Source: Nitrospira japonica (lineage in GTDB: Bacteria; Nitrospirota; Thermodesulfovibrionia; Thermodesulfovibrionales; SM23-35). Taken from it: 25,018 bases of DNA. Below are positions 1 to 25,018 of the stretch, piece after piece. A program made the translations under genes and the position numbers. Numbering within the stretch: the stretch's first letter is position 1; every line of letters starts with the position of its first letter. Where the stretch lies: contig DYFC01000056.1 in assembly GCA_020725385.1 (NCBI GenBank), forward strand, positions 1 to 25,018, given 5' to 3'. The notes under the pieces were generated by a model. That model was not told the DNA's origin, made no database searches, and worked only from the letters and a program-made list of their open reading frames with translations.

Positions 1-140
1 AATCATCTTTAAACGTACACTAAGGTATCGAAAAATAAATTTTTTCGCAACATCTGCATTACTTTAAATGCATTTTTCAGGTTTACGGTCTTTATGGCTT
101 GTCAGCTCGCAGGCTTTCAAGTATGTTTTTAAGATATAAT

Positions 141-1109
141 TCAGGATACTTCCATTCTGTACCAGCCATTACCGAATACAGCATCTTCGCCAACGTGGAC
201 ATATTCACCAAGTATAAGCCATGGGAGAAATTCTTTTAGATTACCTTCAAAAGTAATATCTCCTATAAACCCGCTAATATCATGCTGTATATGTTGCGAT
301 TTGCTTGTCCTTACAAGATCGATCCATTTAAGATTAACATTTTTTGTCTTAATTTTTCTTGCTTTCTCTGCGAGTCCTTTGAAATCAATATCAATGTTTT
401 TACCGCAATAAGTTAATGAAAGCGCATTAATTCTATCCCTTAATCTCCTGATTATATGATGAAACTCGGGAACTCTTATTGGTATGCTTTTGCCTTTTTC
501 TCCTGTAGGATTAAATCTAATTCTTGTTGGAGTTAAAAAATATAATGTTAAGTTTCTGCTATCACTTATTTTTTCAGCCTGTTTTGTTATTTCGTTGCCT
601 GAAATTACAAGTTGGATGTTCTTTATTGTATTTTTATCAGGCTCAAATATGGATTCTGAATTAAAGCCTTTTAATACTCTGATGTCATGAAGTTTGAAAC
701 GACCTCTGTTTATACCTATCCCCCATTTCCCGAGTTCTATTATGGGAACTATTACATAAGGAAGGAAATTTATGCTTTTACCAATGAGTATCATCTCAAA
801 TTTAATATCCTGTTCTGATGAATAATCTTTTGTTATTTCAAGAGGAGGTTTTATGACAAAGCCACGTGGTGTATTAAATAATCTTTTTGCAGGATTAATG
901 CAAATTGGATTGAATATAAGAGTATATGCGCATTTTTCTATTAAAGAGCAATCCTCACAATCTGTTTTTTGTTTAATACACACGATTTTTCTTAATGAAG
1001 AGCCAAATGCTCCTCTTAGTATATTTCCTTTATTGTATGCAGGCATTCTAATAAGGTTTTCCGGATGTAGGGTAAATTCGTAGCGGGCCAAAGTAAAATG
1101 ATCAAACAT
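141..1109 (-). CDS. cas6: CRISPR pre-crRNA processing endoribonuclease Cas6 (RAMP, Zn-finger-containing subtype)
   Basis: 322 aa. N-terminal GNILRGAFG motif followed by a C-x6-C-x2-C-x5-C-x-Y cluster, FLTPTRI, GFIGDITFEG and a C-terminal Gly-rich loop HVGEDAVFGNG, as in the DUF2276-type Cas6 family. Confidence 0.88.
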   Translation of the reverse strand: MFDHFTLARYEFTLHPENLIRMPAYNKGNILRGAFGSSLRKIVCIKQKTDCEDCSLIEKCAYTLIFNPICINPAKRLFNTPRGFVIKPPLEITKDYSSEQDIKFEMILIGKSINFLPYVIVPIIELGKWGIGINRGRFKLHDIRVLKGFNSESIFEPDKNTIKNIQLVISGNEITKQAEKISDSRNLTLYFLTPTRIRFNPTGEKGKSIPIRVPEFHHIIRRLRDRINALSLTYCGKNIDIDFKGLAEKARKIKTKNVNLKWIDLVRTSKSQHIQHDISGFIGDITFEGNLKEFLPWLILGEYVHVGEDAVFGNGWYRMEVS

Positions 1110-1115
1110 AAGATA

Positions 1116-1124
1116 ATAATAGCA
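1116..1124 (-). promoter_or_regulatory. Putative extended -10 promoter (TGCTATTAT) for a leaderless cas6 transcript
   Basis: On the minus strand TGC-TATTAT lies 6 nt before the cas6 ATG, and no Shine-Dalgarno sequence is present in the 50-bp gap. Confidence 0.45.
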
Positions 1125-1159
1125 TATTTATTTCGTTAAACTAAAAATGCATTATCGGG

Positions 1160-3793
1160 CTAATTATTTGTTGTATCTTCAATAATATTCTTTAAATTTC
1201 TTAAAGCTTCATCAAGTTTTTCTATATCTTTTGTGCCACCCTGCGCAAGGTCTGGTTTGCCACCACCTTTTCCTCCTGCAATTGCAGAAAGTTTTTTCAT
1301 AATATTGCCGGCATGAAATTTTTTTGTTAAATCTTTTGTTACCATGCATACCATTGAAGCCTGGCCTTCACTAACAGATGATGTTATTATAATTCCCGAC
1401 TTAATACGGTCACGAATATTGTCAGAAAGAAGGCGTAATTCATTCAAGTTCATATCATCCTGTCTTAAGCTTACAAGTTTTACATTATCAAAAGTTATAG
1501 CGGAATTTATTGCATCTTTAATAACATCTCCGGAAGAACCTGTTTTGAGTTTTTGTACTTCTTTTTCGAGTGATTTTATATCTGTTAAAAGTTTCTGAAT
1601 TTTCTCTAAAGGCTTGTCAGCTTTTAGTATTTCTTTTATATTGTTAAGTTCTGTTTTCTGTTGTCTTAGAAAATCAAAAGCATATTTTCCAGTCAATGCT
1701 TCTATTCTTCTTACTCCAGAAGCTACACTTCCTTCGGATGTTATAACAAACAGACCTATTTCGCCTGTTGCTTTACAGTGCGTTCCACCACAAAGTTCTT
1801 TGCTGAAATCACCTGCCGAGACTACCCGAACAGTATCACCGTATTTCTCATCGAATAAGGCCATTGCACCCGAATTCATAGCATCCTGAATATTCATAAT
1901 ATCTGTTTTTACGGGTAGATTCTCTATGATTTTTTCATTAACTATATCTTCAACTTTTTCTATTTCGTTTCTGTGCATACCGCTAATATGGGTGAAATCA
2001 AACCTTAATCTTTCATTATCTACCACAGAACCCGATTGCTTAACATGATTTCCAAGCACTATGCGCAATGCTTTATGCAAAAGATGAGTTGCTGTATGGT
2101 TCCTCATAACTTCTTTTCTAAAGGAAGCATTAACTTTGCAAAGAACTTTCTCACCTTTTTTAATTTTACCTTTAAGAACTTTTGCATAATGATAAAAAAG
2201 TTGCGAGGGTTTTTTAGTGTCTTTTATTTCTATAAATGATTTTTCCGTTTCTATGGAACCTATATCACCGACCTGGCCACCTGATTCTCCATAAAAAGGT
2301 GTACGATCAAGTATCAGGATACCTTCTTCACCTTCATTTAATTCTTCTGTTAATTCATTATCTCTCAAGATTGCTAATACATAAGATTCAGATGAAAGGC
2401 TATCATAACCAACGAAAATTGTATTTTCACCAATTCCATGTATTTCGGTTGAAACAGAAGGGATGCTACCCTTAAATACATCGGTTATTACTTTTGATTT
2501 CTGACGATGGGCTTCCATTTCTTTATGAAAACCTTCTTCGTCAATTATAAGGCCTGCATCTAATGCTATATCTTTTGCAAAATCAAGAGGCAATCCGTGT
2601 GTTTGCTGCAATCTTGCAACTTCTTCACCCGGAATTACTCTAAGATTCTCGGACTTTGCTTTTTTAATAATTTCATCGAATAAGTTCATAGAATTTTCAA
2701 TGGTTCTATGGAAATTCTCTTCCTCGATTTTTAAAAGTTTTATATTTCTACTATTTTCCTTAACAATTTCAGGATATACATTTCCCATAGCTTCAATAAC
2801 CGGAGCCGTAAGCTTATAGAGACATGGCTCGTGAAGATTTAAAAGTTTTGCGTGTCTTGAAGCTCTTCTGATAATTCTTCTTAAAACATAACCCCTGCCT
2901 TCATTTGAAGGAATGCATCCTTCTGAGAGCATAAAAACACTTGCTCTTATGTGATCTGCGATTACTCTCATTGAAGCTGTGTTATCAGTGGTGGAACCAT
3001 ACTCAATACCCGATAAAGATGATATTGCGTCTATAACAGGCTTGAATATATCTGTATCAAAATTTGTAGGTTTACCCTGTAATACTGCGCTAATACGTTC
3101 TAATCCCATTCCAGTGTCAATACTTGGTTTTGGTAAAGGATTAAGTTGTCCATTCTCATCCCTGTTATATTGCATGAAAACAAGATTCCAGAGTTCAAGG
3201 AATCTATCACAGTCACATGCAACATTGCAGTCAGGTTTGCCGCACCCGATATGTGAGCCCTGATCAATAATTATCTCAGAACACGGACCACATGGTCCTG
3301 TGTCTCCCATCTGCCAGAAATTATCTTTTGCGCCAAGACGAACTATTCTGTTTTCCGGGATTCCGGTGAGTTCATTCCAGAGTTTTGCTGCTTCATCATC
3401 TTCTTCATATACAGAGACATAAAGTTTATCCTTAGGAAGACCGAATATATTTGTTAAAAGATCCCATCCGAAAATTATCGCATCTTTTTTGAAGTAATCA
3501 CCAAAAGAAAAATTTCCCAGCATCTCAAAAAAAGTGTGATGCCTTGCTGTATGTCCAACATTTTCAAGGTCACTATGCTTTCCACCTGCGCGCATGCATT
3601 TCTGACATGTAGTTGCACGGGTAAAATCTACTTTCTCGGTACCAAGAAATATTTTTTTGAATTGAACCATTCCGGCATTAACGAAGATTAGGGTAGGGTC
3701 ATCCCATGGTATTAAAGGTGAACTCGGTACAATTTTATGCCCTTTGGACTGGAAATACTCAAGAAATGCAGTACGTATCTCGGAACTTTTCAT
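1160..3793 (-). CDS. alaS: Alanine--tRNA ligase
   Basis: 877 aa. NAGMVQFK, HHTFFEMLGNFSFGDYFK, IDTGMGLER, editing motifs HTATH and ELCGGTH, C-terminal GGKGGG..AQGG. Confidence 0.99.
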   Translation of the reverse strand: MKSSEIRTAFLEYFQSKGHKIVPSSPLIPWDDPTLIFVNAGMVQFKKIFLGTEKVDFTRATTCQKCMRAGGKHSDLENVGHTARHHTFFEMLGNFSFGDYFKKDAIIFGWDLLTNIFGLPKDKLYVSVYEEDDEAAKLWNELTGIPENRIVRLGAKDNFWQMGDTGPCGPCSEIIIDQGSHIGCGKPDCNVACDCDRFLELWNLVFMQYNRDENGQLNPLPKPSIDTGMGLERISAVLQGKPTNFDTDIFKPVIDAISSLSGIEYGSTTDNTASMRVIADHIRASVFMLSEGCIPSNEGRGYVLRRIIRRASRHAKLLNLHEPCLYKLTAPVIEAMGNVYPEIVKENSRNIKLLKIEEENFHRTIENSMNLFDEIIKKAKSENLRVIPGEEVARLQQTHGLPLDFAKDIALDAGLIIDEEGFHKEMEAHRQKSKVITDVFKGSIPSVSTEIHGIGENTIFVGYDSLSSESYVLAILRDNELTEELNEGEEGILILDRTPFYGESGGQVGDIGSIETEKSFIEIKDTKKPSQLFYHYAKVLKGKIKKGEKVLCKVNASFRKEVMRNHTATHLLHKALRIVLGNHVKQSGSVVDNERLRFDFTHISGMHRNEIEKVEDIVNEKIIENLPVKTDIMNIQDAMNSGAMALFDEKYGDTVRVVSAGDFSKELCGGTHCKATGEIGLFVITSEGSVASGVRRIEALTGKYAFDFLRQQKTELNNIKEILKADKPLEKIQKLLTDIKSLEKEVQKLKTGSSGDVIKDAINSAITFDNVKLVSLRQDDMNLNELRLLSDNIRDRIKSGIIITSSVSEGQASMVCMVTKDLTKKFHAGNIMKKLSAIAGGKGGGKPDLAQGGTKDIEKLDEALRNLKNIIEDTTNN

Positions 3794-3820
3794 ATATCTC
3801 CTATAAGAACTAAAATATAT

Positions 3821-4144
3821 TTATTTTACATATATAAGCTTGCCATCATAAAAGAATAGTATTTTTGTCCCGATAATGCCGAGTTTCGAATATATCCATT
3901 CTGTTCTTGATTTCCCTTCATAAGGTTCGAGAATTTTCTGATAATCAGGGTTTCCCCATGCGTATCTTACCTGCTCGGGAGTCATTCCAAGAGCTACTTC
4001 GCCTTTACGGATATTGTCCTGAATATTTGAAGGAAATCCCTGAATCTCGGTCTCAGAATATCTTACAGGGCTTGTACAACCGGTTAAAATAATTGCTGAA
4101 ATCATTAATGAGATAACCACGATAATTGAAACAATTTTTTTCAT
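3821..4144 (-). CDS. Small lipoprotein, SmpA/BamE-like domain
   Basis: MKK plus hydrophobic stretch and lipobox LTGC; GMTPEQVRYAWGNP...EWIY resembles the SmpA/OmlA motif. Confidence 0.7.
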   Translation of the reverse strand: MKKIVSIIVVISLMISAIILTGCTSPVRYSETEIQGFPSNIQDNIRKGEVALGMTPEQVRYAWGNPDYQKILEPYEGKSRTEWIYSKLGIIGTKILFFYDGKLIYVK

Positions 4145-4147
4145 TAC

Positions 4148-4612
4148 TTACTCCTCCTTTTTAATTTGATTTAAAGCCTTAAATATTATATCAGAGCTAT
4201 AACCTCTTCTCAGTAACTGATTATATAATCTTCTTTTGGTTTTTTCATTAAGATGAAAGCCGGGGTTTTTGATTTTTTTCAAAAGAAATTGATTTGCTTT
4301 ATCCAAATCTTCATTATCATTATCAATGCATACAGATGTAATTATATTTCTTGGAATTCCTTTTTGTAAAAGGTATCTTCTAACTCCTTCAGAACCCAAT
4401 AATTTTCTTTCAGAAGCATCACGTTTTAATGATTCTGCCAATAAAGAATCATTTATAAAACCAAGTCCCTTTAAATATTCTATTTCCAAAATTATCTCAT
4501 TCTCCGTAAATCCTTTATTTTTAAGTCTTTCTTTAAGTTCTTTTTCACTTCTTGCTCGATAACCGAGAAGCTTTAGAGCATATTGTCTTATTTTATTTTG
4601 AGAATCTTTCAA
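4148..4612 (-). CDS. recX: Regulatory protein RecX
   Basis: ALKLLGYRARSEKELKERL, GFINDS, LLQKGI, LLRRGY motifs; located downstream of recA. Confidence 0.93.
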   Translation of the reverse strand: MKDSQNKIRQYALKLLGYRARSEKELKERLKNKGFTENEIILEIEYLKGLGFINDSLLAESLKRDASERKLLGSEGVRRYLLQKGIPRNIITSVCIDNDNEDLDKANQFLLKKIKNPGFHLNEKTKRRLYNQLLRRGYSSDIIFKALNQIKKEE

Positions 4613-5744
4613 TTTTCATTTCGTCCTTGACATCAGGTTTTTTCTCGAAAGATTCAAGCGCCAGATCACTTGTGGATTGAATACCTTTTACTTTAAGTAC
4701 AAAGTCATCCGGATTTGTTGCTCGTCTTAGAGCTTCCTCGTAAGTTATTAAACCTGATTTATAAAGACTGAAAAGTGATTGATCGAATGTCTGCATGCCA
4801 TAATGAATAGCTCCTTGTTCAATAACATCGGGAATGGTTTTTGTTTTATCAGGATCAAGTATGCAATCTTTTATAGTAGCAGTTGCAATAAGAATTTCTA
4901 CAGCAGGAACCCTACCTTTACCATCGGCTCTTGGTACAAGTCTCATGGAAATAATAGCTTTGAGAACAGATGATAATTGCATTCTAACCTGTTTATGCTG
5001 GTACGGAGGAAATACAGCAATGATTCTATTAACAGTTTCTGTAGCATCAATAGTATGAAGTGTGCTCAAAACAAGATGTCCTGTTTCAGCAGCAACAAGG
5101 GATGTCTGTATGGTTTCAAAGTCTCTCATTTCACCAACAAGAATTACATCAGGGTCCTGCCTTAGAGCCTGCCTTAAGGCTTTGCTGAAAGATTCTGTAT
5201 CGCTGCCTATTTCTCTCTGGTTAACAATGCTTTTTTTATCTCTATGGAGATATTCAATTGGATCTTCGATTGTTATTATATGTTCTGTTCTTGAGGAATT
5301 AATGAGGTCTATCATAGAAGCAAGAGTAGTAGATTTTCCGCTACCGGTTGTTCCTGTAACAAGAATTAAGCCCCTTTGTTCCATAGAAATCTTTTTAATA
5401 ACTTCAGGCAATAACAATTCATCAATAGTTGGTATCCTCATCGAAATAACACGAAATACAAGACCTACTGTACCTCTTTGCATAAATATATTACAGCGGA
5501 ATCTTCCAAGCCCAGGAACACTATATGCAAGATCAATATCATTTTTTCTCTTAAAGACATCTGTTTGGCCAGGAGTCATTACAGAAAGTGCAATTTTTGT
5601 CGCATCTTCATGGGTAAGTTTTTTTTCCGATGTTAAAGGCACAAGTTCTCCATGTATTCTAAGAATCGGCGGAGACCCTACTTTTATATGGAGGTCAGAT
5701 GCTTCTAAAGCATGGGCTTTTCTTAATAGATCATTAATTTCCAT
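4593..5744 (-). CDS. pilT: Type IV pilus retraction ATPase, PilT/PilU family
   Basis: ASDLHIKVG, Walker A GTTGSGKST, TIEDPIE, LRQDPDVILVGEMRD, TGHLVLSTLH, GMQTFDQ. The AIRNLIRE motif is degenerate (TIKDCILD), suggesting a paralog. Confidence 0.92.
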   Translation of the reverse strand: MEINDLLRKAHALEASDLHIKVGSPPILRIHGELVPLTSEKKLTHEDATKIALSVMTPGQTDVFKRKNDIDLAYSVPGLGRFRCNIFMQRGTVGLVFRVISMRIPTIDELLLPEVIKKISMEQRGLILVTGTTGSGKSTTLASMIDLINSSRTEHIITIEDPIEYLHRDKKSIVNQREIGSDTESFSKALRQALRQDPDVILVGEMRDFETIQTSLVAAETGHLVLSTLHTIDATETVNRIIAVFPPYQHKQVRMQLSSVLKAIISMRLVPRADGKGRVPAVEILIATATIKDCILDPDKTKTIPDVIEQGAIHYGMQTFDQSLFSLYKSGLITYEEALRRATNPDDFVLKVKGIQSTSDLALESFEKKPDVKDEMKIERFSK

Positions 5745-5746
5745 TA

Positions 5747-6742
5747 TTACCTCCTGAGATGAAAGGCTTCAATAACCTTGCCTTCTATTTCTTTTGTTAT
5801 TTCAGGATTATTTTTAAGGTATTCCTTAACATTTTCGCGACCCTGTCCGATTCTGTTTCCTCCATAGCTATACCATGCACCTGATTTTTCTATTATACCT
5901 TTTTCAACTCCGAGATCTACTATCTCACCTTCACGTGATATTCCTTCATTAAAATAAATATCAAATTCAGCCTGTTTAAAAGGTGGAGCCACTTTATTCT
6001 TTACTACCTTTACCCTAACACGACCGCCAATAGTATCCTGATTCTCCTTGAGATTTTCTATTCTTCTAATATCAAGCCTCATCGAAGAATAGAACTTAAG
6101 AGCATTACCGCCTGTTGTTGTTTCGGGATTACCAAACATTACACCTATTTTCATTCTTATCTGATTTATGAAAATAACAGTAGTATTTGATTTTGATATT
6201 GCTGCTGTTAGTTTTCTTAGAGCCTGACTCATAAGCCTTGCTTGGAGTCCCGGTAAAGAGTCACCCATTTCACCTTCTATTTCTGCTTTTGGAACAAGTG
6301 CTGCTACAGAGTCAATTGTAATTATATCAATTGCACCGCTTCTTACAAGAACCTCTGCAACCTCAAGAGCCTGTTCTCCTGTATCAGGCTGTGAGACTAA
6401 TAGATCTTCGATTTTAACTCCAAGTTTCTGTGCATAATTAATATCAAGAGCATGTTCTGCGTCAATAAAAGCAGCGTTGCCTCCTGCTTTTTGAGCCTGT
6501 GCTATAGCGCTTAGTGCAAGAGTAGTTTTTCCTGAAGATTCCGGACCATAAATTTCTATTACCCTGCCTCTTGGAAAGCCACCTATACCTGTTGCGATAT
6601 CAAGAGTTAGAGAGCCGGTGGGTATTACCTGTAACCCTTCAGCTACTTCTTGTGAGCCGAGCCGCATTATTGAGCCTTTGCCAAAACTCTTCTCTATCTG
6701 GGAAATAGCCATCTCAAGTGCTTTTACTTTGTCTTTATTCAT
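5747..6742 (-). CDS. recA: Recombinase RecA
   Basis: [54 protein letters not shown]. Confidence 0.99.
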
Positions 6743-6784
6743 TTTTCCCTCCGTTTAATTTTCCTTAAATTTTGTATATATATT

Positions 6785-7351
6785 TTATACTTCATTCATT
6801 TTTATTTCATATAAACAACTATATTCCGGGCATGTTGGTTTTAAAACACTTTTCATAATTTTTATTGAATCAACAAGAACATCTCCAAATTCTTTTGTAG
6901 CATTATTATCAAGCTCTTTAATAATGTTTAATGCCCCTTTTTTGGAACGAAATCTGCCAATTGTTAAATGTGGTTTAAAATCTCTGTCATCTTCTTTAAA
7001 TCCGAGTTGTTTCATTGATTTATCAATATCCTTCTGGAGTTTTATAAAAGTATCGGGATATTCAATTCCTATCCAGCAAACCCTTGGATATTTACTATTT
7101 GGAAATACCCCTGTACTTTTTATTTTAATATTGAATGGCCTGTAAGATTTTACCACCATTGATATTTTGTCTCTAATTTCTGTAATAAGCTTTTCACGGG
7201 TATTACCCAGAAATTTCAATGTTATATGTAAATTATCAGCAGATACCCATTTTATATCAGCATCATGTTTTTTAAGAAATTCAACCAAATCATTAATATC
7301 TTTTTTTATAGAATCCGGTATATCAACTGCAATAAAACACCTAATATCCAT
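6785..7351 (-). CDS. thpR: RNA 2',3'-cyclic phosphodiesterase (2'-5' RNA ligase family, 2H phosphoesterase)
   Basis: RCFIA start and two HxT motifs (HITLKFLG, PHLTIGR); typical position upstream of recA. Confidence 0.93.
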   Translation of the reverse strand: MDIRCFIAVDIPDSIKKDINDLVEFLKKHDADIKWVSADNLHITLKFLGNTREKLITEIRDKISMVVKSYRPFNIKIKSTGVFPNSKYPRVCWIGIEYPDTFIKLQKDIDKSMKQLGFKEDDRDFKPHLTIGRFRSKKGALNIIKELDNNATKEFGDVLVDSIKIMKSVLKPTCPEYSCLYEIKMNEV

Positions 7352-7814
7352 AAAAAATAAAATAAACCTGCAAGATTAAATTAGTATAAATTCCTGCGAG
7401 AATATCATCCATCATTATTCCAAGTCCGCCATTCAGTTTTTTTTCAACAAATCTTATAGGGAATGGTTTTAGTATATCGAAAAAACGGAATAAAAAAAAG
7501 GCTGATATAAGAATAGCATAATTAACCGGTAGACTAAAAACAGAAATTAAATATCCAAGAAGTTCATCTATTACTATGTGACCGCTATCTTTTTGTCCGA
7601 TTACCCTTTCAGCAATTGTTGAAGATGCTATTCCTATAATTGTAATAAAACATATCAGCAAACCCTGTACATATAAGGAAATATTAAATATCATTAAAAG
7701 TAATACTCCGATAGCACTTGCCCATGTTCCGGGCGCAACAGGTAAATAACCTATAAAACCAAGAGTAGCAATATTTTTAAAAATGATTTCCGATATTTTA
7801 GGGATTTTATTCAT
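7341..7814 (-). CDS. pgpA: Phosphatidylglycerophosphatase A
   Basis: APGTWAS, DSGHIVIDE, FRFFDILKPFPI, GGLGIMMDDILAG. Confidence 0.95.
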   Translation of the reverse strand: MNKIPKISEIIFKNIATLGFIGYLPVAPGTWASAIGVLLLMIFNISLYVQGLLICFITIIGIASSTIAERVIGQKDSGHIVIDELLGYLISVFSLPVNYAILISAFFLFRFFDILKPFPIRFVEKKLNGGLGIMMDDILAGIYTNLILQVYFIFYGY

Positions 7815-8226
7815 TAATAATTTTGTAAGAATAATGGATTTTTGCCGAACCTTCGAGAGTAGCTTTGACAGAGCAATATTTGTTCATTGAAAGCTCAACG
7901 GCTCTTTTTACTGCTTCTTCAGATATGTTTCTACCTTTTACAATATATTCAATGGTAATTTCAGTAAGTTTTTTAGGGAATTCTTCTGCTTTATTTCCTT
8001 TTACATTTATTTCAAGACCTGTGACATCCTGTTTCTTCTTTCTCAATATAGAAATTACATCCATTCCTGTGCAACCACCGGATGCGATAAGAAGCAATTC
8101 CACAGGTCTTGGTCCTGTATTTTTACCACCAACAGAAGGGTCTGAGTCCATTACAATAGCATGTCCTGAACCGGAGTCACCAACAAATTGCATTTCTTTA
8201 ACCAGTGTGACTTTAGCTTTTAGCAT
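7807..8226 (-). CDS. OsmC/YhfA-family protein
   Basis: GPRPVELLL..GGCTGMDV and KYCSV two-Cys motifs; GGAGG ribosome binding site upstream. Confidence 0.9.
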   Translation of the reverse strand: MLKAKVTLVKEMQFVGDSGSGHAIVMDSDPSVGGKNTGPRPVELLLIASGGCTGMDVISILRKKKQDVTGLEINVKGNKAEEFPKKLTEITIEYIVKGRNISEEAVKRAVELSMNKYCSVKATLEGSAKIHYSYKIINE

Positions 8227-8499
8227 TAAAACCTCCCGAATTTTATGTATAAATCTTCTTTATCATCTTTCTGTTCCCTGGTTGAATCAGAGGATAAAGT
8301 TTATTTATATGTTGGTTTCATTACCTTTGTTTGAACAGAGAATCCAGAAAAATTGGTTTTGGTTTCCGTTTTCCGGTATTGTCTGTTCCCCTCATCGAGA
8401 GGGTATATTATAAAAAAGGGATGTTTTTTTACTTTTTACTCTCTACTTTTTGTTAATTGTTAGCTTGAGAGACTGCTGCTTGATGACTTACTTTACGTA

Positions 8500-9783
8500 T
8501 TAATCATAAACCTTAGAAGCAATTTTAACTGTCAGATCTCCAAGCATGTTAGTGTAGCTACCTAATTCGTTGTCATACCAGCCATAAATTACAGCCTGTG
8601 TTACAGGAATTTCAATAGTGGCCGGTATTTTTCCTGTAAACTGATCAGATGGAATATTATATAATTTAGCTAAATCAAGAGTCATGTTTGCTGTTCTGGT
8701 ATGGGTTTCGCTGCCTTCAATAATAGTAGCCGGTCCATAATGTCCTATTATATCCGAAGATACATTTTGTTCTTCGGTATATTTTATGTAACCTCTTTTT
8801 TCCTTTTCCTCTGCATTTTTGTAAATATCATTCAATAGCTTTCTTGTGATTACAGGAGGTTTGCCTGGTTCTTCACATAAAGCGAGAACAAGAATAATCA
8901 AAGAGCCTGTTGAGATTGGCACTCTTACTGATTCTGCTATAAATCCTATTTGCTGCATTTCAGGGATAACGAGTGCAAGTGTTTTAGCAGCACCTGTTGT
9001 TGTGAGAATGATGTTATTCATGATGCTTCGATTTTTTCTTAAGTCGGTTGCACCTGCGCCTGGCAATCTGTCAAGAACCTGTTGTGTGCCTGTGGCAGCA
9101 TGTACTGTTGCCATTGAAGCGCTGAGTATTTTCTGAGGTCCAAAATAGTCGAGTAAAGGCTTTATCATGTAAGATAAACAGGTTGTTGTACATGAAGCTG
9201 CTGAAATTATATTGTGCTTTGAATGATCATATTTATCATCATTTATTCCAATAACAAGAGTAATTGCATCTTCGGGCATTTTTATACCCTTCTCTTTAAT
9301 CTTGAAAGGTGCTGATACTATAACCTTTTCAGCGCCTGCTTCTATATGACCTCTTGCAGCACCTTCTTTAGAATCAGGCATCGCAGCCGGGTCTTTGAAT
9401 TTACCCGTAGCTTCAACAACGACTTTAACCCCGTGTTCTTTCCATTTTATGTCTTTTGGATTGCGGGCTTCTCTTAAAATTGTCACAGGAATCCCGTCTA
9501 TTGTCATAGTTCCTTTATCTTCGTCAATATTATCAATAATTCTGTTTGCTTTGTAACCATACAGATAGGATTGCAATGAACCGTATGTAGAATCTTTTTC
9601 TATATAAAGGGCTATATCTTTCAGACTTGTTCCAGCTTTTCTGCCTATGTTAACAACTATTTCGGAAAAATATTTTCTTCCAATATGATTCCAGAGACTT
9701 AATTTGCCTATTCTTCCAAAACCATTAATACCGAGAATCTTCTTACTGTTGGATAACATAGATGCTTTGCTCCTTTCTGACAT
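8500..9783 (-). CDS. Divergent long glyceraldehyde-3-phosphate dehydrogenase family protein
   Basis: GINGFGRIG Rossmann motif, DSTYG, VVEATG, catalytic ASCTT.CL, TVH, TTTGAAK, RVP, WYDNE. At 427 aa it is longer than a classic GAPDH (~335 aa). Confidence 0.88.
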   Translation of the reverse strand: MSERSKASMLSNSKKILGINGFGRIGKLSLWNHIGRKYFSEIVVNIGRKAGTSLKDIALYIEKDSTYGSLQSYLYGYKANRIIDNIDEDKGTMTIDGIPVTILREARNPKDIKWKEHGVKVVVEATGKFKDPAAMPDSKEGAARGHIEAGAEKVIVSAPFKIKEKGIKMPEDAITLVIGINDDKYDHSKHNIISAASCTTTCLSYMIKPLLDYFGPQKILSASMATVHAATGTQQVLDRLPGAGATDLRKNRSIMNNIILTTTGAAKTLALVIPEMQQIGFIAESVRVPISTGSLIILVLALCEEPGKPPVITRKLLNDIYKNAEEKEKRGYIKYTEEQNVSSDIIGHYGPATIIEGSETHTRTANMTLDLAKLYNIPSDQFTGKIPATIEIPVTQAVIYGWYDNELGSYTNMLGDLTVKIASKVYD

Positions 9784-9820
9784 ATTTTCACCCCTTTTAA
9801 ATTATTTTAATAATGATACA

Positions 9821-9849
9821 ATTATAACTCTAAAAAACATATCTGTCCA
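9821..9849 (-). promoter_or_regulatory. Sigma70-type promoter for the GAPDH-like gene
   Basis: Minus strand TGGACA (9849-9844), 17-bp spacer, TATAAT (9826-9821); AGGGGTG ribosome binding site before the ATG. Confidence 0.6.
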
Positions 9850-9893
9850 AATTATTTTAATTGCATTTTCCGGGTTTAATATAATAATGCTCT

Positions 9894-12800
9894 TTATATT
9901 TTCCCGGAGACTTCTGCCCTGATTTCTTTTGTATTATGAAGCCCTTCGTAAACTGCTCCATTCCGTCCATCAATACTTAGAAAGTCACCTGCGTTGATTG
10001 TCTTTTTATTTAGAATACATTTTTTCTCCTGTTCCAAAACTATGAGATTATTGCAGCCAACTACGCATGTCTTTCCAAGACGATTGGCTATAATAGAAGC
10101 GTGAGAAGTTGAACCTCCCCGTGCAGTCAAAATACCATCTGCAGCAGAAATATGTCTTATATCATCTGGAACAGTATCGGACCTGATAAGTATTAAAGGC
10201 ATATCAGGCTCCTTTTTCCTGAATTCCTGTATTTCGTCGAGGTCAAAGACTACCCTTCCGCTTAAAGCTCCTCCACCAACTCCGATCCCTCTCGATAAAT
10301 AACTGGATGAAAGTTCTTCGGATGGTTCAAAAGCCATGAATGTTTCACGTCTTGTAATAGCCATATCTCTTGTCTGGAGTATAAAAAGCTTTTCAGGGGA
10401 TACTCCTTCAAAAGTGAATTCAATTTCCTGTGCACTCCATCTTTCATTATAAATGAGGTCTTTGGCAATCTTTAGTAGTGCATTATAATTTTCAGGAAAT
10501 TTTTCTTCGAATGAAACTTCCGTGAGTCTTTCCTCGGAAGGTTTTTGTTCATTGGAAATAGGAAGTGTCGTCACAAGTCCTGAAACTATATCTTCACCCT
10601 GAGCACCTGTTGCGTAGTCTCCCCAAAGAACTACTCTATCGCCTGTCTCAAGAGGATTGCGTGTAAAAAGAACTCCTGTTCCCGAGTTTGTATCAAGATT
10701 ACCATATACCATTGCCTGAACTATTACAGCGGTGCCCCAATTTTCTGAGATTCCCATAATTTCACGAAAAGCCTGTGCTTTTTTGGATGACCAGGATTTG
10801 AAAACCTGTTCGATCGCAACAAAAAGCTGCTTGATTGGTTCGTCATATATATGTATTCCATTTTCCTCAACAGTTCTTCTGTAAGATAAAGCCAATTCTT
10901 TCATCTGTTCGGGTGAGAATTGTATTTTTTTCAATACATGATATTTGTTTTTATGAAAATTCATTAATGCGTCGAATTTATCTCTTTCCATTCCATAAGA
11001 CATTCCCCAGCATTGCATAAATCTTCTGTAACAATCCCATGCAAACCATGGTTTGCCGGTTTTTCTTATTAGACCTTCCACAATTTCTTCATTCAGACCA
11101 ACATTCAAGAAAGAAATCATCATGCCCGGCATTGAAATAGCGCTTCCGCTTCTAACCGAAACGAGCAAAGGATTTTCTGGATCTCCAAAAAATTTTCCGG
11201 TTTGTCTTTCAAGGACTGAAAGATGTTTTTTTATGCCTTCTTCGAGATGTTCCCTTACATATCTGAATCTATTAATAGCTTTTTCACACCTGAAGACTTC
11301 TGTGGTTATTATGAAACCAGGGGGAACAGGTATTTTCAAAGAAGCGAGTTTAACTAAATTATGACCTTTATTCCCGAGATGTATCCTGTCAAAAGTAACC
11401 TGATTCGGAACATGAATTCCTGACAATGCTTTCTTGGGGTCATAACTCATTAATAAATCGAGTGTCTGGACATCGAGTCCTTCTGCCTGCTCAAAAAGTG
11501 TTTTAAGGATTCTGCTTATGAAATTGTCAAGTTGCTGTAGCCCGAATGAACTTGCTACTATTTCTCTAAGGAATTGTTCCGAGATTTTATTGATGAATTC
11601 TGAGTCAGTTACTGATTTTTCTGTGTGCAGATATTTTGAGAGAATATGTTCGGTCCCGATATTCATTATTATCTGTTTAAGATTGTTCTTATAAATGCTA
11701 CTGTAATATGTATTTAAAATATCCTGTACAGCTTCTGAAAAACCTCTGAATATATCAATATACTGTGAAAAAGAAAAGCGCCTTACTTCAAGCGCAACAG
11801 TGAGAAGTTCAAGATTATTCTCGAATCTGTTTGATGATATTCCATCGATTTGAAGGGCTTTAAAAAACAAACTGGCATATTTCTGTATTTTAAATAATGT
11901 AGCTCTTGTAATAAATTTAAGATTTATTGAGTGAAGTAAGTCTTCAAAAAGAATATTTGCAAGATTTTCAAGCCTGTAACTTATCGAAAGAGCATCAAAT
12001 TTTCTTTCATGATATTTACCATACATAGAAGGCATTCCTGCTGCGATATGTCTTTTACGGAAAATATTCTCAACAGGTTCATATTTTTCAGGAGATAGTA
12101 TTATTTCCTTCAGTTTCTCAAGATAATTCAAAACTGCTTCGAGTCTCTGTGCGATATTTCCTTCATCAAGGATGTTTATCAATGAATCTGTTGCAGGAAG
12201 CCCGAGACTATGTGCATATACGAGTTGTTCTTTAATATCTTTAATATCAAATCTATATTTTTTATGGAGTAACTGATAGAATTTTATCGCGAGGTATGCA
12301 CGTCTTTTTTCTCTATCCGAAACCTCCTTAATATTTTCAACCAGTAGAATTATTTCTTCTTCTGTTAAGTAAAGCAAGTCAGAAATATACTTTATGCCTT
12401 TGCCCATGAATATTTGTTTGAAGATAATATGCAATTCATCATAATATTGTCCCGATGGTTCAAGTCTGTTATAAAGTTCTTCGTAAAGAAAATCTTTCAG
12501 ATTTGTTTTATCTTTTGTAAGCCAGAAATATAATACTGCTTCTATAAAATCAACGACACGAGCACTGCTGTCAACATGACTTTGCTTTCTTAAAAAATGT
12601 ATGAGTTTATCATTTCTATGTGTAAGTTCATCTATTTCTGTTGAAACTTCGCGTAACGGACCTTCAGCTCCGATTTCACTGAAATAAACAGGAAAAAGTT
12701 TTGCTAATTGTTTTATTAAATGATAAACAGGCTTAATATCACTGTTAAGGAGTTTTGTTATATCTTTTTGAAAGATATCAGTGTCACTTATATGCACTCC

Positions 12801-14060
12801 GCCAAGACTTAAATTTATAATAAGTCCTGAGATGAGTTGTTTTGACCATTTTGGATTGTTTTCGATAAGTTCAAGCCATACCCTTATATTTTTCAAATGG
12901 GCTCTGTTAGCTTTGACCTGCCATTCATCCGAGACACCTTTAATATCAGGATACTGAAACCCTAAGGATACAATTTTCTGCAAATACCATTCTACAAGAC
13001 TGCTTATGCCTTTGCTGTATAATGCATTCCCTGTAATCTGTATGCAATATAATGCTGTCTCAGGATATTTCTTAAAGCTTTGCTGGAAAACTTCAAAAAT
13101 TTCTGATAATGCTTCTTTAATCTGGTTAGGTTCACCAAGTCTTACAATATTTGAGATGGTGCGGTTAATTTCCCTCAGTGTGTTTTCATGAATACTGCTT
13201 AACCCCGGAGTGTCCATTATCATCAAAAGATAGATTATTTTAATATTCAAATCCCGAATTACATCACCGGTTAATGATAGTTTTCCTGCTATCTCTTCAT
13301 AAAATCTTGCGATTTGAATGAATCCAGGAAATTTTATGAGTTCTTTTAAACGTACAATTTCATTTTCAATGCTATCAATGGAATTGAGTTCATTTAAAAG
13401 TTCCTGAAGATTAGAATGGGAAATTGGATAAAAAATTTCTTCGAATTTTTTGTGCTTATCCTCTTGAGTCTGAAAATAATTGTTTTCTTTAAGCCAGAGC
13501 AAAGGATCTTTTTGTCTTAGCCAGTAAGAATATGTTTCTCTAAAAAATCTTTTAAGTAATTTATTGAAAGTTGTTAAATCAATCTGGTTAGGTATTTTTT
13601 CAAGAAGAATCTGCCCATGTTTTTTTAATTGATGCTGGTTTTCTATAATAATCAAGAAAAGATTATCCGGAAGCTCAAGCAGTTTTAAAAAACATTCAGA
13701 CAATACAGTTGAATATCTATCTAAATCATTAGCTGTATCCATCAATATTTTTTCAAGATAAACAAGAATATTTTCGATTGCTGAATAATGAATTGAAATA
13801 TCGGTGCTTGATAGAGCATTAAAAAAGAAACTCATTATAGTTTTGGAAACTTCAGGAGCTTTTTCATGCTGGTCATATAGGTAGAAGTTTTTCAAAGCAT
13901 AATTGCGCATACTTTTTAGAACATCAGTAAGTTTAAATTCAGGATTATTTAGGTCATTTATTAAAGATTCAACAGTACTAACAATACCGGGATAATCTTT
14001 TACTACATCCCTAAGAATTTCAAATTCTGAGGATTTTAAAACCATAATATTTTCAGTCAT
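9894..14060 (-). CDS. PPDK-like dikinase: ~890-aa uncharacterised N-terminal region + nucleotide-binding domain + phosphohistidine swivel domain, lacking the pyruvate/PEP-binding barrel
   Basis: LGNKG.NL..L....IPVPPGF begins near aa 895; PLLVSVRSG..ISMPGMM, GTAVIVQAMVYGN, SGTGVLFTRNP, AQGEDIVSG, LFILQTR; GGSTSHASI with His1320. The protein ends 68 aa after the His. Confidence 0.85.
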   Translation of the reverse strand: MTENIMVLKSSEFEILRDVVKDYPGIVSTVESLINDLNNPEFKLTDVLKSMRNYALKNFYLYDQHEKAPEVSKTIMSFFFNALSSTDISIHYSAIENILVYLEKILMDTANDLDRYSTVLSECFLKLLELPDNLFLIIIENQHQLKKHGQILLEKIPNQIDLTTFNKLLKRFFRETYSYWLRQKDPLLWLKENNYFQTQEDKHKKFEEIFYPISHSNLQELLNELNSIDSIENEIVRLKELIKFPGFIQIARFYEEIAGKLSLTGDVIRDLNIKIIYLLMIMDTPGLSSIHENTLREINRTISNIVRLGEPNQIKEALSEIFEVFQQSFKKYPETALYCIQITGNALYSKGISSLVEWYLQKIVSLGFQYPDIKGVSDEWQVKANRAHLKNIRVWLELIENNPKWSKQLISGLIINLSLGGVHISDTDIFQKDITKLLNSDIKPVYHLIKQLAKLFPVYFSEIGAEGPLREVSTEIDELTHRNDKLIHFLRKQSHVDSSARVVDFIEAVLYFWLTKDKTNLKDFLYEELYNRLEPSGQYYDELHIIFKQIFMGKGIKYISDLLYLTEEEIILLVENIKEVSDREKRRAYLAIKFYQLLHKKYRFDIKDIKEQLVYAHSLGLPATDSLINILDEGNIAQRLEAVLNYLEKLKEIILSPEKYEPVENIFRKRHIAAGMPSMYGKYHERKFDALSISYRLENLANILFEDLLHSINLKFITRATLFKIQKYASLFFKALQIDGISSNRFENNLELLTVALEVRRFSFSQYIDIFRGFSEAVQDILNTYYSSIYKNNLKQIIMNIGTEHILSKYLHTEKSVTDSEFINKISEQFLREIVASSFGLQQLDNFISRILKTLFEQAEGLDVQTLDLLMSYDPKKALSGIHVPNQVTFDRIHLGNKGHNLVKLASLKIPVPPGFIITTEVFRCEKAINRFRYVREHLEEGIKKHLSVLERQTGKFFGDPENPLLVSVRSGSAISMPGMMISFLNVGLNEEIVEGLIRKTGKPWFAWDCYRRFMQCWGMSYGMERDKFDALMNFHKNKYHVLKKIQFSPEQMKELALSYRRTVEENGIHIYDEPIKQLFVAIEQVFKSWSSKKAQAFREIMGISENWGTAVIVQAMVYGNLDTNSGTGVLFTRNPLETGDRVVLWGDYATGAQGEDIVSGLVTTLPISNEQKPSEERLTEVSFEEKFPENYNALLKIAKDLIYNERWSAQEIEFTFEGVSPEKLFILQTRDMAITRRETFMAFEPSEELSSSYLSRGIGVGGGALSGRVVFDLDEIQEFRKKEPDMPLILIRSDTVPDDIRHISAADGILTARGGSTSHASIIANRLGKTCVVGCNNLIVLEQEKKCILNKKTINAGDFLSIDGRNGAVYEGLHNTKEIRAEVSGKI

Positions 14061-14078
14061 ATAAACTCCTCCTGTAAC

Positions 14079-14091
14079 ATTATACTATAAT
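14079..14091. promoter_or_regulatory. Back-to-back -10 hexamers (ATTATA-C-TATAAT) in the divergent 64-bp gap
   Basis: A perfect inverted repeat gives TATAAT on each strand, pointing to the dikinase (-) and to queE (+). Confidence 0.45.
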
Positions 14092-14124
14092 AAAATATAT
14101 CGGTAAGAGGAATCTTTAACTTAA

Positions 14125-14748
14125 ATGTTGAAAATATCAGAAATATTTACGAGTATTCAGGGTGAGTCATCTTACTCGGGTCTGCTCTGCACATTTGTCA
14201 GACTTTCGGGATGTAATCTTAGATGTTCTTACTGTGACACAGCATATTCTTGGCAGAATGGAATGGAACTATCGGAAGAATATGTTCTTGAGAAAATAAA
14301 GTCATCCGGAATATCTCTTATTGAGATAACAGGTGGAGAACCATTATTACAAGAAAGTATAGTTCCTTTAATTAAACGTCTTTTGGATTCAGGTTTTAAT
14401 GTTTTAGTAGAAACAAATGGTTCATTAAGTATTAAATATATTGATGATAGGGCGATCATAATTCTTGACATCAAAACACCCGGTAGCAACATGGATAAGA
14501 AAATGTTTTTTTCCAATCTGGAAATTATAAAAGAAAGACATGAAGTAAAGTTTGTAATAACAGATAGATTTGATTATGATTGGTCAAAAAAGATTATCGA
14601 AGATTATAATCTTTTTAAAAGATGCAATGTTTTATTTTCACCTGCTTATGGAATTATGAAGCCTGCGGAGCTTGCAAAATGGATGATTGAAGATAAAAGC
14701 CCGGCACGTCTTAATATTCAGTTGCATAAGTATGTAAATTGTAAGTAG
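14125..14748 (+). CDS. queE: 7-carboxy-7-deazaguanine synthase (radical SAM)
   Basis: EIFTSIQGE, FVRLSGCNLRCSYCDT (CxxxCxxC), ITGGEPLLQ, ETNGS, DIKTPGS, EVKFVI, QLHK. Confidence 0.9.
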   Translation: MLKISEIFTSIQGESSYSGLLCTFVRLSGCNLRCSYCDTAYSWQNGMELSEEYVLEKIKSSGISLIEITGGEPLLQESIVPLIKRLLDSGFNVLVETNGSLSIKYIDDRAIIILDIKTPGSNMDKKMFFSNLEIIKERHEVKFVITDRFDYDWSKKIIEDYNLFKRCNVLFSPAYGIMKPAELAKWMIEDKSPARLNIQLHKYVNCK

Positions 14749-14791
14749 GTGGTATCAAATTGAATGTGGTATTCAGAAGAAACCTTTAAAA

Positions 14792-14845
14792 CTGGGTTCC
14801 CCAATCCGTCCTCAAAAACAGCGGGCGGGCAAGTTGGGGAATGAC
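14792..14845 (+). repeat. REP-like palindrome (CTGG.TT-stem-AATGAC family) carrying a 24-nt insertion in its loop
   Basis: ttccccaa (14797-14804) pairs with ttggggaa (14834-14841); termini match the copies at 23550-23619; inner stem ccgtcc/gggcgg. Confidence 0.75.
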
Positions 14846-14895
14846 AGAAAAGTAAGCATGTTTTGAAAATATAGTAAATAACAGGGGAGGGTTGT

Positions 14896-17001
14896 ATGAG
14901 TGATAAGGTGCTCAATTTGCCCGAAAGGATTAATGGAGTAGGAGAAATAGCTTTTAATCTCTGGTGGAGCTGGCATCCATCTGCAAGAATGCTTTTTAAG
15001 ATGTTAAACAGGGCAGCATGGAAAGAAAGCAGACACAATCCGGTCAAGATGTTAAAAGAGATCCCGTTTGATAATTTAATATCATTTGCTTCTAATTATG
15101 ATTATTTACGTCATTATGATGTAGTATATTCAAAATATCTTAATGATATTCAGACCAAAGTTTGCTGGTTTGCAGCAAATATTGAAGTGCCTCGTTGTCT
15201 TCCAATAGCTTATTTTTCAGCGGAATACGGACTTCATCATTCTTTGCCTTTCTATGCCGGCGGTCTCGGTTTTCTTGCAGGTGATTATATTAAAGAATGC
15301 AGTGATCTTGGTGTGCCTATGATTGCAGTAGGATTTATGTATCCAGAAGGATATTTAAGACAAAAGATACGTGTTGATGGCTGGCAGGAAAATATTGATG
15401 AGCCACTTGATAGGGATGAATCACCTATTCAAAGAGTGTTCGATGAAAATGGCCAGCAACTTACAGTTAAAGTACCTTTTACTGACCCTCCTATTTATGT
15501 AGCAGTATGGAAAGTTGAAGTGGGTCGTATCCCGTTATATCTTTTAGATACAGATATTGATATAAATGATCCCTGGAATAGAAAAATAAGTGCTCATTTG
15601 TATATTTCTGACAAAGAACAAAGATTGCGTCAGGAGATAATTCTCGGGATTGGCGGGATTGCAGTACTTAATGCACTTAAAATAAAACATTCGGTTATAC
15701 ATCTAAACGAGGGACATCCTGCTTTTGCAATTCTTGAGCGGTTGAGAGATAAAGTAGAATCCGGGGAAAGTTTTTCAGATGCTGTTGAAAAAGTTCGAAA
15801 CACGACTATTTTTACAACCCATACTCCGGTGCCTGCAGGCCATGATATATTCCCTTATCACATGATGGATAAATATTTCAGCCATTGTTATTCATATCTT
15901 GGAATAAGTCGCGATGAATTTTTTCAGATGGGAGTAAATCCTGAAGACCCTTCAGCAGGATTCAATATGACTGCTTTTGCGTTAAAGATGTCAAAGTACA
16001 ACAATGCTGTTAGTAAAAAGCATGGAGAAGTTGCTAAAAATAGATGGAAAGTCTTATGGAAGGATATAAAAGAAGAAGACATACCGATTGATGTAATTAC
16101 AAACGGGATTCATGTGCCTACATGGATTGAACCAAAGATTAAACTGTTATTTAATAAATATCTTGGCTCTAACTGGGTTGAAGAACATGATAATCCTGTA
16201 ATATGGGGTTTGATTGATGATATACCGGACAATGAATTATGGCAAATTCATTACTGGCTTAAAATAAAATTGCTGAATTTTATTAGAGAACAGACAAGGA
16301 AAAGATGGAAAGAAAATAGAGTTAATCCTGTTAATATTATATGTAATGGTGTTTTGCTCGATCCCATGACTTTAACTATAGGATTTGCGAGGAGATTCAC
16401 TTCATATAAAAGAGCGGATTTGATATTGACAAATATAGAAAGACTCAAAAAAATGTTCAATAATCGCTGGAAGCCTATCCAGATTATTTTTGCAGGCAAA
16501 GCTCATCCTGCTGATGAAGATGGCAAGAGAATTTTACAAAAGATATTTAACTTTGCACATGACCCTGAGATAGGCGGAAGAATAGCTTTTGTTGAAAATT
16601 ATGATGAACAACTTGCTCAATATATGGTTCATGGTGTTGATTTGTGGCTTAACAATCCATTGCCACCACTTGAAGCCTGCGGTACAAGTGGTATGAAGGC
16701 TTCACTTAACGGAGTTCCTAATTTAAGTATTCTTGATGGATGGTGGATTGAGGGTTACAATGGTAAAAATGGCTGGGCATTTGAAGGAAAGGGAGATGAA
16801 GAAGATGCAGAAGCTATTTATAATATCCTTGAAAATGAGGTAATACCATTATATTATAAACTGGACAAAGATGGTGTACCTGTTGAGTGGGTTAAAGTAA
16901 TGAAAGAAGCGATTAAGAGTACCGCTGCTAAATTCAGCGCACGCAGAATGGCTAAAGAATATGCATTGAAATTTTATCAATATGCCTTAAGGTCGGGTTA
17001 A
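14896..17001 (+). CDS. glgP: Alpha-glucan (glycogen/maltodextrin) phosphorylase
   Basis: AYFSAEYG, YAGGLGFLAGD, RLRQEIILGIGG, HLNEGHPAF, FTTHTPVPAGHD, FARRFTSYKRA, PLP-lysine motif EACGTSGMKA. Confidence 0.96.
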   Translation: MSDKVLNLPERINGVGEIAFNLWWSWHPSARMLFKMLNRAAWKESRHNPVKMLKEIPFDNLISFASNYDYLRHYDVVYSKYLNDIQTKVCWFAANIEVPRCLPIAYFSAEYGLHHSLPFYAGGLGFLAGDYIKECSDLGVPMIAVGFMYPEGYLRQKIRVDGWQENIDEPLDRDESPIQRVFDENGQQLTVKVPFTDPPIYVAVWKVEVGRIPLYLLDTDIDINDPWNRKISAHLYISDKEQRLRQEIILGIGGIAVLNALKIKHSVIHLNEGHPAFAILERLRDKVESGESFSDAVEKVRNTTIFTTHTPVPAGHDIFPYHMMDKYFSHCYSYLGISRDEFFQMGVNPEDPSAGFNMTAFALKMSKYNNAVSKKHGEVAKNRWKVLWKDIKEEDIPIDVITNGIHVPTWIEPKIKLLFNKYLGSNWVEEHDNPVIWGLIDDIPDNELWQIHYWLKIKLLNFIREQTRKRWKENRVNPVNIICNGVLLDPMTLTIGFARRFTSYKRADLILTNIERLKKMFNNRWKPIQIIFAGKAHPADEDGKRILQKIFNFAHDPEIGGRIAFVENYDEQLAQYMVHGVDLWLNNPLPPLEACGTSGMKASLNGVPNLSILDGWWIEGYNGKNGWAFEGKGDEEDAEAIYNILENEVIPLYYKLDKDGVPVEWVKVMKEAIKSTAAKFSARRMAKEYALKFYQYALRSG

Positions 17002-17010
17002 AGGAGGATT

Positions 17011-18375
17011 ATGTTTTATCGTCTAAAACAAATATTGTCTCGAACCACTGCTCGGTATGCGGATATTCGGTATGAAAAATTAAAAGAAACCAGAATTATT
17101 TTTAATGGAAAAGAATTAATTCATGTTGGCACAAATTCATCCGATGGATTTGTTATTAGGGTATTGAAAAATGGAGGTCTATCATCAATTGCTTTTACAA
17201 AATTTGATGACGCAAATAAAGCACTAAAGACCGCAGAACAAAATGCATGTCTTCTTAGTATTAATTCAAAAAAACCGGTTGAATTTGCAAAAACAGAAAT
17301 ATATAAGGATAATTTTTCTCCTTTTCTGAATGAAGACCCGAGAAATATTACAATTGATGAGAAACTTGATTTGCTAAGAAAATATAATAATATTCCTTTA
17401 AGTTATGAAAAAGTAGTTACAACAAATATTTATTACAATGAAGTTATACGTGAAAAATTCTTTTTAAGCACAGAAGGAGCAGAAATAAAAGAAGACTTAA
17501 TAACAACTTCTATAGGTGGTTTAATAACAGCGAAAGAAGGCTCTTTGATACAGAATATAAGAGTATCAGCAGGTGGAAGCACGGGCTTCTCAATTCTAAG
17601 AAATAGAGAATCTGAATTTGAGAATAGAACAAAAATTTTACTGGAACTTCTCAAAGCAGAACAGGCTAAAGGAGGGATTTATAACGTATTGATAAATCAA
17701 GACCTTGCAGGTGTTTTTACTCATGAAGCTTTTGGCCATTTCTCCGAAGCAGACCTGATTGAAGATTCTCCTTCTATGAGAGAGAAGATGCAGATTGGAG
17801 CAATGCTTGGCACAGAAATTCTTAATATAAAAGATGACCCGACAATTCCGGGACAACTGGGATTTTACAAATATGATGATGAAGGTGTTCCGGTCCGTCC
17901 TGTGAATCTAATGAAGAATGGTGTACTTTCTGGAAGACTTCATTCAAGGAGAACAGCTGCAGCTTTCCATGAAGATATAACAGGACATTGTGTGGCTGAA
18001 GATTACCGTTTTTCACCTATCATTAGAATGGGCAATATTTTCGTTGAACTCGGAGATAAAACATTAGATGAGATGTTTGATTCTCTTGGTAATGGTTTAT
18101 ATCTGCTTGATGCAAAAGGTGGCCAGACAAGCGGAGAGAATTTCACATTTGGAGCCCAATACGGGTATATAATTAAAGACGGCAAAAAGACAAAGATGAT
18201 AAGAGATATAAATATTTCTGGAAATTTATATAATACTCTAAAAAATATTTCAGCCATAGGAAATGATCTTGTTTTTTGTGAAACCGGTGGTTGTGGAAAA
18301 GGTCAATTAAATATCCGTTCATGTCATGGCGGTCCTCATGTCCTTATTAAAGACTTAGTCGTCGGAGGAATATAA
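17011..18375 (+). CDS. tldD: TldD metalloprotease subunit
   Basis: Zn motif HEAFGH..EAD, DDPT...G.Y.YDDEG, RMGN, C-terminal CGKG..GGPH. Confidence 0.92.
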   Translation: MFYRLKQILSRTTARYADIRYEKLKETRIIFNGKELIHVGTNSSDGFVIRVLKNGGLSSIAFTKFDDANKALKTAEQNACLLSINSKKPVEFAKTEIYKDNFSPFLNEDPRNITIDEKLDLLRKYNNIPLSYEKVVTTNIYYNEVIREKFFLSTEGAEIKEDLITTSIGGLITAKEGSLIQNIRVSAGGSTGFSILRNRESEFENRTKILLELLKAEQAKGGIYNVLINQDLAGVFTHEAFGHFSEADLIEDSPSMREKMQIGAMLGTEILNIKDDPTIPGQLGFYKYDDEGVPVRPVNLMKNGVLSGRLHSRRTAAAFHEDITGHCVAEDYRFSPIIRMGNIFVELGDKTLDEMFDSLGNGLYLLDAKGGQTSGENFTFGAQYGYIIKDGKKTKMIRDINISGNLYNTLKNISAIGNDLVFCETGGCGKGQLNIRSCHGGPHVLIKDLVVGGI

Positions 18376-19664
18376 TGGAAGAATTACTTCAAATTGCTCA
18401 AAGAAAAGGTTGTAAAGCAGAAGTCTTTTTTTCAGAAGGACATTCGGATATTGTTTCATTTGAAGATTCTAAGCTTAAAAATATAGACAGTAAAATTCTA
18501 TCCGGCGTCGGTCTTAGAATAATAAAAGATAACAAACAAGGTTTTGCTTATACGAGGAATCTTCTCGATAAAGAAGAACTTGTCAATAATGCTCTTGAAT
18601 CTTTAAAAGGAGGAGTGGATGGTCTTTTTGATTTTCCTTTAACCTGTAATTTGAAAGTTCTTGATACTTATTCTCCTGAAATAGAACAAATATCAAATAA
18701 TCTGTTAGTTGAAGAATGCAAACGAATATGCGATATTATTTTACAGAAGGTAACCTGTCAGATAAATATCACAGCTCAGAAAACCATAAGTTCGCTAAGG
18801 CTTATAAATACTCATGGGACAGATCTTTTTTTGCAATCTTCTTCCTATGCTTTAAGCACAGAAATGCTTTATCCCTATACATCAGCTTCATTATATCGTG
18901 TTATAACAGGAAAATCTTTTAAAAAAGCAGATGATGAATACATAGATTTTCTCTCGAATAATTATAAATTATCTTTAAATGAAGTAAAAGCCAGAAGCGG
19001 AAAAATGAAGGTTCTTTTTCTTCCTGAGACATTATATGTTCTTTTATGGAGACTGCAGACCGCTGCAAGCAGTAGCAGTTTATATCAAAACATAAGCCCG
19101 TTAGCAGGCAAGATAGGTGAAAAAGTATTTGATGAAAAATTCTCGGTTTTCAATGATCCCTTAAATGATTCTCTTCCCGGTGCAAGGGCTTTTGATGATG
19201 AAGGAGTCCAATGCAGGCAGTTTCCGATTGTTGAAGAAGGCATTTTTAAGAATTTTTATTATGATTTGTATTTCGCTGAAAAATTAAAAACCGATTCTAC
19301 AGGCAATGGATTCAGGGGAGGTATTTCATCAAAACCCGCTCCTTCGTTAAAGCATATATATGTTAAGCCTGGAGATAAAACTTTCTCTGAAATTATAGCT
19401 TCAATTGATGAAGGTATTATAGTTGGTGGAGCATTAGGAGCTCATAGTGGAAATATACCAAATGGTGATTTCTCAATAGGAATATCACCTGCAATTTATA
19501 TAAAAGATGGTATAATTATTGGCAATGTTAAAGATGCGATGGCAGCAGGCAATATATATGAAACTCTTAATAATATAATTGCTATCGAAAATAAAACATA
19601 TCTTTCTCATGGAGGAAATTGTCCTTCAATTTTATTTAATGACATTAATGTAATAATCAAGTAA
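18375..19664 (+). CDS. tldE: TldE/PmbA partner subunit
   Basis: GLRII, FDDEG, STGNGFR, GDFS, AGNIY motifs with no HExxxH; TAATG overlap with the tldD stop codon. Confidence 0.88.
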   Translation: MEELLQIAQRKGCKAEVFFSEGHSDIVSFEDSKLKNIDSKILSGVGLRIIKDNKQGFAYTRNLLDKEELVNNALESLKGGVDGLFDFPLTCNLKVLDTYSPEIEQISNNLLVEECKRICDIILQKVTCQINITAQKTISSLRLINTHGTDLFLQSSSYALSTEMLYPYTSASLYRVITGKSFKKADDEYIDFLSNNYKLSLNEVKARSGKMKVLFLPETLYVLLWRLQTAASSSSLYQNISPLAGKIGEKVFDEKFSVFNDPLNDSLPGARAFDDEGVQCRQFPIVEEGIFKNFYYDLYFAEKLKTDSTGNGFRGGISSKPAPSLKHIYVKPGDKTFSEIIASIDEGIIVGGALGAHSGNIPNGDFSIGISPAIYIKDGIIIGNVKDAMAAGNIYETLNNIIAIENKTYLSHGGNCPSILFNDINVIIK

Positions 19665-19674
19665 AGGAGAAAAA

Positions 19675-20115
19675 ATGGTATCAAAAATTCTTGTACCAAC
19701 AGATGGTTCAAAACAAGCTCTCAGGTCTTTAAAGTATGCAATCGAACTTGCGGAACAATTAAAAGCAGAAATAATTCTACTAAGTGTTATTGATAAGTCT
19801 TCATTAATACCACAGACTATCTCGACTTCCCCGAATATAATCGAACCGATTGAAGATTTTCTAAAGGACGCTGCTAAAGTTTATTTAGATGAGGGTGAAA
19901 AACTTTGCAAAAAAAGCGGAATCCCTGTTAAGACTGTAATAAGAACAGGCCGGCCGGTGGATGAGATTATAAAAGAAGCAGAAAAATCTTCAGTTGATAT
20001 GATTGTTATAGGTTCACACGGAAGAAGTGCTGTAAAAGCTGTTATTCTTGGAAGTGTTGCTTTTGGAGTGATAAATAAAGAAACAAAAATACCGGTTCTT
20101 GTAGTAAGAAGGTAA
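19675..20115 (+). CDS. Universal stress protein (UspA family)
   Basis: KILVPTDGS, DMIVIGSHGRS..LGSVA, PVLVVR. Confidence 0.95.
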   Translation: MVSKILVPTDGSKQALRSLKYAIELAEQLKAEIILLSVIDKSSLIPQTISTSPNIIEPIEDFLKDAAKVYLDEGEKLCKKSGIPVKTVIRTGRPVDEIIKEAEKSSVDMIVIGSHGRSAVKAVILGSVAFGVINKETKIPVLVVRR

Positions 20116-20185
20116 ACAGGTGTATTATATTATTTTGCGCTCGAAAAAATAAAATTAAATTTAAGTTGTTTAATAATGTTTATAA

Positions 20186-21223
<1,038 letters not shown>

Positions 21224-21228
21224 AAAAC

Positions 21229-21903
21229 TTGAAGATCGCACCTGAAGGTTATCCTTTTATATTTGTATCGCTGACAGCTGCAATACTGTCAGCGATAGCT
21301 CTTTTCTATTTTCATAAAATAACAGATAAAACTTATCTCGGTTATTTTTTGATTGTTATAACTATAATTAGTTTTATAACAAGTCTTTTTATGTTCTATT
21401 TTTTCAGAGACCCTGACCGTAATATTCCAGTTGGTGAAGGGCTATTTGTTTCTCCTGCTGATGGGAAAATAATATTAATCAAAGATGTATATGAAAAGGA
21501 ATTTCTGAGATCAAATGTTAAAGAAATAAGCATATTCATGTCACCTCTTAATGTACATGTAAACCGCACTCCATGTGATGGAAAGGTAATTGAGGTTAAA
21601 TACTCTCCCGGCAAATATATGGCTGCTTATAAAGATGAAGCATCTTTAAAAAATGAAAATATAGCTATGCTTCTTGAAGGAAATTATGGAAGAATTCTGG
21701 TAAGGCAGGTAGCTGGATTTATTGCAAGAAGAGCAGTATGCCGTGTTAAACCGGGGGATATACTAAATAGAGGGGAACGCTATGGTATTATTAAATTCAG
21801 TTCCCGTCTCGATGTTTTTCTGCCGGAAGATGCTGAAATAAAAGTCAAAATAGGTGACACTGTAAAAGCAGGAGAAACAGTTATTGCAAAAATTAAAGAA
21901 TAA
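21229..21903 (+). CDS. psd: Phosphatidylserine decarboxylase proenzyme (short type)
   Basis: TTG start; FFRDPDR, SPADGK, IFMSPLNVHVNR, QVAG.IARR, YGIIKFSSRLD. Confidence 0.93.
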   Translation: MKIAPEGYPFIFVSLTAAILSAIALFYFHKITDKTYLGYFLIVITIISFITSLFMFYFFRDPDRNIPVGEGLFVSPADGKIILIKDVYEKEFLRSNVKEISIFMSPLNVHVNRTPCDGKVIEVKYSPGKYMAAYKDEASLKNENIAMLLEGNYGRILVRQVAGFIARRAVCRVKPGDILNRGERYGIIKFSSRLDVFLPEDAEIKVKIGDTVKAGETVIAKIKE

Positions 21904-21907
21904 TTAT

Positions 21908-23428
21908 TTATCCTTTCAATTTTTCATAAATTTCTTCAAATTGAGTTGCCCTTTCTTTAAATGCCCGTAAAATATTTGGATCAAAGTGTTCAGGCATTGT
22001 TCTTCCATCTCCCTCTGTAATAATTTTATAGGCGGTTTGATGATCAAATGCAGGTTTGTAAACCCTTGCATTTCTTAATGCGTCGTATTGATCTGCAATA
22101 TTAACAATTCTGCCAGGCAATGGTATTTGTTCTCCCTTTAAGCCATAAGGATAACCACCACCATCCCAGCGTTCATGATGTGATATTGCTATTTCTTTTG
22201 CCATTGTTAGTCTTATATGATCACCAAGTATTATTGAACCATATTCTGTGTGTTTTTTCATTTCATTATATTCTTCGTTTGTTAATTTGCCGGGTTTTTT
22301 TAGAATCAAAGGGTTAATATGAATTTTGCCAACATCATGCATCTGAGCCTGAATGCGAATTAAATTGTTAAAATTTTCTGGCATCCCGAGTTGATTTGAT
22401 ATAATTGATGAATACTCACCAACTCTTATAATGTGATTGCCGGTATCCTCATCATTTGCTTCAGATGCTCTTGCAAGTGCATGAACAGTATATGAAAAAG
22501 CCTCTTCAATTTCTTTTACCTGATTTGAAAGAGATTTTAAAAACAATCCCTGTAAAACAATGCTGTTAAGCACAGCAGTGTCATGATAGCTTACATTACG
22601 ATTGTAATCTATTGCAAATATACATAATGTATTACTTATATAACATACAATATTGGAAGCTTCAATATTAAGTTGTTGAATTCTTTCAACAAATGGAAGT
22701 AATTCACTTTTATTAATCTCTTCTTTATTATAATATTTTAAAGTCGGGATAATATCATTGCTGGAGATTAAATCATTATGTAAGTCAAGATTTAATGGTA
22801 ACCTGATAATTCCTTTAACTCCATATTCATATTGGTACCATTCCCATGTGTTTCTTTCTACGAGGATTCCTACTATTATTGTTTTTGGTTTTGTATCGTT
22901 TGCGTCTCCTTTTCTAATACTATTTTCGACTATTTTATCTATAAAAGAAAAAAAATCATAGTTTAAAGGATTAAATGAAGTTACTAATTGCTCTCCAATT
23001 GAAGTCAAATAATTAATGCTGTTATAAGCATAACGCAGCTTGTCATTAAGTTCTTTCATCTTAAGTAGCATTTTTATTCTCGCGAGAACTTCTAATTGTT
23101 CGAATGGTTTTGATATGAAATCATCTGCTCCTGCCTCAATTCCCTTAATGCGATCTTCTTTAGAATGTAATGCAGTGAGCATAATTACAGGAATATGTCT
23201 ATAAACTTCGTCTTCTTTTAATATTTTGCAAACTTCAAAGCCATTCATTCCGGGCATCATAACATCAAGTAAAATCAGGTCAATATCATCTGAGATTTTT
23301 CCGAGAGCTTCTTTTCCATTCATGGCTTTGATTACTTCATAACCATTGGCTGTAAGCAAAGCTTCGAGTAATTTTAAATTTAAAGCTTCATCGTCAACAC
23401 ATAAAATCTTTGGTTTACCAATTGTCAT
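21908..23428 (-). CDS. Response regulator with HD-GYP (c-di-GMP phosphodiesterase) output domain
   Basis: Receiver motifs [20 protein letters not shown]; ~170-aa central region; HD-GYP motifs [28 protein letters not shown]...R.YK. Confidence 0.93.
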
Positions 23429-23449
23429 AAAATCCCTCCGTTTATTTCT

Positions 23450-23719
23450 CGTATTGTCAAAAGTTAACCACAGAGAACAGTGAGAAAATATTACATATCA
23501 ACATGTTATGAAAAATTTTAGCTCCTCCCCCCTGTACATTCTATTTCCCGTCATTCCCCGATTTAATCGGGGAATCCAGTTCCTTTTTCCTGGATTGTCC
23601 GATCAAGTCGGACAATGACGTGAGAAAAGGAAATTCTTTCTGAAGATACAGGGTACCACTCTGTGCACTCTGTGGTTTCATATTTGCCTCTCTTCTTTCA
23701 TGAAACTTTTGACATTACC
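23450..23719. mobile_element. Non-autonomous MITE-like element (270 bp) with 16-bp terminal inverted repeats and an 8-9 bp target-site duplication
   Basis: Left end cgtattgtcaaaagtt (23450-23465) versus the reverse complement of the right end ggtaatgtcaaaagtt (23704-23719), 14/16 identical; flanked by ttatttct at 23442-23449 and 23720-23727. Confidence 0.8.
23550..23619. repeat. Inverted doublet of 30-bp REP-like palindromes
   Basis: gtcattccccgatttaatcggggaatccag (23550-23579) and ctggattgtccgatcaagtcggacaatgac (23590-23619), in inverted orientation with a 10-bp spacer. Confidence 0.88.
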
Positions 23720-23806
23720 TTATTTCTCAATTAATCAGTTTTTTTCTATTTCTTATCTTTTCAATTTCTAACTTCTCAAAGTGTAAAGTACACAACTATC
23801 AAATCT

Positions 23807-23835
23807 TTGAAAACAAAGTATGGCATTGATAAAAT
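23807..23835 (+). promoter_or_regulatory. Sigma70-type promoter giving a likely leaderless transcript of the DUF1640-like gene
   Basis: TTGAAA (23807-23812), 17-bp spacer ending in TGA, TAAAAT (23830-23835), then 5 nt to ATG 23841; no Shine-Dalgarno sequence. Confidence 0.6.
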
Positions 23836-23840
23836 AAACC

Positions 23841-24092
23841 ATGCCATCAGCAATAGATACACTTAATGTATATGAAAGACTCAGAGCAGCAGATATATCT
23901 GATAAAGCTGCTAAAGAAATTGCAGCGGTCATTAAAGAAACGATCGAAGAAAAACTTATTACAAAAGAGTATCTTGATCTGCGGTTAGCAGAATTAAAGT
24001 CCGAAATCACTACAAACATCATAAAATGGGCTGCTGGCATGCTTATTGCATAGGCAGCCGTTATTGCAGCATTATTGAAACTTCTCCAATAA
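23841..24092 (+). pseudogene. DUF1640/CCDC90-like small coiled-coil membrane protein with an in-frame premature TAG
   Basis: IDTL.VYERL..A.I....A..IA, L.TK..LD..L.ELK..IIKW..GML pattern. After TAG at 24051-24053 the frame continues AAVIAALLKLLQ to TAA at 24090-24092, completing the hydrophobic tail. Confidence 0.7.
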
Positions 24093-24152
24093 TTTATCAG
24101 TCCCAGCTGTTTTCTATTAAACAATTTCATCTTATTTGTCACTCGTACTTTT

Positions 24153-24536
24153 TTAGTATTCATCTTTAACATCAAGTATCCTCTTAATAATTTTCGGCAA
24201 CTCACGTGTATTAATTGGTTTTGTTATGTAATCATCTGCTCCTGCTTGTAATATCTTTTCTTTGTCACCAACCATAGCAAAAGAAGTTATAGCAACAATC
24301 TTTATTTGTCTTGTATTGGGATCGTTTTTCAGTATTTTTATTGCCTCATAACCGTTCATAACAGGCATTTGAATATCCATTAATATTACATCAGGCGTAT
24401 GAGCTTTAGCTGCATCTATTCCTTCTTTCCCATCTGTAGCTTCAACAATACTGTAACCGTAGAATTTTAAAATATCTTTCATAAGCTTCCGATTTGCTTC
24501 ATTATCTTCAACAATAAGGATTTTTTTAGCCATCAC
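24153..24536 (-). CDS. Single-domain response regulator (CheY/DivK-like)
   Basis: KILIVEDN, ILMDIQMP, AITSFAM.GD, GADDYITKP; AAGGAG ribosome binding site; GTG or ATG start. Confidence 0.95.
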   Translation of the reverse strand: MMAKKILIVEDNEANRKLMKDILKFYGYSIVEATDGKEGIDAAKAHTPDVILMDIQMPVMNGYEAIKILKNDPNTRQIKIVAITSFAMVGDKEKILQAGADDYITKPINTRELPKIIKRILDVKDEY

Positions 24537-24546
24537 AAACTCCTTT

Positions 24547-24867
24547 CAGACTAAAGACCATAGACCTTCTTTAAGTTTTCTGTCTTCAGTCTATAGTGAA
24601 CCTCCTCGCAATGTAGAGAAAATTTAAATAATCCTTTTTATGCTGACGTGCTGACGGCTTGAACCTTCAACGATATTTATCGGAACAGATAAAGAAGCTC
24701 TTTTAAGTTGAGACGTCAAGCCATATAATTCTTCTTTTGGAAAATCTCTTGTTGTTTTATAAACTTCTACTACTAAATTATCTGCCAACTGAAATGCCTT
24801 TATTTTCCTGTAATTCCTCATATTCTTCTTTTCAGTCTTTTGTCTCTGGTCTGTTGTCTGTAGTCTG
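24547..24867 (-). mobile_element. Four-helix-bundle gene cassette bounded by inverted heptamer arrays
   Basis: 20-bp imperfect terminal inverted repeats (24547-24566 and 24848-24867, 17/20 match) built from 7-mers with an AGAC core; TTT directly repeated at 24544-24546 and 24868-24870. Confidence 0.7.
24594..24821 (-). pseudogene. Four helix bundle protein (23S rRNA intervening-sequence protein / Avd-like family), frameshifted and truncated
   Basis: VY..T..FP.EELYGLTSQLKRASLSVPINIVEG family signature. An 8-bp tandem duplication (24641-24656) shifts the frame; the original frame would continue HKKDYLNFLYIAR then GSL, after which the gene is lost. Confidence 0.85.
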
Positions 24868-25018
24868 TTTCACTGGTATTGCAAAACTAAACTTACTTCC
24901 TTTCCCATGTTCACTTTCAACCCATATCTTTCCGCCATGCAACTCAACAAATTTTTTTGTCAAAGCAAGACCAAGACCTGTGCCCTCATACTTTTTTTCA
25001 TAAGGACCTTCTATCTGT
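24832..25018 (-). CDS. Sensor histidine kinase, C-terminal HATPase_c fragment (runs off the window edge; not in the ORF track)
   Basis: Manual translation from 25017: [61 protein letters not shown], containing the G2 box GTGLGL. Confidence 0.93.

Follow-up and report, generated by a model that had tools for sequence, protein, structure and literature searches.

A barrel-less, PPDK-derived dikinase with a large helical N-terminal region is genetically linked to a GAPDH-like dehydrogenase

Two genes on the reverse strand of the window (the whole 25,018-nt stretch of DNA that was analysed) were characterised. The first, here termed DIK (9894..14060 (-), stop codon included), encodes a 1388-aa PPDK-derived dikinase without a barrel, as assigned from the ORF and its Pfam and TIGRFAM matches. 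The second, GAPDHL (8500..9783 (-)), lies downstream and encodes a long-form type I GAPDH-like dehydrogenase of 427 aa, assigned by Pfam, TIGRFAM and alignments. Both reading frames lie exactly where a preliminary description of the window had placed them. The 110-nt spacer between them (9784..9893 (-)) scored at chance level in promoter and terminator scans and gave no match to Rfam. The divergent neighbours of DIK match the queE and glgP of that description: a QueE-like radical SAM protein, whose top NCBIfam matches were QueE models with scores under their cut-offs, and then an alpha-glucan phosphorylase (TIGR02094, 827 bits).

The C-terminal part of DIK is a PPDK-type catalytic module. Its ATP-grasp domain (aa 895-1234; 10359..11378 (-)) was delimited by positions 18-337 of the 865-position PPDK profile TIGR01828, by the genome's own PPDK and by the PDB entry 1kbl, with a Pfam match to PPDK_N (PF01326, E 1e-31). 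The mobile, swivelling phosphohistidine domain follows (aa 1289-1368; 9957..10196 (-); PF00391, E 3.7e-18). Within it, the motif GGSTSH (aa 1315-1320) aligned with GGMTSH in the PPDK encoded elsewhere in the genome, making His1320 (codon 10101..10103 (-)) the presumed phospho-carrier, with 68 residues C-terminal of it. The domain boundary near aa 895, the histidine and the early C-terminus that had been read from the sequence beforehand were thereby confirmed. Compared with the same PPDK, aa 895-1373 were 36% identical and retained the catalytic motifs (K of LGxKG, SVRSG, EIEFT, LQTR and GGxTSH); judged by its sequence, the catalytic module is intact. The C-terminal 499 aa aligned with residues 17-518 of the 873-residue PPDK of Clostridium symbiosum (1kbl; E 6e-88), and since this alignment stops at residue 518, DIK ends where the barrel would start. 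Pfam gave no match in DIK to PEP-utilizers_C (PF02896), the PEP/pyruvate TIM barrel.

DIK scored 290 bits with the PPDK of its genome and 85-89 bits with the two PEP synthases encoded there, which places it nearer to PPDK. The score with TIGR01828 (418.5 bits) was below the equivalog cut-off of 843.45, as were those with the PEP synthase models TIGR01418 (87.3 against 739.75) and NF005057 (98.5 against 598) and the PTS Enzyme I model TIGR01417 (16.1 bits against 341.7) below their own cut-offs. For NF004531, a 534-position PPDK model, the C-terminal module reached 334.9 bits, the cut-off being 456. The genome of the window (96.6% complete) was also checked for canonical ppdK, pgk and gap, as had been proposed, and all were present, the PPDK being full-length and accompanied by the two PEP synthases. 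Genome-wide there were three PF02896 matches, all within full-length PPDK or PEP-synthase frames on other contigs, so the earlier observation that a barrel is neither part of DIK nor encoded separately in the window extends to the whole genome.

The N-terminal region (aa 1-890; 11391..14060 (-)), the presumed acceptor or partner module, was characterised with AF2, Foldseek, VIA, Pfam and the PDB. No Pfam match was obtained for aa 1-890 at E<=0.1, and a PDB sequence search gave no match. AF2 predicted an all-alpha, solenoid-like structure with one beta-hairpin (pLDDT 89.5, pTM 0.84). The conserved core (aa 330-715; 11916..13073 (-)), defined from alignments A2 and A3 and the AF2 model, was predicted with a pLDDT of 94.6. 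With Foldseek, the model of aa 1-890 returned only generic HEAT/karyopherin-like rows (TM <= 0.21) and the core model 0 matches at E<=1e-3. The top VIA scores were Z 9.8, to a helix bundle, for the larger model and Z 8.1 across 83 residues for the core. The preliminary description could not assign these ~890 aa, and they indeed lack any Pfam, PDB sequence or solved-fold match; the permuted pyruvate barrel that it had considered is not what the model predicts. In place of the pyruvate-binding half, DIK is thus modelled with a big, helical domain whose family and fold have no known match.

The core residues H388, D426, P457, G467, R470, D477, R491, K492, H495, H671, S678 and G681 were invariant. 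Its motifs are DTD, EIGAEGxLR, FLRKQSH and KRHIAAGxPSMYG, the last of which forms the predicted beta-hairpin. In the alignments and the AF2 model, these N-terminal invariants are residues with charged or polar side chains, placed on loops, helix ends and the hairpin, a pattern that suits a site for an anion or a phosphoryl group better than a mere docking surface.

GAPDHL contains both GAPDH Pfam domains (PF00044 and PF02800) above cut-offs. Its TIGR01534 score of 332 bits fell short of the equivalog cut-off of 367.2, in keeping with its first description as atypical. As in type I GAPDH (TIGR01534), the catalytic Cys (SCTT) and His (TVHA), equivalent to Cys149 and His176, are present, and both were invariant in the 35 sequences aligned. 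TTGAA, VRVP, the WYDNE end, the phosphate-site equivalents of T179 and R231 and the equivalent of K/R195 were also kept. This residue conservation supports a predicted activity in the phosphorylating oxidation of glyceraldehyde 3-phosphate. GAPDHL differs from type I GAPDH in being ~90 residues longer, owing to six insertions that are conserved in two phyla, and it shares only ~39-40% identity with the canonical GAPDHs of the genomes that carry it. It also differs in having an invariant N-x-G-R for the NAD-type Asp, in which it resembles the anabolic NADP-type GAPDHs. Bacillus subtilis GapB is an isoenzyme of that anabolic type, and GAPDHL probably uses NADP(H).

GAPDHL was directly downstream of DIK in 9/9 orthologous loci of the window's order and in 41 of the 60 assessable loci among the best 80, while canonical gap was directly upstream of DIK in 14/65 assessable loci. 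The cultured Thermosulfurimonas dismutans has the order gap-DIK-GAPDHL-pgk and Desulforhabdus the order DIK-GAPDHL-gap, both strings being preceded by rpoN-hpf-ptsN-rapZ-EIIA(Man). For two further genomes (G031 and G033), DIK adjoins canonical gap and GAPDHL lies 0.5-0.8 kb from pgk; across the class to which G031 belongs, the two genes are for the most part unlinked. An adjoining GAPDH was missing from 11 of the 52 DIK loci assessable on both sides.

The presence of the two genes was strongly correlated. Among 31 genomes of the window's order, both were found in 18 and neither in 13. In the phylum sample, GAPDHL was present in 9/9 genomes with a DIK orthologue, and the single GAPDHL without DIK has an in-frame TGA. 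The class of G031, from a second phylum, had DIK in 61/61 genomes and GAPDHL in 60/61. Co-occurrence is therefore near-perfect in three genome samples, and the pair, whose lack of linkage elsewhere would have spoken against the original proposal, proved to be linked and co-inherited across two phyla.

At 50% identity clustering, the DIK family comprised 504 representatives with E<=1e-3, 202 of these with E<=1e-30, and one-per-species genomes held at least 591 matching stretches, 591 of the 599 scanned being confirmed. In the listed relatives that have a domain annotation, this is PPDK_N, accompanied in some by the mobile domain, and a few short or cut-off matches have no annotation at all. Some members have an N-terminal hemerythrin sensor domain; no fusion to another catalytic domain was seen among the listed matches. 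A paralogous family is ~29% identical across aa 342-860 with the invariant core residues unchanged. Its loci had a GAPDH neighbour in 0/4 cases, the neighbours being a HAD hydrolase, a Crp-type regulator, a thioredoxin-like protein and a disulfide oxidoreductase. The paralogue occurred alone, with GAPDHL absent, in three genomes of the order sample and six of the phylum sample. The DIK family is large and under selection, and DIK itself is neither an artefact nor a degenerate PPDK; it is a large, widespread and unstudied enzyme of sulfate-reducing-type bacteria.

Taken together, DIK is likely to be an active PPDK-derived phosphotransferase that is functionally coupled to GAPDH, and its tie to GAPDHL suggests that central sugar metabolism has a step or a control point not yet described. 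The preferred reading of its reaction is a reversible 3-phosphoglycerate/1,3-bisphosphoglycerate dikinase acting with an NADP-type GAPDH, with an estimated probability of roughly 0.3. By this mechanism, the ATP-grasp domain would transfer the beta-phosphate of ATP to His1320. Loading would probably be reversible and follow ATP + Pi -> AMP + PPi, given that PPDK is the closest relative of the domain. From there the histidine domain would swing over to the all-alpha N-terminal region, where a small anionic acceptor may be held in a pocket lined by a glycine-rich loop and by the conserved residues (His, Asp, Arg, Lys, Ser) found invariant in the core. That acceptor would be the carboxylate of 3-phosphoglycerate, giving 1,3-bisphosphoglycerate for reduction to glyceraldehyde 3-phosphate by the co-inherited, probably NADP(H)-using GAPDHL. 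In the reverse direction, 1,3-bisphosphoglycerate from GAPDHL would serve to regenerate ATP out of AMP + PPi. The full scheme, 3-PG + ATP (+ Pi) <-> 1,3-BPG + AMP (+ PPi) on a new-fold catalytic domain that passes its labile product to a dedicated NADP-type GAPDH, is doubtful as a whole.

The logic of such a pair resembles that of the kinases and GAPDH-like reductases ProB/ProA, Ask/Asd and ArgB/ArgC. Succinyl-CoA synthetase transfers phosphate between phosphohistidine and an acyl phosphate, which makes the chemistry of a 3-phosphoglycerate dikinase plausible. The preliminary description had cast DIK as a substitute for PGK, and this was not borne out, as both the genome of the window and 5/5 other DIK-bearing genomes tested encode PGK. 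With pgk in the same gene string in one genome, any 3-phosphoglycerate dikinase would act beside PGK, not instead of it, and DIK-GAPDHL would offer a route with a high driving force for the PGK/GAPDH steps. If true, the reaction has so far been absent from the metabolic map and would provide a second, dikinase-driven route through these steps of gluconeogenesis/glycolysis. DIK would then be a core gene of a whole Thermodesulfobacteriota class, suited to organisms that make AMP + PPi by sulfate activation.

Several observations count against the 3-phosphoglycerate dikinase. PGK in all DIK genomes tested leaves no gap in the pathway that needs DIK, and since the paralogues have the same core with neither a GAPDH neighbour nor GAPDHL, the core chemistry is perhaps not specific to triose phosphates. 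For free 1,3-bisphosphoglycerate released by DIK, canonical GAPDH would be enough, and a protein-protein relation explains the strict association with a specialised GAPDH at least equally well. The predicted HEAT/solenoid-like shape is typical of protein-binding scaffolds. The hemerythrin fusions point to regulation, as does mycobacterial VadK, a PPDK relative without the barrel that is reported to act as a regulatory autokinase. The 11/52 loci without an adjoining GAPDH also weigh against it, as does the fact that the NADP preference of GAPDHL is a prediction from sequence.

The main rival is a regulatory phosphohistidine kinase, a possible but improbable alternative. DIK would autophosphorylate on His1320, bind GAPDHL and perhaps canonical GAPDH through its solenoid-like N-terminus, and phosphorylate or tune them according to energy charge, PPi or redox state. 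The VadK preprint describes a barrel-less PPDK relative associated with methylcitrate-cycle enzymes (bioRxiv 10.1101/2025.10.30.685616), and the score of the DIK module with NF004531 is in line with this precedent. The karyopherin-like overall shape of the model, the hemerythrin-fused variants and the strict co-occurrence with a GAPDH whose six conserved insertions are possible docking sites also favour a regulator. However, a docking surface should vary with its partner, and the charged core invariants are common to paralogues without GAPDHL. Nearly 900 conserved residues are also much for an adaptor, and the two genes are mostly apart on the chromosome in the class of G031. Weak evidence in the same direction came from 15 longer GAPDH-containing proteins, none of which was a DIK-GAPDH fusion.

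Alternatively, DIK may be a dikinase for an anionic acceptor, small or polymeric, other than a triose phosphate (for instance another carboxylate or sugar acid, a nucleotide or polyphosphate), with the GAPDH linkage reflecting shared regulation or pathway context and not consecutive reactions. Glucan water dikinase (GWD) is a PPDK relative with a swapped acceptor domain. Rifampin phosphotransferase is another (PMC4844700). The invariant core shared with paralogues that have unrelated neighbours, together with the loci that lack an adjoining GAPDH, would suit such an enzyme. It is less easily reconciled with the near-perfect co-occurrence of GAPDHL in three genome samples or with the T. dismutans locus, where DIK is inserted in the stretch from gap to pgk, and the searches yielded no alternative candidate substrate; this reading is likewise improbable.

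An alpha-glucan acceptor, suggested in the preliminary description from the nearby glgP, fared poorly. A glucan (glycogen) dikinase of the plant GWD type would bind alpha-glucan with its N-terminus and phosphorylate glucosyl residues from His1320~P. Beyond the divergent gap and the QueE-like gene there is an alpha-glucan phosphorylase gene both in the window and in 11/17 loci of the window's family with enough flank (L027-L030 and L032 of L027-L034; L040, L041, L043, L044, L046 and L047 of L040-L048), and glycogen-synthase-like genes are upstream of DIK in L113 and L063. The phosphorylase neighbour was, however, missing from the G028 locus (L035) and from 70/71 loci outside the window's family (L049-L119; L056 being the exception), and adjacency of DIK to GAPDH genes is far commoner. 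Phosphorylases were present in 31/31 relatives with or without DIK, and both G022 and G010, which lacks DIK, have close orthologues; their presence therefore does not follow that of DIK. Pfam found no carbohydrate-binding module or other domain in the N-terminal region at E<=0.1. A glucan dikinase is very improbable. An ordinary PPDK/PEP synthase whose barrel is encoded separately, or an analogue of Enzyme I that is driven by ATP and feeds the HPr/EIIA-type proteins of the nitrogen PTS, can practically be dismissed: the JGI label 'pyruvate, orthophosphate dikinase' on relatives and the ptsN-containing string ahead of DIK in T. dismutans and Desulforhabdus are outweighed by the lack of a stand-alone PEP-utilizers_C, by a PPDK and two PEP synthases that already cover these functions, by the all-alpha, barrel-free model of the N-terminus, and by the failure to find HPr (PF00381) or EIIA-Man (PF03610) in the 96.6% complete genome.

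Among known systems, PPDK (EC 2.7.9.1; TIGR01828; 1kbl) shares with DIK the ATP-grasp and swivelling phosphohistidine domains, the catalytic motifs and GGxTSH, but DIK lacks the C-terminal PEP/pyruvate TIM barrel and has 890 additional N-terminal residues. PTS Enzyme I has a PEP-binding barrel and HPr as its acceptor, whereas DIK has no barrel and no HPr was found in its genome. GWD (EC 2.7.9.4), a dikinase of the PPDK family, lacks the pyruvate barrel and binds its acceptor through modules at the N-terminus. These modules are starch-binding CBM45 and its His domain is ahead of the nucleotide-binding domain; in DIK, no carbohydrate-binding domain was detected by Pfam in aa 1-890 at E<=0.1.

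Rifampin phosphotransferase (RPH, EC 2.7.9.6) combines an ATP-grasp domain, a His swivel and a non-barrel acceptor domain and converts ATP to AMP (PMC4844700). This principle of a different acceptor domain, also that of the PigC/RedH ligases, would be common to DIK. The domain order differs, being ATP-grasp, acceptor, His in RPH and presumed acceptor region first in DIK, and the fold matches listed for the N-terminal models did not include RPH. The RPH model NF041857 scored 35.2 bits on DIK against a cut-off of 999, matching only aa 1080-1164 of the ATP-grasp domain, and the similarity to the PigC model (36.3 bits against 1300) was likewise confined to that domain.

Mycobacterial VadK/Rv1127c has the PPDK ATP-binding and His domains without the barrel, is reported to autophosphorylate on His422, co-purifies with methylcitrate synthase and dehydratase, and is proposed to be a regulatory autokinase (bioRxiv 10.1101/2025.10.30.685616). 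DIK has the same two domains and likewise lacks the barrel, while its score with NF004531 is below the cut-off (334.9 against 456). VadK is a ~50 kDa protein without a large extra domain and is tied to the methylcitrate cycle, whereas DIK adds a conserved 890-aa region, predicted to be all-alpha, and is tied to GAPDH genes.

The 1388-aa PPDK-derived protein DIK is encoded at 9894-14060 (minus strand) and is followed, after a 110-nt spacer, by the ORF of its 427-aa long-form GAPDH-like partner, GAPDHL (8500-9783, minus strand). Only two Pfam domains were found in DIK, PPDK_N (E 1e-31) and, at aa 1289-1368, the PEP-utilizers mobile domain (E 3.7e-18); the PEP-utilizers_C barrel was not found. 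Residues 895-1234 corresponded to positions 18-337 of the 865 in the PPDK equivalog profile TIGR01828, with a score of 418.5 bits against a cut-off of 843.45. The motif GGSTSH was located at aa 1315-1320, and the protein stops 68 residues past His1320, the presumed phospho-carrier. The last 499 residues matched residues 17-518 of 873 of Clostridium symbiosum PPDK (1kbl; E 6e-88) and were 36% identical (186/513) to the genome's own PPDK, an alignment in which the nucleotide-site motifs and the T-S-H triad were kept. Every element of the preliminary description, a giant dikinase lacking its pyruvate domain paired with a divergent GAPDH, was borne out by these ORFs, profiles, motif and alignment. 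Scans of the window for promoter-like sites (35 vs 28.1 ± 4.8 in shuffles) and terminator-like sites (5 vs 4.2 ± 2.5) were uninformative, and Rfam gave no match across it. Nineteen sequencing runs were listed for the stretch, 16 containing part of it, and among those containing it none was RNA.

Besides DIK, the assembly (2.46 Mb in 71 contigs; 96.6% complete) encodes PPDK in a full-length frame of 909 aa on contig 11 and PEP synthase in two frames of 827 and 807 aa. All three PEP-utilizers_C matches in the genome sit within these frames, and an orphan barrel able to complete DIK is therefore absent. Canonical gap and pgk adjoin each other on contig 58; with these and the full PPDK and PEP synthases present elsewhere, DIK and GAPDHL are extra genes, not sole copies. 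The earlier suggestion that DIK replaces PGK was rejected, as PGK was found in all six genomes checked.

For aa 1-890 of DIK, no Pfam match was obtained at E ≤ 0.1, and a PDB profile search with the alignment of this region gave nothing below E 0.7. AlphaFold2, supplied with a 62-sequence alignment, confidently predicted an all-alpha region (pLDDT 89.5, pTM 0.84) with a lone beta-hairpin at aa 663-684, and on this predicted fold the permuted pyruvate/TIM barrel considered earlier was ruled out. Foldseek comparison of the 890-aa model with the PDB returned generic HEAT/karyopherin-like alpha-solenoids only (TM ≤ 0.21), and the best VIA-align (wide) match (Z 9.8) fell on the terminal helix bundle, aa 713-866. 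The most conserved part, aa 330-715, reached a pLDDT of 94.6 when modelled by itself; for this core, Foldseek found nothing at E ≤ 1e-3, and VIA reached at most Z 8.1, over 83 residues. Matches this weak to the modelled fold are at the level of noise that the tool states for helical proteins and make the fold at most a candidate new one. The ESM Atlas held unnamed or PPDK-family clusters only (scores ≤ 0.87).

Even with distant paralogues aligned, H388, D426, P457, G467, R470, D477, R491, K492, H495, H671, S678 and G681 were invariant, and D428, E466, K669, R670, Y680, Y683 and E685 nearly so. These residues map to loops and helix ends (DTD, EIGAEGxLR, FLRKQSH) and to the hairpin (KRHIAAGxPSMYG) of the model. 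Because of these positions, they may form a putative ligand or phosphoryl site rather than a plain docking surface.

GAPDHL contains both GAPDH Pfam domains and scored 332 bits, under the type I equivalog cut-off of 367.2. Compared with the canonical GAPDHs of the same genomes, it retains the catalytic Cys (SCTT) and the His (TVHA), the T179/R231 equivalents, TTGAA and WYDNE. Six insertions are common to the Nitrospirota and Thermodesulfobacteriota sequences. In place of the Asp found at the end of the second strand in NAD-type enzymes, GAPDHL has N-x-G-R, invariant in 35 sequences. From what is known of GAPDH cofactor specificity, this motif suggests that GAPDHL uses NADP(H) and would therefore have an anabolic role. 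Co-folding of DIK aa 330-890 with GAPDHL (a single cut) scored 0.00 and 0.00 vs a mark of 0.32, which counts neither way.

The linkage of the two genes was borne out by a gene-neighbourhood survey. Within the window's order, GAPDHL (65-97% identity) lies directly after DIK in 9/9 orthologous loci; at 4/4 loci of a paralogous family (approximately 29% identical over aa 342-860), no GAPDH was found nearby. Of the 80 best public loci, 60 could be assessed downstream, with DIK complete and 1.4 kb or more of sequence beyond it. In 40 of these, the start of a long GAPDHL (57-79% identity) falls no more than 600 nt away, and one further locus, in which the two frames overlap by 4 nt, raises the count to 41/60. 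Upstream, 14/65 assessable loci have a canonical-type gap (approximately 31-35% identity to GAPDHL) whose end is no more than 1.5 kb from DIK. Where both sides could be assessed, a GAPDH was present on either side in 41 of 52 loci and on neither side in 11. By Pfam, the string in Thermosulfurimonas dismutans reads rpoN-hpf-ptsN-rapZ-EIIA(Man)-GNAT-gap-DIK-GAPDHL-pgk, in Desulforhabdus ...GNAT-DIK-GAPDHL-gap and in Desulfosediminicola glgA-like-gap-DIK; in Desulfobulbus elongatus and in strain B35, GAPDHL does not follow DIK but is encoded elsewhere, on the same strand as pgk and 0.5-0.8 kb from it. The theme common to these arrangements is the gene set of gap, DIK, GAPDHL and pgk. Fusions of GAPDHL to DIK were not found among 15 longer matches. 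A 754-aa protein (P0399) joins a GAPDH to the N- and C-terminal domains of RapZ, echoing the rapZ...gap-DIK order of Thermosulfurimonas and Desulforhabdus.

The two genes also co-occur. In the window's order (31 genomes), 18 had both and 13 neither, with no genome having only one; the paralogue alone was present in 3 of the 13, and canonical GAPDH (approximately 36-42% identical to GAPDHL) was kept in all 31. An evenly drawn sample of 121 genomes of the window's phylum had both genes in nine, neither in 111, DIK only in none and GAPDHL only in one; the DIK carriers were the window's genome and all eight genomes of one genus. In the class of D. elongatus, belonging to a second phylum, DIK was present in 61/61 sampled genomes, 60 of them with GAPDHL and one without. 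The samples overlap partly and related genomes are not independent; nonetheless, the two phyla show the same pattern, and it persists through several gains or losses. In the single GAPDHL-only genome (G157), which had no DIK match, the orthologue (C57:10890-12077, 64% identity) contains an in-frame TGA that could be decay after DIK loss, a sequencing error or a recoded codon. In an 81%-complete relative (G002:C15:27040-35712), the phosphorylase, DIK and GAPDHL genes are all in frame-shifted pieces with stops. A pseudogene reading of this pair was set aside; poor assembly quality is probably responsible, because the adjoining phosphorylase is fragmented as well.

Searching with aa 1-890, 2939 clusters at 90% identity reached E ≤ 1e-3 (7999 candidates scored). 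The best 120 were mostly 1380-1400 aa with PPDK_N and the mobile domain and, where named, came from Nitrospirota or Thermodesulfovibrionales. When all of 1.84 billion representatives clustered at 50% identity were scanned, 504 reached E ≤ 1e-3, of which 382 reached E ≤ 1e-10 and 202 reached E ≤ 1e-30, and at least 591 DIK stretches were confirmed among one-genome-per-species contigs (591/599 pattern-matched). Full-length members are approximately 1350-1540 aa. Of 13 diverse members scanned, 12 had PPDK_N with or without the mobile domain, and a cut-off member (P0333) had no domain. The sole additional domain was an N-terminal hemerythrin (HHE cation-binding) domain, in P0274 (1540 aa) and P0284 (1455 aa), which suggests that in some lineages O2, redox state or iron may control the enzyme. 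Database labels for the relatives are ‘pyruvate, orthophosphate dikinase’ or ‘PEP/pyruvate-binding domain-containing protein’.

The best 80 loci fall in Nitrospirota and Thermodesulfobacteriota and include the cultured T. dismutans, D. elongatus, Desulforhabdus sp. TSK and Desulfosediminicola flagellatus; in Thermodesulfovibrionales, the family is present in two families. Paralogous barrel-less dikinases of 1450-1490 aa were found at L036-L039 (genomes G025, G019, G022 and G006) and in G003, G124, G170, G175, G183 and G195. They are about 26-30% identical to DIK over aa 300-865 and have the same invariant core residues. Next to them are encoded a HAD hydrolase, a Crp-type regulator, a thioredoxin-like DUF255 protein and a pyridine-nucleotide disulfide oxidoreductase. 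The two families occur together in some genomes (G006, G003), and six further genomes of the 121 have the distant paralogue without a DIK orthologue.

Elsewhere in the window, DIK and a QueE-like radical SAM gene diverge from start codons only 64 nt apart (14061-14124), a pairing kept in 8/8 loci of the window's family and not in genome G028. An OsmC-family (peroxiredoxin-like) gene (7807-8226, minus strand) lies 273 nt past GAPDHL on the same strand, followed by pgpA and a LigT-like 2'-5' RNA ligase gene, a string kept only in the closest relative. A 383-aa PilT/T2SSE-type ATPase (4593-5744, minus strand) is encoded between recA (5747-6742) and recX (4148-4612), overlapping the latter by 20 nt; the recA-ATPase-recX order recurs in this relative. 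At the left edge, a 322-aa Cas6-domain protein (141-1109, minus strand) adjoins alaS. The right end encodes a 506-aa response regulator fused to an HD-GYP-type HD domain (21908-23428, minus strand) and a stand-alone receiver domain (24153-24536, minus strand); RR-HD genes are near DIK in several Thermodesulfobacteriota loci too, possibly by chance.

Taken together, DIK is probably an active PPDK-derived phosphotransferase that is functionally coupled to GAPDH. The best explanation of its specific role, a tentative one with a probability of roughly 0.3, is a 3-phosphoglycerate/1,3-bisphosphoglycerate dikinase working with GAPDHL. ATP (+Pi) would phosphorylate His1320 with release of AMP (+PPi), as expected from a catalytic half that has stayed intact and resembles PPDK most. 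The histidine domain would then carry the phosphate over to the N-terminal region. From gene context, 3-phosphoglycerate would be the most economical acceptor, and the 1,3-bisphosphoglycerate formed would be consumed by GAPDHL. Run backwards, GAPDHL would supply 1,3-bisphosphoglycerate to power the synthesis of ATP from AMP and PPi. From standard free energies, the PGK step is uphill in the gluconeogenic direction; by a rough estimate, the 3-phosphoglycerate dikinase reaction would sit close to equilibrium if no pyrophosphatase acts and, with that enzyme present, would run strongly in the gluconeogenic direction. Most carriers reduce sulfate or disproportionate sulfur, metabolisms that generate AMP and PPi, an attractive candidate metabolic fit. 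Counting against the 3-phosphoglycerate assignment are the PGK of all six genomes, the paralogue with the same invariant core and no GAPDH partner, the predicted scaffold-like fold and the hemerythrin sensor domain of two members; moreover, a free metabolite would need no dedicated GAPDH.

Another possible role of DIK is that of a regulatory phosphohistidine kinase acting on GAPDH(L). VadK, a barrel-less mycobacterial PPDK relative, is reported to autophosphorylate on the catalytic His and, as a regulator, to associate with enzymes of the methylcitrate cycle (bioRxiv 10.1101/2025.10.30.685616). Regulation of this kind makes a regulatory kinase a serious rival. Equally serious, and likewise possible, is an unrelated small or polymeric acceptor molecule. 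A glucan dikinase is unlikely: glycogen genes neighbour DIK but do not co-vary with it, and such covariation was rejected as phosphorylases were found in 31/31 relatives. Ordinary PPDK activity or an Enzyme I-like role is very improbable for an all-alpha N-terminal region and a genome with no orphan barrel, and a PTS Enzyme I analogue was rejected, as neither HPr nor EIIA-Man turned up in the genome.

To our knowledge, the trunk of glycolysis and gluconeogenesis is commonly held to be fully mapped. DIK is co-inherited with its own GAPDH isoenzyme, in places between gap and pgk, and either a dikinase-driven PGK bypass or a phosphohistidine regulator of GAPDH would be new. Each outcome would matter for how sulfate reducers, sulfur disproportionators and related organisms manage energy and carbon, and the question is directly testable as cultured, non-pathogenic carriers exist.

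Full-text literature, supplementary tables aside, returned no description of the DIK family, a phosphoglycerate dikinase or a PPi-dependent PGK, a search that could miss entries in omics tables. The only relevant sources found were the RPH paper (PMC4844700) and the VadK preprint (bioRxiv 10.1101/2025.10.30.685616). RPH, GWD and PigC join the PPDK catalytic half to a different acceptor domain, a principle already known, and DIK is built likewise. It is set apart from a routine member by an acceptor domain of approximately 890 aa that is confidently modelled, with an apparent (predicted) active site and no match among solved structures, by its near-perfect tie to a dedicated GAPDH and by its core-gene status throughout a class.

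Follow-up and report, generated by a model that had tools for sequence, protein, structure and literature searches.

The window analysed here is a stretch of 25,018 nt. Close to its right-hand end, a short block (24547-24867) flanked by inverted arrays of 7-nt repeats lies at the junction between a histidine kinase gene and a response regulator gene. The first-pass annotation had described this block as a mobile cassette, and we keep the word for convenience. The features of the locus are the following (window coordinates, strand, description, and in brackets the source).

24832..25018, minus strand: 3′ end of the histidine kinase gene, which runs beyond the window (ORF list; Pfam HATPase_c)
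24833..24867, minus strand: 5′ (upstream) array, five 7-nt units sharing the core AGAC, CAGACTA CAGACAA CAGACCA GAGACAA AAGACTG (sequence; Tandem Repeats Finder)
24822..24832, minus strand: 11-nt spacer AAAAGAAGAAT, from the upstream array to the ATG of the remnant gene (sequence reading)
24624..24821, minus strand: remnant PF05635 ORF of 65 aa, of which only the N-terminal half of the family is matched (Pfam, E 3.9e-17)
24641..24656, no strand assigned: 8-nt tandem duplication, TGCTGACG twice on the plus strand (Tandem Repeats Finder)
24586..24642, minus strand: out-of-frame stretch that continues the gene, with the product HKKDYLNFLYIARRFTID and then a stop (translation; alignment to relatives)
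24580..24593, minus strand: two internal forward units, TAGACTG AAGACAG (sequence)
24547..24567, plus strand: downstream (3′) array of three units, CAGACTA AAGACCA TAGACCT, inverted relative to the upstream array (sequence)
24540..24546, minus strand: Shine-Dalgarno-like AAAGGAG, directly outside the cassette (sequence reading)
24153..24533, minus strand: single-domain response regulator gene, 3′ of the cassette (Pfam Response_reg, E 1.3e-31)

The heptamer arrays are real, inverted and unique within the window. Tandem Repeats Finder reports the upstream one at 24835-24869 (period 7, 5.0 copies, score 42), and segments 24547-24566 and 24848-24867 form a 20-nt inverted repeat with 85% complementarity (17/20). 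The pattern AGACNNNAGACNNNAGAC has 4 matches, all at the locus, for 0.00 expected and none in any of 100 shuffles, and the pattern AGACNNNAGAC has 8 matches in the window, 7 of them at the locus, for 0.33 expected. A lag-7 scan of the whole 25-kb window detected no array besides those of the cassette. All ten units of the first-pass annotation (five upstream, three inverted downstream, two internal) were recovered where it had placed them, and the 17/20 match of the ends was reproduced. Its proposal that these ends can pair was also borne out: the duplex of the two arms has an energy of −23.6 kcal/mol, matched by 0/1000 shuffled arms and by 12/1000 random pairs of window segments at equal spacing. 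The terminal stem is present in the MFE and centroid folds alike, and it alone stands out, as the fold of the entire 346-nt region is no better than that of shuffled sequences (z −0.55). A local 3′ hairpin between the internal units (24580-24593) and the downstream array reaches −17.8 kcal/mol, a value attained by 0/500 shuffles. This hairpin stands where the 3′ part of the gene has been lost. Its competition with the long-range terminal stem counts against the cassette reading, as does the unremarkable fold of the entire region.

The gene in the cassette had been described as a four-helix-bundle gene. It is dead, a frameshifted and 3′-truncated remnant. The 65-aa ORF matches PF05635 with 62.8 bits (cut-off 33.8) over profile positions 2-54 of 106, and our own HMM over positions 1-58 of 119; it contains, as RASLSVPINIVE, the R-x3-S-x3-N-x2-E motif conserved in the PF05635 family (PMC3936711). 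The end of the gene was compared with P0241 (120 aa, 83% identical), with further relatives and with L007, the closest full-length relative, for which a PDB homologue, 2gsc, was found (E 9.5e-23; 2gsc and a second solved homologue, 2rld, were deposited with five chains each). Aligned with L007, the window copy has 8 extra bases at the point of the tandem duplication (24641-24656), which therefore shifts the reading frame. The out-of-frame continuation follows the relatives as far as ...FLYIAR and then stops matching, meaning that some 45 C-terminal codons have been lost. Full-length proteins of the family have about 115-125 aa and four helices, and the median for the relatives is 119 aa, with 7/92 below 100 aa; the 65-aa ORF falls short of a full-length four-helix protein. 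No second four-helix-bundle cassette occurs in the 25 kb of the window.

On the upstream side, the kinase is recognised by a HATPase_c match (E 3.1e-12, profile positions 66-110 of 111), and its last 11 codons and TGA stop (24834-24832) are encoded by the upstream array. The spacer of 11 nt that follows leaves no space for a promoter of the remnant gene. On the other side, AAAGGAG is the probable ribosome binding site of the response regulator, judging from its position 6 nt before the ATG (24533-24531). It had been predicted that deleting the cassette and one AAA would restore the kinase-regulator junction. The arithmetic is right, the resulting junction reading CCA GTG AAA GGA GTT TGT GAT GGC TAA; an ending like the predicted ...IPVKGVCDG was found in none of the best 120 kinase C-termini read. 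The two kinases that come closest in an alignment reaching into the tail (85-86% identity) have array-like tails too, and the tails of kinases P0004, P0006, P0008 and P0017 display, by reading, a T-x-D-x-R periodicity such as an AGAC array would encode. The half-profile ORF, the frame-shifting 8-nt duplication and the array-encoded kinase tail had all been missed in the first-pass annotation. The 22 window ORFs scanned contain no transposase or reverse transcriptase domain, in agreement with a transposase-less unit, and an Rfam scan of the window returned no family at its gathering score and no rRNA.

The surroundings of related genes were surveyed in 79 loci on genome contigs, 6 plasmid loci and the window, which together hold 91 four-helix-bundle genes; the 79 loci derive from the 80 top hits obtained with the N-terminal half of the window protein and are a non-random sample of the family. 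A lag-7 array was present within 120 nt of 63 of the 91 genes, 37 of which were flanked by arrays on both sides, compared to 92 and 8, respectively, of 842 control ORFs. With lags of 4, 5, 6, 8, 9 or 10, between 0 and 12 of the 91 genes scored. The inverted-repeat score of the flanks exceeded the 99th percentile of the controls for 46/91 genes, a terminal window matching at least 10/12 was found in 83 of 87 relatives, and 135 of the 362 arrays fell no further than 150 nt from one of these genes, a zone that makes up 4.6% of the sequence. The check for heptamer flanks around other family members thus gave a positive answer, and the layout of array, gene and inverted array recurs as a unit around relatives in many phyla. 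The sequence of the repeated unit varies between cassettes, agrees across the two sides and changes with the protein. The upstream unit is the reverse complement of the downstream one (with at most 1 mismatch) in 23 of 37 cassettes (234/5000 in the null), and protein distance correlates with unit distance (Mantel r 0.11, reached by 0/2000 permutations), a unit being shared by 45% of the pairs at protein distances below 0.3 and by 1-3% beyond 0.5. The window protein's nearest relatives, L007, L008, L009, L011 and L016, which belong to other phyla, also have units with an AGAC or GAC core.

Some results of the survey count against the cassette reading. By the same criterion, 28 of the 91 relatives have no period-7 array, and one pair of copies with 99% identity has none either. 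Selection for a stem in the sense-strand RNA should favour G-U over A-C mismatches; among 62 cassettes, 51 G-U and 82 A-C were counted, the reverse of the prediction, and the test gives no support to such selection. It is a noisy test, because of register ambiguity in tandem arrays.

Presence and absence of the cassette could be compared between close relatives. The cas10–cmr3 junction contains a cassette in Picosynechococcus PCC 7003 but not in PCC 7002, with flanks 90.6% identical, and the nrdB–nrdA junction contains one in Nostoc edaphicum but none in Calothrix NIES-4105. At an integrase–ORF junction, the cassette is found in 3 plasmids, and 9 further listed plasmids cover the query as an empty site would (the junction itself was read in 2 of the 9). 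In these three clean pairs, all from cyanobacterial plasmids, arrays and gene are missing together, as anticipated for a discrete block, and the empty sites leave stop-to-start spacers of 3-12 nt, or 40 nt at nrdB–nrdA. Another site that appears empty, cas6–cas4 of Pseudanabaena ABRG5-3, contains a short unrelated heptamer array.

Transposon-like ends were found in L020 and L036, where the same cassette (453/483 bp) sits in unrelated flanks. Its terminal inverted repeats are perfect over 13 bp, 8 bp of the flank are directly repeated on either side, and the heptamer arrays lie inside both. In the L036 gene, a gene-less hairpin stands in place of 43 nt, comparable to the local hairpin of the window. 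The L020/L036 terminal motif was searched in all loci and occurs at those four ends only, without an autonomous partner. No candidate mobilising enzyme was identified, which counts against the cassette reading, and so does the scan for target duplications of k = 2-11 in 87 cassettes, which revealed no enrichment over decoys. The AAA direct repeat of the first-pass annotation does exist at both ends of the window cassette (24870-24868 and 24546-24544), where no target duplication beyond it was found. As evidence for a target duplication it was rejected, because of this lack of enrichment: at k = 3, an exact direct repeat outside the terminal inverted repeat is found in 27/87 cassettes, compared to 28-38 for the decoys, which is the chance level. 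Finally, L007 contains four four-helix-bundle matches, the index copy with 74% identity to the query and the three others with 44-46%; divergence is the rule among copies in the same genome, which argues against recent bursts of transposition.

Cassettes mostly lie in the orientation of their surroundings. Forty-seven are co-oriented with both neighbours, 5 are antisense between co-oriented neighbours, and the median gaps are 75 and 58 nt; the proposed location in operon junctions is supported. A domain scan covered the neighbours of 36 of the 76 cassettes with both neighbours present. Partner genes flank the cassette in 9 of these 36 pairs, including a kinase and a regulator in L007, and no reverse transcriptase was found among the neighbours. 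The groES–groEL pair is split by a cassette in 6 Flavobacterium species and L038. Intact copies of the protein evolve with a dN/dS of 0.065 over 15 Flavobacterium/L038 pairs and of 0.05-0.2 in 4 others, compared to 0.022 and 0.036 for the neighbouring chaperonin genes. Purifying selection on the protein elsewhere means that it does something.

Among the closest known parallels is the intervening sequence (IVS) of 23S rRNA genes in Coxiella burnetii, Leptospira and others, and this connection, like that to the Avd fold family, had been rightly drawn at the outset. According to PMC4990558, the same protein family is encoded in the loop of the IVS, and terminal inverted repeats form a stem, as in the window cassette. 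In Coxiella, three tandem GACAGAT heptamers and a degenerate one precede the ORF, similar to the five GAC-core units of the window, the number of Coxiella repeats differing by strain; the ORF is decaying there, as it is in the window, and experiments show the 28-bp terminal stem, which includes heptamer repeats, to be cut by RNase III at the first repeat (PMC4990558). That source also presents the IVS as occupying loops of pre-existing helices and as regarded as selfish, and cites a 1993 proposal that they are mobile, the ORF serving mobility. In contrast, the window element lies between protein genes of an operon and outside helix 25/45 of 23S rRNA, its stem would leave an mRNA, and the kinase frame reads into the array.

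MITE-like non-autonomous DNA transposons share with the cassettes the terminal inverted repeats, the lack of transposase, a length of 320-480 bp and the existence of gene-less miniature derivatives, to which the cassettes add a passenger gene, and in one cassette subfamily the ends are perfect over 13 bp and target duplications of 8 bp are present. Duplications of 8 bp are made by several DDE transposase families, and to our knowledge these cassettes have no autonomous partner. Unlike MITEs, most cassettes end in tandem 7-nt arrays of cassette-specific sequence, have no general target duplication, and are divergent rather than near-identical within a genome.

Tandem 7-nt units in intergenic position, as in the window, often touching start or stop codons, have been described as the GGGAATC repeats of Xanthomonas (with 70-75 convergent pairs able to form hairpins), the GGGGA(C/T)T repeats of Nostoc and the cyanobacterial STRR (PMC4692102), and as the TAACTGA repeats of Beggiatoaceae, which spread horizontally "with no evident mechanism" (PMC4679880). 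The units of the window differ from the published ones, and its host is Nitrospirota-like and not a cyanobacterium. A full-text term search of these two papers found neither "S23" nor "four helix". Within the open-access article texts covered, only the Coxiella IVS paper links the PF05635 family to flanking heptamer arrays, and the layout is apparently undescribed so far as a class of elements.

In cas loci, 18 genes of the 23S_rRNA_IVP type have been counted, for instance at the cmr2–cmr3 junction, and were read as having a function linked to CRISPR-Cas (PMC3936711). This is the junction that carries a cassette in PCC 7003 and none in PCC 7002. The filled/empty pairs, together with the arrays, suggest that four-helix-bundle genes of cas loci belong to a general pattern of insertion into operon junctions.

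Several explanations other than an insertion have to be weighed. The protein and its arrays could be a resident module of the host, regulating the surrounding operon (for instance through binding of the protein to its heptamer arrays, with an effect on processing or translation), inherited vertically with occasional losses, and inactivated in the window. Purifying selection comparable in strength to that on the chaperonin neighbours (0.065 versus 0.022 and 0.036, with 0.05-0.2 in the other pairs), the maintenance at groES–groEL in the 6 Flavobacterium species and L038, and the bias of 47 versus 5 towards co-transcription all fit such a module, as do the divergence of copies within genomes, the absence of a general target duplication, and the conservation of gene-less heptamer hairpins at an orthologous intergenic site. 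We nevertheless consider it unlikely: close relatives have empty sites with spacers of 3-12 nt (40 nt at nrdB–nrdA), the integrase site is mostly empty, normally contiguous operons are interrupted by cassettes, the same cassette is found in unrelated flanks with 8-bp target duplications, and related proteins with related units occur across phyla and in different operons. The order of events could also have been the opposite, an inverted heptamer hairpin prone to slippage, possibly a terminator or processing site, lying first between kinase and regulator and a four-helix-bundle gene landing later in its loop; the arrays would then be part of the target and not of the cassette. In favour of this, 29 of the 75 pairs of inverted arrays have no four-helix-bundle gene between them, many of the 29 with loops of 5-225 nt, and an orthologous Flavobacterium hairpin contains an unrelated membrane ORF of 88 aa in part of the species and is vacant in the rest; the array in the cas6–cas4 site of Pseudanabaena ABRG5-3, and the insertion of 23S rRNA IVS in loops of pre-existing helices (PMC4990558), point the same way. 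Against this, the empty site is free of arrays in 3/3 clean filled/empty pairs, the unit sequence tracks the protein and not the host or the site, and the L020/L036 arrays lie within the terminal inverted repeats and target duplications; arrays preceding the gene are quite improbable for the window locus.

The two remaining alternatives were rejected. PF05635 is reported as the Avd-like family of diversity-generating retroelement (DGR) loci in PMC10053308, which places Avd, the DGR accessory protein, in the same fold family; the gene could therefore be a leftover of a DGR, with repeat debris around it. The window locus differs from a DGR in that its scanned ORFs include no reverse transcriptase, no template/variable pair was found, and short tandem 7-mers are its sole repeats in place of a pair of ~100 nt. 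The neighbours of the 36 relatives lack a reverse transcriptase as well, and a DGR origin is highly improbable. We know of no description of Avd genes with heptamer flanks. As for low-complexity sequence arising by chance in an AT-rich genome, the AAA "duplication" is indeed at chance level, but 0/100 shuffles contained even one three-unit match, 0/1000 equalled the energy of the arm duplex, and the architecture is repeated around homologues beyond what control genes display. Shuffles and recurrence leave this last explanation next to no probability.

The best explanation of the locus, with a probability of about 70% when the insertion and RNA steps are included, is that 24547-24867 is a decayed, transposase-less insertion cassette. 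The cassette would have inserted as DNA at the 3′ end of the kinase gene, through an enzyme encoded elsewhere, and would be transcribed together with the kinase-regulator operon. In the transcript, the two arrays would pair into a stem of ~20 bp that may be cut by RNase III, by analogy with the Coxiella IVS. Once cut, the insertion would be tolerable, and the cistrons of kinase and regulator would be uncoupled. In the window copy, the protein has gone, leaving only the hairpin and the altered kinase tail. Where the protein is intact, it most plausibly acts on the repeat arrays of its own cassette. The interpretation given in the first-pass annotation is thus partly supported.

A broader reading is possible, although doubtful at present. 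These cassettes may represent an unrecognised class of mobile elements, extending over many phyla, in which the Avd-like protein would recognise its cognate arrays and aid spread or retention, either as DNA or by way of an RNA intermediate, and in which host RNase III would excise the element from transcripts. Classical 23S rRNA IVS would then be a special case of the class, having landed in rRNA; many of the orphan heptamer arrays and hairpins (STRR, GGGAATC, TAACTGA) would be its fossils; and the "cas-associated" four-helix-bundle genes would be insertions and not Cas components. Genes annotated "four helix bundle protein" are scattered, present in many copies, and left unexplained by annotation pipelines.

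If the class is real, three questions hitherto handled apart, namely the ORF-bearing 23S rRNA IVS, the excess of heptanucleotide repeats between bacterial genes and the many-copy four-helix-bundle genes, would have a common origin, and the CRISPR-associated reading of these genes would have to be revised. Bacteria would also be seen to tolerate a further kind of insertion in essential operons (groES–groEL, for example), probably owing to transcript processing. Stand-alone relatives of Avd would acquire a testable role in nucleic-acid recognition, and array-encoded C-terminal tails, such as the one on the kinase of the window, would be insertion artefacts rather than native protein.

The four-helix-bundle gene stands between a histidine kinase gene (HATPase_c) and the gene of a single-domain response regulator. 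The junction is composed as follows, all elements being on the minus strand and placed by sequence reading unless indicated.

Directly before the upstream array, minus strand: kinase 3′ end, ...CCA GTG AAA
24867-24833, minus strand: upstream array, CAGACTA CAGACAA CAGACCA GAGACAA AAGACTG (also Tandem Repeats Finder)
ATG at 24821, minus strand: start codon, after an 11-nt spacer
24821-24624, minus strand: four-helix-bundle ORF, 65 codons (PF05635 match)
24593-24580, minus strand: internal forward units, TAGACTG AAGACAG
To 24547, minus strand: 14-nt loop, then the downstream array, GGTCTAT GGTCTTT AGTCTG
ATG at 24533, minus strand: response regulator start, preceded by AAAGGAG and adjoining the downstream array

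The heptamer arrays were confirmed where the first-pass annotation had placed them, and they are not due to chance, as several results show. A three-unit AGAC pattern has 4 matches in the window, all at the cassette, and 0 of 100 shuffles contained any; Tandem Repeats Finder reported period 7 with five copies at the upstream array; the cassette ends are complementary at 17 of 20 positions; and none of 1000 shuffled arms reached the energy of the arm duplex (−23.6 kcal/mol), which 12 of 1000 random window pairs did reach. The terminal stem was found in the MFE and centroid folds alike, and the cassette region as a whole folded no better than its shuffles (z −0.55). The kinase reading frame enters the upstream array for 11 codons, its TGA stop lying within the fifth unit. 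The remaining window is ordinary chromosome, including alaS, recX, recA, ilvC and psd. The bacterium is Nitrospirota-like, with a RecA 98-99% identical to proteins labelled Nitrospirae MAGs and about 90% to those of Thermodesulfovibrionales. A Cas6-family ORF stands alone beside alaS (141-1109, minus strand; PF10040, E 1.6e-16); no CRISPR-like array appeared in the window's tandem-repeat listing. A compound intergenic palindrome after the HD-GYP regulator gene (23546-23623; 34-nt arms, 79% complementary, a perfect 11-nt inner hairpin, G+C above its surroundings) could act as a terminator or represent a small repeat element.

The gene itself is not intact but a remnant. The PF05635 match of its ORF is restricted to profile positions 2-54 of 106, and an 8-nt tandem duplication at 24641-24656 (Tandem Repeats Finder), missing in the closest relative by DNA alignment, shifts the frame. 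On translation the shifted frame continues as HKKDYLNFLYIARRFTID followed by a stop; this peptide follows relatives such as the four-helix-bundle protein P0241 (120 aa, 83% identical) to ...FL(Y/F)IAR, then ends. Since the match breaks off at this point, about 45 C-terminal codons have been lost. The two forward units occupy their place and form a local hairpin with the downstream array (−17.8 kcal/mol, an energy reached by 0 of 500 shuffles).

Relatives of the gene were examined for similar flanks. A plasmid tblastn yielded 23 records, all cyanobacterial, and in the six loci examined, short tandem repeat arrays were seen by eye on either side of 6 of 6 genes. By our lag-7 criterion (period-7 tandem repeats), three of these had arrays on both sides, two downstream only, and one, which has 8-nt units, was missed; in one plasmid, L005, the flanking arrays are direct, not inverted. 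The genome set consisted of 79 loci, corresponding to the best 80 of 483 confirmed matches to the four-helix-bundle query, and by record names covered Omnitrophota, Desulfobacterota, Verrucomicrobiota, Elusimicrobia, Nitrospirota, Chloroflexota, Bacteroidota, Acidobacteriota, Planctomycetota, Gemmatimonadota, Spirochaetota, a Woesebacteria MAG and others. Removing from 93 tblastn matches one with off-contig coordinates and one with a short flank left 91 genes, the genome loci among them being always these best 80 of 483, a limit that applies to all cassette counts below. A lag-7 array within 120 nt was found on at least one side of 63 of the 91 and on both sides of 37, compared to 92 (either side) and 8 (both) of 842 control ORFs of the same loci. 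Lags of 4, 5, 6, 8, 9 and 10 gave 1, 0, 2, 12, 1 and 2 genes, respectively. The flank-to-flank inverted-repeat score exceeded the control 99th percentile in 46 of 91, and 135 of the 362 lag-7 arrays present in 1.31 Mb lay within 150 nt of a four-helix-bundle domain, a zone making up 4.6% of the sequence. Arrays had a median of about 4 units per side. In 35 cases a co-oriented ORF ended upstream at a distance of at most 200 nt; the array contained the stop of this ORF in 8 of them and began no more than 10 nt after it in 14. The strands are asymmetric: on the sense strand of the gene, upstream units had more G than C in 61 of 100 cases, more C than G in 21 and equal numbers in 18, with a mean of 4.2 purines per 7 nt. 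We conclude that the succession of array, four-helix-bundle gene and inverted array is general.

The proposal that the cassette is mobile received comparative evidence from other loci, in the form of filled and empty sites and of transposon-like ends, and none directly from the window locus. The cas10/cmr3 junction holds a cassette in Picosynechococcus PCC 7003 and a 12-nt spacer in PCC 7002 (flanks 90.6% identical), and at nrdB/nrdA Nostoc edaphicum has a cassette where Calothrix NIES-4105 has none (85.5%). An integrase/ORF junction is filled in three plasmids; nine more listed plasmids cover the query as an empty site would, and both of those read in sequence have a 3-nt spacer. In these clean plasmid pairs the arrays were missing from the empty site in 3 of 3, hence arrays and gene form one block. 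The fourth junction, cas6/cas4, is less clean, neither "empty" site being bare: Pseudanabaena ABRG5-3 (L088:575-606) has a short direct AATTACG array of an unrelated heptamer type, and Dolichospermum UHCC 0315A (L091:568-812) a different element of 245 nt, bounded by terminal inverted repeats. Small insertions seem to have a hot spot here.

Two Desulfobacterales MAGs carry the same cassette in unrelated flanks (L020:8467-8919, 453 bp; L036:6009-6491, 483 bp; 88% identity over 454-487 nt). Both copies end in perfect 13-bp terminal inverted repeats, which lie outside the heptamer arrays, and both show an 8-bp direct repeat of flanking sequence (tattttaa; ttaaattc). For this subfamily, such a combination is the hallmark of DNA transposition; the terminal motif did not occur elsewhere in the loci analysed. 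A scan for duplication length over 87 cassettes revealed no enriched length. The AAA duplication proposed for the window locus was not supported, as 3-bp direct repeats are at chance level (27 of 87 cassettes, versus 28-38 in decoys). In one Nannocystaceae MAG a four-helix-bundle gene occurs twice, in different contexts and with 99% identity between the copies (L039:9999-10409 and L061:9996-10406). Neither copy has heptamer arrays; the one in L061 adjoins the 3′ end of a tRNA and has a 20-nt direct repeat on its flanks. The pair may represent a different route of spread.

Insertion at operon junctions, also put forward initially, is supported by cassettes splitting cas10/cmr3 and groES/groEL, the latter in six Flavobacterium species and in L038. 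Obvious partner genes made up 9 of the 36 neighbour pairs scanned, out of 76 existing (kinase and regulator; two permeases; three ABC-transporter gene pairs; HdrA-like and MvhD; HlyD and MacB; CdhC and CdhD; Cpn10 and Cpn60). Both neighbours shared the orientation of the cassette in 47 cases, only the upstream one did in 20 and only the downstream one in 5; a further 5 cassettes were antisense between co-oriented neighbours, and 15 stood at the edge of a contig. Cassettes and neighbours were separated by median gaps of 75 and 58 nt. One ABC-transporter operon has two cassettes, in the order ATPase, cassette, permease, cassette, permease (L031:8400-10360).

The unit sequence belongs to the cassette. 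In 23 of 37 cassettes the downstream unit, taken as its reverse complement and allowing rotation, equalled the upstream unit with at most one mismatch (null, 234 of 5000). Unit distance and protein distance rose together (Mantel r 0.11, a value that none of 2000 permutations reached), a unit being shared by 45% of pairs at protein distance <0.3 versus 1-3% at >0.5. As orthologous cassettes are among these pairs, the correlation shows co-inheritance, not necessarily recognition. Units with an AGAC or GAC core occur in L007, L008, L009, L011 and L016, which hold the closest relatives of the window protein among the best 80 of 483, in phyla and operons that differ from the window's. In L007, an Omnitrophica MAG (protein 74% identical), a cassette again separates a histidine kinase gene from that of a response regulator, followed by an HD-GYP protein; a second (12153-12539 being part of this locus) comes after another kinase gene, so that each is directly 3′ of a kinase gene. 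Four Nitrospirota-like histidine kinases (P0004, P0006, P0008, P0017) end in tails of T-x-D-x-R periodicity, the pattern expected from translation of an AGAC array. Either a preference for kinase 3′ ends or the mere abundance of kinases in these genomes may account for the kinase-end pattern.

Seven of 92 ORFs were shorter than 100 aa. In L036 a 73-nt gene-less heptamer hairpin (6248-6320), resembling the 3′ end of the window cassette, takes the place of 43 nt of the four-helix-bundle gene, which suggests an origin of miniature derivatives within cassettes, or their insertion into them. Inverted array pairs enclosed no such gene in 29 of 75 cases, in a sample biased to loci holding one. One orthologous Flavobacterium intergenic site has inverted GTTTCAA/GTTTAAA arrays, forming an empty, gene-less hairpin in L042:5342-5480 and L038:6128-6190 and enclosing about 550 nt in L082:4959-5600, where an 88-aa ORF encodes a membrane protein other than a four-helix-bundle one; an insert of similar size is present in four more Flavobacterium loci, its content being read in L082 only. 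At groES/groEL (L042, L044, L052, L058, L080 and L038:10001-10366), 15 Flavobacterium/L038 pairs gave a median dN/dS of 0.065 for the four-helix-bundle gene, close to the 0.022 of groES and the 0.036 of groEL. Four pairs from elsewhere, with unsaturated dS, gave 0.05-0.2. The protein is therefore functional where it survives; in the groES/groEL lineage it is maintained under purifying selection and presumably expressed.

The best anchor for the probable mechanism is the 23S rRNA intervening sequence of Coxiella. PMC4990558 describes in it an S23p ORF of the same family, said to be decaying, preceded by three tandem GACAGAT heptamers and one degenerate copy, the copy number differing among strains, and a 28-bp terminal stem cut by RNase III at the first repeat (in vitro and RACE mapping). 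By analogy, the window cassette would be co-transcribed with the kinase operon, because the gap from array to ATG is just 11 nt, and its arrays might pair into a stem cut by RNase III. A wobble test on 62 cassettes gave 51 G-U versus 82 A-C, which argues against strong selection on a sense-RNA stem. Insertion would most simply be a DNA event catalysed in trans.

It was already known that the four-helix-bundle family is present in 23S intervening sequences and related to Avd, and that the Coxiella element has heptamer repeats. Earlier reports mention 18 genes of the family within cas loci (PMC3936711) and an excess of intergenic heptamer repeats, given without explanation, in Xanthomonas and Nostoc (PMC4692102) and in Beggiatoaceae (PMC4679880). 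Full-text searches, with most subscription journals and all supplements outside their scope, returned no published statement of a general array enclosure and insertion behaviour for genes of this family outside rRNA. What appears to be new is that the non-rRNA genes of this family seem to lie mostly within inverted heptamer arrays and to act as insertion cassettes of operon junctions.
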